From assembly GCA_947478395.1 (NCBI GenBank), contig CANJVR010000001.1, positions 160,001 to 224,000 on the forward strand: 64,000 nt of DNA, written 5' to 3'. How positions within the stretch are numbered: the first letter of the stretch is position 1; every line of letters begins with the position of its first letter. Positions 1-64,000 of the stretch are shown one piece after another. The notes below the pieces were generated by a model. It was given only the letters and a program-made list of their open reading frames with translations. It was not told the origin of the DNA and did no database searches. The position numbers and the translations under genes were made by a program. This stretch comes from Opitutia bacterium (GTDB taxonomy: Bacteria > Verrucomicrobiota > Verrucomicrobiia > Opitutales > Opitutaceae).

Positions 1-36
1 TGCCCTGCGCGCAGCCCACGTCTGGACCGTAAACCC

Positions 37-1029
37 TCACCACACCAGCAGGCCGCCCGCAAACGTGAGTCCGGCGCCGACGCTGCAAAAAATGATTTTG
101 TCGCCATCGGAGAAAATGCCTTCTTCCGCTGCCCAGCCCAAGGCCATGGAGACACTGGCCGCGCTCGTGTTACCGTATTTGGAAATCGTCACGACGAATT
201 TATCGTAGGGAATGCCCACGCGTTTGCTGACTGCCTTGAGAATGCGCTCGTTCGCCTGATGCGGCACGACCCATGCGATGTCGTTGGCCTTGATCTGCTC
301 CCGCGCGAGCGTCTGCTCGATTTGCTCGGCAAAACCAAGCACCGCGTGCTTGAACACGGAGGTGCCATTCATCTGGAGATAAAAATGCTCGATCTCGCCG
401 CCCACCGCCGCTCCGGGCCAGGGCATGCGCGCGCCGCCACCGGTGCGCTGAATCGATTCAAATTGAGCGGCATCTCCCCCGAGGCCCATCCGGTGCAACC
501 GATGCCCACCCGCGCCCGCCGTCAAAATTGCCGCGCCCGCCCCATCGCCAAATAAGAACGCCGTCTCGTGGTCCTGCGGATTGGTGATGCGCGACAACAG
601 CTCGGCGGTAACCACGATCAGGTTCTTCGCCGTGCCCGCCATGATGAAAGCCCGACCGACTTCCAACGCGTACAGCCAGCCAGAGCAGGCCGCGTTCAAA
701 TCGAACGCCAGTACGCGCGGAATCCCGAGACGTCGCGCAAGGTCGCTCGCCATCGCCGGCACCGGCTGATCGGGGATCAGCGTCGCCATGATGATGCCAT
801 CGATCTGGCTCGCCGCCATGCCGGCCTGCGCGAGCGCATGCTGCACGGCGGTAACGGCGAGGTCCGTCGCGCTCTCGTCGTCCGCCGCATAGCGGCGCTC
901 CCGAATTCCAGTCAGCCGAACAATTTCCTCCTCCGTCCGATGGGGAAACGCTTTCAAGATTTCGCTGTTGGCGCGGATGGTGGCGGGAGCCGCGTGGCCC
1001 ACGCCGGCGATGCAAACGGTGTCAGACAT
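37..1029 (-). CDS. fabH: 3-oxoacyl-ACP synthase III (FabH/KAS III)
   Basis: TGIRERR, DLNAACSG (catalytic Cys), LFGDGAGA, PHQAN (His), YGNTSAAS (Asn), GAGLT; start at MSDTVCIAG. Confidence 0.93.
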   Translation of the reverse strand: MSDTVCIAGVGHAAPATIRANSEILKAFPHRTEEEIVRLTGIRERRYAADDESATDLAVTAVQHALAQAGMAASQIDGIIMATLIPDQPVPAMASDLARRLGIPRVLAFDLNAACSGWLYALEVGRAFIMAGTAKNLIVVTAELLSRITNPQDHETAFLFGDGAGAAILTAGAGGHRLHRMGLGGDAAQFESIQRTGGGARMPWPGAAVGGEIEHFYLQMNGTSVFKHAVLGFAEQIEQTLAREQIKANDIAWVVPHQANERILKAVSKRVGIPYDKFVVTISKYGNTSAASVSMALGWAAEEGIFSDGDKIIFCSVGAGLTFAGGLLVW

Positions 1030-1060
1030 GTTCGAGCGGGAAATTACTAAGAGACGAAAT

Positions 1061-1531
1061 TCAGCTTTTACGCGAAGCGACGTAGCTCGCGACATCGTCG
1101 CCCGAGACCCGGCCACCCGGCCCCGTGGCCGCGATATCCGTTATTTTTACCGGATCGAGCCCGGCTTCCTGCGCGAGTTTTGTCGCCCGCGGCGTCCACA
1201 CCAGCGCGGCCGCCGGTTTCGCCGCCGCATTCGCGGCCGGCAATTTCGAAGGATCCTTCACTTGCAAGTGGCGCAGGCTTTCGTCCTGGGTCTCCAATCG
1301 CAAAAAAAGCGACCCCGGCAGCAGGACTTCTCCGGGCTTTGCGGGCAAAGCGATCACGGTACCGTCCGCCGGCGCTTCATATTCGAAGATCGACTTGTCG
1401 CTCTCGAGCTCCGCCACCTTCTGGCCCTTGGCGACGCGTTCGCCGGGTTTGATTTTGAGGCTGACGACGGTGAGTTCGCTCACGGTCGCACCCATGGAGG
1501 GCACGGGCACGTCGATGAGAAAATTTTCCAT
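1061..1531 (-). CDS. Lipoyl domain plus E3-binding (PSBD) protein without an acyltransferase domain
   Basis: VPSMG...ELESDKS lipoylation motif, Ala/Pro linker, then TPRATKLAQEAGLDP...ATGPGGRVSGDDV PSBD and stop. Confidence 0.85.
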   Translation of the reverse strand: MENFLIDVPVPSMGATVSELTVVSLKIKPGERVAKGQKVAELESDKSIFEYEAPADGTVIALPAKPGEVLLPGSLFLRLETQDESLRHLQVKDPSKLPAANAAAKPAAALVWTPRATKLAQEAGLDPVKITDIAATGPGGRVSGDDVASYVASRKS

Positions 1532-1594
1532 CAGTGGGTTTGGATTTCCGACCAGTGTGCGGCGGGGTTCCGCGTGGTCAATGGCGGGAATCTC

Positions 1595-2389
1595 TCAAGC
1601 CCGCACCGTCTTCCACACCGCCACGCATTGCGCGAGGAGCGCGGCGAGTTCGCCGAGGGGAATCATATTCGGCCCATCGCTGAGCGCGTGGGCCGGATCG
1701 GGATGCGTCTCAATAAAAAGTCCGTCGGCTCCCGCCGCTAGCGCCGCTTTGGCCAGCGGTGGCACAAACTCGCGCTGACCGCTGCTCTTGCCACCGCCGG
1801 CGCCGGGCAACTGGACCGCGTGGGTGGCATCGAACACGGTGGGATATCCGTTTTGCTTCATGATCGCGAACGACCGCATATCGACCACGAGGTTTTGATA
1901 GCCAAAGGTCGTGCCGCGCTCGGTCTGCCAGATTTCCCGGGCCTGACCTTCGCGCAATTTGCCCGTGACATGCACCATTTCCTGCGGGGAAAGAAACTGG
2001 CCCTTCTTCACGTTGACGACGCGGCCGGTCGCCGCCGCGGCCAGCAACAAATCAGTTTGTCGGCAGAGAAAGGCCGGGATCTGCAACACATCGCACACCG
2101 CCGCGACGGCCGGAACCTGACTCGTCTCATGAATATCCGTCAGCACGGGAAACCCGTAGTCGCGTTTGATCAGCGCGAGCAATTTCAAGCCCTCCTCCAT
2201 GCCCGTGCCGCGGGCCCCGCCGAGCGAGGTGCGGTTGGCTTTGTCGAACGAGCCCTTGAAAATCAACGTCAGCTCCGGCTGCGCGCGCGCGATGGCGGTG
2301 AGTTTCTCGGCGACCGCCCGGCAGACCGTCTCGTTTTCCAACGAACACGGTCCGGCAATGACGAGGAGTTTTTTGGGATCGAAGAGCAC
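1595..2389 (-). CDS. kdsA: KDO8P synthase
   Basis: [39 protein letters not shown] motifs; GTG start. Confidence 0.96.
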
Positions 2390-2508
2390 GGATCAATTAG
2401 GCGTTTTCAGACGTAAATCGACACTTGGAGAGCGCGGCGGCCGCGACCGTTTTATGACCATGCGGCCGGGGGCGGCCGCGCTCCCATGGAGGTGTCATCA
2501 GGACGCGA

Positions 2509-4215
<1,707 letters not shown>

Positions 4216-4425
4216 TCACGATCGCAACAATAGCGCCGCAGCCATCACGGCGCCGCCCACCAACAACGCGATCAGGGTGATCCATAGCGCCCATTTCAGG
4301 AGTTTCACCAGCATCCAAATCAGGCCGGCGGCGACGACCGTCACGCACGCCACGACGAACCAGGGAGGGTAGTCGGCCAGCGCATCAAAGAAAGTCGGCG
4401 GAACTTTGGGCAGCGGCGACAGCAT
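4216..4425 (-). CDS. Small membrane protein (2 TM), hypothetical
   Basis: 69 aa with two hydrophobic segments; ATG start; co-oriented upstream of pyrG. Confidence 0.65.
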   Translation of the reverse strand: MLSPLPKVPPTFFDALADYPPWFVVACVTVVAAGLIWMLVKLLKWALWITLIALLVGGAVMAAALLLRS

Positions 4426-4508
4426 CGATCGTTAACTCATCGGCGAAACCAACCTTCGCCAGCAAAATGATTTGCACCGCGCTGGGCGCGCCACCCAACC
4501 TCCGCCGC

Positions 4509-4892
4509 ATGAATTCCAAGCCCCAGCTCCTCTGCTGGCTCACCTGCGATGGGGTCCACCTCGATCCCGGCTCGGGCAAACACACGATCCTCGGCGTATT
4601 TTCGAACATCAAGGCCCAGCAGTTCCCGGTGACCCATCCGTTCATGGTGTGGTTCATGACGCTCACCGATTGCGCGATCGGGCCGCACCGGATGAAAATC
4701 TCGATGGGCCTCGATCCGACCCACCTGCAGGAACTCATCGCCCGCCCCTTCGAGGCGCAAAGTCCGCTGCAACGGATCAATCTCATCAACGAAATCCGCA
4801 ACCTCACGTTCCCGCAACCCGGCGACTACTCACTCCTCATCGAAATCGACGACGAGCCGATCCTCGCGACCAACCTGACCGTTTCAGCGTAG
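4509..4892 (+). CDS. Conserved hypothetical protein (DUF6941-like)
   Basis: LTCDGVHLDPGSGKHTILGVF...FPQPGDYSLLIEID pattern; coding-like codon use. Confidence 0.7.
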   Translation: MNSKPQLLCWLTCDGVHLDPGSGKHTILGVFSNIKAQQFPVTHPFMVWFMTLTDCAIGPHRMKISMGLDPTHLQELIARPFEAQSPLQRINLINEIRNLTFPQPGDYSLLIEIDDEPILATNLTVSA

Positions 4893-5022
4893 AAAAGTGA
4901 GCATCCAAACGGGGATCCATACCGTTTCTATTTCCTCCCCGCCCCCTGCCCTTTAAATTTTCGAGCGCTGCCCAATTTCCCAATTTTCCGACGTTTCCGC
5001 CGTTTCCAATTTACGCTTAAAC

Positions 5023-6048
5023 ATGCCCTCTTCCGTTTCGCCCCTTCCCTACGACCTGATCGGTGCCGGTAATCCCATCATGGATCTGCTCGCCCGCGTG
5101 CCCGAGGATTTCCTGACCCATCACGTGCGCGGAGCCAAGGGAGGCATGGAACTGGTCGATGCGGATGAAATGCACCGGTTGGTTTCGCAACTCCACGCCA
5201 GCCCATTGCGCGCGCCCGGCGGCTCCGCAGCCAATACCACGATCTCCGCCGCCCGCCTTGGTCTGCGCACGCGTTACCTCGGCAAAATTGGCAACGACGA
5301 GACCGCGGATACTTATTTCAAAAACTTTCTCGATCACGGCGTCGACGGGGCCTCGTTCAAACGGGCTCCGCTGCCCAACGCACGGTGTCTTTCTCTCATC
5401 ACGCCCGACAGCCAGCGCACGCTCCGCACCTGTCTCGGTGCCGCGATGACGCTCTCGCCGGACGAAATCGCCGTTGAAGATTTCGCCACCAGTCGCCACG
5501 CGCACATCGAGGGCTACCTCATGTTCAACCCTGCGTTGGCCACCGCCGTCGTGAACGCGGCCCGCGCCGCCGGTTGCACCATCAGCATTGACCTCTCCTC
5601 CTTCGAAGTCGTCAACGTCGCCCGCGACTGGCTACTCGCTCAGATCAAGCAGGGCATCACGATCATCTTCGCCAACGAGGACGAAATCCGCGCCCTCTAC
5701 CAAACCACTTCCTCGAACTACGAAGAACTCGCCCGCCGTCTTTCTGCCGAGGGTTCGGGCTCCATCGCCGCCGTGAAAATGGGCAAAGAGGGCGCCTGGA
5801 TCGCCCGCGGCCAAGAACTTCATCGCATCCTGCCGATCACCGTCGACCAATCGATCGACACCACCGGCGCCGGTGACGCCTGGGCTGCCGGTTTTCTTTT
5901 CGGCTATCTGCGCGGTTGGACGCTCCCCGCCGCGGGCGCGCTCGGCTCAATTTTGGGCGCGGAATGCGTGCAGCACATCGGCCCCGCGATTCCTGAAACG
6001 CACTGGCCCGAAATCAAAAAACGCGCGGTCATGCTGGCCGCGCGGTGA
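5023..6048 (+). CDS. PfkB-family carbohydrate/adenosine kinase
   Basis: GNPIMD, PGGSAANT, FANEDE, DTTGAGDAW. Confidence 0.9.
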   Translation: MPSSVSPLPYDLIGAGNPIMDLLARVPEDFLTHHVRGAKGGMELVDADEMHRLVSQLHASPLRAPGGSAANTTISAARLGLRTRYLGKIGNDETADTYFKNFLDHGVDGASFKRAPLPNARCLSLITPDSQRTLRTCLGAAMTLSPDEIAVEDFATSRHAHIEGYLMFNPALATAVVNAARAAGCTISIDLSSFEVVNVARDWLLAQIKQGITIIFANEDEIRALYQTTSSNYEELARRLSAEGSGSIAAVKMGKEGAWIARGQELHRILPITVDQSIDTTGAGDAWAAGFLFGYLRGWTLPAAGALGSILGAECVQHIGPAIPETHWPEIKKRAVMLAAR

Positions 6049-6479
6049 GGGCCAACCGCTTAACCGGAAACCCCGGAGGAGTTGGCCCCAAAGTGGCCTA
6101 AAAACGCTTCCTCCGTCCCCATCGTCAACGCGCCGATAGGCGCGAACGAGACTGAGCCGGAGCCCGCGAAATTCTCGGGTCTCTTTGCACCGAGATTCCG
6201 ATGCCTTTCTTTCCTCCGCCGACGCCTGGCGCTGGATAGATTCAGGACTCGGGCGGAGACGACGCCATCGGCATGGAAGACGCGCGGTCGGCCGCGATGA
6301 TCAAGCGAGTACTTAGGCCATCCGTTCGCGGAGGTTCAGACGCGGGCACGCGATTGCCATCCGGCGTTTCAATCGCGGGAAAAAAATTCGATCAAAGCAC
6401 CGCGGTGATCTTGCTCGGAGCGCAACGGAAGACGCCAAAAAGCGGGCGTAACTTGGGCGCCTATTCCGTAGTTTAAAAT

Positions 6480-6509
6480 TTTCCGTGTCTTCCGTGTGTT
6501 CCGTGGCAA
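6480..6509. repeat. Solo 3x10-nt repeat arm (ttccgtgtgt type) just before proA
   Basis: tttccgtgtcttccgtgtgttccgtggcaa, near-identical to the arm at 39649-39679. Confidence 0.8.
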
Positions 6510-6521
6510 CCATCTCCTCTG

Positions 6522-7796
6522 ATGTCCGCCGATCTCGTCACTCTGGTCACGTCCCTGGCCCAACGCGCCCGCGCCGCGTCGCTCGTGCTCGCGACGGCCC
6601 CTACGGCTAAAAAAGACGACGCGCTCCGCCAGCTCGCTGATTTGATCGATGGCTCTCACGCCGCGCTGCTGGCGGCGAACTTGCAAGACCTCGCCAGCCC
6701 CGAAGCCGCCGCGATCACGGCCGCCGCGCGCGATCGTCTCACGCTCAACTCCGCCCGCCTGGACCATCTCGCGCAGTCCGTGCGCGAAGTTGCCGCCCTG
6801 CCCGATCCGGTCGGCGATCTGCTCGAGGCAACCACTCGGCCCAACGGCCTTCACATCCGCAAGGTCCGCGTGCCCATCGGCGTGATCGGCATCATTTACG
6901 AGGCCCGCCCCAACGTGACGATCGACTGCGCCATCCTCTGCCTGAAGAGCGGCAACGCCTGCATTCTTCGCGGCGGCAAGGAATGCTTCCACACCAACAC
7001 GGCCCTCGCCGATTTGATCGCGCGCGCCCTCGCTCGAGCCGGCTTGCCCGCCGATGCCGTGCAACTCGTGCCGACGACCGATCGCGCCGCGCTCACCACG
7101 CTGTTAAAACTGGATACGTTGATTCACTGCATCATTCCACGCGGCGGCGAAAGCCTCATCCGCTTTGTCGCTGAAAACGCTACGATCCCCGTGATCAAAC
7201 ATTTTCAGGGCGTGTGCTTCGTCTACGTGGACGCCGCCGCCGATCTCGCCATGGCCGAGGCCATCACGGTCAACGCGAAAGCCTCCCGGCCCAGCGCGTG
7301 CAATGCCGCTGAGCAACTCCTCGTGCACCGCCACGTCGCGGCGCAATTTTTGCCGTCGGTCGCCCGCGCGCTGCTCGCGAAAAAAGTCCAGCTCCGTTGC
7401 GACGCCGCCAGCGCCGCCATCCTGGCGGCCGCAGGGCTCGATCACCGCCCTGCGACACCGGCGGATTACACCACGGAGTTCCTCGACTACGTGATCGCGA
7501 TTCGCGTCGTCGATTCGCTCGATGCCGCCATCGCGACGATCAACCGCGACAGTTCCAATCACAGTGAAGCGATTGTCACGGCCGACGAAGCCGCCGCCCG
7601 TCGTTTTCTAGCCGAGATCGATAGCGCGACCGTTTATTGGAATGCCAGCACGCGTTTCACCGATGGCTTCGAATTTGGCTACGGCGCCGAGATCGGCATC
7701 AGCACCGACCGCCTCCACGCCCGCGGCCCGATGGGGCTGCGCGAACTGTGCAGTTACAAATTTCTGATCGAAGGCACGGGCCAAATCCGGGCGTGA
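6522..7796 (+). CDS. proA: Gamma-glutamyl phosphate reductase
   Basis: RVPIGVIGIIYEARPNVT, LRGGKE, RPSACNA, NASTRFTDG, GAEIGIST..LHARGPMGL. Confidence 0.97.
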   Translation: MSADLVTLVTSLAQRARAASLVLATAPTAKKDDALRQLADLIDGSHAALLAANLQDLASPEAAAITAAARDRLTLNSARLDHLAQSVREVAALPDPVGDLLEATTRPNGLHIRKVRVPIGVIGIIYEARPNVTIDCAILCLKSGNACILRGGKECFHTNTALADLIARALARAGLPADAVQLVPTTDRAALTTLLKLDTLIHCIIPRGGESLIRFVAENATIPVIKHFQGVCFVYVDAAADLAMAEAITVNAKASRPSACNAAEQLLVHRHVAAQFLPSVARALLAKKVQLRCDAASAAILAAAGLDHRPATPADYTTEFLDYVIAIRVVDSLDAAIATINRDSSNHSEAIVTADEAAARRFLAEIDSATVYWNASTRFTDGFEFGYGAEIGISTDRLHARGPMGLRELCSYKFLIEGTGQIRA

Positions 7797-7804
7797 TTTC
7801 GGAT

Positions 7805-7901
7805 TAAGCGCAAAGACGCGAAGGTCGGCCAAGTTCGCAAAGATTACCTTCTCCGGACTGACTTTGCGTTTTCTTTGCCAACCTTCGCGGCTTTGCGCTT
7901 A
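7805..7901. repeat. Intergenic inverted repeat of cgcaaag/cgcgaag units (empty cassette-like hairpin)
   Basis: taagcgcaaagacgcgaagg (7805-7824) pairs 19/20 with ccttcgcggctttgcgctta (7882-7901). Confidence 0.8.
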
Positions 7902-7911
7902 GTCCGAATCC

Positions 7912-8409
7912 ATGAACCGGCGCTGGCTTCTCTCTCACGCTCGAGGCTACCTCGAACTGGGCTTGGTCGACGAAGCCGCGGCCGAACTCGCGTTGCTCCC
8001 CGCCGGGCAATCCGACGACACGGAGGTACTGGGAATTCAGGCTTTGATTCTCCGCGAGCAATCCCGCTGGATCGAACTGCGCGCGACCGCCGCGGAGTTG
8101 ACCCGCCGGCAGCCCGAACTCGCCGACTGGTGGATCACGTTAGCTTACGCCACCCGCCGGGCCGTTTCGCTCCTCGAGGCGGAGGCCATCCTGCGCGAGG
8201 CCGAACTCCAGCACCCCAAAGAGCCCACCATCCAGTTTAATCTCGGATGCTACGCATGCCAGCGGGGCGATCTCGCGGAAGCGCGGCGGCGGGTCGATGC
8301 AGCGATCGCCCTCGACGCTCACTGCCTGGCGGCGGCGGCGACCGATCCCGATCTCGCCGCCTTGCGCACGAAGGCGAAAAACACACCGGACTGTCCTTCG
8401 ACGCCTTAA
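7912..8409 (+). CDS. TPR-repeat protein
   Basis: ARGYLELG, FNLGCYACQRGDLAEA, DPDL terminal TPR pattern. Confidence 0.8.
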   Translation: MNRRWLLSHARGYLELGLVDEAAAELALLPAGQSDDTEVLGIQALILREQSRWIELRATAAELTRRQPELADWWITLAYATRRAVSLLEAEAILREAELQHPKEPTIQFNLGCYACQRGDLAEARRRVDAAIALDAHCLAAAATDPDLAALRTKAKNTPDCPSTP

Positions 8410-8454
8410 ATTGCTGGGCTTTCGGGCCGCCCGCCTCCTGATTCTTTACGCTGC

Positions 8455-9954
8455 ATGTCCCCCCCTCCGCTGCTCGCCCTTCGTGGCATCATCAAGTCGT
8501 ACGGTGGCGTGCGCGCGCTCCGTGGGGTGGATTTCGATTTGAAGGCCGGCGAAGTGCACGCGCTGCTTGGGGAAAACGGTGCGGGTAAAAGCACGCTGAT
8601 TAAAATCATCACCGGTGCCCACCAGCCCAACGGCGGCACGCTCACCTTGGCCGGCCAGACCCTCACCGGTCTCACCCCATCGACTTCCCGGCAGCTGGGC
8701 ATCGCCTGCATTTATCAGCAGCCGGCCCTGTTTCCCGACCTGACTGTCGCGGAAAACCTCGCCCTTCGCCTTGAACCTGCGTCCGCCGGCCGCGTGGTGA
8801 AATGGACCCACCGCCGCGCGCGCGCCAGCGAGCTGTTGTCCCGCATCGGCGCCCAAATCGATCCCGAAGCGGAGGTCCGGTCGCTCTCGATGCCCGAACA
8901 GCAGCTGGTGGAAATCGCCTGCGCGCTCGGCTCTGGTGCGCGGATCGTCATCATGGACGAGCCGACTGCTTCGCTGACTCAAAAAGAGCAGCACCTGCTC
9001 TTCGCCGTCGTGCGCGAGCTCCGCAAGAACGGCGTCGGTGTCATCTACATTTCCCACCGACTTGAGGAAATCTTCGCTCTCGCCGACCGCGTCACGGTGC
9101 TGCGCGACGGCGAAAGCGTCGGCACGCAGCCCGTCGGCGCCATCGATGAAGCCGGCCTCATCCGCCTCATGGTCGGCCGCGAAGTGGCGCAAATTTATCC
9201 CGCGAGTGAAGCGGCCGCCGGCGAGGTCGTGCTTTCGCTGCGCGATTTGGGCTGCACCGCGTCGGGCGTACACGGCGTGACATTCGACGTCCGGGCCGGC
9301 GAAATTTTCGGCTTGGCCGGACTCGTCGGCGCCGGCCGGACCGAACTGGCGCGTGTGTTGTTCGGCCTGACGCCCGCGGACCGCGGCGAAATCCTGCTCA
9401 ACGGTGAGCGCATCGTCCCGCATTCGCCCCAAGACGCCGTCGCCCGCGGCATCGGTTACGTGCCGGAGGATCGCCGGCGCCATGGCGTCGTGCTGGAGCT
9501 TCCGATCGCGCATAACATGACGATGGCAATTCACCGGCGGATTTTCCCTGCGACGTGGCTGCGCTTCTCTGCTGAGGCGGGACTCGCGCGCGATTTCATC
9601 CGCGACCTCGCCGTGAAATGTTTCGGGCCGGAAGCGCCGGGCGGCAGCCTCTCCGGTGGCAACCAACAAAAAGTTTCCCTCGCCCGGTGGCTCGCGACGA
9701 AACCGCGCCTGCTCATCCTCGACGAACCGACCCAGGGCGTAGACGTCGGCGCGAAAAGCGAAATCCACAAAATCGTCCGCCGCCTCGCCAAGGAAGGTCT
9801 CGCCGTGATTTTGATTTCAAGCGATCTGCCCGAGGTCATCGGCATGAGCGATCGCATCGGGGTGATGGGCGGCGGCACGCTCCGCGCGATCATGCCGGGT
9901 CAATCCGCTCCGCATGCAGTCATGGCGGCGGCGCTCGGGACGGCAGCAGCATGA
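8455..9954 (+). CDS. Sugar ABC transporter ATP-binding protein (CUT2, rhamnose-type)
   Basis: GENGAGKST, DEPT, LSGGNQQKV, DEPTQGVDVGAK; two-domain ATPase. Confidence 0.93.
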   Translation: MSPPPLLALRGIIKSYGGVRALRGVDFDLKAGEVHALLGENGAGKSTLIKIITGAHQPNGGTLTLAGQTLTGLTPSTSRQLGIACIYQQPALFPDLTVAENLALRLEPASAGRVVKWTHRRARASELLSRIGAQIDPEAEVRSLSMPEQQLVEIACALGSGARIVIMDEPTASLTQKEQHLLFAVVRELRKNGVGVIYISHRLEEIFALADRVTVLRDGESVGTQPVGAIDEAGLIRLMVGREVAQIYPASEAAAGEVVLSLRDLGCTASGVHGVTFDVRAGEIFGLAGLVGAGRTELARVLFGLTPADRGEILLNGERIVPHSPQDAVARGIGYVPEDRRRHGVVLELPIAHNMTMAIHRRIFPATWLRFSAEAGLARDFIRDLAVKCFGPEAPGGSLSGGNQQKVSLARWLATKPRLLILDEPTQGVDVGAKSEIHKIVRRLAKEGLAVILISSDLPEVIGMSDRIGVMGGGTLRAIMPGQSAPHAVMAAALGTAAA

Positions 9955-9955
9955 A

Positions 9956-10084
9956 AAATTTCAAACGCCAAAACCCAGTGACCAAAGAAATCCCAAGCTC
10001 CAGGCTCGGGCGCCGTGCCGCGTGCCCGATTGGGTTTTTATCTTTGATTTCTTTTTGGCGTTTGGAATCTGGCGTTTGGCATTT
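9956..10084. repeat. Intergenic inverted array of ~7-nt units (caaacgc/ttggcgt)
   Basis: aaatttcaaacgcca (9956-9970) pairs 13/15 with tggcgtttggcattt (10070-10084). Confidence 0.65.
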
Positions 10085-10105
10085 CCAGACCGAAGGGCGG
10101 GCGGC

Positions 10106-11038
10106 ATGAATCGTTATTTTCGTGAAATCTCAGTCGCCACCGCGCTGGGGATCATCCTGGTGGCGCTCGCGATTTTCGCCCCGGCATTTTACCAGCCGCA
10201 GCCGCTGCTCACCCTGATCACCAGCCAGGTCGCGCCCACCTTGGTCGTCGCCTGCGGCATGGCGCTGGTGATCATCACGCGCCAAATCGACATTTCCGTC
10301 GGCTCAACCTTCGCCATTTGCGGAGTCTGCGGCGGCCTGATGCTGAGTCACGGTTACCCGATCGCCCTCGCGCTGCCCGCTTCGATTTTACTGGGGGCCG
10401 TGATGGGCGCGTTCAACGGCGGCCTCGTCGCTGGTTTGGGGCTGCCCTCGATCGTCGTGACGCTCGCCACAATGGTCACGTGGCGCGAGGCGCTGCGCTG
10501 GTTGCGCGAAGGCGTCTACGTCATCATTGGTTCGGGCGGGCAGTGGTTCGGCCTGAGTCAAAGCGCCGGGCAATGGACCATCATCAGTATCGCGCTCGCG
10601 CTCATGCTACTGCTCGCGCTGGCGATGCGGCATCTCGCCGCGGGCCGATTTGTCTACGCCGTCGGCACCGATGCCGAAGCCGCGCGGCTCGCCGGCATCC
10701 GTCCCCGCTTCGTTACATTTCTCACGTTCGTCTTCATTGGCGCGCTCACGGGCCTGGCGGCGATGATGTCGGCCGTGCAGTCGCCCCAAGTCGATCCGAC
10801 GGCTGGAGCCGGACTCGAGCTGCGGACGATCGCCGCCGTTGTGGTCGGCGGGGTTTCGATCTCCGGCGGACGGGGTAATCTTTGGGGTGTACTCGTCGGA
10901 CTATTGTTGCTCTCAAGCATCAATCCCGCGCTGACGTACCTCGGCGTCTCCGCCTTCTGGGAAAAAGCGATCCAAGGCGCGATCATCCTGCTCGCGGTCG
11001 TGGCCGATGGAGTAAGAAACCGGAAGGGAAACCGCTGA
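10106..11038 (+). CDS. Sugar ABC transporter permease
   Basis: IDISVGS, LPSIVVTLAT, AARLAGI, IAAVVVGGVSISGGRG. Confidence 0.92.
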   Translation: MNRYFREISVATALGIILVALAIFAPAFYQPQPLLTLITSQVAPTLVVACGMALVIITRQIDISVGSTFAICGVCGGLMLSHGYPIALALPASILLGAVMGAFNGGLVAGLGLPSIVVTLATMVTWREALRWLREGVYVIIGSGGQWFGLSQSAGQWTIISIALALMLLLALAMRHLAAGRFVYAVGTDAEAARLAGIRPRFVTFLTFVFIGALTGLAAMMSAVQSPQVDPTAGAGLELRTIAAVVVGGVSISGGRGNLWGVLVGLLLLSSINPALTYLGVSAFWEKAIQGAIILLAVVADGVRNRKGNR

Positions 11039-11042
11039 GAGG

Positions 11043-11502
11043 GGGAACGCTAATCTTCGCTAATGAACGCTAATCTCATGAAACCGGAAATCTATAGGGA
11101 GGAGGGATACAAATTCATGGGCGCGGCATTCGAGGTCTACAACGACCGCGGTTACGGTATGGCGGAGGAGATTTACCAAGAGTGCTTGGAGATCGAACTG
11201 GAGCTACGGGCCTTCCCGTTCCATTCCAAACAAGAGCTGGTCAGTTTCTATAAAGGCCGCGAACTCAAGAAGGCGCTACCTGCCCGACCTGTTCGTATTT
11301 GGCTGCCTCGTCGTGGAACTAAAGGCCGTCACTCAATTCACTCCCGACCACGAGGCCCAACTCTACAATTACCTCCGCCTCACGCGTCAGCCCGTCGGGT
11401 ACCTCATCAACTTCGGACACAAGGACGCCCTCGAATGGAAGCGTCTCATCCTCTCCGAGTTCATTCCGTCATCAGCGCAGATTAGCGCAGATTAGCGTTC
11501 CC
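11043..11502 (+). mobile_element. GxxExxY cassette 1 bounded by 32-bp inverted repeats (3x10-nt cgctaatct units)
   Basis: gggaacgctaatcttcgctaatgaacgctaat versus atcagcgcagattagcgcagattagcgttccc (27/32 complementary); fills the junction between two permease genes. Confidence 0.6.
11078..11495 (+). pseudogene. GxxExxY (PD-(D/E)xK-like) protein with a +1 frameshift
   Basis: GAAFEVYNDRGYGMAEEIYQECLEIEL, an extra G at ~11273, then the other frame reads RYLPDLFVFGCLVVELKA...HEAQLYNYLR...GYLINFG. Confidence 0.85.
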
Positions 11503-11503
11503 A

Positions 11504-12559
11504 ATGTCTTCTCCTCCCCAAGCCCGCGATTGGAAAGCCCTGCTCCTCCGCCATGAGTTACTGCTCCTCTACGTGCTGATCGGCGAGTGGCTGTTTTTCT
11601 ATTTCCGCGGCACGACCACCAACTTCAGCGGCCAGACCGTCGGCTTCGGCACGGCCGGCGCGCAAATCGACATCCTCCGGCACTCCTGCGAAATCGGGCT
11701 GCTCGCGCTCGTGATGACACCCGTGATTCTCACCGGCGGCATCGACCTCTCGGTCGGTTCGCTCATGGGCCTGAGCGCCGTGGTCTTCGGTAAACTCTGG
11801 CGCGACGCCGGCGTGCCGATCCCAGCGGCCATCGCGGCGACGCTCGCCCTCGGGGCTCTCGCCGGAGGACTCAACGCCACCCTGATCACTTGGCTGCGTT
11901 TACCCCCGCTTATCGTCACGCTCGGGACGTTTTCACTCTTCCGCGGTTTGGCCGAAGCGATCACGCATGGCGCCGACACGTTCACCGGTTTTCCCGCGGG
12001 ATTTCAAGCGATCGGGCAGGAAAACTGGTTCGGGCTGCCCGCGCAGTTACTCGTTTTCGTCGTCGTCGCGCTCGCCGTTTGGCTGCTCGTGCATCGTACC
12101 ACGCTAGGCCGCTCTTTCCGCGCCATCGGATATTCACCGGAAGGCGCGCGTTACGCCGGTCTGCCGGTGGCACGCCGGCTCGCAACCGTTTATGTCCTGG
12201 CCGGCCTCGGCGCTGCGCTCGCGGGCTTGGTCTTCACCGCGCGGCTCAACCAAGCGGGCGCCAACACGGGTACCGGCTACGAGCTGTTCGCGATCACCGC
12301 GGTCGTGCTCGGCGGAACGAGTATCTTCGGCGGGAACGGCGGCGTGCACGGCACGTTGCTGGGCTGGGCGGCCGTCGCGGTATTGAGCGACAGCCTGCCT
12401 TACGTGGATTGGCCGCGCGAGGTCGGCGGGATGCTCACGGGCCTCATGCTCATCGTTGCCCTCTCCGCCGGCGTGCTGCCTAAATTCTTGTCAGCTTGGC
12501 GCGCCCGCCGCCACACTCTTTCACCCTCAGCAATCCCTCCAACCTCCCCCGCCCCATGA
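11504..12559 (+). CDS. Sugar ABC transporter permease
   Basis: TGGIDLSVGS, PPLIVTLGT, YELFAITAVVLGGTSIFGG. Confidence 0.92.
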   Translation: MSSPPQARDWKALLLRHELLLLYVLIGEWLFFYFRGTTTNFSGQTVGFGTAGAQIDILRHSCEIGLLALVMTPVILTGGIDLSVGSLMGLSAVVFGKLWRDAGVPIPAAIAATLALGALAGGLNATLITWLRLPPLIVTLGTFSLFRGLAEAITHGADTFTGFPAGFQAIGQENWFGLPAQLLVFVVVALAVWLLVHRTTLGRSFRAIGYSPEGARYAGLPVARRLATVYVLAGLGAALAGLVFTARLNQAGANTGTGYELFAITAVVLGGTSIFGGNGGVHGTLLGWAAVAVLSDSLPYVDWPREVGGMLTGLMLIVALSAGVLPKFLSAWRARRHTLSPSAIPPTSPAP

Positions 12560-13557
12560 AACGTCTCCTCCTCCTTTCCCTGGTCTCGGCCAGTTTGATT
12601 CTTTCCGGCTGCGGAAAGAAAGATGCCGCCAGCGCCGGCGCCCCTGCCGGCGCCAAGAAACTCACCGTCGCGATGCTGCCCAAATCGAAGGGCAACGCCT
12701 ATTTCCTCTCGGCCGCCAAGGGCGCGCAAAAAACCGCCGATGCGCTGGGCGATGCCCTGCTCTTCGACGGCCCCACGCAGACCGATCCCGCGAAACAAAA
12801 TGAAATCGTCGAGGGCTGGATCAACAAAGGCGTCGACGCGATCGCCGTCGCCGCGGAAGACAAAGCCGCGTTGTCCACCGCACTCCGTAAGGCCCAGCTC
12901 AAGGGCATCAAGGTTGTCAGCTTCGATGCCGACGTGCAGGCCGACGCCCGGACGTTCTTCGTGAACCAAGCCACGCCCCAAGGCATCGGCTCAACCCTGA
13001 TGGACGAAGCGGCGCGCCTCGTCGGTAGCGAGGGCGAATTCGCGATCATCACCGCATCGCTCACCGCCGCGAATCAGAACGAGTGGAAAAAGTACATCGA
13101 CGAGCGCCTGAAGAATTACCCGAAGATGAAGCTCGTCGGCTTCCGCCCCTGCGACGACGACAAGGCCAAGGCCCAGGCCGAAGCCACGACGTTGATGAGC
13201 GCGAACCCCAACTTGAAACTCATCATGGCCATCTGCTCGCCTGGCGTCCCCGGCGCGGCCGAAGCCGTCAAACAGGCCGGCAAGTCTGGCAAGGTAAAGG
13301 TCATCGGCCTCGGTCTGCCCAACGAAAACAAAACCTACGTCCACGAGGGCGTAACCGATAGCGTCATCCTCTGGAACACCGAGGAACTGGGCTCGCTCGC
13401 GGTCTACGCCGCGGACGCACTCGCCAAGGGCACGCTGAAGGCCGGCGACAAAACGTTTACCGTCGGTGGCAAAACCTACGAAATTTCCGGTGACAACATC
13501 ATGCTCGGAAAACCGTTCATCTTTAACAAAGCCAACATCGACCAGTTTAATTTCTGA
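12556..13557 (+). CDS. Sugar ABC substrate-binding lipoprotein (rhamnose/LsrB-like)
   Basis: Lipobox LSGC, PKSKGNAYF, NQNEW, GLGLPNE, LWN, NIDQFNF; ATGA overlap with permease. Confidence 0.88.
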   Translation: MKRLLLLSLVSASLILSGCGKKDAASAGAPAGAKKLTVAMLPKSKGNAYFLSAAKGAQKTADALGDALLFDGPTQTDPAKQNEIVEGWINKGVDAIAVAAEDKAALSTALRKAQLKGIKVVSFDADVQADARTFFVNQATPQGIGSTLMDEAARLVGSEGEFAIITASLTAANQNEWKKYIDERLKNYPKMKLVGFRPCDDDKAKAQAEATTLMSANPNLKLIMAICSPGVPGAAEAVKQAGKSGKVKVIGLGLPNENKTYVHEGVTDSVILWNTEELGSLAVYAADALAKGTLKAGDKTFTVGGKTYEISGDNIMLGKPFIFNKANIDQFNF

Positions 13558-13583
13558 GTCGGAAGTTTCGGCTTACGCCGTTG

Positions 13584-13614
13584 CGCCGCACCTATACGGT
13601 GCGGCGTTTTTTTT
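13584..13614 (+). terminator. Rho-independent terminator
   Basis: cgccgcacc-tatac-ggtgcggcg followed by T8. Confidence 0.85.
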
Positions 13615-13695
13615 GAGTCACGCGGAGATCCAACTCGCGCCGGAGATTTCGGAGCGCGGTCCCGCCAAGACGGGACTCGCGCTGCCTGGTGCCAC

Positions 13696-15063
13696 TCAGG
13701 CCTTGGCGAATACCTGATCGAGCTTGCCTGAGCTATCGCCGATTTTTTCGGTCTTCACGCCGCCGAAATCGAGGACCGAGCGGTAAAGATTCGAGAGGGG
13801 CGTCAGGCGCTCGACTTGAACGTGCTGGCCGGACTTCACGGCGCCACCGCCGCCGCCCGCGAGGAGAATGGGGAGATCCTCGACGCTGTGGGCGTTGGGA
13901 TTGCTCAGGCCACTGCCGTATTGAATCATGCAGTTATCAAGGACGGTGCCGTCGCCTTCCTTGATGGCCTTCAAACGGTCGAGGAAACGGGCGAACTGCG
14001 TGGTGTGGTAACGATTAATCTGCGCGAGTTTATTTTTCTTCTCCGCGTCGTTGCGGTGATGCGAAAGGTCGTGGTGGCCTTCGCGAATTCCGATCACCGG
14101 ATACGGCCGGTTGCTGCCATCGTGCGAGATGACAAACGTCGCGATGCGGGTCGAATCCGTCTGGAAAGCCAGCGCCAGCACGTCGTACATGAGCTGCATC
14201 TGTTGCTCAAAATTCTCGACCATTTCAGGCGCTTCGGCCCCAGCCGGAGGCTTGGGGGTCGGAAACTGCGCGGCACGCGCGATCCGGGTTTCAAGGTCAC
14301 GCACGGCCGTCAAATATTCGTCGAGCTTGCGACGGTCAGCGACGTCGAGCCGTTTTTCCAAACGGTGCGCATCGTCGAGCACGTAATCGAGAACGCTCTT
14401 GCGATACAGGGACCGGCGCACGCTCGCCTCCAGCGTTGCCGCTGGGTCGCCGCTGCCGAACAGGCGCTCAAACGCCGAACGCGGATTTACCTCGGGGTTC
14501 ATCGGCTGCGTCTCGGTTTTCCACGACATGTTGAACTGATAAACGCAACTGTAGCCTGAATCACACGAGCCCGCGCGCTGGCCGGCGTCGCAACTGAGCT
14601 CGAGCGATGGCAGCCGGGTCTGATCGCCGATCTGGCCGGCCGCAATCTGGTCCACCGAAACACCTGCCTTGATGTCGGCGCCCGCCGTCTTGCGCGGGTG
14701 CACGCCGGTGAGAAAAGACGCCGCCGCACGCGCGTGGCCGCCACCACCATCACCGAGCGCCTCGCCCATCGCGTTTTGCAGCCCGCTGATCACCGTGAGT
14801 TTCTCACGATGTGCCTCGAGCGGCTTAAGAATCATCGGCATCTCATAGCTCGCTCCGGTGGTCGCCGGCGTCCAGTCCGCCATGTTGGCGCCGTTCGGCA
14901 CGTAGACCCACGCCATGCGTTTCGGATAAACTTTCGGCGCGGCCGCGGCCGCGCCGAACACGCGCGCCGGGAACATCGAGTCGAGCATCGGCAACGCGAC
15001 CGCGGTGCCGAGTCCACGGAGAAAAGTACGGCGCGGAACTTGAAACGAAGGGAGGGTGCTCAT
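13696..15063 (-). CDS. DUF1552 protein (Tat-like signal)
   Basis: RRTFLRGLG..VALPMLDSM, YVPNG, SVDQIAA, LPSLEL, CDSGYSCVY, HHDLSHH. Confidence 0.9.
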   Translation of the reverse strand: MSTLPSFQVPRRTFLRGLGTAVALPMLDSMFPARVFGAAAAAPKVYPKRMAWVYVPNGANMADWTPATTGASYEMPMILKPLEAHREKLTVISGLQNAMGEALGDGGGGHARAAASFLTGVHPRKTAGADIKAGVSVDQIAAGQIGDQTRLPSLELSCDAGQRAGSCDSGYSCVYQFNMSWKTETQPMNPEVNPRSAFERLFGSGDPAATLEASVRRSLYRKSVLDYVLDDAHRLEKRLDVADRRKLDEYLTAVRDLETRIARAAQFPTPKPPAGAEAPEMVENFEQQMQLMYDVLALAFQTDSTRIATFVISHDGSNRPYPVIGIREGHHDLSHHRNDAEKKNKLAQINRYHTTQFARFLDRLKAIKEGDGTVLDNCMIQYGSGLSNPNAHSVEDLPILLAGGGGGAVKSGQHVQVERLTPLSNLYRSVLDFGGVKTEKIGDSSGKLDQVFAKA

Positions 15064-15176
15064 GGGAAACGTGGGTTTTCTAGCGATTTATCTTAAAAGG
15101 GTCCAAACTGACTTATCCTGGCGAGGTGCCGAAGAGCGACTCGCCATGACGAACAATGGAAGCGCGAAACGTTGAA

Positions 15177-18083
15177 TTATTGCGCGGCGAGCGAAGTCTT
15201 TTCGGGCGTGCCGCGTTGCATCTGAAACGGAAAACTATCGGTCACGGCGAGCACGAGACTGGAGAACTTATCCTGGCCCTGCTCCATCGACTTTACGATT
15301 TTCTCCAGCGCCGGGCGGTCGTAGACTTCGGTGCCGCGGCCCAAGGCGTAGGTCAGCATCTTTTCGGCGAGGCATTGGCGGAATTCCTTTTGACGTTTAG
15401 TGGCCAGCACCGAAACGAGTTCCCCGGCGCCCGCGAAGACATCGCCGGTCGTAAGCTTACCGGCGGGATCGATCGCCGCTTCGCCATCTTTTTCGCGGTA
15501 AGCTCCGATGGCGTTGAAATTCTCCAGCCCAAACCCGATCGGGTCCATGCGCGCATGGCACGAGGCACAAACCGCGTTGGCGCGGTGCTGTTCCATTTGC
15601 TGACGCAGCGTGCCGGCGAGCTTGCGTTCCTTGTCGTCCAGTTCCGGCACATTCGGCGGCGGCGGTGGCGGCGGCGTACCGAGCAGGTTATCGAGCACCC
15701 ACTTGCCCCGCTTTACCGGCGACGTGCGCGTGGGATTAGAAGTCAACGTCAGCACGCTCGCTTGCGTGAGCACGCCGCGACGCGGGGTGCCGGCGAGCGA
15801 AACCTTGCGAAATTCATCCCCGTTCATCTCCGGCAAACCGTAGAACTTGGCCAGGCGGGAATTCACGAAAGTGTAATCGCCCGTGAGGAAATCGAAAACG
15901 CTACGATCTTCGCGCATCACGTTTTCGAAAAACAGCTCAGTTTCACGCTGCATCGCGATCCGGAGCGGCGGGTCAAATTCCGGGAAAAGCTTCTTGTCCG
16001 GCTGGAAGGTTTCGAGATTGCGAGTCTGCAACCACTGGCCGGCAAAATTTTCGACGAGCGCGCTGGCTTTGGGCGAAGCCAGCATGCGCTTGACCTGGGC
16101 GGAGAGGTTGGCGCGCAGCTGCCCGCGTTCCGCGAGATTCAACAACTCGTCGTCGGGCATTGAACTCCAAAGGAAATACGAAAGGCGAGACGCGAGAGCC
16201 ATGTCTTGCAGAGGGCGCGGCTCTTTCGAAGCAACCACGGGCGTCCGAGTTTCACCCAGAAAGAGAAAATGGGGCGAAACGAGCACGGCTTTCATCGCGA
16301 GTTTTACGCCCGCTTCGAAACTGTCGCCCTGTTGGCGCGCCAGATCGTAGAGTTTCATCAGTCGGTCCAGCTCCGTTGGCTCGACCGGACCGCGCCAGGC
16401 GCGGCGCGAGAATTCCGCCAAAATATTGCGGGCGTTTTCCGCCGGCGTGGCGGCTTTGGCTTCGTTCCCCGCGAGGCGAGCGAGCAAGCCGGGCTTGGCG
16501 GCCGGCGCGCTGCGCTTCACGAAAAGATCGCGCACAGGATCCGGCATGGGCGGAATCAATACCGACTCGCCGAGCTGGGAAACTTCAAGGTGCTGCACGA
16601 TCAAATTCCGATCGCGCAAATTCGGGTTCTTGTTTTCCAGGTCCTCAAAATCGTTGGTGAAGGCCGCCGCGAAGCGGTGCGAGCCCGCGGGCAGCTTGGC
16701 GCGGTACTCGTAAACGTAAGGCTGCGGTACGAGCAGCGAGAGGGAAAACACGCGCTGCCCGGGTATGGGCTGCATGGTGGCGGACCCAATCACTTCGAAC
16801 GTCTTGACGGGCTTGCCGTCGACGCGGAATTCCATCTTCGCCGTCTCCGGACCGGCCTGTTGCGCGTAGGCCTGTGCGCGCAGAATGACCTCGGTCTCGC
16901 GCGGCAATTCGAACGCGGTCGCGACTTCGCCTTCCTTTTTGAGCAGGCGTTCACCGGCGGGCGTGAAGCGACCTTCACCCGTGACCTCAATTTTGTCGGC
17001 GGGATAACGGCGCGTGGCGGACTGCAACGGACCTTCGATCTCGAGCCATTTCACAAAAACGATCCCCGGCTGTTGTTTGCCGAGGCGACCGTTGAGCATG
17101 GTGAGCTCATTGTCGCCGCCATGGATGCGGCCCACCGAGGCGCGGAAATATTGGCGCCCAGTTGGCACGCTCACGCGCGCTTCGTAAACGCCGGGATGGG
17201 CTTCATCGCGCGTCAGGTCGAAAGATTGAACAAACGCATCGTTTACCAGGATCGAAATTTTTGTCGGACCTGGGTCTTCTTTGTTTTCCACTTTTTTCTC
17301 GCTGCCCTGGCCCGCCAAGGCACCGCCGTCCTTGGTCGAAAACGCCTGCACGCGCACGAGGTATTCACCGCCGACCACGTTGAGTGGCACGGCCACGTCG
17401 TCTTCCTCAAGACTGATAAGTTGAACCCAACCATCACCCCGATCGCCGACGGCGTTGAAACCGATCTCCGCCATGCTGGCCGGGATGTGCTTTAGCTGCG
17501 TCTTGATCGGATCGGTGACGATGGCCTGGTCGAGAATCTTGTCCGCCGCCGCGAGGTATTTTTCCAACAGCACGGGCGGTAGGGAAAGCACGTCGCCGAT
17601 GTTGTCGAAACCATAGCCGGAATCATCCGGCGGGAAATCGCTCGCGGTCCTGAAATCCACGCCGACGAGATCGCGAATGGTGGCGTTGTATTCCGCGCGG
17701 TTGATCCGGCGCAGGGTGACCTTGCCCGGATCGGGACGAGCGGGATCAAAATGGTATAGCTCCTTCTCCAGCCAACTGGTGATGACATCGCGTTCCGCTT
17801 GCGTGGGGAACAAGTCCGTGTCCCCGGTCGGGGGCATGTCCTGCGAGCGCACGTTGCGCAACACCGCTTCCCATGTCGCCTTCTTTTGGCTCACATCGGC
17901 CGCACTTTTGGTTTCGTCGAGTGCGATTTTGCCTTTGTGCGCTCCGTCGCCATGGCAGTCGTAACAGTACTTCTGCAGCAGCGGAACCACATCGTGGTCG
18001 AACGTGGTTTCTTTCGCTGGGGCGACCGTCGTCGCGGCGCGGGCGACGGCGGCAACGGCAAGGGCGGCGATGAGTGGACGCAT
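15177..18083 (-). CDS. DUF1592/1587/1588/1595/1585 protein with cytochrome c motifs
   Basis: Signal peptide, CYDCH, RRINRAEYNATIRDL, ASRLSYFLWSSMPD, TSPVKRGKWVL, CASCH. Confidence 0.9.
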   Translation of the reverse strand: MRPLIAALAVAAVARAATTVAPAKETTFDHDVVPLLQKYCYDCHGDGAHKGKIALDETKSAADVSQKKATWEAVLRNVRSQDMPPTGDTDLFPTQAERDVITSWLEKELYHFDPARPDPGKVTLRRINRAEYNATIRDLVGVDFRTASDFPPDDSGYGFDNIGDVLSLPPVLLEKYLAAADKILDQAIVTDPIKTQLKHIPASMAEIGFNAVGDRGDGWVQLISLEEDDVAVPLNVVGGEYLVRVQAFSTKDGGALAGQGSEKKVENKEDPGPTKISILVNDAFVQSFDLTRDEAHPGVYEARVSVPTGRQYFRASVGRIHGGDNELTMLNGRLGKQQPGIVFVKWLEIEGPLQSATRRYPADKIEVTGEGRFTPAGERLLKKEGEVATAFELPRETEVILRAQAYAQQAGPETAKMEFRVDGKPVKTFEVIGSATMQPIPGQRVFSLSLLVPQPYVYEYRAKLPAGSHRFAAAFTNDFEDLENKNPNLRDRNLIVQHLEVSQLGESVLIPPMPDPVRDLFVKRSAPAAKPGLLARLAGNEAKAATPAENARNILAEFSRRAWRGPVEPTELDRLMKLYDLARQQGDSFEAGVKLAMKAVLVSPHFLFLGETRTPVVASKEPRPLQDMALASRLSYFLWSSMPDDELLNLAERGQLRANLSAQVKRMLASPKASALVENFAGQWLQTRNLETFQPDKKLFPEFDPPLRIAMQRETELFFENVMREDRSVFDFLTGDYTFVNSRLAKFYGLPEMNGDEFRKVSLAGTPRRGVLTQASVLTLTSNPTRTSPVKRGKWVLDNLLGTPPPPPPPNVPELDDKERKLAGTLRQQMEQHRANAVCASCHARMDPIGFGLENFNAIGAYREKDGEAAIDPAGKLTTGDVFAGAGELVSVLATKRQKEFRQCLAEKMLTYALGRGTEVYDRPALEKIVKSMEQGQDKFSSLVLAVTDSFPFQMQRGTPEKTSLAAQ

Positions 18084-18088
18084 GAAAA

Positions 18089-19066
18089 TTAGTTTTTAAG
18101 GAAACCACGGTCACCGAGCCATTCGGTGAAACGGCTGGACCAGCCGGTGACGGCCATGTCGCGTTGACGCACGCCGAACCCGTGGCCGCCGCTGTTGTAG
18201 ATGTGGAGTTCGGCGTTAACGCCGGCCTTGTGCAGCACGGTCAGAAAAGCAGCCATGGCTTCCGGCATACTATCGTCGTAAGCGCAGCAGAGAAAACAGG
18301 GCGGGATATTATCCTTTTTGATCTCGGCATCGTAGCGCGTGAAGCCGCCGGTGTAGATCGGGGCGAAGAAATCGGGGCGTGAGGACTGACGCTCCACCAG
18401 ATCGGCGGAGTCGGGCTTGCCGGCATCGTGGCGCATCGCCGCGGCGAGCGTAACGCCACCACCGGCCGAGAAACCGAGAATGCCAACGCGGTCGGGCTTG
18501 ACGCCCCACTCGGTCGCCCGGGCGCGCACTAGGCGGATCGCCCGGTGCGCATCTTCTGCCGCCATTTCCTGAGTGTAGGGCTGCGGCTTGTCCGCCGGAT
18601 TCGAAAGATCGCGCACCAGCCGATACTTCAGAACAAACGCCGCGATGCCGCGATCCGCCAGCATGCGGGCAAAGTCGTAGCCTTCGCGATCGATCGTGTG
18701 AAACCAGTTACCGCCGCCGGGAGCGATGATGACCGCCGCGCCGGTCGCCTTACCCTTTGCCGGGATAAACGGGGTGATCGAGGGATTGTTGATGTTAGAG
18801 ATAACCGCGAAAACGATTTCCTTTTCCTGACGGTAGCTGACGTGCTCCGGCTCGTCTTTGCGTGCTTCGAAACCAGGTGCACCTTTGGGCCAGAGCGGAA
18901 CGGGCGCAGGATGGGCCGACTCCGACGGAGGGACGGTTGGAAAAGCCGGACCGCCAGCCGTGATGTTCATTGGAGCCGGAGGAACGACTTTCGGCGCCGG
19001 CATTTCAGCGGCAAAAGCGGTTATTCCAGCGAACATGAATGGGGCAATAAAGCGAAGCGAGGTCAT
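18089..19066 (-). CDS. Secreted alpha/beta hydrolase (carbohydrate esterase-like)
   Basis: PGGG oxyanion, GFSAGG nucleophile, GGHGFG. Confidence 0.88.
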   Translation of the reverse strand: MTSLRFIAPFMFAGITAFAAEMPAPKVVPPAPMNITAGGPAFPTVPPSESAHPAPVPLWPKGAPGFEARKDEPEHVSYRQEKEIVFAVISNINNPSITPFIPAKGKATGAAVIIAPGGGNWFHTIDREGYDFARMLADRGIAAFVLKYRLVRDLSNPADKPQPYTQEMAAEDAHRAIRLVRARATEWGVKPDRVGILGFSAGGGVTLAAAMRHDAGKPDSADLVERQSSRPDFFAPIYTGGFTRYDAEIKKDNIPPCFLCCAYDDSMPEAMAAFLTVLHKAGVNAELHIYNSGGHGFGVRQRDMAVTGWSSRFTEWLGDRGFLKN

Positions 19067-19132
19067 GGGGTCAGGGGATGGGTGAAGCAGGGAAACAAGG
19101 CGCGAAAAATTGGCAAACGGGAGGAATAAATA

Positions 19133-20026
19133 TTAGGGCGTGGCAGCGCCAAGGAATTTTTGTTGGAAAAGAAATTCCCGGAAGCGATCCGGCCAGCCGG
19201 CCAGGGGCATTTTGCTGTTCGGCTTCAGCGTCTCTCTAATCCCGAAACCGTGTCCGACCCCCGCGTAGACATGAAGGTCGCACTGCACGCCGACCTGCTT
19301 GAACAAGGCGTAAACCTTGGGCACGCCCTCGGAAATATCAGGCCGGTCATTATATCCGCAGGCAAAAAACGTCGGCGGCGACTCTTTCGTCGGAATGATC
19401 AGAGCCGATTTCCCGGGGTAAACCAGCCCCTCGAAATCGATTTTTGTGCCAGAGCGTTCGATGAGGTCAGCCGAATCAGCGACGCCAGCCTGCGGATGCA
19501 TCATGACTTGAGCAATGATCTCACCGCCGGCCGAGAATCCGATCATGCCGATGGCCGACGGATTAAGGCCCCACTCCTGGGCGCGGCTGCGCACCAGCCG
19601 AACCGCGCGCTGACCGTCGGCGACACCGTGCACGTCCCATTTATAAGGTTGAGGCGTGCCAGCGGGATTCGATTCGTCGTTACCGAGACGATGACGCAAA
19701 ACGAACGCTGCGACGCCGCGGTCGGCGAGCCACTGGGCCACATCGTCGCCTTCGTTAGCTAAAGTTAGAAAACGATGACCGCCGCCCGGCACGACGATGA
19801 CACCGCACCCCGTCGCCGTCCCTTTCGCGGGCAGGTAAACCGTGAGCGACGGATGGTGAATATTGCTCAGCCCGCCATTGGCGTTGCGTTTTTCAGGCTC
19901 ATCCTTGCGCGCTTCGGAACCCGGCGCACCCGCCGTCCAGAGCGGAATGAGCGGATGCGAATCGGCGCCAGCTAGGCGCGCAAAGGCCAAAACGACGGGC
20001 ACTAGAAAACGGAACGGTAGCTTCAT
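19133..20026 (-). CDS. Secreted alpha/beta hydrolase, tandem paralogue
   Basis: PGGGH, GFSAGG, GHGFG; signal peptide. Confidence 0.88.
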   Translation of the reverse strand: MKLPFRFLVPVVLAFARLAGADSHPLIPLWTAGAPGSEARKDEPEKRNANGGLSNIHHPSLTVYLPAKGTATGCGVIVVPGGGHRFLTLANEGDDVAQWLADRGVAAFVLRHRLGNDESNPAGTPQPYKWDVHGVADGQRAVRLVRSRAQEWGLNPSAIGMIGFSAGGEIIAQVMMHPQAGVADSADLIERSGTKIDFEGLVYPGKSALIIPTKESPPTFFACGYNDRPDISEGVPKVYALFKQVGVQCDLHVYAGVGHGFGIRETLKPNSKMPLAGWPDRFREFLFQQKFLGAATP

Positions 20027-20115
20027 GGGGGAGAGACGGGGGGTGAAATCGACGACCGAGACCCCTTACTCATGCCCACAAGCCCGCGCAAAGAAACGGG
20101 CCGGAAACTGGACGG

Positions 20116-20904
20116 TCAGGCGCCGAGCTTCTTCTTCGCGGCTTCCGGGACTTCGATTTTCGTGGTGCCGATGTCCTTGATCTCGGTCGTCGTGGTCCGG
20201 TCGGTGTCACGCGGACCGTTGCGACCTTCGACCGTGCCTTTGACGTGCAGCTCGTATTTCGCGAGCGCACCGTCCTTCAGCCAAAATTTAACCGAGCCCA
20301 TTGCGTTCGTGGGGGCAGCCGGCGCTTGGCCGCCACCGAAACCACGACCACCGCCCATGGCGAGGCGTTGGCCCACGGCCGTCGCGTTCAGATCGCCCAC
20401 GAGCACGCCATCGACCGCCTTAAGTTCTTTCACTTCGGTCAGGAGTGCCTCGACATCGTCGGCCGGGGCCGCACCGCCGCCGAACATTCCAAATCCACCG
20501 CCGCCGGCGCGTCCGCCTTGACCACCAGGACCGCCGGGTGCGCCACCTGCGCCGCCGCCGGGACCGCCCGCGCCGCCGAACTGGGCCCGCATCTCGTCCA
20601 TGGTCATCCAGTCGCCGCCCTGCGGGTTCTGCATCACGATGGTGTCGCCCTTGCGCAAGGTCTGCATCGCGCCGTTGGGGGTTTCGCGCGTGGTGATCGA
20701 AACGCCGCCTTTCTCCGCTTTACCGGAAGTGGCTCCACCGCCGAAGCCTCCCTGCCCTCCCGCATTTTCCGTGGTCGTGGACCAGCTATAATTTGGAGCA
20801 TCGGAAAGTTTCTTGGCGGCCGCTTTGAGATCGTCGACAGGAGCAGCGTGGGAAAACGCCGCGAACGCAGCGGCGGCAAACGTGGAGACAAGGATTTTGT
20901 TCAT
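20116..20904 (-). CDS. Secreted Gly-rich hypothetical protein
   Basis: Signal peptide MNKILVSTFAAAAFAAFSHA; GGRG-rich loops; C-terminal DIGTTKIEVPEAAKKKL. Confidence 0.75.
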   Translation of the reverse strand: MNKILVSTFAAAAFAAFSHAAPVDDLKAAAKKLSDAPNYSWSTTTENAGGQGGFGGGATSGKAEKGGVSITTRETPNGAMQTLRKGDTIVMQNPQGGDWMTMDEMRAQFGGAGGPGGGAGGAPGGPGGQGGRAGGGGFGMFGGGAAPADDVEALLTEVKELKAVDGVLVGDLNATAVGQRLAMGGGRGFGGGQAPAAPTNAMGSVKFWLKDGALAKYELHVKGTVEGRNGPRDTDRTTTTEIKDIGTTKIEVPEAAKKKLGA

Positions 20905-20942
20905 GGGAGCTTTCGGGGTTGGAGTTCGGAAATCGCCAAGCG

Positions 20943-22223
20943 TTACTTCGCCTTCGCGAGTTCCACCGCATAGACGTGCATCGCCCCGTGAAGGTTCGAA
21001 CGAAAAATGATCCACTTCATGTCCGGGCTGAAATGCACGTTGGGCTCCAGTTGATAATTGTGCTGGCTCAGGTTGACGAGCCGTTCGGCCTTGAACACCC
21101 CGACGTCGATCAAGGTGTCGGCGCTCGGGTTCTTGATTCCGGCCACATCGGGCACGCGTTCCGGACTGAATAGGTAGAGCCATTTACCGTCGGGGGCATG
21201 CGCGACCATCTCGTTGTCGCCCCCATCGCCGGCGAACAGTTTGCCGTCGGGCGAAATTGTGAAATGCACCGACCAGTAGTTTCGATCGAGGTGATAACGC
21301 GTGCGCTTGCCGGTCGCGAAGTCGACACCCGCCACCCAGAAATCTTCGCCGCGCGGCGTCTGCAGATCGTACCACATGCCCTTGCCGTCGGGGGCGAAGA
21401 ATTCGTGGCCGGCGATCTCCATGTTCATCGTGCGGGCGTGCAGATTTTTTAAGCCCGACCCGTCCGTGCGCACGGCCCAAAGTCGGTCGACCCGGTGCCA
21501 CGGGCCTTCATGGCAAAATACCACGAGCTGCGGATCGGTGGGCGAAAATTGCACGTGACCGAGCCAGTCCGTGGCGCGGTTGAACTTCGTCACCTTCCCG
21601 TTGCGCAGATCGAGCGTGAAGAGCGCCATCGGAATCTTTTTCTCCAGCCGCTCATTGAGGAGAACTTCACGTTGTTCAGCGAACGGGAGTTCCTGGCCTT
21701 GCGGTCCGCGAATGATCTGGCCCGGCGCCGGCCAGCCTACGGTCCCGGTAGGCTTCTCCCCCTCGTACAGCGTGCCGGCTACCAGGGTTTCGTCCGCGTT
21801 GATCGCCGACATCGCCGTGTCGGGCGGAAGCTTCGCGAGTTCGCGCGTGACCAGCGTATCGATGTGCGTGACCCAGATCGCACCGTCTTTTTCGTAGTAA
21901 ACGTTGCGCGTCTTCCGCCCAACCTCAACGCCGCCGCTCCCGCGCACGGTGTACTTTAGACCGGGCACGATGAGTTTGATTTCGTGGGTTTTAAGATCGA
22001 TGACCGACAATCCGCCCGGCGTGACGAACACCATCTTGTCCCCTTCGGCAGTGAAAGGATTCTGGTGAAAGTAGAGGCTCGCACTCTCCGGCTCGCGCGA
22101 GAGGCGCACGACGCGATGGCCGGTGTCGGCATCAATCCATTCGGTCGGCGGTTCGGCCGCGACAAGCGAGACCGCGCGGAGCAGGCCGAGAAAAAGGAAA
22201 ATTCGGAGCGATAGAGCGGACAT
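20943..22223 (-). CDS. Oligogalacturonate lyase family (PL22-like) protein
   Basis: WIDADTGHRVVRLS, LYFHQN, GHVQFSPTDP, FCHEGPW, GHEFF, EPNVHFSPD. Confidence 0.88.
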   Translation of the reverse strand: MSALSLRIFLFLGLLRAVSLVAAEPPTEWIDADTGHRVVRLSREPESASLYFHQNPFTAEGDKMVFVTPGGLSVIDLKTHEIKLIVPGLKYTVRGSGGVEVGRKTRNVYYEKDGAIWVTHIDTLVTRELAKLPPDTAMSAINADETLVAGTLYEGEKPTGTVGWPAPGQIIRGPQGQELPFAEQREVLLNERLEKKIPMALFTLDLRNGKVTKFNRATDWLGHVQFSPTDPQLVVFCHEGPWHRVDRLWAVRTDGSGLKNLHARTMNMEIAGHEFFAPDGKGMWYDLQTPRGEDFWVAGVDFATGKRTRYHLDRNYWSVHFTISPDGKLFAGDGGDNEMVAHAPDGKWLYLFSPERVPDVAGIKNPSADTLIDVGVFKAERLVNLSQHNYQLEPNVHFSPDMKWIIFRSNLHGAMHVYAVELAKAK

Positions 22224-22273
22224 GACGGGGAAGATGGAGGGAAGCGGCAGAAGATTAAGTCTTTTATTCATGA

Positions 22274-22386
22274 GACACACGGAGCACTCGGAATAGCACC
22301 AATAAGCGCGACGCCTTCATCCTTTGAGCGCGGATTCATGGCGTCCGGATAAAATCCATGACTGTTTCCAGGTGTTCTGTGGGCAA
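22274..22386. repeat. Degenerate empty copy of the cacggaa-type inverted repeat
   Basis: cacacggagcactcggaa ... tttccaggtgttctgtgggcaa; end matches gttccgtgggcaa of cassette 2. Confidence 0.55.
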
Positions 22387-22415
22387 ATAGCTAAATCCGT
22401 GCGCCCGATTCCGGC

Positions 22416-22460
22416 TCAGTGCGCCTTCGCGATTTCCACGGCGCAGCCGTGCGTGGCGCC
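22416..22460 (-). pseudogene. Orphan duplicate of the lyase 3' end
   Basis: Minus strand reads GATHGCAVEIAKAH*, compared with GANHVYAVEIAKAKK* and GAMHVYAVELAKAK* in the neighbouring genes. Confidence 0.7.
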
Positions 22461-22503
22461 GTGCCCGCACGCTGCGACGTCGAACGCGTAACCGACGCGA
22501 CGC

Positions 22504-23955
22504 TTACTTTTTCGCCTTCGCGATTTCGACGGCGTAAACGTGGTTCGCGCCTTGGAAATTACCGGTGAAGATCACCCACTTGTTGTCGGGCGTGATCGAG
22601 CCGTTGGGCTCCACGCCGCCGCGGCCGGTCACGTAATTATGCTTCGCCATGTTGACGAGTTTCTCGCGCGGCATCGTGCCGTCGGCCTGCGGACGGAAAA
22701 GATTGATCCACATCCCGTTTTTCGAAAACGCCACCTGCGTCTCATCGCCGCCGTCGCCCATGAAAAGGGTGCCGTCGCGCGAACGATTGTAGTGTACGGA
22801 CCAGGCATCGCGATCGACCGGGTAGCGCGTTTCTTTGCCACTCGCGAGGTCCACGCCCGCGATCCAGAAGACCTGGCTGCGCGGCGTCTGCAGGTCGAAC
22901 CAGATGCTTTTGCCGTCGAAGGCCCACCACTCGTGCCCGGCGATTTCCATGTCCATCGTGCGCTTGTGGCGGAGCGTTTGCTCCGTGCCGTCGGTGCGGA
23001 TGGTCCACACGCGATCCACTTCGTGCCACGTGCCTTCATAGCAATAGAGCAGCATCGTCGGATCGGTGGGTGAGAACTGCATGTGGTTCAGCGAACCATA
23101 TTGATAACCGACGGTCTTCGCTTCGCCGGTTTTGAGATTGGTAAAGATGTACGCCATGCCGGTCGGATTCACTGCGCGCCGGGCGAGACCTTCTTCCTTG
23201 TTGACCGCGTATTGCTGCTCGGGCGTGAGGTCGGTCAATTTCTTTCCGGGAAACATCCGCTCGAGCTGGGGCTTCGGTTCGCGAAAGGCCGGCTTGGGCG
23301 TAGCGCCAGATGGATCTTCGGCCGCGATCGTCGAAAGCGTGAACGTTTCATCGGCGTTGATCAGCGCGCGCGTGGCGTTCGGAACTTTGCGCTCAGCCTT
23401 CGTATCGACGTTGAACGCGAAGACTTCGCCACCGCCGAAGCCGCCGCCGCCGCCGCCGCGTCCACCGCGGGCGCCGGCCGCGGGAGATGCGTCGGGCGCC
23501 GGAGGCAGGGCCGCCGTCGTGGCCGCCGCGGGCGCGGCACCAGCGGCGGGATTCGCTGGAGCGCCAGGAGCAACCGCTCCCCGAGCACCGCGACCGCCGC
23601 CCTGCGCACCGCCGCGAACGAAATAAATTTCCCGAGTGCGGCGTGCCGCATAACTACCGCGACCGCCCTCGATCGCGATCTCCGACTGCGGCGGAGTGAC
23701 GCCGAGCTTGGTGATATCGATCATCCCAATGCCACCGCTGGCTATTTCGAAAATCAGTTTATCGCCCTGTGGCGTATAGGAGTTGTCGTGGAAATAAAGC
23801 GTGCGGCTGCCCGGAACGGTCGAGAGGCGGATGATCCGGTGACCGGTGTCAGCATCGATCCAATCGGTGGCATCGGGCGGGATGTCGGCCGCATGCGCCA
23901 GCCAGGAGGCAGCGACAAAGACCAACGCGGAAGCGAAACGAGCGGGATGATTCAT
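22504..23955 (-). CDS. Oligogalacturonate lyase family (PL22-like) protein, paralogue with Gly/Ala/Pro insert
   Basis: WIDADTGHRIIRLS, LYFHDN, NHMQFSPTDP, YEGTW, GHEWW, EPN. Confidence 0.88.
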   Translation of the reverse strand: MNHPARFASALVFVAASWLAHAADIPPDATDWIDADTGHRIIRLSTVPGSRTLYFHDNSYTPQGDKLIFEIASGGIGMIDITKLGVTPPQSEIAIEGGRGSYAARRTREIYFVRGGAQGGGRGARGAVAPGAPANPAAGAAPAAATTAALPPAPDASPAAGARGGRGGGGGGFGGGEVFAFNVDTKAERKVPNATRALINADETFTLSTIAAEDPSGATPKPAFREPKPQLERMFPGKKLTDLTPEQQYAVNKEEGLARRAVNPTGMAYIFTNLKTGEAKTVGYQYGSLNHMQFSPTDPTMLLYCYEGTWHEVDRVWTIRTDGTEQTLRHKRTMDMEIAGHEWWAFDGKSIWFDLQTPRSQVFWIAGVDLASGKETRYPVDRDAWSVHYNRSRDGTLFMGDGGDETQVAFSKNGMWINLFRPQADGTMPREKLVNMAKHNYVTGRGGVEPNGSITPDNKWVIFTGNFQGANHVYAVEIAKAKK

Positions 23956-24048
23956 GGGGATAAATTGGTATTCCACGCGCAAAGACGGAGCCGGTCGGAA
24001 AACGGCTCGCGCCGATGAAAAACAGAAAACCAACGCGGCCGGACTAAC

Positions 24049-24156
24049 CTAGCGCAGTTTAAGTTTTTCTGGGGCGATTTTTCGTAGCGGCAGGCGTCTC
24101 TGCCTGCCGGGTTTAGGGTTCTCGTAGCGACTCCACTTGCGGTTAAACTGCTTTAG
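24049..24156 (-). repeat. MITE/REP element copy A (internally deleted, reversed)
   Basis: ctagcgcagttt...gtagcggcaggcgtctctgcctgccg...aaactgctttag. Confidence 0.75.
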
Positions 24157-25295
24157 CGCGCCACGGCCGATTTGCCGGCGAGCTGCCAGACTTCGCTGCC
24201 GGCCAGCAGGAAACAGCCGATGCCGAAATCTTCAAAGTCCGGCGCCTTGTCTACCGCCGTGGGTTGGCCCTCGCTCGGTTGTTTACCCGTGCCTTGGACA
24301 TAACCCAGAAAACCGTTCGGCTGGGCCGACTCGGTGGCCAAGGCCTTCCACGCCTTCGCGATGACGGGCCGATAGACCGCGGCGTCGAGCACCCCGTGTC
24401 GCACGCCCCAAGCCATACCATAGGTAAACAGCGCCGTGCCCGAGGTCTCCTTGCCACCGAAATTATTCGGATCATGCAAACTCGCGTTCCAGAAACCATC
24501 CGAACGCTGCACTTTTCGCAGCGCCTCGCACATCGTCTGGAGCATGGAAACATATTCCGCCCGGTGGGGCGCGTCGGCGGGCAGGATGTCGAGGACGCGG
24601 ACCAGCGCAGCCACGACCCAGCCATTGCCACGGGACCAGTAGCAATCCTCGCCATTGGGCTCTTTGTAGGGGGCAACGAAATCCTTGTCGCGCCACCAGA
24701 GACCGTCGGCCGGATTAAATAGTCCTTTGCCACCCTCCACGTTTTTCGTGTGGAGGTACATCGCGTGCATTTTCTCGAAATACTTCGGATCCTTCGTGAT
24801 CACGCCGAGACGGGCAAAAACCGGCATACCCATTTGGATCGCATCGATCCAAGTCCAGTCGTTGTCGCGATCGCCTGAGACGATAAAATCGATGTCCGCC
24901 TTGATATCGCGCATCCGCTCCGGCTTCGGATCGAGCAGGTAAAGCTCCAAGTAGGTCTGTCCACAGCACTGGTCGTCGGCATTGCGCGTACGGGTGCCCG
25001 TGCGCAATCCCCACTTGTGAAAATCGCCCCAGCGTACCGCGTAGTCGAGCGCCTTCGCGTCAGGCGCAATCCGTTGCACCGCCGTCAGACCCTCGTAGTA
25101 AACGCCGCGCGTCCAGATGTTGCTCGGACGCGCGCGGTTGGTGACGATCTCTTTGCCCGGATCGGGCCACTTTTCCATGAAGTAGCGATTCACCCGTTGG
25201 AGCGGCTCCAGGATCTGGGCTTGCGAGGGCAACTCCTGCGCGGACAGCGAGGCGGCGAAGACGGCAAAGGCGACGAAAGATGGGGCGAGTTTCAT
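24153..25295 (-). CDS. GH105-like unsaturated rhamnogalacturonyl hydrolase
   Basis: WTRGVYYEG, ADDQCCGQ, WIDAIQM, WSRGNGW, ETSGTALF. Confidence 0.88.
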   Translation of the reverse strand: MKLAPSFVAFAVFAASLSAQELPSQAQILEPLQRVNRYFMEKWPDPGKEIVTNRARPSNIWTRGVYYEGLTAVQRIAPDAKALDYAVRWGDFHKWGLRTGTRTRNADDQCCGQTYLELYLLDPKPERMRDIKADIDFIVSGDRDNDWTWIDAIQMGMPVFARLGVITKDPKYFEKMHAMYLHTKNVEGGKGLFNPADGLWWRDKDFVAPYKEPNGEDCYWSRGNGWVVAALVRVLDILPADAPHRAEYVSMLQTMCEALRKVQRSDGFWNASLHDPNNFGGKETSGTALFTYGMAWGVRHGVLDAAVYRPVIAKAWKALATESAQPNGFLGYVQGTGKQPSEGQPTAVDKAPDFEDFGIGCFLLAGSEVWQLAGKSAVAR

Positions 25296-25473
25296 CAGTT
25301 CGACTAAATTTTGGCCGAAACAAAAATTGTTCAAGCCCTCGGATCGGCTCCAGCGTCCCAGATCCGCGGACAGTCCTTGATGAATGCGCATCAGCCGATG
25401 TCTCGAAACAAAACGATCGAGTGCGCGTCTGTGCTTTCCGGCCTCTAATTTTACGTCGTATCCCTTACTTCCT

Positions 25474-26394
25474 ATGCCCTTCGTCCGCCTGCTCCAAACC
25501 GCCTTCCACTGTTTTGCATTCGTCGCTCCCGTCGCCGGCTTGATCGCGCAAACTCCGTCGGCGGCCCCAACCGCCAACACCGCTGTGGCCGCCGCACCTG
25601 CCCCCGCGCGCCCGCGGCCGGGTCAACCCGAGCCGGCCAACGCCAAGCTGCCTTCCCTCTTTCTCATCGGTGACTCGACCGTGCGCAATGGCGCCGGCGA
25701 TGGCGCCGGCGGCCAATGGGGTTGGGGCGAACCGCTCACGGCATTCTTCGATCCGGCAAAAATCAATGTCGTCAACCGGGCCGTCGGCGGACTCAGCAGC
25801 CGCACCTACCTCACGCTCGGCAATTGGGAGCGCGCGTTGCCCCTGATGAAGTCGGGCGACTTCGTCATCATGCAGTTCGGGCACAACGACGATTGGGCCC
25901 TGAACAACGAGATTGAGGGCCAACCGCTCCGCGCCCGCGGCACGATCAAAGGCACCGGCGACGAATCCGTCGAAATCGACAACGTCATGACCAAGAAACA
26001 CGAGGTCGTGCACAGCTACGGCTGGTATCTGCGCCGTTTCATCGCCGACGCGCGCGAACGCGGCGTCACTCCGATCGTGGCCTCGCTCGTGCCCCGCAAG
26101 AAAATGGAAAACGGCAAGGTGCTCCACGAACCCTACGCGGCGTGGGCGGCCGAGGTCGCGCAGGCGACCAAAACGTGGTACCTGCCATTGAATGAAATCA
26201 TCTCCCGGCGCTACGAAGCGCTCGGCGCCGAGAAAGTGGGGCCGCTTTTCGCTGATGCCAACACTCACACCACGCGCGAGGGCGCGGAAATCAATGCGGC
26301 CAGCGTCGTCGGCGGATTAAAGGCGTTGCCCGGCCATCCGCTCGACGCCTATCTCTCGCCGCGAGGCGCCGCCGTGGAAAAGGAAACCAAATAA
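25474..26394 (+). CDS. Rhamnogalacturonan acetylesterase (CE12, SGNH)
   Basis: LIGDST, GWG, NRAVGGLSSRTY, QFGHND, DANTHT. Confidence 0.9.
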   Translation: MPFVRLLQTAFHCFAFVAPVAGLIAQTPSAAPTANTAVAAAPAPARPRPGQPEPANAKLPSLFLIGDSTVRNGAGDGAGGQWGWGEPLTAFFDPAKINVVNRAVGGLSSRTYLTLGNWERALPLMKSGDFVIMQFGHNDDWALNNEIEGQPLRARGTIKGTGDESVEIDNVMTKKHEVVHSYGWYLRRFIADARERGVTPIVASLVPRKKMENGKVLHEPYAAWAAEVAQATKTWYLPLNEIISRRYEALGAEKVGPLFADANTHTTREGAEINAASVVGGLKALPGHPLDAYLSPRGAAVEKETK

Positions 26395-26440
26395 CGCGCC
26401 GTTTCCGGCGCGAAGACACCGCGCCCGCCCCTCCCCTCTC

Positions 26441-27322
26441 ATGAACATCCCTGGCCCCATCGTCCTCGTCCTCGCGCTCGCCCTGCCCACGCTCGGCACC
26501 GCGGCGCAAATTTCCTCGGAAGGCGAGCCCATGCGTTCCGTGCGCGACGGAGATTTCATGTTTTCGTTTCTGCCCAAATCGCTCCAACGGAATCCCATCA
26601 TCGACATGACGGTGAACACCGAGGTCACCAACTACGGCCGTCTGATGCGTCCGGTGTCACCCGAGAGTCCGATGTACTACGTCGCCGCACCTTCGGGATT
26701 CAAGCAGCTCGGCGCGGCGCTCTACGGCGAAAAGTCACCGCCCGTCACCGAGCTCGAACGGGCGATGAAAAAATCGTTGGCCACCACCGGCTATGTTGAG
26801 AGCACGCTACCCGAGCATCCGCCGACGCTCGCGGTCATCTATTATTGGGGCTCGCACAATAAACTCGATCCCGAGACCGCGACGAATTTCCCGGACTTGG
26901 CTGCGCGTTACCAACTCGAACGCGCCGTCCTGGTCGGTGGAAAAAAATATTCTTCCAATCTGGCTCGGGCCCTCGAATACGGCGCGGGGCCGGAAGACCG
27001 TTCGAACGATCGCGAATACCTGCGCTATCAAAGCGCCGACGATCTCTATTTTGTCGTCGCATCCGCCTACGACTATGCCGCCTTGTCTCGTGGCCAGCGA
27101 AAGCTCGTGTGGCGCACCACGATGACGGCTAATGCAACCGGCGTGAACATGAAGGACAGCATCGTGCCGTTGATCGCGACGGCGGGGCCTTACTTCGGCA
27201 AGGAAACCGTCGATCCGCAAATCGCCGCCCGCAAGGTTTCGCGCGAGGGCCGCGTCGAGATCGGCGAATCGAAAGTAATTAACGACCCCGCGCCGGAGAT
27301 CCCGGCCAGCAAGCAGCCTTGA
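26441..27322 (+). CDS. Secreted hypothetical protein (paralogue of 60835 and 62078)
   Basis: Signal peptide; LPKSLQRNP, YYWGSHN, LVGG, YFVVASAYD, LVWRTTMT motifs shared with paralogues. Confidence 0.8.
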   Translation: MNIPGPIVLVLALALPTLGTAAQISSEGEPMRSVRDGDFMFSFLPKSLQRNPIIDMTVNTEVTNYGRLMRPVSPESPMYYVAAPSGFKQLGAALYGEKSPPVTELERAMKKSLATTGYVESTLPEHPPTLAVIYYWGSHNKLDPETATNFPDLAARYQLERAVLVGGKKYSSNLARALEYGAGPEDRSNDREYLRYQSADDLYFVVASAYDYAALSRGQRKLVWRTTMTANATGVNMKDSIVPLIATAGPYFGKETVDPQIAARKVSREGRVEIGESKVINDPAPEIPASKQP

Positions 27323-27600
27323 AGAGGTCACGCGTTTAAAAGGTGGGGCGGGCTATCCTCGAACCGCCGGTTACGGCGCCCGCCCACGCGAGGTTTCTCA
27401 GGCCTGTTTTCAACGGCACCTCGAGCATCGGCGAACTCACCTCGGTCGGATTGTTGCCCATCACGACCGTCACGCTGACCGCACGATGAACGCGTCGGGG
27501 GCGATCGAGTAAGAAATCCTGCGCTTCATTGATCGCCTTGCTTCCGTTTGGAACGGGACCTTGACAGCGCCAAGGTCCTACGCCTGCTTTTCGCCCAGAC

Positions 27601-27702
27601 ATGAACCTTAACGGCACGACGCTTCGCGTTTCGCTCCTCGCCCACTCCTCCGTGGTCGCAGTCGTCGTCGTGTCCGTTAGACACGCGCCGAGAGGGTTCT
27701 GA
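27601..27702 (+). CDS. Val-rich leader peptide (33 aa)
   Basis: MNLNGTTLRVSLLAHSSVVAVVVVSVRHAPRGF*; TTGACA at 27561-27566 upstream; terminator follows. Confidence 0.7.
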   Translation: MNLNGTTLRVSLLAHSSVVAVVVVSVRHAPRGF

Positions 27703-27718
27703 TCGTCTCCAGACTTTC

Positions 27719-27751
27719 GCCCCTCCGGTGCCACACCGGAGGGGCTTTTTT
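27719..27751 (+). terminator. Intrinsic terminator of the attenuator
   Basis: gcccctccggtg-cca-caccggaggggc-tttttt, perfect 12-bp stem. Confidence 0.88.
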
Positions 27752-27816
27752 ATGGGCCACTTTCCGGTGCCGGCCCGGGCGGGTTTTTAGCACAAAAACC
27801 AAAAACAACATCCGCC

Positions 27817-28011
27817 ATGTACACCGCCCTCCCAATCCAGCCGACGCGCCATGCCCGTCAGCCCATCCTGGCGTTCCGCCAGACAGCTACGCCCGCGCCC
27901 ACACCGCCGCCGCCGCCCACCCACGATTTTCTTGTGATGAGCGCCTGCCCGGATTTTACGCCGGAGCTGAGCCCCGCCTATCGCGAACGCATCGCTCAAC
28001 GATGCGCGTGA
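27817..28011 (+). CDS. Small hypothetical protein (64 aa)
   Basis: ATG after an A/C-rich leader, directly downstream of the attenuator. Confidence 0.55.
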
Positions 28012-28126
28012 TGGCCACAAACCTGCGGCGCGCCAGCGCCTTCATGGTCTTGAGGAGCGCGGCGCTACCTTCTGTTCGCGGCTTCGGGCTCGCCATCCGG
28101 GTCAACCGACCGCTCTTTTTGTGACT

Positions 28127-28654
28127 ATGGCGATTCTTCCAACTCCTCTTTCCAAACCGCAGCGCGGCCAGCCTTGCTCCTGCGGCAGCGGTCAGCTTTT
28201 CGAAGTGTGCTGCGAGCCGATCCTCACGCGCCAACGCCCGGCCGCCAACGCCGAGCAACTCATGCGTTCCCGCTTCACGGCTCACGTCGCCGGCGACGAC
28301 GCTCATCTCCACCGCTCCTACCAGGGCACGGCCAGTCTGCCCTACGTCGCCGAGCCGGCGTCCGAGGGCGCGCCGGCGTGGACCCGACTCGTTGTTCACC
28401 ACCATGACGTCGGCCCGACACCGGGTCTGGCCTTCGTGGAATTCTCCGCCTTCTACATCGAGCAAGACGTCGAACGCGTGCTGCAGGAAAAAGCCGAGTT
28501 CCACCAGATCAACGGCGAATGGATCTACACCCGCGCCGTCCGCCAGGGCCCCGCGCCCTATCGCGCGGCGCAAGCCAAGCCCGGCCGCAACGATCCGTGT
28601 CCGTGCGGCAGCGGAAAAAAATTCAAACAGTGCTGTCTGCTGAAAACGGGCTAA
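28127..28654 (+). CDS. ychJ: YchJ family protein with SEC-C motifs
   Basis: [43 protein letters not shown]. Confidence 0.88.
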
Positions 28655-28790
28655 AGCGGTCTAACCAAAAGCGTAGCCGCTGACGACGTAGCAGCCGGCG
28701 TCCCTGCCTGCCGAAATGAGGACGCTGAACGCGGCAGGCCGGGACGCCTGCCGCTACACAGAACGGCCACGGAAAAACTTAACCGCGCCG
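28651..28790 (+). repeat. MITE/REP element copy B
   Basis: ctaaagcggt...gtagcagccggcgtccctgcctgccg...cggcaggccgggacgcctgccgctac...aaccgcgccg. Confidence 0.8.
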
Positions 28791-28818
28791 CCCAAGCCCG
28801 CGGCAAAGGGAAGACCGG

Positions 28819-29901
28819 TTACTTGGTCACCGGCTTGTACCCCTGCCAGACCCATTCGAGCGCTTGCGGGTACGTTTGGGCGATGACCTTACCGTCGGTG
28901 TGGCCCGCCGCTTTGGCGTAGACCAGCTGATAGTGGTAGCCCTTGGCCTTGAGGACGGCGGCCATCTGCTTGTTCGCGATGATCCAGTTACGGTAAGCCG
29001 AACCGGCGGTCGCGGCTCCATTGTCATTCTGTGAAACGTGCAGCCAGACGCGCAACGGTTTGGCCGGGCTCTTCGGGATGAAATTCTCATGGTATTCCCA
29101 TGCACCGTGCGGCGCGGACTCGTCGCGCTTCAAACCGACAAACGTGCCCGAATACGACAGCACGCGGCGATAAAGCTCCGGGTGAAACCACGCCATCGTA
29201 AACGCCGCCACCCCGCCCGAGCTGCCGCCGAGCGTCATGCGCCCGTCCGGGTCTTTCGTGATGACCACGCCGGCCTCTTTTTCCGCCCGCGGTAAAACCT
29301 CCGCTTCCACAAACTCAGCGTACTTAGCGGAGACGACGTCGTATTCCATGCTCCGCTCGGTCCCGCCGTTCGCGATCATCACCGCGACGATCACCGGCAG
29401 ACGTTTGTCGGCGATCATGTTGTCGAGAATGTTGGGGAGCTGATTGTTTCGCGCCCCGTAGGCATCACACGACACGATCACAGCCGCCGGTTTGCCGGCG
29501 ACGTATTGAGCGGGAACATAGACGGTCACCGCGCGCTTGAACGTGGCGCCGTCGACGCCGGGATAAAATTTACTGTCGGCCGAATCCATCGTAAACGTGA
29601 CGATCTTTCCGTGCGGCCCACCCTCGCGCCCGGTCTGCTCGGGCGCGGGAGCGTACGTCGGGCCGACGGAATAGCTACCATCGCCGGCGCCGGCCTTCCA
29701 AGCGGGCAGCTCGCCGAGCTGGTCGATGTCGGCCTGCTCGGCCGGCGTGATCGGAGCAGCCGGAGGACCGCCCCTCCGCGCCGCGGGCGCGCCCGCCGGA
29801 GCGGCCGCCGGCGCGTCAGCGCCCAACACCGAATACGCGGACGAGAGCAGGACAAGCGCAGCGAGGGCGCGAATTAGGCGGAGGTTTGATTTTAGGGGCA
29901 T
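28819..29901 (-). CDS. Secreted esterase (Fes/enterochelin esterase-like fold)
   Basis: VYVPAQY, RSMEYD, GGSSGG, YSGTF. Confidence 0.85.
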
Positions 29902-30035
29902 GGGTTTGGGGTTGGGCCATCGGGGTTGTGCTCGCTTCGTCAACGACGGGCCAGATCAAATCCCAAGTTCGGTGCACGGTCATTTCAAACGGCTCGACGC
30001 CGGCCATCGTCGGCGTTCCATTTCTGCACTGCCCC

Positions 30036-31160
30036 ATGAAAACCCCCACTCCACTAACTCCACCGCCTTGGTCGTCCTGCCGCTTCGGTTCGACCCTCCT
30101 TCTCGCACTCGGCCTCGCCGCCGCGAGTGTCTCGGCCGCACCGACCGACGATGTTTACAAACTTGGTCCGGATTCCGCGCCGCAGCCGGGCGTGCCGCAA
30201 GGCAAGGTCTCGGGCTGGCGTCAGCTCCCGAGTCAGGCCTACCCCGGCACACTGCACGATTACTGCGTGTATGTGCCCGCCCAGTACGATGCGGCGAAGC
30301 CCGCCGCGTTAATGATCTTTCAGGACGGCCAAGCTTGGGCCAATTCCGAGGGTGAGTACCGCACGCCGTTCGTTTTGGACAACTTGATCTATCGCCGCGA
30401 AATCCCGGTGACGATCGCGGTCTTCATCAACCCCGGCCGCACGCCCGAACAGGAAATGGCGATACTCTCCAACTGGGGCGACCGCGGCTCAAACCGCGGG
30501 CAGGAATACAACGCCCTCGACGACAAATACGCACACGTGATCACGGACGAGCTGATGCCGGTGCTCGAAAAACAGTACAATCTCTCGAAAAACCCCGACG
30601 AACGCGCCCTCGCCGGAGCGAGCTCGGGTGCAATCGCGGCGTTCACGGTCGCCTGGCACCGGCCAGATCAGTTTCACAAAGTCATCAGCACGATCGGCAG
30701 CTTCACGAATATCCGCGGCGGCCACGTTTATCCCGATCTCATCCGCAGCAACGACCGGAAGCCGATCCGGATTTTTTTGCAGGACGGCTTGAACGACAAC
30801 CGCGGCATCGGTCGCGGCGGTCCGCGTGGCGGACAACCGCCCGCTGGCGGCCGCGCGGCCGTTGCGAATACGCCGGCCCCCGCGACCGCGACCCCGGCGG
30901 CGCCCACGCCGGCCGCACCGAGTTACGACGCCACACGCGACTGGCACGGGCAGAACATCAAGATGGTCGCCGCACTCACGGAGAAAGGATACGACGTAAA
31001 CTACAGCTTCGGTATCGGCACGCACTCGAACAAACAGGGCGGCGCAATCCTGCCCGACATGCTCCGCTGGCTCTGGCGCGATTATCCGCGCGCCGACGAT
31101 CCGATCGACGCCAGCAACCGCACGCTGCTCACGCCGCCGGCCGCCGGGCCCGGTAGGTGA
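30036..31160 (+). CDS. Secreted esterase (Fes-like), divergently transcribed paralogue
   Basis: [36 protein letters not shown]. Confidence 0.85.
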
Positions 31161-31180
31161 TCGCGCAAAACGCTGATTGA

Positions 31181-31253
31181 TGTGGGCGGGGTGTCCTCAC
31201 CCCGCTTGGACATCGCTGATTGAACGACGTTTTGCGGGTTGAAGGCACCCCGC
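31181..31253. repeat. REP-like palindrome pair (gtgggcggggtg family)
   Basis: gcggggtgtcctcaccccgc and gcgggttgaaggcaccccgc; similar units at 36203-36282 and 61860. Confidence 0.65.
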
Positions 31254-31670
31254 AAAACGTTGCAACAGCCGCACCATCGAAAACCGCACGTTGATTCCAG
31301 CGCTCCGAACGACACACGGGCTCGATCAACGTATCCCGAGACCACTCAGACGTTCGTCCATCGTCCCGTCGAATCGCCGAAGCGCGGGATGCTCTTGGCG
31401 CCAATCCGGTCCATCATGAACGTCGCGATCCGCGTGTTGTCCTTCTGAAACGCGAGATACAGCATGAGGACTGAGTTGGTATCGTGAGAGCCCGCGCGCG
31501 CTCACGCGGATAAACGCGATGGGCGACGTAACAGCCCGATTCCGGGTACGAATCGCCGTGCTGGCGCCCGCGATACCGCGGCGCTTTCACAAAGGTAACA
31601 TCGGGACGCCCAGGCCCGATCTTCTGCGATTGCCCACCCGCCAAACCGGTCGCGCCCGGAGCGCGCGCCT

Positions 31671-32663
31671 CTACCTTGGATTAAAACGCGCCACGTCCAC
31701 CTCGACATCGAATGGCGCGCCTGCGGTGAGATGGTTCACCCATTGCCGCGCCAGCATCGGCGCCAGCCACACGCCCTTCGCGCCCAGTCCGTTGAGCACG
31801 CCGAGCCGCGCGGTGGAAGGATGCCGTCCCGCCACCGGCTGTTTGTCCGGCAGATTCACGCGCACCCCGGAAAATTGCCGCGCAACCTCGAACGCCCGCC
31901 CGTCCAGTAATTCCGCCGCACTCACACTCAGCGTTGCCCGCGCCTCGGCGGTCGTCGTGGCCGTTGTCACTCCCGGATCGTGTGTCGCACCCACCCACGC
32001 CAAACCCGGCCCCACCGGCAACAGCCAGTGTCCGCGATTCAAGATCACATCGGGGTCCAGCCCCTCGATGGTCAGTTCGAGAATTTCCCCGCGGGAATAT
32101 TCCCAAGGCACCCGCGCCCACGCCACCTCGCGCGTCGTCGCAAATCCGCGACAATCGATCACGAGATCCGCCCGGGCCTCCGCGGCCGCGAGCGACATCG
32201 GCCCGTCGAGCCAGTGGCCCTGCGCTTTCCAACGCGCGGCGGCCGAATCGAGCAGCGCAACCACATCGACCCGGGCCGCTTCCTCCACCCAAAATCCAGC
32301 CTCATCCGCCTCGCCTGCAAACGGCGCGAGATCGCCCCGAACTTGTTTCTCCCCAAAAATGCGGCGCTCGCGATCGTCTCGGAAAATCCTCCGCAAACGC
32401 ATCCTGCGCCATAGCTCCGTTTCCAGCGCGCCCTCCAATTCCCGATACGCCGCACGCGCAGCCGGCAGAAGCGAGTCGATCCGCCAGCTTTTCACCAAAC
32501 GCCGGCCCGTGATCGGATTCACGATCCCCGCCGCGACGCGCGAGGCCGACGGCTCCCGTTGCCCCGCGTCACTGATCACGAACGAAATCCCGGCCCGTTC
32601 GCACTCCCACGCCAACCACGTGCCCGCGAGTCCTTGCCCGAAGATCAGAATATCCCGACGCAT
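31671..32663 (-). CDS. FAD-dependent oxidoreductase (DAO/MnmC-like)
   Basis: GQGLAG, ASRVAAGIVNPITGRR, VGAT, NGLGAKG. Confidence 0.85.
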   Translation of the reverse strand: MRRDILIFGQGLAGTWLAWECERAGISFVISDAGQREPSASRVAAGIVNPITGRRLVKSWRIDSLLPAARAAYRELEGALETELWRRMRLRRIFRDDRERRIFGEKQVRGDLAPFAGEADEAGFWVEEAARVDVVALLDSAAARWKAQGHWLDGPMSLAAAEARADLVIDCRGFATTREVAWARVPWEYSRGEILELTIEGLDPDVILNRGHWLLPVGPGLAWVGATHDPGVTTATTTAEARATLSVSAAELLDGRAFEVARQFSGVRVNLPDKQPVAGRHPSTARLGVLNGLGAKGVWLAPMLARQWVNHLTAGAPFDVEVDVARFNPR

Positions 32664-32696
32664 CGTTCAGAGGAAGTTTGGTCGACCAACGACCCG

Positions 32697-32836
32697 CTCG
32701 TGCTCGTGATTCATGATCGTAGGCTTAGACGAAGGCACGCTACGAGCACGAGTAATACCAAACGCGCGAACGAATTTAACCCCAGATCACACGGACAACA
32801 CGGCCCACTCGCGCTGCTGTATCCGTGTCATCCGTG
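32697..32836. repeat. Two short periodic inverted repeats (ctcgtg 6-mer; cacgga 9-mer)
   Basis: ctcgtgctcgt/acgagcacgag perfect 11 bp; cacacggacaacacgg/atccgtgtcatccgtg. Confidence 0.6.
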
Positions 32837-32910
32837 CTTAAGAGTTCCTCTCCGATCGCGTCGCACGCTCTGCCAACTCCCATCATAAAAATTCGCGATC
32901 CGGTCGACGC

Positions 32911-33642
32911 TCATGAATCGACCGCGTGCAACGCGGCGCCGACGATGCCAGCTTCGTTGAAAAACTCGGCGGGAACCAATTTGGCGCGACACTTGATGTA
33001 CGGGAAAAACTTCTTGTGCTTCGCGCTCACCCCGCCGCCGATGATGATCAACTCGGGCCACAAAATCGCCTCAAGAATGCCAATATATTTATTGAGCCGC
33101 TTGCCCCACTCTTCCCACGAGAGATCCTCCTTTTCCTTGACCGACGAGGCCACGCGTTTTTCCGCCGAATCGCCTTTCAAAGGCAGGTGACCGAGTTCGC
33201 ACGGGATGAGCGTGCCGCGATAAAACAGCGCGGACCCCACCCCCGTGCCGAGCGTCAGCAGCAACGCCTTCCCGTCGAACCCAAGCCCGGCGCCAAAGCG
33301 CATCTCGGCCAATCCCGCGGCCGCCGCATCATTGATCAACGCAACCGGACCGCCCAACGTCCCGGAAAAGAGTTTGACCGCGTCGCACCCGATGAAGTCC
33401 CGGTGCAGGTTGGACGACGTATAGATCCGCGAGCCCATGACCACGCCCGGAAAGCCCACGCCGATGGGACCCGTCCAGTCGAACTGTTTTGCAATATTTT
33501 TGATCGCTCGCGCCATCTGCGCCGGAGTGAGCCGCTCGGGGGTTTCGAGGCGGTAACGTTCCGCCAAAAGACAGCCGGTCTTGGTGTCCACGGGCGCGCC
33601 CTTGAGCGCGGAGCCGCCGATATCGATGCCGAGGATATTCAC
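32911..33642 (-). CDS. ppgK: Polyphosphate glucokinase (ROK)
   Basis: LGIDIGGS..KGAPVD, GVGFPG, NDA, TLGTGVGSA, ELGH, IIGGGVS, NEAGIVGAA. Confidence 0.9.
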   Translation of the reverse strand: MNILGIDIGGSALKGAPVDTKTGCLLAERYRLETPERLTPAQMARAIKNIAKQFDWTGPIGVGFPGVVMGSRIYTSSNLHRDFIGCDAVKLFSGTLGGPVALINDAAAAGLAEMRFGAGLGFDGKALLLTLGTGVGSALFYRGTLIPCELGHLPLKGDSAEKRVASSVKEKEDLSWEEWGKRLNKYIGILEAILWPELIIIGGGVSAKHKKFFPYIKCRAKLVPAEFFNEAGIVGAALHAVDS

Positions 33643-33795
33643 GGGGAATTGGAGTCTGTGATCATACCCACCCGCCCGCAGACTTCAATCGCGGACACCA
33701 CAAACCGGCATCATGCGACGCCGCTGAAAACCAGCGCGGCTAACCGAGCCCAATAAAGACAGCGGCGAAATAAGGCCCGGTGCCGCACCTGCAAC

Positions 33796-33993
33796 ACGTC
33801 ACCTATTAAGTGACATTCCCGCGGAAAACCACGCCCTCAAGACGAGCGAGGATCAACCCGACGTGGCGCGCCAGCGCCGAAGAAAAACCCGAAGTCCGAC
33901 CCGTAGTTCACCACGCAGGACTCCATGCGGACGGCTCTTGAACTCGGAAAACGTCCCCGTCTCAAACGGTGAATGTCACTTAATAGGTGACGT
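33796..33993. repeat. 198-bp segment bounded by perfect 23-bp inverted repeats
   Basis: acgtcacctattaagtgacattc (33796-33818) and gaatgtcacttaataggtgacgt (33971-33993). Confidence 0.9.
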
Positions 33994-34062
33994 TCAGCTC
34001 GGCTGAGCTCCGTGAGCTCGTGGAGGGCCGAAATCAGCGCGGAGTTTTTCAGGCGAGCGGGC

Positions 34063-34539
34063 TCAACCGTGGCCGCAGCCACCGGCGCCGTGCGCGTGGC
34101 CGTGCCGCAATTCCTCGTCGGTCGCAGGCCGCACGCTCACGACTTCGACGTCGAAATTTAGGTCCACGCCCGCGAGCGGATGGTTCGCATCGAGCAACAC
34201 CATGTCGCCTTCAATCCCGGCGACGGTGACCACCGGATCGAACCGGTCCGTCCCCGTCTGAAACTGGTCGCCCACATGCAACTCGCCCTCGACGGGCAAT
34301 TGCGCGCGCGGCACCCGCTGCACCTGGGCAGGATCACGTTCGCCGTATGCCTGCGCCGCGGCCACCTGCACGCGCGCCTTCGTGCCCGCCGCGAAGCCCC
34401 GCAATTGGGTGTCGAGTCCGTCGATGATTTGTCCCGCCCCTTCAAGATAGGTGATCCCCTCGCCGCCCGCGGAAGTGTCCAAGACATTCCCGGCGGAATC
34501 GCGCAAAGTGTAGTGAAAGTTGACGACGTGACGCTTCAT
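34063..34539 (-). CDS. slyD: FKBP-type PPIase SlyD
   Basis: FHYTL, YLEGAGQII, AYGE, LDANHPLAG, RHGHAHGAGGCGHG tail. Confidence 0.92.
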   Translation of the reverse strand: MKRHVVNFHYTLRDSAGNVLDTSAGGEGITYLEGAGQIIDGLDTQLRGFAAGTKARVQVAAAQAYGERDPAQVQRVPRAQLPVEGELHVGDQFQTGTDRFDPVVTVAGIEGDMVLLDANHPLAGVDLNFDVEVVSVRPATDEELRHGHAHGAGGCGHG

Positions 34540-34712
34540 AAAAGATGGAAGCCTCCACGCTGGGCCAGACTTCCCGCCGCTGGCAATCCGCAGAATAAAA
34601 ATTCTCCTGACAATGTGAACGCCCGACCGCCGGACGCGCCCGATTGGCAATGTCGCCCGATATGAAAGCGGCCGTGCCCCAGTGATGGCCACAACGAGTC
34701 CCCAAACTTCGG

Positions 34713-34852
34713 GCGAGCGGTTTCACCAAAAGCGTGGCCGCTAGCGACGTAGCGGCAGGCGTCCCTGCCTGCGGAAACGACTTTGCCGAACCCGCCAGGT
34801 AGAGACGCCTGCCGCTACCCAATACGGCCAGGAAAAACTCAAACCGCTTTCG
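34713..34852 (+). repeat. MITE/REP element copy C
   Basis: agcggttt...gtagcggcaggcgtccctgcctgc...agagacgcctgccgctac...aaaccgctttcg. Confidence 0.8.
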
Positions 34853-35004
34853 CTACGGCGGAGTTTCCGTTGCGCCTATGCGCGCGTCGGAGGCCTGAAC
34901 GCAGGAGAAGAAATTTTTTGTGCCTTTTCGTGGAAAAAATCCGACTCGCGATATCCGGAACCACATCGTTGACGCACCTCCTCCCCGCCCCGATCACTGC
35001 TCGG

Positions 35005-36192
35005 GTGACCTCAGCGGAACGAATCAAAGACGGCTACGAACGTCGTCCTTATCCCGGCACCGATCTGGGCCGACTCATCAAAAAGGGCGGCTCCCTGCCC
35101 GCGCTCAAATGGATGCTCGCCCTCGGCCGGCCCGGCCGGCCCGCTCCCTCTCGCGTGCTCATCGCGGGCTGCGGCACCGGCGTGGAGGCGTTCATCCTGC
35201 GGCAGCGATTGCCAAAGGCGGAAATCGTGGCGGTCGATTTCAGCCCACGCTCCATCGCGACGGCCGACCGTCTGCAACGCACCTCCAGGCCTAAACGGCC
35301 AATCACGTTTCTCGCGGCCGACCTCGCCGACCCGGGCCTCGCCGAGCGAACCGGTGGGCATTTTGATCTCATCTCTTGCCACGGCGTTCTCAGTTACGTC
35401 CCCGACCCTGGTCCCGTCCTGAAAAATCTCGCGGCCTGTCTCAGCCCGGGCGGCGCCGTTTATCTAGGCGTCAACGGCGGCGCGCATCCGGCGACCGCGC
35501 TGCGGCCCTGGCTCGCGGGGTTCGGTCTCGCCGTCGATGCGTTGAAAGACGAACGCCGGCTGCGCGAACTGCTCGGCCTCTGGGATACCCTGCACGACGA
35601 GGGCGGCGGCGAACTCGCCACGATGTCCGCGAGCTACCTGGCGAGCGACATTTGCGGCGCCCATTTCAATAACTGGCCGCTCGACCAATGGCGAACTGCA
35701 GCAAATCGCGCCGGCTTGGAAATTGCCGGCACCGACATTCTACCGATGGCGTTGCGCCTCACAATGGACCGGGATCAGCATCGCTTCTTTTTTCCCGGTA
35801 GCCCCGGCGAAGTCGCGGCACGCATGGATCAGTTACGACCGGCGGGGTTTCACCGCATCATGTTGCGACCCGTCGAAACCGGCGGACTGATTCAGGCCTT
35901 CGATCGCACTCCCGCCCAAAGCGTACAGTGGACCGACCTTTACTCGGCGCGCTTCCGCAAATCTAACGGCGGCCGAACGATGATCGTCGTGCTGAGCTGC
36001 GCGATCTTTCACCTACGCCTGGAGTGGACGCTCACGCTGGCGCAAACGAAGGCGCTGCTCCAATTGATCGAAACCGGCGTCGCATCCGCGGCCGATCTGA
36101 AACCCTGGACGCGCACCGACGCAGGCCGGCGCTTGCTCTGGCTCTGGTCCGCTTTAGGGGCCATCGCCGTCAACGCGCCCACGCGGGCCTAG
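35005..36192 (+). CDS. Class I SAM-dependent methyltransferase (start uncertain)
   Basis: YERRPYP, VLIAGCGTG, VDFS, FDLISCHGVL, LSPGG. Confidence 0.8.
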   Translation: MTSAERIKDGYERRPYPGTDLGRLIKKGGSLPALKWMLALGRPGRPAPSRVLIAGCGTGVEAFILRQRLPKAEIVAVDFSPRSIATADRLQRTSRPKRPITFLAADLADPGLAERTGGHFDLISCHGVLSYVPDPGPVLKNLAACLSPGGAVYLGVNGGAHPATALRPWLAGFGLAVDALKDERRLRELLGLWDTLHDEGGGELATMSASYLASDICGAHFNNWPLDQWRTAANRAGLEIAGTDILPMALRLTMDRDQHRFFFPGSPGEVAARMDQLRPAGFHRIMLRPVETGGLIQAFDRTPAQSVQWTDLYSARFRKSNGGRTMIVVLSCAIFHLRLEWTLTLAQTKALLQLIETGVASAADLKPWTRTDAGRRLLWLWSALGAIAVNAPTRA

Positions 36193-36202
36193 CGTTCGTT
36201 TT

Positions 36203-36282
36203 TGTGGGCGGGGTGCCCCGACCACGCATTGACGTTATCCTGCGCGGGACGTCGCTCGCGGGGTGAGGGCACCCCGCCTCCA
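36203..36282. repeat. REP-like inverted pair (gtgggcggggtg family)
   Basis: tgtgggcggggtgccccgaccacgc ... gcggggtgagggcaccccgcctcca. Confidence 0.7.
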
Positions 36283-36301
36283 TTTTCAAACCTGTCTGCC
36301 T

Positions 36302-36443
36302 CTACACCGGTTTAACCCAAAGCGTAGCCGCTAACGACGTAGCGGCAGGCTTCCCTGCCGGCCGGAACGAGGACGCCGAACCCGGCAGGCAGAGACGCCT
36401 GCCGCGACCCAAGACGGCCGCGAAAAAACTGAAACCGCTTTAG
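36302..36443 (+). repeat. MITE/REP element copy D (most complete, 142 bp)
   Basis: ctacaccggttt...gtagcggcaggc...cggcaggcagagacgcctgccgcgac...aaaccgctttag. Confidence 0.8.
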
Positions 36444-36468
36444 CGACGCGATCCGTGGCCGCCGTGAC

Positions 36469-39111
36469 TCATGTCTCCTGCCGCAAAATTTCCAGCGGCG
36501 GATGATCCGTCACGCCGCGATTGGCGAGCAGCCCAGTGATGAGCGTCACGCTCGACGCTATCGCGACCGCTCCGAGCACCAGCAGCGGCGGAGCCGAGGG
36601 GGTGAGATGGAAAACATACTTAGCCAACAGCGCGTTACCCGCGATCGCGAGTCCGCCACCGACCACCGCCGCGAGCACGCCGAGGATCGCGTATTCCACC
36701 ATCTGGATTTGCACGAGTTGGCGCCGCGTCGCACCGAGCGTCCGCAGCAAAACCGTTTCGCGCACGCGTTGATACCGCCCTGACAGCACCGCACCCGCCA
36801 GCACGATGATACCCGTCGCCACGGTGAACAGCGCCATGAACTGAATCACGAACGCGACCTTCGAAAAAATGCTGTCGAGCGTTTCCATCACGAGCGCGAC
36901 ATCGATCGCCGACACATTCGGAAACGCGCCCACTACCTCGCGCTGGACTCGCGCCGAATCCGCCGGCGTGGCCGTGCGCAGCGCCGCGACAAATGTCTTC
37001 GGAGCGCCCTCGATCGCGCCCTCGGGAAATACCACAAAAAAATTGGAGTCGAGCCGCCGCCATTCCACGGCGCGCACACTCGTTACTTTAGTCCGCACCG
37101 GTACGCCCTGCACGTCCCACTCGATTTCGTCGCCCAGCTCCAGTTGAAGGCTTTTCAGAAAACTTTCCTCGACCGAAATGGGCACCACCGCTACGCCGGC
37201 CGACACCTGGCCGTCGAACTTGCCCGCAACCACGCGCTCGGTGCCGCTCAATTTACCGCGGTACGTCGAACGGTATTCGCGTCCCAACATGCCATTGGCC
37301 ATACGTCCGCCGGGTTCACCCCCACGACCCAACCGCCCGCCACCTGCACCACGCCGCGTCCCGCTGCCTGGGGGCGGCGGGTTGGGATCATCCGACAGTG
37401 AAAGGTCCGGCGCAGCACTCACCCGCGGACGCGTGATTTCCTGCACCGTGCGGCCTTTGAGCGCGGCGATTTTCATCGTCACAATCGGAGCCTGCTGCAG
37501 CACCGGCGCACCCTGAGCGACCGCCAGTTTATCGAAGGCCTCGATTTGGTCGTCCTGGATATCGAAGAACAAGAGATTGGGCCGCGAGCCGCCGCCGACG
37601 GCATCGATTTCGCGCAGCAAGGTTGTGCGCGTGAGGTAAAGCGTGAGAATTAAAAACGTCCCAAGACCGAGCGAAAGCAGCAGCAACACGGTGCGGTTGT
37701 TCGGCCGGTGCAGATTCGCCACGCCCTGCCGCACCACGTACGGCAGCGCGCGGGGTACCCAGCGACGGGCGGCCCACGCCACCCCCGCTGCGAGGCCGGC
37801 GAGCACGCCGAAGCCCACCGCCAGCATACCCGTGAAACCCAGGCCAATCCGCCAGTTGTGCGTCTGCGTATAGGCGAAGCCCGTGACGGCGACGACGATC
37901 AAGGCCACGATCAGGATACGCCAAGGATCACCCACGCCCCCGACGCGTTCCGCGAACGCCGAGCGCAGCGCCACGAGTGGCGAAACTCGCCGTACCGCGA
38001 GCAGCGGCAGCAGCGTGAAGAGAAGCGAGATCACCAGCCCGGCGGCCATGCCGCGTCCGACCTCCGCCCACGCAATGAAGAAATCGACCTGAAACGGCAG
38101 CATACCCTTCAACATCGCGGGCAACGAGAGCTGCAGCGCCACACCGAGTGCGCCGCCCAGCACCGCGCCAAAAATCCCAAGCGCGAAGCCCTGCACCAGA
38201 TAAACCGCAAAACTCTGCCCGGCGCTCGCACCCAGACAGCGCAGCACGGCCACCGTGGTGATTTTTTGCCGTACATACACATGGATGGCGCTCGCGACGC
38301 CGATCGCGCCGAGGAACAGCGCGATAAAACCCACTAGATTAAGAAAGCCCTCGATGTTCGTCAGCACCTGACCGAGATCACGTTTGCGCTCGGCGACGGT
38401 CGCCGCCGACACCCGGCGTCCGCGAAATTTGTCCCGAATCTCACGATCGATGACATCGGGATCGCGTCCCGCCGGCAGCTTCAGCAGCACGCGGTGTACG
38501 GCGAGATTTTCTTTGTTCCCGAGCTCGGTCGATTCCAGCCGGCTCATTGGAATAAAAGCACGCGGGGCAAACGTCGCAATGGCGGACGACTCGCCGGGGA
38601 CTTTTTTCAAGGCCGCAGCGACGATGAACGTGGCCTTGCCAAGCTTCACGCTGTCGCCGGGTTTGACGTTAAACTGATTGAGTAACGTCTCCTCGAGAAT
38701 CACGACCGCTTCACCGGCCCGCAGCCGGGCGGGAGCGTCGGCGGGCGACGTTTCAAAATCGCCGAAGAAAGGAAAATTTTTCTCAACCGCCCGCACCTGC
38801 ACGAGCCGCGTGGCATTCGCCGCGGTGGGAAACACCAGCATCGACGAAAATTCGGTGGTGGCCGATTGTTCGCCGCCGAGCGCGTCAAGGTAGGTCTTAA
38901 GGTCCGCATCCGGAGCAGCGCGGGAGGTCACGATCAGATCCGCGCCGAGCAGGCCCTTGGCCTGCAGATCGATGGCGTCCTTGAGATTGACGGTGAATGA
39001 ACCGATCGCCACGAGCGCGGCGATGCCGAGGACCACCGACGACGAGAACAGCGCCAGCCGCTGCCGCGAAGCCCGCGAATCCCGCCAGGCCATTTTTAAG
39101 ATGAAGTTCAT
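36469..39111 (-). CDS. ybbP: ABC permease, YbbP/FtsX type
   Basis: MAWRDSRAS, LLGADL, VLRCLGA, PNLLFFDIQ, LRTLGA; two FtsX halves; linked to ybbA/tesA. Confidence 0.88.
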   Translation of the reverse strand: MNFILKMAWRDSRASRQRLALFSSSVVLGIAALVAIGSFTVNLKDAIDLQAKGLLGADLIVTSRAAPDADLKTYLDALGGEQSATTEFSSMLVFPTAANATRLVQVRAVEKNFPFFGDFETSPADAPARLRAGEAVVILEETLLNQFNVKPGDSVKLGKATFIVAAALKKVPGESSAIATFAPRAFIPMSRLESTELGNKENLAVHRVLLKLPAGRDPDVIDREIRDKFRGRRVSAATVAERKRDLGQVLTNIEGFLNLVGFIALFLGAIGVASAIHVYVRQKITTVAVLRCLGASAGQSFAVYLVQGFALGIFGAVLGGALGVALQLSLPAMLKGMLPFQVDFFIAWAEVGRGMAAGLVISLLFTLLPLLAVRRVSPLVALRSAFAERVGGVGDPWRILIVALIVVAVTGFAYTQTHNWRIGLGFTGMLAVGFGVLAGLAAGVAWAARRWVPRALPYVVRQGVANLHRPNNRTVLLLLSLGLGTFLILTLYLTRTTLLREIDAVGGGSRPNLLFFDIQDDQIEAFDKLAVAQGAPVLQQAPIVTMKIAALKGRTVQEITRPRVSAAPDLSLSDDPNPPPPGSGTRRGAGGGRLGRGGEPGGRMANGMLGREYRSTYRGKLSGTERVVAGKFDGQVSAGVAVVPISVEESFLKSLQLELGDEIEWDVQGVPVRTKVTSVRAVEWRRLDSNFFVVFPEGAIEGAPKTFVAALRTATPADSARVQREVVGAFPNVSAIDVALVMETLDSIFSKVAFVIQFMALFTVATGIIVLAGAVLSGRYQRVRETVLLRTLGATRRQLVQIQMVEYAILGVLAAVVGGGLAIAGNALLAKYVFHLTPSAPPLLVLGAVAIASSVTLITGLLANRGVTDHPPLEILRQET

Positions 39112-39117
39112 GAAGAA

Positions 39118-39679
39118 TTGCCCACGGAACACACGGAATACACGGAAATCTCAGAGGACGAAGCGCTCATGTTCGATTTTGGGAAAGTGGCCAAAGTTTA
39201 CGAGCAGCCCGACCCGAAGGCCCGTCGCGTGAAGATAATTTTGAACCTGAGCGCGATGCTCGTCGACCAGCTTGGACACCGCTTTTATTTCCACGATCAC
39301 TTTGCCGAAGCAGACAAAATCCGCGACGTAGCGCTGCTTGAGCGGATGCCCCTTGTAGTTCAAGGCGAGCTGCACGAGCGCCTTCGCCGGAATTTCCCTC
39401 AGTTGGAATTTTATTTCGAGGCACTCCTGAAATACCGCCTCAAGAAACCCACAGCCCTTGTCACGATAAACTTCAAAGCATGCTCCGAGAAGCCGGTACG
39501 TTTCGTCCTCGTTGATAAGTTTACCCATGATCCCTCTTCCGTGAATGCGGTTTTTTCGGTGAACAACTTCAGCCTCTGTCATAACTCCTCCTTCGCGGAG
39601 GGGACATTCGATCATTGGCTCGAAATAAATCCTGCGCCTCATTTCTTGTTTCCGTGTGTTCCGTGTGTTCCGTGGGCAA
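39118..39679 (-). mobile_element. GxxExxY cassette 2 bounded by 31-bp inverted repeats (3x10-nt cacggaaca units)
   Basis: ttgcccacggaacacacggaatacacggaaa versus tttccgtgtgttccgtgtgttccgtgggcaa (30/31 complementary); sits between ybbA stop and ybbP start. Confidence 0.65.
39151..39528 (-). CDS. GxxExxY protein (PD-(D/E)xK-like putative nuclease)
   Basis: GACFEVYRDKGCGFLEAVFQECL, YVADFVCFGKVIVEIKAV, HRAQVQNYLHATG..VGLLVNFG. Confidence 0.9.
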   Translation of the reverse strand: MGKLINEDETYRLLGACFEVYRDKGCGFLEAVFQECLEIKFQLREIPAKALVQLALNYKGHPLKQRYVADFVCFGKVIVEIKAVSKLVDEHRAQVQNYLHATGLRVGLLVNFGHFPKIEHERFVL

Positions 39680-39681
39680 AC

Positions 39682-40374
39682 TCAGCTTCTGTCATCGCTC
39701 ACCACCGCGCCGTTTTTGAGCCGGATCACGCGCTGACATTTCCGCGCCAGCTCCATGTCGTGGGTGACGAGCACCAGCGTCGTTCCTTTTTCGCGGTTCA
39801 ATCCGAACACCAAATCCACCATCGCCGCCGCGGTGTCGCCATCGAGATTTCCCGTCGGCTCGTCGCAAAACAAAATCTTCGGCCGGTTCATGAACGCCCG
39901 CGCCAGCGCCACGCGCTGCTGTTCGCCGCCAGAAAGCTGCACCGGATAATGTTCACACCGCTCGGCCAACCCAACCCGTCCAAGCAAGGCCCGCGCTTCC
40001 GCTTCGGTCGCCGCGCCGCCTTCACCGCGCAATTCGAGCGGGACGAGCACGTTCTCCAGTGCCGTCAGCGTCGGGATCAATTGGAAATTCTGAAACACAA
40101 AACCCACGTGCGCGTTTCGCACCCGTGCGCGGCCGTCTTCGTCGAGCGCACCCAGTTCTGAGCCGGCCACGCTGACGGTCCCGCTCGAAGCCCGATCGAG
40201 CCCCGCGCACAAACCGAGGAGCGTCGTCTTCCCGCTCCCGCTCGGGCCCACGATCGCCAGACTCGCACCGGCCTCGAGGTCGAAGCTCACCTCCCGCAAT
40301 ACCGTCAAAGGGCCCGCCGCCGTGCGGTAACTTTTGGTGAGTCGCTCGACTTTCAAAATGGATTGGACACTCAT
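39682..40374 (-). CDS. ybbA: ABC ATP-binding protein, YbbA type
   Basis: GPSGSGKTT, GFVFQNFQL, LSGGEQQRVA, DEPTGNLD; divergent from tesA. Confidence 0.88.
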   Translation of the reverse strand: MSVQSILKVERLTKSYRTAAGPLTVLREVSFDLEAGASLAIVGPSGSGKTTLLGLCAGLDRASSGTVSVAGSELGALDEDGRARVRNAHVGFVFQNFQLIPTLTALENVLVPLELRGEGGAATEAEARALLGRVGLAERCEHYPVQLSGGEQQRVALARAFMNRPKILFCDEPTGNLDGDTAAAMVDLVFGLNREKGTTLVLVTHDMELARKCQRVIRLKNGAVVSDDRS

Positions 40375-40381
40375 TAAGTCG

Positions 40382-40409
40382 CCTACGAAACACACGAAAC
40401 CCACGAAAA
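40382..40409. repeat. Solo 3x10-nt arm (cacgaaaca type) upstream of ybbA start
   Basis: cctacgaaacacacgaaacccacgaaaa, 7 nt from the ATG. Confidence 0.7.
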
Positions 40410-40482
40410 GAAAGCCGGAGATGCCGATTGGTCCAAAAACACTACGAGCGGTCGACCCTCAACGGGCCGCGGAACCCCAGCC

Positions 40483-41142
40483 ATGAAACTTAACCGCCCT
40501 CTGCTGTTTTCCCTTTCGCTTTGTCTCGTGGGTTTCCTCCGTCCGCTAATCGCAGCCGACACCAAAACCATCGTGTTCTTCGGCGACAGTCTCACCGCCG
40601 GCTACGGTCTGGCCAGCGCCGCCACCGACGCTTTTCCCGCCCTCATTCAGGGAAAAATCGACGGGCTTCCAATCGCGCCGGACTCGCGGGTTCCCGCCGT
40701 AAATTGGCGTGTAGTCAACGCCGGTCTGAGCGGCGAAACCACTGCAGGCGGCCTCCGTCGGGTCGATTGGATCCTGCGCCAGCCCGTCGATATTTTCGTT
40801 CTGGCGTTGGGCGGCAACGACGGCCTCCGCGGCATCGATCCGGCGATATCCAAAAAAAATCTTCAGGCCCTGATTGACCGGGTGCACGCCCGATATCCCG
40901 CGGCGAAAATCGTGATCGCAGGCATGATGATGCCGGGCTTCATGGGCGAAGATTACGTGAAAGCGTTCGCCGCGATGTATCCCGCGCTCGCCGAACAAAA
41001 CCATCTGGACCTCATCCCATTTCTCCTCGACCGCGTAGGCGGGCACCAAAATCTCAACCAACCTGATGGTATCCATCCCACCGCCGCCGGCCACGCGATC
41101 GTCGCGGAAACGGTCTGGAACCACCTAAAACCGCTGCTGTGA
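40483..41142 (+). CDS. tesA: Arylesterase/acyl-CoA thioesterase I (SGNH)
   Basis: FFGDSLTAGYG, NAGLSGETT, LGGNDGLRG, DGIHP. Confidence 0.9.
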   Translation: MKLNRPLLFSLSLCLVGFLRPLIAADTKTIVFFGDSLTAGYGLASAATDAFPALIQGKIDGLPIAPDSRVPAVNWRVVNAGLSGETTAGGLRRVDWILRQPVDIFVLALGGNDGLRGIDPAISKKNLQALIDRVHARYPAAKIVIAGMMMPGFMGEDYVKAFAAMYPALAEQNHLDLIPFLLDRVGGHQNLNQPDGIHPTAAGHAIVAETVWNHLKPLL

Positions 41143-41387
41143 AATCCCTCCACGCCGCCCTCCTTCTACTGCTAACACCCTGCCTTTCCCGCGCATCAGG
41201 CCTGGCCCCGAATCGCACGACGACGGCGGTCTGGCAAATCAACGCCACCAACACAAACCGCGCCTCCGACACGATCAACTTCGCGCCGAATTCTTCTCCC
41301 GCTTTCAAGTTCCGTCCGCTCGGCACCGTACCCGTCAAAGGCCGCGCCGAGCCCGTGGAAATCTTCGCCGTTGATCAGACCGGGTAG
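41139..41387 (+). pseudogene. Chimeric remnant: signal peptide plus adenylate/guanylate cyclase-like C-terminal fragment
   Basis: FKFRPLGTVPVKGRAEPVEIFAV resembles class III cyclase C-termini; only 82 aa. Confidence 0.45.
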
Positions 41388-41500
41388 TACCAGAGCTTCG
41401 GCCCGCGTTCCGGAAAAAAACCGCGGGTGAAGCGGGGCTATCCGCCTCCAAAAACAATCTCGTTCCCTGCGCTTTCAGCCGGAAGGCTCCATTCCAACGC

Positions 41501-41998
41501 ATGAATGCCCCGAAGCTTCTCCACGTCGTCGTCGCCTGTGCGGAAAACCGCGTGATCGGCCGTGAGGGACGTCTGCCTTGGCGCATTCCGGAAGACGTCG
41601 CCCAATTTCACGCGCTCACCGCCGGCCAGACTGTCGTGATGGGCCCGCTTTGTTATAAAGGCTGGCCGCGCGCCCGCACCGAAGGGCGCCACCCGATCGT
41701 GATCACGCGCGATCGCACCGTCGCCCAGCCGGGCACCGACGTCGTTGCCTCACTCCACGACGCGCTCGTCCTCGCCGAGAAGCTGCCCGGCGCAATCATG
41801 ATCTGCGGCGGCGAACGGATCTACGCGGAATCGCTCGCTCTCGATCGCCCGATGCGTCTCCACCTCACCCTCGTGCACGCCACCCTCCCCGGCGATCGCT
41901 TCTTCCCCGATTGGCGAAATGGCTCTTGGCGTGAACTCAGCCGGCGCGAGAGCGCCGATGAGAACTTCCGGTATAGTTTTATCGAATTGGAAAAATAG
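41501..41998 (+). CDS. folA: Dihydrofolate reductase
   Basis: VACAENRVIG..GRLPWRIPED, VVMG, ICGGERIY, GDRFFP. Confidence 0.9.
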   Translation: MNAPKLLHVVVACAENRVIGREGRLPWRIPEDVAQFHALTAGQTVVMGPLCYKGWPRARTEGRHPIVITRDRTVAQPGTDVVASLHDALVLAEKLPGAIMICGGERIYAESLALDRPMRLHLTLVHATLPGDRFFPDWRNGSWRELSRRESADENFRYSFIELEK

Positions 41999-42034
41999 CG
42001 CGGCCCGAAACCGGACCTACAGGTCCCACCGCAT

Positions 42035-42577
42035 TTACCGAGATTTAAGGGCCGCGTGGGCCTTTGCCACCTCAACGTATTTTTCCGCCCATGGCTTCAG
42101 GCCTTTTATTTCCTCGGCGGTAAGTGGACGCACCACTTTGGCCGGCGAGCCGTAAACCATGGAGCCCGGCGGACACGTGAAACGCTGCGGCACGAGCGAG
42201 TTCGCGCCCACGATGCTCTGAGCGCCGATTTTCGCTCCGTCGAGGACCGTCGCCCCCATACCGATCAGGCATTCGTCCTCGATCGTGCAGGCGTGAATGA
42301 TCGCTGCGTGTCCGATTGTGCACCACGCCCCGATGTGCGCCCCAAGATCGTCGGCCAGATGCACGATCGCGTTGTCCTGAATATTCGTCCCCTCGCCCAC
42401 GCGGATTTCCTGGATGTCGCCGCGCAACACCGCGCCGTAGAAAACGCTGCTCGACGGACCCAACACGACATCGCCGACCACCGTGGCATTATCGGCGACG
42501 AAGAGCGCATGGCCTGTGTCGGGAGTTTTTCCGAGGTGAGACGCGAGCAGCAATTGGGTGTTCGTGATGGGATTCAT
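42035..42577 (-). CDS. Gamma-carbonic anhydrase family hexapeptide protein
   Basis: VVGDV.LG, AVLRGD, NIQDNAIVH, TIGHAAIIHAC, GSPAKVVR. Confidence 0.9.
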   Translation of the reverse strand: MNPITNTQLLLASHLGKTPDTGHALFVADNATVVGDVVLGPSSSVFYGAVLRGDIQEIRVGEGTNIQDNAIVHLADDLGAHIGAWCTIGHAAIIHACTIEDECLIGMGATVLDGAKIGAQSIVGANSLVPQRFTCPPGSMVYGSPAKVVRPLTAEEIKGLKPWAEKYVEVAKAHAALKSR

Positions 42578-43548
42578 TTTTCCTTCGAGTAAGGTAAGCC
42601 GATAACTTTGGGAGGATGCGCCTGACCGACGAATCCGGCGAGCAACAACACCGTGAGCGCATAGGGCAGCGCGAGAATGAACTGCACCGGCACGACACCC
42701 ACCAACGGCAGCGCGACGCCTTGCAGCCGGGTCGCAAGCGCATCGGTAAAAGCAAACAGCAAGCACGCCCCGAGCGTGGGCCACGGACGCCATTTGCCGA
42801 AAATCAACGCCGCGAGCGCGAGGTAACCTTTGCCCGCCGTCATGTCGCGGACAAAACCCGAATTCGCCGCCGTCGACAGGTACGCACCCGCGACGCCACA
42901 CAACACGCCGGAAATCGTCACCGCTTGGTAGCGCAATCGCGTCACGGAAATTCCAGCCGTGTCGACCGCGTGCGGATTCTCGCCAACGGCGCGCAACCGC
43001 AGCCCGAAACGCGTGCGAAACAGGATCCACGCACTCAACGGTACCAGCCCGCCCGCGAGGTAAACCACGAGGTTGTGCCCGCTCAAAAGTTCCGCGTAGA
43101 GCAACCCGGGGAAAGGCGCCTCCCGTGCCGTCTGCGCCCACGGCAGCATCACCGCCGTGAAACGCTGGCCCGGCGCATCGAGCTGCGGCGTTTGTCCGCC
43201 GAGGTTAAACCACGCGAGCCCAAGGGTCGGCGCGAGCCCGACGACGATAATCGTCACTGCCATGCCGGCGACGACTTGGTTGCCGCGATGCGTAATGCAC
43301 GCGAACCCGATCAACCACGCCAGCAAAACGCCGGTGGCGATGCCCGCCCCCAAACCGAACCAAGCCGAACCCGTCGTCGCTGAAACCGCAGCCGCAGCGA
43401 AGGCCGCGCCGAGCATTTTCCCTTCGAGGCCAAGATCGATCACGCCCGAACGCTCCGAAAACAGTCCCGCGAGCGCCGCCAGCAGCAGCGGCGTCGCCAC
43501 GCGTATCGTGGCGGCGAGCAAGAGGACGATCAGCGTGTAGGTTTCCAT
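42574..43548 (-). CDS. Nucleoside ABC permease (NupC/YufQ type)
   Basis: SERSGVIDLGLEGKML, GLRLRAVGENP, GKGYLALAALIFGKW. Confidence 0.9.
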   Translation of the reverse strand: METYTLIVLLLAATIRVATPLLLAALAGLFSERSGVIDLGLEGKMLGAAFAAAAVSATTGSAWFGLGAGIATGVLLAWLIGFACITHRGNQVVAGMAVTIIVVGLAPTLGLAWFNLGGQTPQLDAPGQRFTAVMLPWAQTAREAPFPGLLYAELLSGHNLVVYLAGGLVPLSAWILFRTRFGLRLRAVGENPHAVDTAGISVTRLRYQAVTISGVLCGVAGAYLSTAANSGFVRDMTAGKGYLALAALIFGKWRPWPTLGACLLFAFTDALATRLQGVALPLVGVVPVQFILALPYALTVLLLAGFVGQAHPPKVIGLPYSKEK

Positions 43549-43657
43549 CGTCAGAGAGAGCGCCCGAGGCCGCGCGCGTTAACCCTCACGCACCGGTGCG
43601 ACGGGGTCGGAGCCTTACGCGGCGGATTAAGAATCATCCACCCTAACCTTAATGTCT

Positions 43658-44758
43658 TCATACCTTCACCCTCCGCGTCAGCACCGCCGCCAGCGGCCGC
43701 CGGAAAACATTTCCCAACGCCCCGCAAAAAAGGATCACGAGACCTTGGATCACGACGACCATATCCCGATTCACCCGCGGCATATCGAACGAGAGCTGCG
43801 ACCCGCCTTGGTACAACGCACCAAAAAGCACGGCCGCAAAAAAAATGCCGGCCGGATGATTTCTTCCCATCAACGCCACCGCGATGCCGACAAAGCCCGC
43901 CCCGCCCGGAAAATCCATCAGGATGCGATGCTGCGAACCCATCAATTCGTTGAGGCCGAGCCCGCCCGCCAGTGCCCCCGAAAGCAGCATCGCACCCAGC
44001 GTGATATTGGCGGGTTTGATCCCAGCATACACCGCCGCGGCCGGACTTTCCCCCACGACGCGCAGCGCGTAACCCCAGCGCGTGTGCCAGATCAAAACCC
44101 ACACGAACGCGGACGCCGCCAGCGCAAAAATGAACGCCAAATTAAACGGCGTCGCCGCAAACGTTACGCCCATTTTCGCGAGCAGTTCGTGCATCGCCGG
44201 CATCACCGCGTTGGCCGCGAACTCGCGCGTCTCGGGCGATTGCTGGCCGGGTTTGATCAGAACGTTGACCAGCAGGTAGGTCACCACCGCCGAAGCGATG
44301 AAGTTGAACATGATCGTCGTGATGACGATATGGCTGCCGCGTTTCCCCTGCAGCCAGCCCGGGATCAACGCCCAGGCCGCGCCACCGAACGCGCCCGCGA
44401 GCACGGCCAGCGGCAGCACCAGCCAGAACGACCACGTGCCGAACCAAAGACAGACCAGCCCGGTGCAAAGTCCCCCGATGTAGGCCTGGCCTTCGCCACC
44501 GATGTTGAAAAGCCCGGCGTGGTAGGCGACCGCCACTGCGAGCCCGGTGAACATAAAATTGGTCGCGTAATAAAGCGTGTAGCCAACTCCTTCCTGCGAG
44601 CCGAGCGAGCCCGCGGCCATGAGTTTGAGCGCGGCCCACGGACTCTCGCCGAGCAGAAGGATGATCGCGCCCGAGACCAGCAACGCCGCGAGCAAGTTCA
44701 CGACGGGCAACAGCGCGAGTTCCGCCCAGCGCGGGAGTTTGGCCGGAGAGCTCATCAC
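43658..44758 (-). CDS. Nucleoside ABC permease (NupB/YufP type)
   Basis: AGLFNIGGEGQ, HIVITTIMFNFIA, GFVGIAVALMGRNHP. Confidence 0.9.
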   Translation of the reverse strand: MMSSPAKLPRWAELALLPVVNLLAALLVSGAIILLLGESPWAALKLMAAGSLGSQEGVGYTLYYATNFMFTGLAVAVAYHAGLFNIGGEGQAYIGGLCTGLVCLWFGTWSFWLVLPLAVLAGAFGGAAWALIPGWLQGKRGSHIVITTIMFNFIASAVVTYLLVNVLIKPGQQSPETREFAANAVMPAMHELLAKMGVTFAATPFNLAFIFALAASAFVWVLIWHTRWGYALRVVGESPAAAVYAGIKPANITLGAMLLSGALAGGLGLNELMGSQHRILMDFPGGAGFVGIAVALMGRNHPAGIFFAAVLFGALYQGGSQLSFDMPRVNRDMVVVIQGLVILFCGALGNVFRRPLAAVLTRRVKV

Positions 44759-44837
44759 CTGAGCGCGCCGCCGCCCTCGGCCGAGATGGTAAATTCCGGA
44801 AATGACCGGGCGCAGGCGCGCTCTCGCCGGATCGCCT

Positions 44838-46364
44838 TCATCCGCGTCCCTCCCCTTTCACACCCGCCATCATCAACCCGACTTTCCCCTCGGTCGCCTC
44901 ATCGCCCGATAGCTCGCCCACGAGTTCGCCGCCGGCCAGCACAAGGATACGATCAGCGAGGCCCAGAATCTCATCGAGCTCGACCGAAACGACGAGCAAC
45001 GCTTTGCCGGCATCGCGCAGCGCGATGAGTTTTTTGTGGATAAACTCAATCGCACCAATATCGACGCCGCGCGTCGGCTGGCCAATCAGCAGCACGCGCG
45101 GGTCGGAATCGATTTCGCGGGCCAGCACGAGCTTCTGCTGGTTGCCGCCCGAAAACGCACCGAGGCGCAACGCGGGATTCGGCGGGCGCACATCGTGCCC
45201 GCGCATTTTCTGCTCACAGTCAGCGAGGATCGCCGCGCCATTCATCAGCAGTCCGCGCTGAAACGCCGGAGCGTCGTGATAGCCAAGGATCGCGTTGTCC
45301 TGCGCCGAAAACTGCGCGACCACCCCGAGGCGAAGCCGGTCCTCGGGCACGTGCGCAAGCCCCAGCCGCCGACGCTCGTGCGGACCAAGCTCCTCGCGCA
45401 CCAGCGCGCGCCCGCCCAGCGTGATCTCGCCCTGATCGGGCCGGCGGATACCCGCCAAAACTTCCAACAGCTCCGACTGCCCGTTGCCCGCGACGCCCGC
45501 GATGCCGACGATTTCGCCCGCGCGCAAATCGAGGCTCACGCCCTTAAGGCGTAAGACGCCCAACCGGTCACGCACCTCCAAGTCGCGGCCCGAAAGAACG
45601 ACCTCACCCGGCCGGGCCGGCGTTTTCTCCACCTTTAGCAGCACAGAACGACCGACCATCTGTTCGGCGAGCGCGCGCGGCGACGTTTCCGCCGTGGCCG
45701 TTTCATGCACGATCGCGCCCTGTCGCATCACGGTCACGCGGTCGGTGATCGCCATGATCTCGCGCAATTTGTGCGTCACGAGAATAACGGCTTTCCCTTC
45801 CGCGCGCAGCCGCGCCAGCATTTTGAAAAATTGATCCGTCTCCTGCGGTGTGAGCACCGCCGTCGGTTCATCGAGAATGAGAATGTCCGCGCCGCGGTGC
45901 AGCGCCTTCAAAATTTCCACCCGCTGCTGCAGACCGACCGGCAGTTCGGAAACGACGGTGTCGAGCGGCACATCGAGACCGTAGTCACGCGCCAGCCGTT
46001 CCAATGCCGTGCGCGCCCGTGCTAGCCCACCGGCGAGTCGCGCTCCGCCTTCGACCCCGAGAATCACGTTTTCCAGCACCGTGAAATTTTCCACGAGCAT
46101 GAAATGCTGGTGGACCATGCCAATGCCCGCGGCAATCGCGGCCTGTGGCGTGCGGATGTCGACCGGCTGGCCATGGACGAAAATTTTTCCCGCATCGGCC
46201 GGATGAAAACCGTAAACGATATTCATCAGCGTCGATTTGCCCGCACCGTTTTCACCGATCAGCCCGTGAATGCTGCCGGCCGCGACCGAGAACGAAACGG
46301 AACGATTAGCATGCACGGCACCGAAGCGTTTATCGATGCCGCGAAGCTCGAGCGCCGGGGACAC
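44838..46364 (-). CDS. Nucleoside ABC ATP-binding protein (start uncertain)
   Basis: GENGAGKST, GMVHQHF, DEPTAVL, GVAGNGQ, SGGNQQK, QPTRGVD. Confidence 0.9.
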   Translation of the reverse strand: MSPALELRGIDKRFGAVHANRSVSFSVAAGSIHGLIGENGAGKSTLMNIVYGFHPADAGKIFVHGQPVDIRTPQAAIAAGIGMVHQHFMLVENFTVLENVILGVEGGARLAGGLARARTALERLARDYGLDVPLDTVVSELPVGLQQRVEILKALHRGADILILDEPTAVLTPQETDQFFKMLARLRAEGKAVILVTHKLREIMAITDRVTVMRQGAIVHETATAETSPRALAEQMVGRSVLLKVEKTPARPGEVVLSGRDLEVRDRLGVLRLKGVSLDLRAGEIVGIAGVAGNGQSELLEVLAGIRRPDQGEITLGGRALVREELGPHERRRLGLAHVPEDRLRLGVVAQFSAQDNAILGYHDAPAFQRGLLMNGAAILADCEQKMRGHDVRPPNPALRLGAFSGGNQQKLVLAREIDSDPRVLLIGQPTRGVDIGAIEFIHKKLIALRDAGKALLVVSVELDEILGLADRILVLAGGELVGELSGDEATEGKVGLMMAGVKGEGRG

Positions 46365-46627
46365 CGAGGACGTTTCCCGATTTTCAACCACGAGGTGAAA
46401 CGGTTGAGGGCGCCGATGCGGAAAGCGAAAACAAATCGCGATCGCCGCAAAATTCCACGGAAATTTGGCCACGAAAAGGCATCAGACTTTCTCCGATGCT
46501 GCGGCCGGCGGAAGAGGCAGACAGAAGGAGCGGCAATCTTGGCGCCTCGGCGCGGCCAAACCTCCGGTCCGCCGCATCGACGCGAAACCCTAAACTCCAA
46601 ACTCGAAACTCTAGCGCTCGATGGCCG

Positions 46628-47647
46628 CTACGGCGCCTTGTACTCGGATACTTTGAGTTTCCCGGAAATGATGTCGGCCTTCGCCGCGTTCAAGCGCTGC
46701 TCGATGGCAGGCGTGACGAGCGCGCGGTTGAATTCATCGATCGAGTAATCGACGCCCTGGTCGGACAGCCCGAGGACAAACTGGCCTGGTTTCCACGAGC
46801 CGCTTCTCGCGTCGGCGAACGCCTTGTAGACGGCGACATCGACGCGTTTGATCGCGGACGTCAGGACGCTGCCCGGATGCAGATAGTCCTGATTGCTATC
46901 ACACCCGATACTGAGCTTGCCGGCGTCCTTTGCCGCCTGCATCACGCCCAATCCCGTTGCGCCCGCAGCGTGAAATACCACGTCGGCGCCGCGCCCAAAC
47001 TGACTCTTCGCCAGCTCGGCGCCCTTGGCCGGATCGCCCCAGGCGGCGGGCGTGGAGCCGGTCATGTTTTGAAACACTTCCACGTCCGCCTTCACGTATT
47101 TTGCGCCTTCGGTGTAGCCCAGCGCGAATTTGCGGATAAGCGGGATATCCATGCCGCCGATAAAACCGATTTTTCCCGTTTTCGAAACGAGCGCGGCCGC
47201 CATGCCGCAAAGAAACGAGGATTCCTGTTCGCGAAAATTGACCGACTGGACGTTGGGCAGGTCGACGACGGCGTCGATGATGACGAACTTCACCTCGGGA
47301 AATTGTTTCGCGACCTTCTCGACGGCGGACGCCTGGGTGAAGCCCACGGCAACGATCACGGTGGCGCCGCGTTTGGCGAGCTGCGCCATCGCCTGTTCGC
47401 GTTGAGCGGCGTTGGTGATTTCGAATTCACGGAAGGCGACGCCGGAATCTTTTTTAAACCGTTCGGCGCCTTCACTGGCGGATTGGTTGAAGGAGCGGTC
47501 AAACTTGCCGCCGAAATCGTAAACGATCGCCGGTGCGAACGCCTGGTCCGCCGCGCGACCGATCGGCGCAAAAAAAGCCGCGACGCCAAAGGCGCACGCG
47601 GCAAAGGAAAGAAGGCGACCGAACGAGATCAAAGGGGTGGTTTCCAT
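46628..47647 (-). CDS. BMP family nucleoside-binding protein
   Basis: GGKFDRSFN, FREQESSFL, ADVVFHAAGATGLG, SAIKRVD. Confidence 0.9.
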   Translation of the reverse strand: METTPLISFGRLLSFAACAFGVAAFFAPIGRAADQAFAPAIVYDFGGKFDRSFNQSASEGAERFKKDSGVAFREFEITNAAQREQAMAQLAKRGATVIVAVGFTQASAVEKVAKQFPEVKFVIIDAVVDLPNVQSVNFREQESSFLCGMAAALVSKTGKIGFIGGMDIPLIRKFALGYTEGAKYVKADVEVFQNMTGSTPAAWGDPAKGAELAKSQFGRGADVVFHAAGATGLGVMQAAKDAGKLSIGCDSNQDYLHPGSVLTSAIKRVDVAVYKAFADARSGSWKPGQFVLGLSDQGVDYSIDEFNRALVTPAIEQRLNAAKADIISGKLKVSEYKAP

Positions 47648-47734
47648 ACGGTGGCGTTCACGCTGCAAGAATCGGAGCAAGGTTCAATCGCGCAGACGCG
47701 TTTTTCGCCGGCGACGCGCGCCAAACATCAAAGC

Positions 47735-48109
47735 CTACTTCTTATACCAATCGCCGCTGTCTTTCTGGATCCAAACACCGGCGGCGCTGCTGGCCGCCAG
47801 CTGTTTCGCGCGGGCCCGGGCAACGGTTTCAGGGGAAGAGCCCGTCTGCTTGGCCAACGCGGCGTACACCGCTTCACGATCGCGATTCTCAGCTGCGACG
47901 ACATCGCCGGCTTCCGCATTGCTCCCGCGCAACTCAACCAAGCCACGGTTATTTTCGCCGATAGCGCCCTGACTTTTAAGGGCATCGAGTTTGGACAAGC
48001 GCTGATCCATGCGCGCTTTAATCGCGCCCAGATCCTGGCCTTGGGACGGAGCGATACCGAACACCAGCGCGGTCATTAAAAGGACGAGACGGAGAAAATT
48101 CGTTTTCAT
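47735..48109 (-). CDS. YdbL/DUF1318 family protein
   Basis: LKSQGAIGENNRG, AENRDREAVY, GVWIQ..G.W. Confidence 0.85.
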   Translation of the reverse strand: MKTNFLRLVLLMTALVFGIAPSQGQDLGAIKARMDQRLSKLDALKSQGAIGENNRGLVELRGSNAEAGDVVAAENRDREAVYAALAKQTGSSPETVARARAKQLAASSAAGVWIQKDSGDWYKK

Positions 48110-48114
48110 GGGAT

Positions 48115-48309
48115 TCAGGGTTTGGCGGAATTAACCGGGGAAGCGATGGAGGCCGATTTCTTGTCGAGATCGCCAAAGAAATCGCCGAGCGCCTGGTCGA
48201 CCTTGACGTTCACGTCGAGGGTCGCGTGAACCTCGATGGGTTCGAGTTTCACATTGATGCAACCGGCTAGGAAAACAGCGCAGCTAAAAAGTAGAAAAAC
48301 ACGAGGCAT
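48115..48309 (-). CDS. YnbE-like small lipoprotein
   Basis: Lipobox LAGC, EPIEVHATLDVNVKVD; adjacent to ydbL. Confidence 0.75.
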   Translation of the reverse strand: MPRVFLLFSCAVFLAGCINVKLEPIEVHATLDVNVKVDQALGDFFGDLDKKSASIASPVNSAKP

Positions 48310-48460
48310 CGCAAAAAGGGGTACCGCTCGGACTGCGCGTGGCAACGAAAGTTTCAAAATGCGGCGCCCAACTGACGCCCGATCGTGGAACCTCGCAGCT
48401 CAGCGCGGAGGGTCGCGCGGCGCGAGCAGCACAAAAAGCGCGGCACATGAGATAGGTCCG

Positions 48461-48552
48461 AAGATAAGGCGGGTAGCCTTAATCCGCCGCTTCAAGGCCG
48501 CTTATCCGAGTGAGCACCGCCAAACGGGCCCGTTAAACGTAACGCGCCCTAC
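48461..48552. repeat. Degenerate REP-like pair
   Basis: ggcgggtagccttaatccgccgc ... cccgttaaacgtaacgcgccctac; ttaatccgccgc also present reversed at ~43619. Confidence 0.45.
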
Positions 48553-48566
48553 CGTTCAGACCCACG

Positions 48567-49871
48567 CTAGGGCTTGGGCGCCGCGGCCGCCGGCAACACA
48601 AAATCCTTGCCGTTCACTTTCACGTTTTTCAGCACCAGGTTTTCGACCTTACCCAACGCGAGCCGATCGTCGGCGAGAGTGAGATCAATGTTTTCCAACG
48701 TGATATTGCTGATCGTGCTTTTCTCGTGCCCACCGAGGGCGCCAAGCGTGCGAAATTGACCGCTGACGTTTCGAATCGTGACCCCGTTGACCGTCGACAT
48801 TGGCGGCGGCTGACCCTTCAAATCGAAAAACTGAGACCACGGCGCGACGTTCATGATGCGGCCACCGCCGCCGCTCACCTTGATGTTCTCGATCAGAATA
48901 TTTTCGTAGTGCTGGGGAGTGTCGGGCCGAAGCTTGAGCGTCAGCAACGTGGCTCGCCCGGAGATCACGTTATTGCGCGCGGTGACGTTGCGTACGGTGG
49001 TCGCCTCGCTGCCGCAGGTGATCATGCCGTTACCGTCGCCGAATTCACAGTCCTCGATCAAAATATTTTCGACCGGCGGGCTGTCTTTGTCGTTCGCGGC
49101 AAACGGACCCTTGCTGCCTTTCAACGCGACGTTGTCGTCGTTGCACGAAATGTAGCACTTCCGGATGGTGACGTTTTGGGAACTGTCGATGTCCATGCCA
49201 TCCGTGCTCGGCCCGCGCAGCGCGGCGGTGACGCTCGGGACGGTGATGCGCACGCCTTCGACCACGACATCGCGGCAATTGTAGATGTGAAGATTCCAGA
49301 AACCGGAATCTTGGAGCGAAATGCCTTCGATGCGTACGTCGCGGCAACGGTCGATAAACATCAGGCGAGGACGCTCGACTTCGAGGTTGGTGCATTTCGG
49401 ATTTTCCCGGCGCCGTTGCCAGAAGGCTTCCCAGTAGACCGGGCCGCTACCATCCAGCTTGCCCTTGCCGGTGATGCGCACGCGATCCATGCCCTGCGCG
49501 TTTACGAGCGCCATGCGCCACGGTTCAAAGTGACCTTCGATGCGGGTTTCGCGCTTCGGGTAATCCTCGATTTGCTTCGAGCCGAGCAGCACCGCGCCTT
49601 CCGCGAGATAGAGTTCGACGCCAGATTTTAGAAAAATTGAACCACTGCGAAAAACACCCGTCGGGATCTCGACCACGCCGCCGCCCGCCGCACTGGCCGT
49701 GTCGATCGCTTTCTGGATGGCTGCGGTGTTTAGCGTCACGCCGCCCGCTTCCGCGCCGAACTCAGCGATCGAGTAATGTTTCGCCGCAGCCGCCGCGAAC
49801 GCGGACGGCGGCATGGCCGCGGCAATAAGAACGATCAGGGCAGCAGTGAAGGGACGGAAACCGCAGGGCAT
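48567..49871 (-). CDS. GH28 polygalacturonase/rhamnogalacturonase
   Basis: AIQKAID, LKSGVEL, STDGMDIDSS, CNDDNVALKG, CGSE. Confidence 0.88.
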   Translation of the reverse strand: MPCGFRPFTAALIVLIAAAMPPSAFAAAAAKHYSIAEFGAEAGGVTLNTAAIQKAIDTASAAGGGVVEIPTGVFRSGSIFLKSGVELYLAEGAVLLGSKQIEDYPKRETRIEGHFEPWRMALVNAQGMDRVRITGKGKLDGSGPVYWEAFWQRRRENPKCTNLEVERPRLMFIDRCRDVRIEGISLQDSGFWNLHIYNCRDVVVEGVRITVPSVTAALRGPSTDGMDIDSSQNVTIRKCYISCNDDNVALKGSKGPFAANDKDSPPVENILIEDCEFGDGNGMITCGSEATTVRNVTARNNVISGRATLLTLKLRPDTPQHYENILIENIKVSGGGGRIMNVAPWSQFFDLKGQPPPMSTVNGVTIRNVSGQFRTLGALGGHEKSTISNITLENIDLTLADDRLALGKVENLVLKNVKVNGKDFVLPAAAAPKP

Positions 49872-49984
49872 AGGAGTGAAGGGGTTGATTAAAATCAGGA
49901 CACAAGCCTTCCCGTTTACAGTCACGCGGGAATCGGACAGTGGAATTTGAGTCTACCACCTGTCCCAATCAGGTCCGGCCGGTC

Positions 49985-50165
49985 GCACCAGCAAGCGGTC
50001 CGCGAGGTAAATCGATTCCTCGATGCCATGCGCGACGCAGACGATGGTTTTCCGGAACTCAGCCCAGATGCGAAGCAACTCGTGTTGCAACGAGCGACGG
50101 GTGAGCGCATCGAGCGTGTGGAACGGTTAATCTACGAGCAGAACGGGTAAATCCAACGGCAGCGC
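49985..50165 (-). pseudogene. Fragment of a nitrate/sulfonate/taurine ABC ATPase
   Basis: VLLVD*PFHTLDALTRRSLQHELLRIWAEFRKTIVCVAHGIEESIYLADRLLV; Walker B Glu replaced by TAA at 50127-50129. Confidence 0.8.
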
Positions 50166-50229
50166 GGAACCAGCTCGTGGGATGGAGGCAGATTGCGGCG
50201 GATTTTTGGATCCAGGCGACGCGTTTTCC

Positions 50230-51774
50230 TCAGTAAAATACGCTGCGGTCCAGCGAACGGTACTGGATGGCCTCGAGCAGATGATTCGCCTCGATGGAGT
50301 CCGTCGCGGCGAGATCGGCGATGGTGCGGGCCACTTTCAAAATGCGATCGTAAGCGCGCGCCGACAGGTTGAGTTGCTCCATCGCCTGTTGCAGCAGATC
50401 GCCGAGCGTGGAGTCGATCGCGCCGTGTTTGCGGATCTGGGCGTGGGACATACGGGCGTTGGTCGTGGTCTTCGAGCCGGCGAAGCGGGCATGCTGGCGC
50501 GTGCGGGCGGCCTGCACCCGCTCGCGTAAAACCGCCGACGTTTCGCCGGGCAGGCTCGAGCGGAGTTCGGTGATGCCCACCGCCGGCGCCTCGATGTGGA
50601 GGTCAATCCGGTCGAGCAACGGCCCGCTGATGCGCGCCCGATAGCGCTGCACTTGGGAAGGCGCGCAACGACACTCGTGCTTGGGATCGCCGAGATATCC
50701 GCACGGACACGGATTCATGGCCGCAACCAACATGAAGGCACACGGGAGAGTGACTTTGCCGGCACTGCGCGAGATCGTGACCACTCCGTCTTCGAGCGGT
50801 TGCCGCAGGACTTCGAGAGCGGAGCGCTTGAACTCGGGTAATTCGTCGAGAAACAACACGCCGTGATGCGCCAGCGAAATTTCCCCAGGACCGGGAATGG
50901 TGCCGCCACCCAGCAGAGCGATGTCCGACACCGTGTGATGCGGCGAACGAAAGGGCCGCGCACCCCACGTTGTCTCACCCGAAATCGTGCGACCCGCCGC
51001 CGAGTGAATGCTCAGAATTTCGAGATGCTCTTCGAGGGTCGGCGGCGGCATGATCGTCGGCAGACGTTTCGCGACCATCGATTTGCCGGCACCTGGCGGT
51101 CCGATCACCAGAAGATTATGCGAACCCGCCACCGCAACTTCGACCGCCCGACGCAGCGCGTGCTGGCCCTTGATCTCCGAAAAATCAGCCGTGGCATCGA
51201 GCGACGGCGCCGCCGTGGCGCGATGCCGGGCCAGTGCGGGGTCCAGCGGCACCAGCGGCTTTTCGCCGCTGAGAAAACGAAAAGCCTGGTCGAGGGATTC
51301 GACGCGGTAGACCGCGACGCCCTCCACCAACGCGGCCTCCTCGGCCGAAAGCGCGGGTAGCAACACGCCCCGTTTCCCGAGCGAGCGGGCGAGTCGCGTC
51401 ATCGCGAGCGCACCTCGGACTGGACGCGTCGCACCGGAAAGACTCAGTTCGCCCGCGATCAGAAAATCATCCAGCGCAGGCGCGAGCAGTTGTTTCGTCG
51501 CCACGAGAATGCCGAGCGCGATCGGGAGATCGTAGATCGGGCCTTCCTTGCGCAGATGGCCCGGAGCGAGGTTGATCGTGGTGCGGGTGCGCGGGGGTTT
51601 GAAGCCGCTGTTGCCAAGCGCGGAAAAAACGCGGTCCTCTGATTCCTTCACAGCAGCGTCGGGCAAACCGACGAGATAGATGCGGGGTTCGCCCGCTTCG
51701 CCGGCGTTGACTTCGACGTGAACGGGCGCGGCCTCGATGCCTTGCAGCGCCGCCGAGGAGATTGTGGCGAGCAT
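50230..51774 (-). CDS. comM: ComM/YifB Mg-chelatase-like AAA+ ATPase
   Basis: [65 protein letters not shown]. Confidence 0.95.
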
Positions 51775-52145
51775 ACCGTCAGCCGCCCTTCAGCCCGCGT
51801 TTGATGATCTCGATATTTTGCCCGGCGGCGACGAGGTAACGATTGGCTCCACCCGGATAGGGCGCGGCGAGCGGGCGGTTCATAAATTCATCCGACTCTC
51901 GAAATTCGCGGTCAAGCGCGCCGAGTTTATCAGGTTAAGGATCGACGCGCCCGGAAACAGGACGCGAAAGATGACGCCGGTGAAGCGCTCCAGCGCGACC
52001 AGATCCTTGGTGCTGACCGGGAACGGCGACGTCGCGGGAGTCATGCGGATCGATCGTTAAAATCCCCTTGAAGGCCCGTTGGCATTGGCGCGATTACGAA
52101 TTTGCAGAAAAGCGGAGCAAGGCCTAACCCTGTCTTTCACGTTGT

Positions 52146-52730
52146 ATGACACTGGGTATTACCGGCGGGATCGGATGCGGCAAATCAAGCGCTGCGCAGG
52201 CTTTCGCGGCGCGGGGCTTTGCCCTGATCGACTCCGATGCTTTGATCCGCGAACAGGTCCTGACCGCGCCGTCCATCGTCGAGGCCGTGCGGCAGCGCTA
52301 TGGCGATGGCGTCGTGACTGCCGCCGGCACCATCGATCGCTCCGCGCTGGCGAGTCGCATCTTCACTGATGACACAGAACGCCATTGGCTGGAAAGCCTG
52401 ACGCATCCGGTCCTTTTGGAACTGTGGCGTCGGCTGCTCGCTGGAAACCCGGCCGGGCCTTGGGCCGTGGAGGTACCGCTGCTGTTTGAGCAAAGTTTGG
52501 AAAATTGGTTTGATTTCACGATCTGCGTGGCCTGTTCTCCGAGCCAGCAACTCGCCCGTCTGGAGCAACGCGGCCTCTCGCGCACGCTCGCCGGCCAACG
52601 TATCTCAAAGCAATTGCCGCTGGCGCGCAAAATCGAGTTGGCTGACATGGTCCTGTGGAACGACGGCTCCGCCGCTTTTCTCCAAGCTCAGGTCGACCAC
52701 CTCATCGCTGCGCTGCCGGCCCTCCGCTAA
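52146..52730 (+). CDS. coaE: Dephospho-CoA kinase
   Basis: GITGGIGCGKS, IDSD, THP, EVPLLFE. Confidence 0.93.
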   Translation: MTLGITGGIGCGKSSAAQAFAARGFALIDSDALIREQVLTAPSIVEAVRQRYGDGVVTAAGTIDRSALASRIFTDDTERHWLESLTHPVLLELWRRLLAGNPAGPWAVEVPLLFEQSLENWFDFTICVACSPSQQLARLEQRGLSRTLAGQRISKQLPLARKIELADMVLWNDGSAAFLQAQVDHLIAALPALR

Positions 52731-52786
52731 CTCCCATTTCGCGCCTTTATCCGGGCGCACCCTCCCTGTTTTTCGTTCAATTTTTC

Positions 52787-54751
52787 ATGGAAATTCCTCC
52801 CAGCCACGACGACTCCGCGTCGTCCGCCCAGCCCGATTCGACGGGCGGCAAAACCAAGAAGACGGTGCGTCCCCGCGCCAGCGCCCGCGCTCCCCGCAAG
52901 CCGAAGGCCGCCAAGTCAGACGCTGCCTCTGAAGCGCCTGCTGGCCAGCCGGCTTCCGCCCGCGAACCCGACGCGCCCCGTCAGACGGAGATTTTTCAAC
53001 CCGAACCGCCTGCGCCCCGCGCTTCATTTTCTCCGGACCCGAGCGCTTCGCGTGAAAACAATGCCCCGGCCGATCAGGGCAGCAGCTCCGGCCCTGCCGG
53101 CGATGGCCCGAATCACGACAGTGCCGCTCAGGATCACGGTGGTGGTGGTGGGAGTGGCGAAGGAAACTTCCAAGGCGGCGGCCAGCCCCAACACCGCGGC
53201 GGTGGTGGGGGTCATGGCGGTGGCGGCGGTCAGGGCGAGTGGCAGGACCGCAACGCTTGGAAGCGCAACAAGCGCAAGCGTGGGCGCCATGGCGGCGGCC
53301 CGTGGCAACCCAATGGTCCGGGTCCCAGTGCCGGCGGCGGTGGTGGTGGCGCCCCCAGCGCCCCGTTGCATCCGCCCCAACCTCCCCCACCCAGCGCGCC
53401 GAAACATTTTGGCGACTTGCCGAATCCCGCGCGATTCTCCGATCTCACCGCGCTGGCCGCGACCGCCCAGGATATTTCATCCGGCGGCGGCGAACCAGTC
53501 GTGTTGGAAAAACTCTACGCGCTGAGTCTCGCCGATCTCACCGCTTACACGCGGGCCCAAGGTATCGCTTTCGAGGGCGCACCCACCCGAAAACAATTTC
53601 AGGCGATGATCTTCGCGGCCGCCACCGCGGCCAAACGCCCGATTCTCGATCGCGGCTACATCGATATCAACGATCTCGGCGCCTTCATCGTCCACGAGCA
53701 GGGCAACTACCGGCTTTACTCAGACGACGCCTTTCTCCCCGAGACGTTGATCGCCCGCTACGGCCTCAAACGCGGGCACCAAGTTGAAGTCCAGGTCCAA
53801 GCCCCGCTCCCCGGCGAACGCTGCCCGTCAGTGGTGCGCATCGATAAAGTCATGGGCATGGCGCCGGGCGACATCGCGAACGTCGTGCCGTTTGAGGAGC
53901 TCGTGCCTTACTACCCGTTGAAACGCATCCTGCTCGAAGATGCCGAGGTCGTGAAGGACGTCTCGATGCGCGCGATCGATATCCTGACCCCGATCGGCTT
54001 TGGCCAGCGCGCGCTCATCGTCGCACCGCCGCGCACGGGCAAAACTGTGTTGCTGCAAAATATCGCGAACTCGATCTCGGCGAACAGCCCCGACGTAAAG
54101 CTCATCCTGCTGCTCATCGACGAACGCCCCGAGGAGGTCACAGATTTCCGCCGCCACACGAAAGGGGAAGTCGTTTCCTCGACCTTCGACGAAACGCCCG
54201 AGAGCCACGTTCACTGCGCCGAAATGGTCGGTGAAAAAGCCCGCCGCCTCGTCGAGCAAGGCCAGCATGTCGTCATCCTTCTCGACTCGATCACGCGTCT
54301 CGCCCGCGCCTACAACGCCCTGACGGGCAACGCCGGAAAAACGATGTCGGGCGGTCTCGAATCAAACGCGCTGCAAAAGCCGAAACGTTTCTTCGGCGCC
54401 GCGCGCAACATCGAGGGCGCCGGCAGTCTCACGATCATCGCCACCGCGCTGATCGACACCGGCTCGCGCATGGACGAGATCATCTTCGAGGAATTCAAGG
54501 GCACCGGTAATTGCGAGGTGCATCTGGACCGCGGCCTGGTCGAGCGCCGGATTTTCCCCGCGATCAACATCGACCGCTCCGGCACGCGCAAGGAAGAGCT
54601 CATTTATCACCCCGAGGAATTGCAGCGCATCTTTGGCCTGCGCCGCGCGATGCAGGGCCTCGGCCCGATCGAATCGATGGAAATGCTGATCACCCGGCTC
54701 AAGAAGACGAAGTCCAACGCCGAGTTCCTCCTCAGCCTGAGCCGGCAGTAA
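52787..54751 (+). CDS. rho: Transcription termination factor Rho with long disordered N-terminus
   Basis: PIGFGQRALIVAPPRTGKT, LIDERPEEVTD, DSITRLARAYN, EEFKGTGN, SGTRKEEL. Confidence 0.97.
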   Translation: MEIPPSHDDSASSAQPDSTGGKTKKTVRPRASARAPRKPKAAKSDAASEAPAGQPASAREPDAPRQTEIFQPEPPAPRASFSPDPSASRENNAPADQGSSSGPAGDGPNHDSAAQDHGGGGGSGEGNFQGGGQPQHRGGGGGHGGGGGQGEWQDRNAWKRNKRKRGRHGGGPWQPNGPGPSAGGGGGGAPSAPLHPPQPPPPSAPKHFGDLPNPARFSDLTALAATAQDISSGGGEPVVLEKLYALSLADLTAYTRAQGIAFEGAPTRKQFQAMIFAAATAAKRPILDRGYIDINDLGAFIVHEQGNYRLYSDDAFLPETLIARYGLKRGHQVEVQVQAPLPGERCPSVVRIDKVMGMAPGDIANVVPFEELVPYYPLKRILLEDAEVVKDVSMRAIDILTPIGFGQRALIVAPPRTGKTVLLQNIANSISANSPDVKLILLLIDERPEEVTDFRRHTKGEVVSSTFDETPESHVHCAEMVGEKARRLVEQGQHVVILLDSITRLARAYNALTGNAGKTMSGGLESNALQKPKRFFGAARNIEGAGSLTIIATALIDTGSRMDEIIFEEFKGTGNCEVHLDRGLVERRIFPAINIDRSGTRKEELIYHPEELQRIFGLRRAMQGLGPIESMEMLITRLKKTKSNAEFLLSLSRQ

Positions 54752-54764
54752 ACCACCCCGCCCG

Positions 54765-56537
54765 ATGTCCTCGTCACCGACCCGTTCCGCGCTTTCCGCC
54801 AAGACGGGCGGAGCCGACGATTTCATCGTCCAGCTGGCGCTCAGCAAAGGCCTGCTCACCGAGCAACAAATCGCCCACGCCCGGAGCATCGCCGCCACCC
54901 ACGACGATCTCACGGTGCCGGCACGGCGGCTGTTCGATGTGCTGGTGGACGCAGCGCTCATCGACGCCCAACGCGTCGCGGCCCTGCTGGCCGAGGAGTT
55001 CGGCATGCCGCTCGCGCCGGACCTCGCCGCGCTCCGCGTCCCCGGCGATGTCCTGGGCCTCGTGCCCCGCGAACTCGCCGCCCACTATCACCTGCTGCCC
55101 TTCGCGCACGACGGTCGCACGCTTCGGGTCGCAGTGGCCGATCCCTTGGATAGCGACGGCATCGACAGCCTCGGCCACATGCTGAAGCTCACCATCGAGC
55201 CGCATGTCGCCACGGCGGCCGACATCGCCGCCGCGATCGACCGTTTCTACGGAAAAGACGCGGGCTCGATCGACGAGCTGCTCAATAATCTCTCCGCCGC
55301 CGGCAATGGCGGCCCGGCCGCCACCACGACCGCGAGCAGCGCCGGCGACATCAGCGACACCGAGGCCGATGCGCCCGTGGTGAAACTCGTCCACACCATT
55401 ATTCTCGAGGCGATCCAGCGCCGCGCTTCCGACATTCACCTCGAGCCGTTGGAGAAACGTTTCCGCGTGCGCTACCGCATCGACGGCGTGCTCCTCGAAG
55501 TTGAAAATCCGCCGAAGCGACTCCAGCTCGCGATGATCTCCCGCCTGAAAATCATGGCGAACATCAGCATCGCGGAGAAACGCATCCCGCAGGACGGCCG
55601 CATCCAGATCGTCATGAACGGCCGTCAGCTCGACCTGCGCGTGTCGTCGCTGCCCACCGCCCACGGCGAGAGCATCGTGATGCGCATCCTCGACAAGGAA
55701 GGCCTGCAACTCGGCCTGCCCGAACTCGGTTTTTTCAGCGACGACCAGCAAACCCTCGAGCGCCTCATCGCCCTGCCCGACGGCATCGTACTCGTGACGG
55801 GACCGACCGGCTCCGGCAAGACCACCACGCTCTACAGCTGCCTCCACGTCATCAACAAACCCGACCGCAAGATCATCACCGTCGAGGATCCGGTCGAGTA
55901 TCAGCTCAACGGCATCAACCAGGTCCCGGTGCGCGCGGAAGTCGGCCTCACCTTCGCCGCCGCGCTGCGGGCGATGCTCCGGCAGGCGCCGAATATCGTG
56001 ATGATCGGCGAAATCCGCGACCTCGAGACGGCGGAGATCGCCATCAACGCCTCGCTCACGGGCCACATGGTATTCTCCACGTTGCACACGAACGACGCGC
56101 CCAGCGCCGTCACCCGCCTCATCGACATCGGCGTGAAACCGTTCCTTGTTTCCACCGCGCTCCGCGCGACGATGGCGCAGCGCCTCGTGCGCAAAATCTG
56201 TGCGAAGTGCCGCCAGCCCTACACACCCGAACCGCACGAACTGCGCGCGCTCGAACTCAACGCATCCCAGATCGCCACCGCAAATTTCTCCCGCGGCGCC
56301 GGTTGTGCGGCCTGCAACGGCACCGGTTTTCGCGGCCGCCTCAGCATCGTCGAGATTTTCTCCGTCAACGAAGAGCTCCAGCGCATGATCTATGATCACG
56401 CCGGGTCCGCCAAACTCCGCGAAAAAGCCCGCGCCCTCGGCATGCGCACGATGCGCGAAGATGGCGCCCGCAAAGTCATCGCCGGTCTCACGACGTTCGA
56501 GGAAGTCGTCTCGATCACCGTGGGGGACGCAAGCTGA
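54765..56537 (+). CDS. PilB/GspE assembly ATPase 1
   Basis: [45 protein letters not shown], CxxC...CxxC. Confidence 0.92.
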
Positions 56538-56572
56538 CCGGCATCGCCCACGTTCGTCCGACCGCCTTCACC

Positions 56573-57655
56573 GTGCCCTACGAAATGAACGATCTGCTCG
56601 AACTCGTCGTCGAGCAAAACGCGTCCGATCTCCACTTGCAGGTCGGCCAGCCGCCTACGCTGCGGCTCAGCGGCAGCATGACCCCCATCGACGGGCCGGA
56701 TCTCACGCCGGCCGACACCGAGCTGCTCATGCAGGCGATCACGCCGGACAATCACATCAGCGCCGTGAAGCTGAATGGCGGCACCGATTTCGGTTTCGCG
56801 TTCGGCGCGAAAGCCCGGTTCCGCGTTTCCGTGCTGCGCTCGAAGGGTTACTACGGCTTGGTCCTCCGCCAGATTCCCTGCAAAATGTTCGGCCTGCGCG
56901 ACATTGGCCTGCCCGACAAGATCCGCGAACTGCTTTACCGTCCGCGCGGCCTGATTCTCGTCACGGGCCCGACCGGCTCCGGCAAATCCACCACGCTCGC
57001 CTCGATGGTGAACTACATCAACGAGCACCGCGAAGGTCACATCATCACGATCGAGGACCCGATCGAGTATTACCATCCGCACAAACGCTGCATCGTGACG
57101 CAGCGGGAAGTGCACGTCGATGTGCCGAGCTTTTCGGAGGCGATCCGCCGCGCGCTTCGCCAGGACCCGGACATCATCCTGGTCGGTGAAATGCGCGACC
57201 TCGAAACCATCGAGGCCGCGATCAGCGCCGCCGAGACCGGCCACTTGGTCTTCGGTACGCTACACACGAACAGCGCGGCCAAGACCGTCGACCGCATCGT
57301 CGACGCGTTTCCGGCGAGCAGAAAGGACCTGATTCGTACCCAGCTTGCGTCGTCGCTGATCGCGGTCGTTTCCCAGGTGCTCTGCAAGAAAATCGGCGGC
57401 GGGCGCATCGCGGGCTACGAAATCATGGTCACCACGACCTCGATCGCCGCGCTCATTCGCGAAAACAAAACCTTTCGCATCACGTCGGATATTCAGACGG
57501 GTGCCAACCTCGGCATGATCACGATGGACACGCATCTGATGAGCCTCGTGAACCGCAAACTCATCTCACCCGACGAGGCCCTGGAAAAAGCGCAGGACCC
57601 GCTCGTGATGCGTGAAAAGCTCCTCGCGAGCGGCGCGCAGTTACGGGAATTATGA
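56573..57655 (+). CDS. pilT: Type IV pilus retraction ATPase
   Basis: [50 protein letters not shown]. Confidence 0.93.
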
Positions 57656-57756
57656 TCGCACCGCGCGGAGAAACCCAAAGCTGCATCCTTCTGCTATAAG
57701 CTAGCCCAAGCACACCGAGCCATTCTTGCTATCGAAAAGTCAGTCGGTCCCACCCC

Positions 57757-59448
57757 ATGTTCCCCACCCACAGCCCGGCCATCTACGAGTTTTTGCGCGA
57801 CCACCGGCTCGTCGACCGGGAACAACTCGACGCGCTCAACGAGGAACACAAGGCCACGGGCAAGCCGCTCGCCGACGTCGTGGTCGATCTCGGTCTCATC
57901 GAAAAGCCGGCGTTGCTGACGAAGATCGCCGACCATCTCGGCTTCGACTATCTGCCCGACATGCCCGGCCAGTTTCCCGGTGACGCGATCGCTGCGCTGA
58001 CCGGCAAGCTCGCGCGCGATTACGCCGTGATGCCGTTTCGCGCCGACGCCGGCACGATCGACCTGCTCGCTGCGGACCCGTTTAACAGCCATCTCATCGA
58101 CGATCTCACTTTTGCGCTGGGCCGGAGCGTTCGCCTGTTTCTCGCCGACCCCGACAAGATCGACGTCCAGATCAAGCAGCACTACGGCGAGGACGACGCC
58201 AGCATGGACGAGCTGCTCCACGAGATCAGCACCGGCGAGTTTACGCAGGACGAAAGCAAACTCTCTGAGCACGACATCGAGACGATGGCGGAGCAGACGC
58301 CGATCATCCGCTTCGTTAATCTCGTCCTCGGGCAAGCGATCCGCGACAAGGCGAGCGACATCCATTTCGAGCCCTTCGAACACGAATTCAAAATCCGCTA
58401 CCGCATCGATGGCGCGCTCTACGAAATGGCGCCGCCGCCGCGTCCGCTCGCGCTGCCGATCACTTCGCGCATCAAGGTTCTCGCCAACCTCAACATTTCT
58501 GAGCGTCGCATCCCGCAGGATGGCCGCATCAAGATCACCCTCGCCGGCCGTCAGGTCGATTTGCGCGTCTCCACCCTGCCGACGCAGTTCGGCGAGAGCG
58601 TCGTGCTTCGCGTCCTCGATCAATCGGCCGTGCAACTCGACATCACGCAACTCGGTCTGCCGCCCGACGTGTTCGCGGGTTTGAACGAGATCGTCCGCCG
58701 GCCCAACGGTATTTTTATCGTCACGGGCCCCACCGGCTCGGGCAAAACGACGACGCTCTACAGCGGACTCCGCGTCATCAATACGCCCGATCTGAAAATT
58801 CTCACCGCCGAGGATCCCGTGGAATACGAGATCGAGGGCCTCATGCAGGTCCCGGTAAATCCGCTCGTCGGGCTCACGTTCGCCTCGGCCTTACGGTCGT
58901 TTCTCCGGCAGGATCCCGATGTGATCATGGTCGGTGAAATCCGCGATCTCGAGACGGCGCAGATTTCCATCCAAGCCTCGCTCACCGGCCATCTCGTGCT
59001 GTCCACGCTGCACACCAATGACGCCGCCGGCGCGGTCACGCGCCTGATCGACATGGGCGTCGAGCCCTTCCTCATCGCTTCCACGCTGGAAGCCGTGCTC
59101 GCCCAGCGCCTCGTGCGCCGCATCTGCCCGCAATGCAAGACCAGCTACGAACCGCCCGACTCCCTGCTCGCCCCGCTCGGCCTCACGCGAACGACCCTCG
59201 GCGACCGGCATTTTTCCTTCGGTCGTGGCTGCGGCCACTGCAATCAAACCGGCTATAAAGGCCGGCTCGGCATTTACGAATGGCTGCGGTTGACCGAAGC
59301 CATCCGCGACCTCGTCGTGGCGCGCGCCTCCACCCTCGTGATTCGGCAAAAGGCGCTGGAGGAGGGCATGCGCACCCTCCGCGACGACGGTCTGCGCGCG
59401 ATCTTCGACGGCCAAACCACGATCGAGGAAGTGATCAAATACACCTGA
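57757..59448 (+). CDS. PilB/GspE assembly ATPase 2
   Basis: [36 protein letters not shown]...CGHC. Confidence 0.92.
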
Positions 59449-59468
59449 TCTGGCCCGAACCATCTCCC

Positions 59469-60653
59469 ATGCCCGCCGCATCCAAACTTACCCTCGGTGC
59501 CAAACCCGCGCCGGCCGGCCCAACCTCCCGGCCCGGGTCTCCGTCCACCGCAAGCGTCGGCAAGGTCGGCGCCACACCCGCGAAGAAATCCCGCGGCATC
59601 ATCATCGGACGCGCCATCAACAGCAAAGGCATCACCCTGTTCACCCGGCAGCTCGCGACCTTGGTCAAGGCCGGCATGCCCATCCTGCGGAGCCTGGAAG
59701 TCCTCGCGCGCCAGGAAAAACGCCCGGCGTTCAAAATCGTGCTCGATGAAATCGCCGATGCGATTCGTTCCGGCGGCAATTTCTCCGACGGTCTAGCGGC
59801 ACATCCGAAGCTCTTCGACCGGCTCTACGTCAACATGGTAAAGGCCGGCGAAGCGGGCGGCGTGCTTACCACGGTGCTGGAGCGGCTCGCGGTGTTCAGC
59901 GAAAAATCCGAGCGCATCAAGGGCAAGGTGAAGTCGGCCATGATCTACCCGATCATCATCACTTTCGTCGCCGTCACGATCGTTTCGATCTTGATGGTTT
60001 TCGTGGTGCCGAAATTCCAGGAGATCTTCACCGGCCTGCTCAAAGGCCAGCCGCTGCCGACGCTCACCCAAATCCTGCTCACGGTGAGTTATTTCATGCG
60101 CGATCATTTCATCATGACGATTGCGCTGCTCGTGGGACTCTATTTTGGGCTCGGTCTTTTTCGCCGCACGCGCACCGGTGCCCGCTGGTTTGATTCCGCC
60201 CTGATTCGCATGCCGATGCTCGGGGATTTATTTTTGAAGGCCGCCATCGCCCGGTTCACCCGGACTTTCGGCACCCTGCTCGCCAGCGGCGTGCCCATTC
60301 TTCAGGCCTTGGTCATCACGCGCGATACGAGCGGCAACGTCCACGTGGCCAACGCGCTCAACGTCGTGCACGACCGCGTGAAGGAAGGCGACAACGTCGC
60401 TAAGCCGCTCGAATCCACCGCGGTATTCCCCGGCATGGTGACCAGCATGATCGAGGTCGGCGAGGAAACCGGCGAATTGTCCGAAATGCTCACGCGCATC
60501 GCCGACAGCTACGACGAGGAAGTCGATAACGCGGTCGCCGGCCTGACCTCGATCATCGAGCCGGTGATGATCGTCTTCATGGCCGTGATGGTGGGCGGGA
60601 TCGTGATCGCGCTGTTCCTGCCGCTCGTGAGCATCATCCAGCACTTACAGTAA
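59469..60653 (+). CDS. pilC: PilC/GspF platform protein
   Basis: FTRQLATLVKAG, MVKAGEAGG, SAMIYP, GEETGEL, IIEP. Confidence 0.92.
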   Translation: MPAASKLTLGAKPAPAGPTSRPGSPSTASVGKVGATPAKKSRGIIIGRAINSKGITLFTRQLATLVKAGMPILRSLEVLARQEKRPAFKIVLDEIADAIRSGGNFSDGLAAHPKLFDRLYVNMVKAGEAGGVLTTVLERLAVFSEKSERIKGKVKSAMIYPIIITFVAVTIVSILMVFVVPKFQEIFTGLLKGQPLPTLTQILLTVSYFMRDHFIMTIALLVGLYFGLGLFRRTRTGARWFDSALIRMPMLGDLFLKAAIARFTRTFGTLLASGVPILQALVITRDTSGNVHVANALNVVHDRVKEGDNVAKPLESTAVFPGMVTSMIEVGEETGELSEMLTRIADSYDEEVDNAVAGLTSIIEPVMIVFMAVMVGGIVIALFLPLVSIIQHLQ

Positions 60654-60834
60654 ACTCGGCCCACCTGCGTCGCTGGTGGTCTCGACCCAAATCCTCGCTC
60701 TCCCGCCCAACCAAACGAACCCGCCTCACCGGCCGCACCGCGCCAGTGTTTTAGCTCTTTTGCTTCAAACGTTAAATTTGGATAGCGCCGGATGGCCCTT
60801 CGCGCGCGATCGACTGCTCGGCCGCCGTATACCC

Positions 60835-61791
60835 ATGAAATCATTCTTCGCCTTCCTCATTTCTTCCCTCGGGCTTTTATTCGTGATGACGGCCGGGCAG
60901 ACGCCTGCTTCAGCGGGCGAGCTCAGCGAGATTCTTCATTTTTCCCTGCTACCAAAAGCGCTGCAAAAAAATCCCCGTCTGGAACTGACGGCCATCTGCG
61001 AGATGACCGATGACGGCCGAAAACTGCCCATCGTGACGAAGGATCGTCCCACCTACTACGTCCTGTCTTCGAACGGTAATCGCCAAGCGGGAGAAAATTA
61101 CGCGCATGAAAAAGTGATGCCCCAAGCCGGGGTCGCGCGCCTGCTCGAAAAGGCCCTCGCGGCCAATGGCTTTCTTCCGGCGGCGCCGGGCAAACTGCCC
61201 ACCGTTGTGATTTACTACACCTGGGGCTCGCACAATACGCTCGAAGAAAACGACTATGAAAATCCGGTGCATACCGACACCGAGATCGCCCGCAATCTCC
61301 TCGACCGCGCTTACCTGGTTGGCGGCGCGAAACTGGTGCGGGAGCTGCGCCAAGTGATCCAGGAAACAGAGGATATCAGCCTCATGACCACCCCGGCGCT
61401 GGCCACCGGTGGCGAACAGCCGATGCAGCCGGCGGCGTACGCGCTGATCAACCCCCTCAATCGCTTTCGCATGCATGGCGCGAAAAACGAGTTCATGATC
61501 AGCCAGTGCGGCAACAACGTGTATTACGTCGTGGCTTCCGCCTACGATCTCGCGTCAATCGCTTCAAAAAAACGCGTGCTCCTCTGGCGCACCCAGATGA
61601 CGGTCGGTTCCAACGGCCTCTCCCAGTCGCAGTCGTTTCCCGCTTTGGTCGCGTCCGCTGCGCCTTTTTTCGGCCGCGATATGACGGACCCGGAAATCAT
61701 CGTCCGCCATGTGGTGGACGACGGTCAGGTCACGGTCGGCCACGCCGTCGTCGTCCCGGACGCCACGGGCGCGACACCCACGAAGAAATAA
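60835..61791 (+). CDS. Secreted hypothetical protein (family of 26441)
   Basis: LLPKALQKNP, YYTWGSHN, LDRA.LVGG, YYVVASAYD, LLWRT. Confidence 0.8.
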   Translation: MKSFFAFLISSLGLLFVMTAGQTPASAGELSEILHFSLLPKALQKNPRLELTAICEMTDDGRKLPIVTKDRPTYYVLSSNGNRQAGENYAHEKVMPQAGVARLLEKALAANGFLPAAPGKLPTVVIYYTWGSHNTLEENDYENPVHTDTEIARNLLDRAYLVGGAKLVRELRQVIQETEDISLMTTPALATGGEQPMQPAAYALINPLNRFRMHGAKNEFMISQCGNNVYYVVASAYDLASIASKKRVLLWRTQMTVGSNGLSQSQSFPALVASAAPFFGRDMTDPEIIVRHVVDDGQVTVGHAVVVPDATGATPTKK

Positions 61792-62077
61792 ATCGCCGGG
61801 CGCTTCCAAAAAGCGCGTCCAGAACGCGCTTTCTCGTTTGTCATGGTAAGCGCAGCGCGGTGGGCGGGGTGCCCACAATTGTCATTGGCCGCTCCGGCGA
61901 AAGCGGCGCGGTCACCCCGAGGCTCAGGATGACAAACCGTATTCAGCCCGGCCCCACTTCGCCCGCGCCTTTTAAGGCCCCCAGTTCATCGTGAGCGTCA
62001 TCCGGCTTGCAGTACGGCCACGGCGAATATCCTCCCCACGAAGCTCGGGTTTCCGAGCATTTCATCCCCCAGCGCCC

Positions 62078-63061
62078 ATGAAACCTCTTTTGATCTCCGG
62101 CCTTCTCGCGCTGGCGCTAACTGCGATCGCCCGGGCCGAATCGTCGCCGCCTGCCGCCGACACGAAGCAGCCGGACCCCGGCCAGCATTGGATTTTTGCC
62201 CTGCTGCCAAAAACGTTTCAGAAAAATCCCAAGCTAGAACTCACCGCGATTACAGAGATGACCGCGAACGGTCGGAAGCTGCCGGTCGTCACCCCAGAGC
62301 ATCCCGCATACTACGTTCTTTCCTCAAACGGCTATCACCAACAGGGGGAAACCAGCAGCCGGGAAAAGCCCATGGCGCAAACCGATGTGGCCCGGCTGCT
62401 CGAAAAAGCGCTGGCCGCCAACGGCTATCATCCGGGCGAACCAGGCAAGCCTCCCACGCTCGTGATCTATTATACGTGGGGCACGCACAACACGCTTGAA
62501 GAAGCGGACGAAGATAATCCGGTCCACTCCGGCGCAGAAATTGCGCGCAATCTCCTCGATCGCGCCGCGCTCGTCGGCGGCGAGAAATTCGCGCGCGAGG
62601 TGCTGCGGGTGATTCGTGAAACCGACGACATGAATACCGCCGCGATGGCCTCAATGGGGAGCGGCGGCCAGCCGCCGATTTCCCCCGAGATGTTCGCGTT
62701 CTCGAATCCGCTTAATCTCTTCCGCCTGCACAGCGCGAAAAACGATCTCATGATCAACCAGTCCGCGAACAACGTGTACTACGTCGTGGCCTCCGCTTAC
62801 GACCTCGCGACCCTGGCGGAAAAAAAGCTGCTGCTGTGGCGCACCCGGATGACCGTTTCCTCCAACGGCCTTGCGCAAGAACAGTCGGTGCCCGCCATGA
62901 TCGCCACCGCGGCGCCTTTCTTTGGGCGCGACATGACGGAGCCGGAGATTGTCGTGCGCCGCGTGCTGAACGAGACCAACATCAAAATCGGTGAAGCCGT
63001 CGTGGTGCCCGATGCGACGAGCGGCTCGCCCACGAGCCCGCCGCGGCCCGCGCAGAAATGA
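62078..63061 (+). CDS. Secreted hypothetical protein, tandem paralogue
   Basis: LLPKTFQKNP, YYTWGTHN, EIARNLLDRA, YYVVASAYD, LLWRT, APFFGRDMT. Confidence 0.8.
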   Translation: MKPLLISGLLALALTAIARAESSPPAADTKQPDPGQHWIFALLPKTFQKNPKLELTAITEMTANGRKLPVVTPEHPAYYVLSSNGYHQQGETSSREKPMAQTDVARLLEKALAANGYHPGEPGKPPTLVIYYTWGTHNTLEEADEDNPVHSGAEIARNLLDRAALVGGEKFAREVLRVIRETDDMNTAAMASMGSGGQPPISPEMFAFSNPLNLFRLHSAKNDLMINQSANNVYYVVASAYDLATLAEKKLLLWRTRMTVSSNGLAQEQSVPAMIATAAPFFGRDMTEPEIVVRRVLNETNIKIGEAVVVPDATSGSPTSPPRPAQK

Positions 63062-63298
63062 CGAGTGTAGGCCCCGAAGCCTCTGCCCTCGCGCGCGTCC
63101 CGCCATTGCGATACGGCAAGCCAAGTACGGCTCGACCGGAAAAGAAATTAGCCCTCCCCGCGAGGGCACTCGAAACGGAGTTCCCGGCATGCTCGCGGCT
63201 CGTCCCGAGCTACCGGTTAACGCCCCTCCTCCATCGCTCCTGCGTCGGATGCTTTGGAGGATGGCCAAAACGCGAACGTCGACTATGTCTGACGTCGA

Positions 63299-64000
63299 AT
63301 GAGCGCACGGCCCGATATTTTGTGGATCATCACGACGCAATGGCGGGCGTCGGCCACCGGCTACGCAGGCGATCCTAATGCCGTCACGCCCTGCCTCGAT
63401 GCGCTCGCGGCTCAAAGCGTGAACTTCGCGCAGGCCGTCACGCCGCATCCGTTTGGCCCGTTCGCCCGCGCCTCGCTCCTGACCGGCGTGCATTCGCCGC
63501 AGAATGGCGTGCGGGATTATTTTGATCCGCTGCCGCTCAAAGCCCGGACCATCGCCCATGATTTGAACGCTTGCGGCTACACCACCGCGTTTTTTGGAAA
63601 ATGGCATCTGGCGCGGCGCGATCCGGCGGCGGCTTTGGTCGGCGAGGCTCACGCCCGAACAATCGTGCCGCCAGCGGCGCGAGGTGGATTCGAACATTGG
63701 GAAGGATTCGAGAGCGGATTCCTGCTCAACGATCCGTGGCTCCACGGCACGCGCTTGGAAACGCCCCAGCCATTCGCCGGCTACCAAAGCGACGTGGTTT
63801 GTTCGCGCGCCGCCGAGTGGCTCCGGGAGCTCAAGGCGGCACCGTCTTCAACGCCCAAAGTTTCCACCTCAACCGCCGCTGCGGCGCCCTGGTTTGCCAC
63901 GATCAGCTTGGAGAGCCCGCATCCACCGTACGATGCTCCCGCCGCTGGCATCGCCGCGCGGCCGGCCGCAGCGATCGTCCTGCCCGCCAACGTACCGCGC
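63299..64000 (+). CDS. Sulfatase-like protein, truncated by window end, non-canonical active site
   Basis: MSARPDILWIITTQWR...TPCLDALA...PHPFGPFARASLLTG...GYTTAFFGKWHL; absent from the ORF track because there is no stop. Confidence 0.85.
   Translation, partial: MSARPDILWIITTQWRASATGYAGDPNAVTPCLDALAAQSVNFAQAVTPHPFGPFARASLLTGVHSPQNGVRDYFDPLPLKARTIAHDLNACGYTTAFFGKWHLARRDPAAALVGEAHARTIVPPAARGGFEHWEGFESGFLLNDPWLHGTRLETPQPFAGYQSDVVCSRAAEWLRELKAAPSSTPKVSTSTAAAAPWFATISLESPHPPYDAPAAGIAARPAAAIVLPANVPR

Follow-up and report, generated by a model that had tools for sequence, protein, structure and literature searches.

A GxxExxY gene framed by inverted tandem-repeat arms at the ybbA-ybbP junction of Opitutaceae: candidate master copy of a family of gene-less hairpins

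Introduction

What is a small, intact, nuclease-like gene doing inside a nearly perfect inverted repeat, wedged between two genes of a host operon? The question is raised by a 64,000-nucleotide stretch of an Opitutia bacterium genome (GenBank GCA_947478395.1, contig CANJVR010000001.1, positions 160,001 to 224,000), hereafter the window, in which a GxxExxY gene and its repeat arms separate a ybbA-like from a ybbP-like gene. The initial annotation, made from the letters alone, read gene and arms as one unit that inserts at operon junctions and offered two roles for the arms, either an RNA stem that loops the gene out of the host mRNA or a site on DNA that the encoded protein binds or cleaves. 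The accessible text of PMC3424549 lists GxxExxY/PDDEXK_3 with function unknown, and other published work mentions the family in passing. We found no published link between the gene and such arms in the literature searched, whose coverage leaves subscription journals largely outside.

Results

A GxxExxY gene enclosed by matching arms

The two arms, each 31 nt long, are complementary at 30 of 31 positions, exactly as first described, and their inverted-repeat score of 28.5 was matched by none of 3000 random genome positions (99.9th percentile 13, maximum 27.5). Each arm holds three CACGGAA units, every unit followed by two further bases, and the period is thus 9 nt rather than the 10 nt originally read from these arms, so the argument that one unit spans one helical turn fails for the CACGGAA type; arm types with a 10-nt period do occur at other loci. 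The location and the intact 125-aa reading frame were correctly called (Table 1), although both the YbbA and the YbbP assignment fall under the equivalog cut-offs. The reported lack of a transposase holds within the cassette region, an Rfam search of that region gave no match, and no target-site duplication was seen at the sites compared, where relatives are too diverged. The degenerate extra triple of units ahead of the start codon is also real and is 73% complementary to the right arm; what had been missed is that it belongs to a duplicate, spaced by 113 nt, that takes in the last ~15 bases of ybbA. Within the leader, positions 39598-39629 form a 32-nt inverted match (72%) to positions 39410-39441 of the gene itself, which may be chance.

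Table 1. Features of the cassette, its host genes and other arms in the window.
Feature	Position	Strand	Basis
ybbA-like ABC ATPase, upstream host gene	39682..40374	-	PF00005; best NCBIfam match YbbA, below cut-off
Left arm, three CACGGAA units, 9-nt period	39649..39679	-	
Cassette leader; starts ACAAGAAAT, terminates in duplicated ybbA tail	39567..39648	-	
Decayed second left arm, 113 nt from the first	39537..39566	-	
GxxExxY gene, 125 aa, predicted Cas4-like PD-(D/E)xK fold	39151..39528	-	profile matches and model
Right arm, inverted; ybbP ATG 6 nt further on	39118..39148	-	
ybbP-like permease, downstream host gene	36469..39111	-	profile match
Second window cassette, flanked by two sugar-ABC permease genes: GxxExxY gene with a frameshift, arms of CGCTAAT units at 10-nt period	11048..11502	+	
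Solo CACGAAA-type arm directly upstream of ybbA start; worn copy in most relatives	40384..40408	+	
CACGGAA arm of decayed gene-less pair, right before a start codon	6481..6508	-	

The protein is a predicted Cas4-like nuclease under purifying selection

The window protein matches PF13366 at 131 bits (cut-off 22) and TIGR04256 at 128.7 (cut-off 35); PF13366 is its sole Pfam family and no HUH/Y1 domain is present. A structure predicted from a 72-row alignment reached a pLDDT of 95.9 (42 for a single-sequence model), and its top Foldseek match was Cas4 SSO0001 (PDB 4ic1; E 7e-5, TM 0.61), with RecB-type and phage exonucleases next. VIA-align, used as a second aligner, likewise placed Cas4 first (Z 7.9), tied with restriction-type folds. 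Holliday-junction resolvases were weaker fold matches and T7 endonuclease I a sequence match at E~1; the sequence search against solved structures returned nothing significant. Residues D70, E80, K82, Q94 and Y98 are conserved and all present in the window copy, Q94 and Y98 presumably forming the QxxxY motif. Fold matches and the conserved D70, E80 and K82 confirm the suggested membership of the PD-(D/E)xK superfamily, and the model points to a Cas4-like fold and a predicted nuclease that would share with Cas4 and RecB both the fold and the D...ExK and QxxxY residues, while fold alone shows no function. Unlike Cas4, the protein is only 125 aa long and has no CRISPR context among the neighbours checked.

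Copies at the ybbA-ybbP site are intact in 70 of 71 cases, with a median dN/dS of 0.05 across 10 pairs with unsaturated dS, which indicates purifying selection. The window copy itself departs from its family at two residues: position 40 is K (E40K), against E in 125 of 126 aligned rows, and the motif tyrosine is replaced by F (Y33F). On sequence grounds these departures may impair it.

Arms accompany GxxExxY genes at many operon junctions

Strong inverted repeats flank 179 of 212 scoreable GxxExxY loci, compared with 4 of 179 distal control flanks, in a sample consisting mostly of Verrucomicrobiota and close homologues. The junctions that hold armed genes include trpB/trpA, gatA/gatB, nusB/ftsY and pyrB/pyrC (names inferred from Pfam matches). 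These counts support the proposal that gene plus arms form a unit at operon junctions and run against the prospect, raised alongside it, that GxxExxY genes elsewhere lack such arms. Plasmids almost never carry the gene (7 of 72,556), and of six plasmid-record loci from other phyla that we opened, two passed the arm threshold, both in Bacteroidota. No GxxExxY gene was found in 50,697 phage records, and viral contigs gave three loci; we accordingly rejected a phage origin of the cassette.

This genome carries four GxxExxY loci, all with arms and each with a different unit; one is intact, and the other three are distant and decayed. An arm of CACGGAT type at window positions 32821-32836 represents a fourth unit type, linked to another GxxExxY clade.

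The ybbA-ybbP junction is an old site with changing occupants

From relatives picked by ybbA similarity alone we gathered 90 ybbA-ybbP loci, 87 of them scoreable. A GxxExxY cassette occupies 46 of these 87 Opitutaceae junctions, a gene-less insert 12 and a short gap 9, while the remaining 20 show a 4-base ATGA stop/start overlap, the same overlap as in E. coli K-12. Removing the window cassette does leave 8 nt between the genes, as had been calculated, but real empty junctions overlap by four bases, and the 8-nt remainder is therefore not the ancestral junction. Loss by deletion is directly visible, as a clean deletion relative to a sister locus (L147 versus L066) and as a junction that retains both arms around a gene reduced to its first codons (L171); the cassette is thus an old, often lost resident of this site. 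Vertical conservation in all relatives, which the initial annotation had named as the contrary outcome, describes half of what we see: occupation of the junction is old and widespread, yet some relatives lack a cassette, and occupants have been exchanged.

This exchange is evident from the arms. Three main types occur at the junction, CACGGAA, CACGAAA and CGCGAAT, and a separate group of proteins goes with each. Unit type changes 29 times on the protein tree against 76.9 times in shuffles (211 proteins, 157 labelled rows), but 27 times against 28.1 on the host tree (67 rows), or 23 against 22.6 when restricted to 46 unbiased rows; the host tree, built from ybbA and ybbP, recovers genus codes with 31 changes against 60.7. 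Arm type tracks the protein and is random on the host tree, which means that cassettes have been swapped at one site, although a protein tree built on few columns, with many of its forks open, gives no firm order for these events. Nine close pairs differ in cassette type, and in the eight pairs with both proteins scored the flanks are 88-97% identical and the proteins 45-65%, with flank identity holding at 0.90-0.96 right up to the junction. A former occupant is still traceable as a CGCGAAT arm outside a CACGGAA cassette (L102), L096 retains the first bases of its sister's arm, and a second arm start was found in 8 of 69 junctions. The protein at L096 belongs to the CACGAAA clade and sits in CACGGAA arms, likely an independent unit switch that is useful for locating specificity residues.

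Could the protein be a homing endonuclease that cuts the empty ybbA-ybbP allele, so that recombination copies the cassette in and the arms are incidental? CACGGAA-armed genes lie at this junction in 41 of 46 cases, and this site loyalty, a pattern of gain and loss with 28 presence changes, and the purifying selection would all suit such an enzyme. Excess sharing with distant same-type hosts is nevertheless about zero in all ten flank windows, meaning that no co-conversion is seen, with the reservation that old events could lose the signal. The tails of empty junctions are moreover unalike, close relatives of the gene occupy other junctions (L063, L065), and homing leaves the gene-less families described below unexplained; we regard it as quite improbable.

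Several junctions show unusual joints between host gene and cassette. In five (L009, L013, L014, L085, L091) the ybbA frame continues through the left arm to a stop codon that overlaps the start of the GxxExxY gene as ATGA, and in two (L015, L173) the ybbA stop falls within an arm unit. L189 has a deletion that extends from the DFVCF-coding stretch of the gene, a stretch similar to the right arm, into that arm.

Gene-less hairpins depend on the presence of the gene

Arms also occur in the absence of any gene. In this genome we found 33 CACRRAH-type arrays along with several short gene-less inverted pairs, mostly at gene junctions, with some pairs lying between divergent genes. We counted exact arm doublets of the three ybbA-ybbP types in 68 genomes, of which 48 are occupied (the 46 junctions above plus two cut by a contig end) and 20 have the ATGA overlap; the 21 genomes with a short gap or a gene-less insert were excluded. 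Occupied genomes have a median of 33.5 doublets (minimum 2, own two arms subtracted) and empty genomes a median of 0 (maximum 9), in a set that includes several incomplete assemblies, and in which repeats may be under-assembled. A hand tally of contrasts within a genus or between sisters finds agreement in 7 of 7 (g1, g16, g18, g48, g61, g79, g7/g70).

The counts also follow the type of the gene. Most genomes hold several doublet types, and the commonest is that of the resident cassette in 31 of 46 genomes, where shuffles give 16.7 (p 1e-4). CACGGAA and CACGAAA genomes show this clearly, with own-type shares of 0.58 and 0.59, and the match is weak for CGCGAAT genomes, at 0.36 against 0.37 for CACGAAA, where the search pattern is one base longer. 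Ten of the 20 empty genomes contain other PF13366 genes, and a control type, CACRGAT, was found in eight of these ten, with up to 51 copies, against one match in total across the ten empty genomes without any PF13366 gene. CACRGAT thus follows other GxxExxY genes, so the lack of doublets in empty genomes is not a general genome property. Matching gene-less hairpins thus number in the dozens where the gene is present and are almost lacking elsewhere, which makes it likely the master gene of an apparently undescribed mobile-repeat family. The largest expansion, 183 CACGGAA doublets, is in a genome (G119) whose own ybbA-ybbP cassette is typed CACGAAT and encodes a long-branch protein.

Of the 48 occupied genomes 41 have a Y1 transposase, as do 14 of the 20 empty ones; we rejected it as a sufficient cause, and it may still help. 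The single Y1 gene of this genome (C1:347100) lies elsewhere, has no CACGGAA-kind arms and has a second copy of its 5' part ahead of it.

The same co-occurrence counts are predicted if the nuclease is a caretaker that recognises the arms without moving them, resolving cruciforms or stems while another enzyme or replication errors spread the hairpins, which would then be tolerated only with the cognate gene, as in an addiction. We rate this possibility as unlikely, though deserving of attention, given that it fits the purifying selection, the near absence from plasmids and phages, and the appearance of Holliday-junction resolvases and, at E~1, T7 endonuclease I among the weaker matches. It gives no reason why every type frames its own gene, nor does it explain why the arm types are absent or nearly so in empty genomes when 14 of these have a Y1 transposase, or why one gene-less copy bears the inner ends of a cassette.

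Gene-less copies carry cassette ends and nest in one another

That copy, a pair at a gatA/gatB-like junction (C1:129352-129421), consists of left arm, ACAAGAAAT, CTGA and right arm, and carries the inner ends of the window cassette, namely its inner 9 bases and its stop-codon end. Among five congeners the same junction is empty in three (TGATG overlap) and holds another CACGGAA pair in one and a CGCGAAA pair in one; two GxxExxY cassettes with CACAGAG arms were also found at gatA/gatB. One genome of the empty type (L334) retains a decayed CACGGAA pair at another junction. At many of 20 loci, a hand-picked set of neighbouring matches, a hairpin of one type sits in the loop of another, in both orders. 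Species also differ in their inner arms and spacers at orthologous sites whose flanks are 96% identical. Like insertion sequences and MITEs, the family therefore has terminal inverted repeats and internally deleted copies (L171 and the gatA/gatB pair); unlike them, it has no recognised transposase and no multicopy autonomous element, there being one intact copy.

Paired sites at operon junctions might instead serve a domesticated global regulator that binds them and tunes expression. Junction location and sequence-conserved cores agree with this, and it is the reading given to similar pairs in Geobacter, where the accessible text of PMC2700814 describes 21 opposite-strand pairs of three tandem TCTCCGTS[Y] units with variable spacing, and related repeat classes at trp and proBA junctions, as putative sites of IHF/HU-type regulators. 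The Geobacter pairs have the same build as gene-less GxxExxY pairs, and that main text, as far as accessible, links them to no nuclease gene. A regulator is, however, hard to reconcile with sister species that swap or lose gene and sites, with the turnover of inner arms and spacers between nearly identical flanks, and with retained catalytic residues, and we consider it very improbable.

The arms look more like a DNA site than an RNA stem

The two roles initially offered for the arms fared differently. On the minus strand the cassette folds into a long stem (z -4.4, 20 shuffles), which lends the RNA loop-out some weak support. Arm mismatches at 168 loci, however, comprise 120 G-U on the mRNA strand and 147 A-C (p 0.11), hence no G-U bias, and 304 that are unpairable, and the stem starts anywhere from 49 nt inside ybbA (-49) to 49 nt past its stop (+49). 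Core bases are mostly 88-100% conserved, apart from the middle-unit G of CACGAAA arms (55-71%), and the first spacer base is free. The two arms of a locus agree above within-type shuffles at outer bases and at some free positions (51 versus 38 of 93); possible reasons are shared ancestry, hairpin-templated correction and pairing.

We therefore consider it improbable, if less so than homing or regulation, that the cassette is an mRNA intervening sequence whose arms form a stem that RNase III or the encoded protein excises, with an RNA-linked spread. Besides the stable stem, this account can point to right stems that end a median of 7.5 nt ahead of the next ATG, to the four PF05635 (23S IVS protein) genes of this genome, all of which share the layout with ~7-nt-periodic arms, and to the Coxiella 23S IVS with tandem heptamers and an RNase III site at the first repeat (PMC4990558, accessible text). 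Set against it are the mismatch spectrum, cores that are kept by sequence, left stems lying within the ybbA reading frame in 17 of 68 cases, and pairs located between divergent genes. The stem in the RNA is probably tolerated as a by-product, or offers RNase III a secondary site. One metatranscriptome (share 0.12), available as contigs only, showed no joints and did not cover the gene; one RNA contig, from a near-identical strain, carries an additional 9-nt unit in an arm.

The other role, arms as the site of the protein, gains indirect support from a unit that follows the protein tree and from gene-less copies that follow the gene. Residue-base covariation gave high raw scores at positions 7, 10, 14 and 22 because these mark clades, and among the pairs listed no residue-base pair survived phylogenetically independent contrasts, for which two to three supported pairs were available.

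Discussion

We lean, by a small measure, towards the reading of the cassette as a master copy whose nuclease recognises the arms and drives their spread. Recognition of its own arm type, which we predict for the protein, would spread or renew same-type gene-less hairpins at gene junctions throughout the chromosome. The protein would bind the three phased units at each end and nick or cut there, possibly on an extruded hairpin or single-stranded DNA, as the Cas4/RecB-type fold suggests; repair by the host would afterwards place the piece at stop/start junctions, by rejoining or by copying. Insertion would favour the loop of an existing hairpin, a preference that would account both for nested hairpins and for cassette replacement at ybbA-ybbP. 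Against this reading, we know of no strand-transfer chemistry in a 125-aa PD-(D/E)xK domain, and we found neither a fixed element boundary nor a target duplication at the sites compared. More tentative, and in our judgement somewhat short of an even chance, is the broader claim of a new class of mobile DNA whose elements encode a single factor, this stand-alone 125-aa Cas4-like nuclease. It would recognise phased heptamer arms and spread gene-less hairpins both to stop/start junctions and to the loops of rival hairpins, and specificity variants would displace one another at a fixed chromosomal site. As a mobiliser it would be very small, and to our knowledge the PD-(D/E)xK fold is not known for mobilisation.

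The closest known parallel is the RAYT-REPIN partnership. RAYT genes occupy a fixed extragenic site, are rare on plasmids and are flanked by cognate repeats, and REPINs are abundant only with the gene and decay after its loss, according to the accessible text of 10.1101/2021.07.10.451892. The GxxExxY system resembles it in its fixed site, its rarity on plasmids, its cognate flanking repeats and its variable-spacer doublets that depend on the gene. It differs in that the protein is a predicted Cas4-like PD-(D/E)xK enzyme and not an HUH Y1 transposase, in that its arms are direct tandem 7-mers with a 9-10-nt period and not palindromic REPs, in that the gene lies inside one doublet, and in that its phylogeny is incongruent with the host, its type being random on the host tree and Mantel values within types weak. 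The term 'tandem inverted repeats' does not occur in the main text of Bertels 2017, and Quentin 2018, in its accessible text, describes TIRYT elements with other ends.

Other published repeats share part of the design. The intervening sequences of 23S rRNA, which encode S23p/four-helix-bundle proteins, likewise place a small ORF with host-transcript sense in a stem with tandem short repeats (PMC4990558, accessible text), whereas the GxxExxY cassette lies at an mRNA junction, has a predicted nuclease ORF under purifying selection and is accompanied by gene-less families. The GGGAATC heptamers of Xanthomonas are intergenic tandem repeats with 70-75 convergent pairs per genome; they differ in their 7-nt period and were studied as G-quadruplexes, with no cognate gene reported in the accessible text (PMC4692102). 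The partnership of cassette and repeats thus appears to be undescribed, while gene-less pairs of this build are already in print as putative regulator sites (PMC2700814). It provides GxxExxY/PDDEXK_3 with a concrete candidate substrate and with natural protein-arm pairs for testing. If the master-copy reading is true, it would explain paired tandem repeats so far taken as regulator sites, and it would add to RAYT-REPIN a second, independently built partnership of master gene and repeat, with a bearing on how repeats persist.

Two further kinds of repeat accompany the arms in this genome. A GC-rich REP-like palindrome adjoins single arms at C1:538142, C2:230238, C2:677359 and C2:747794, apparently inserted in hairpin loops. 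The four PF05635 four-helix-bundle genes (C1:294155, C6:13568, C2:840643, C1:431169) all lie at stop/start junctions and may constitute a parallel system, a cassette family with a non-nuclease protein. Gene-less pairs of the four-helix-bundle kind also exist, including at the ybbA-ybbP junctions of relatives (L143, L145, L153, L157, L159, L161).
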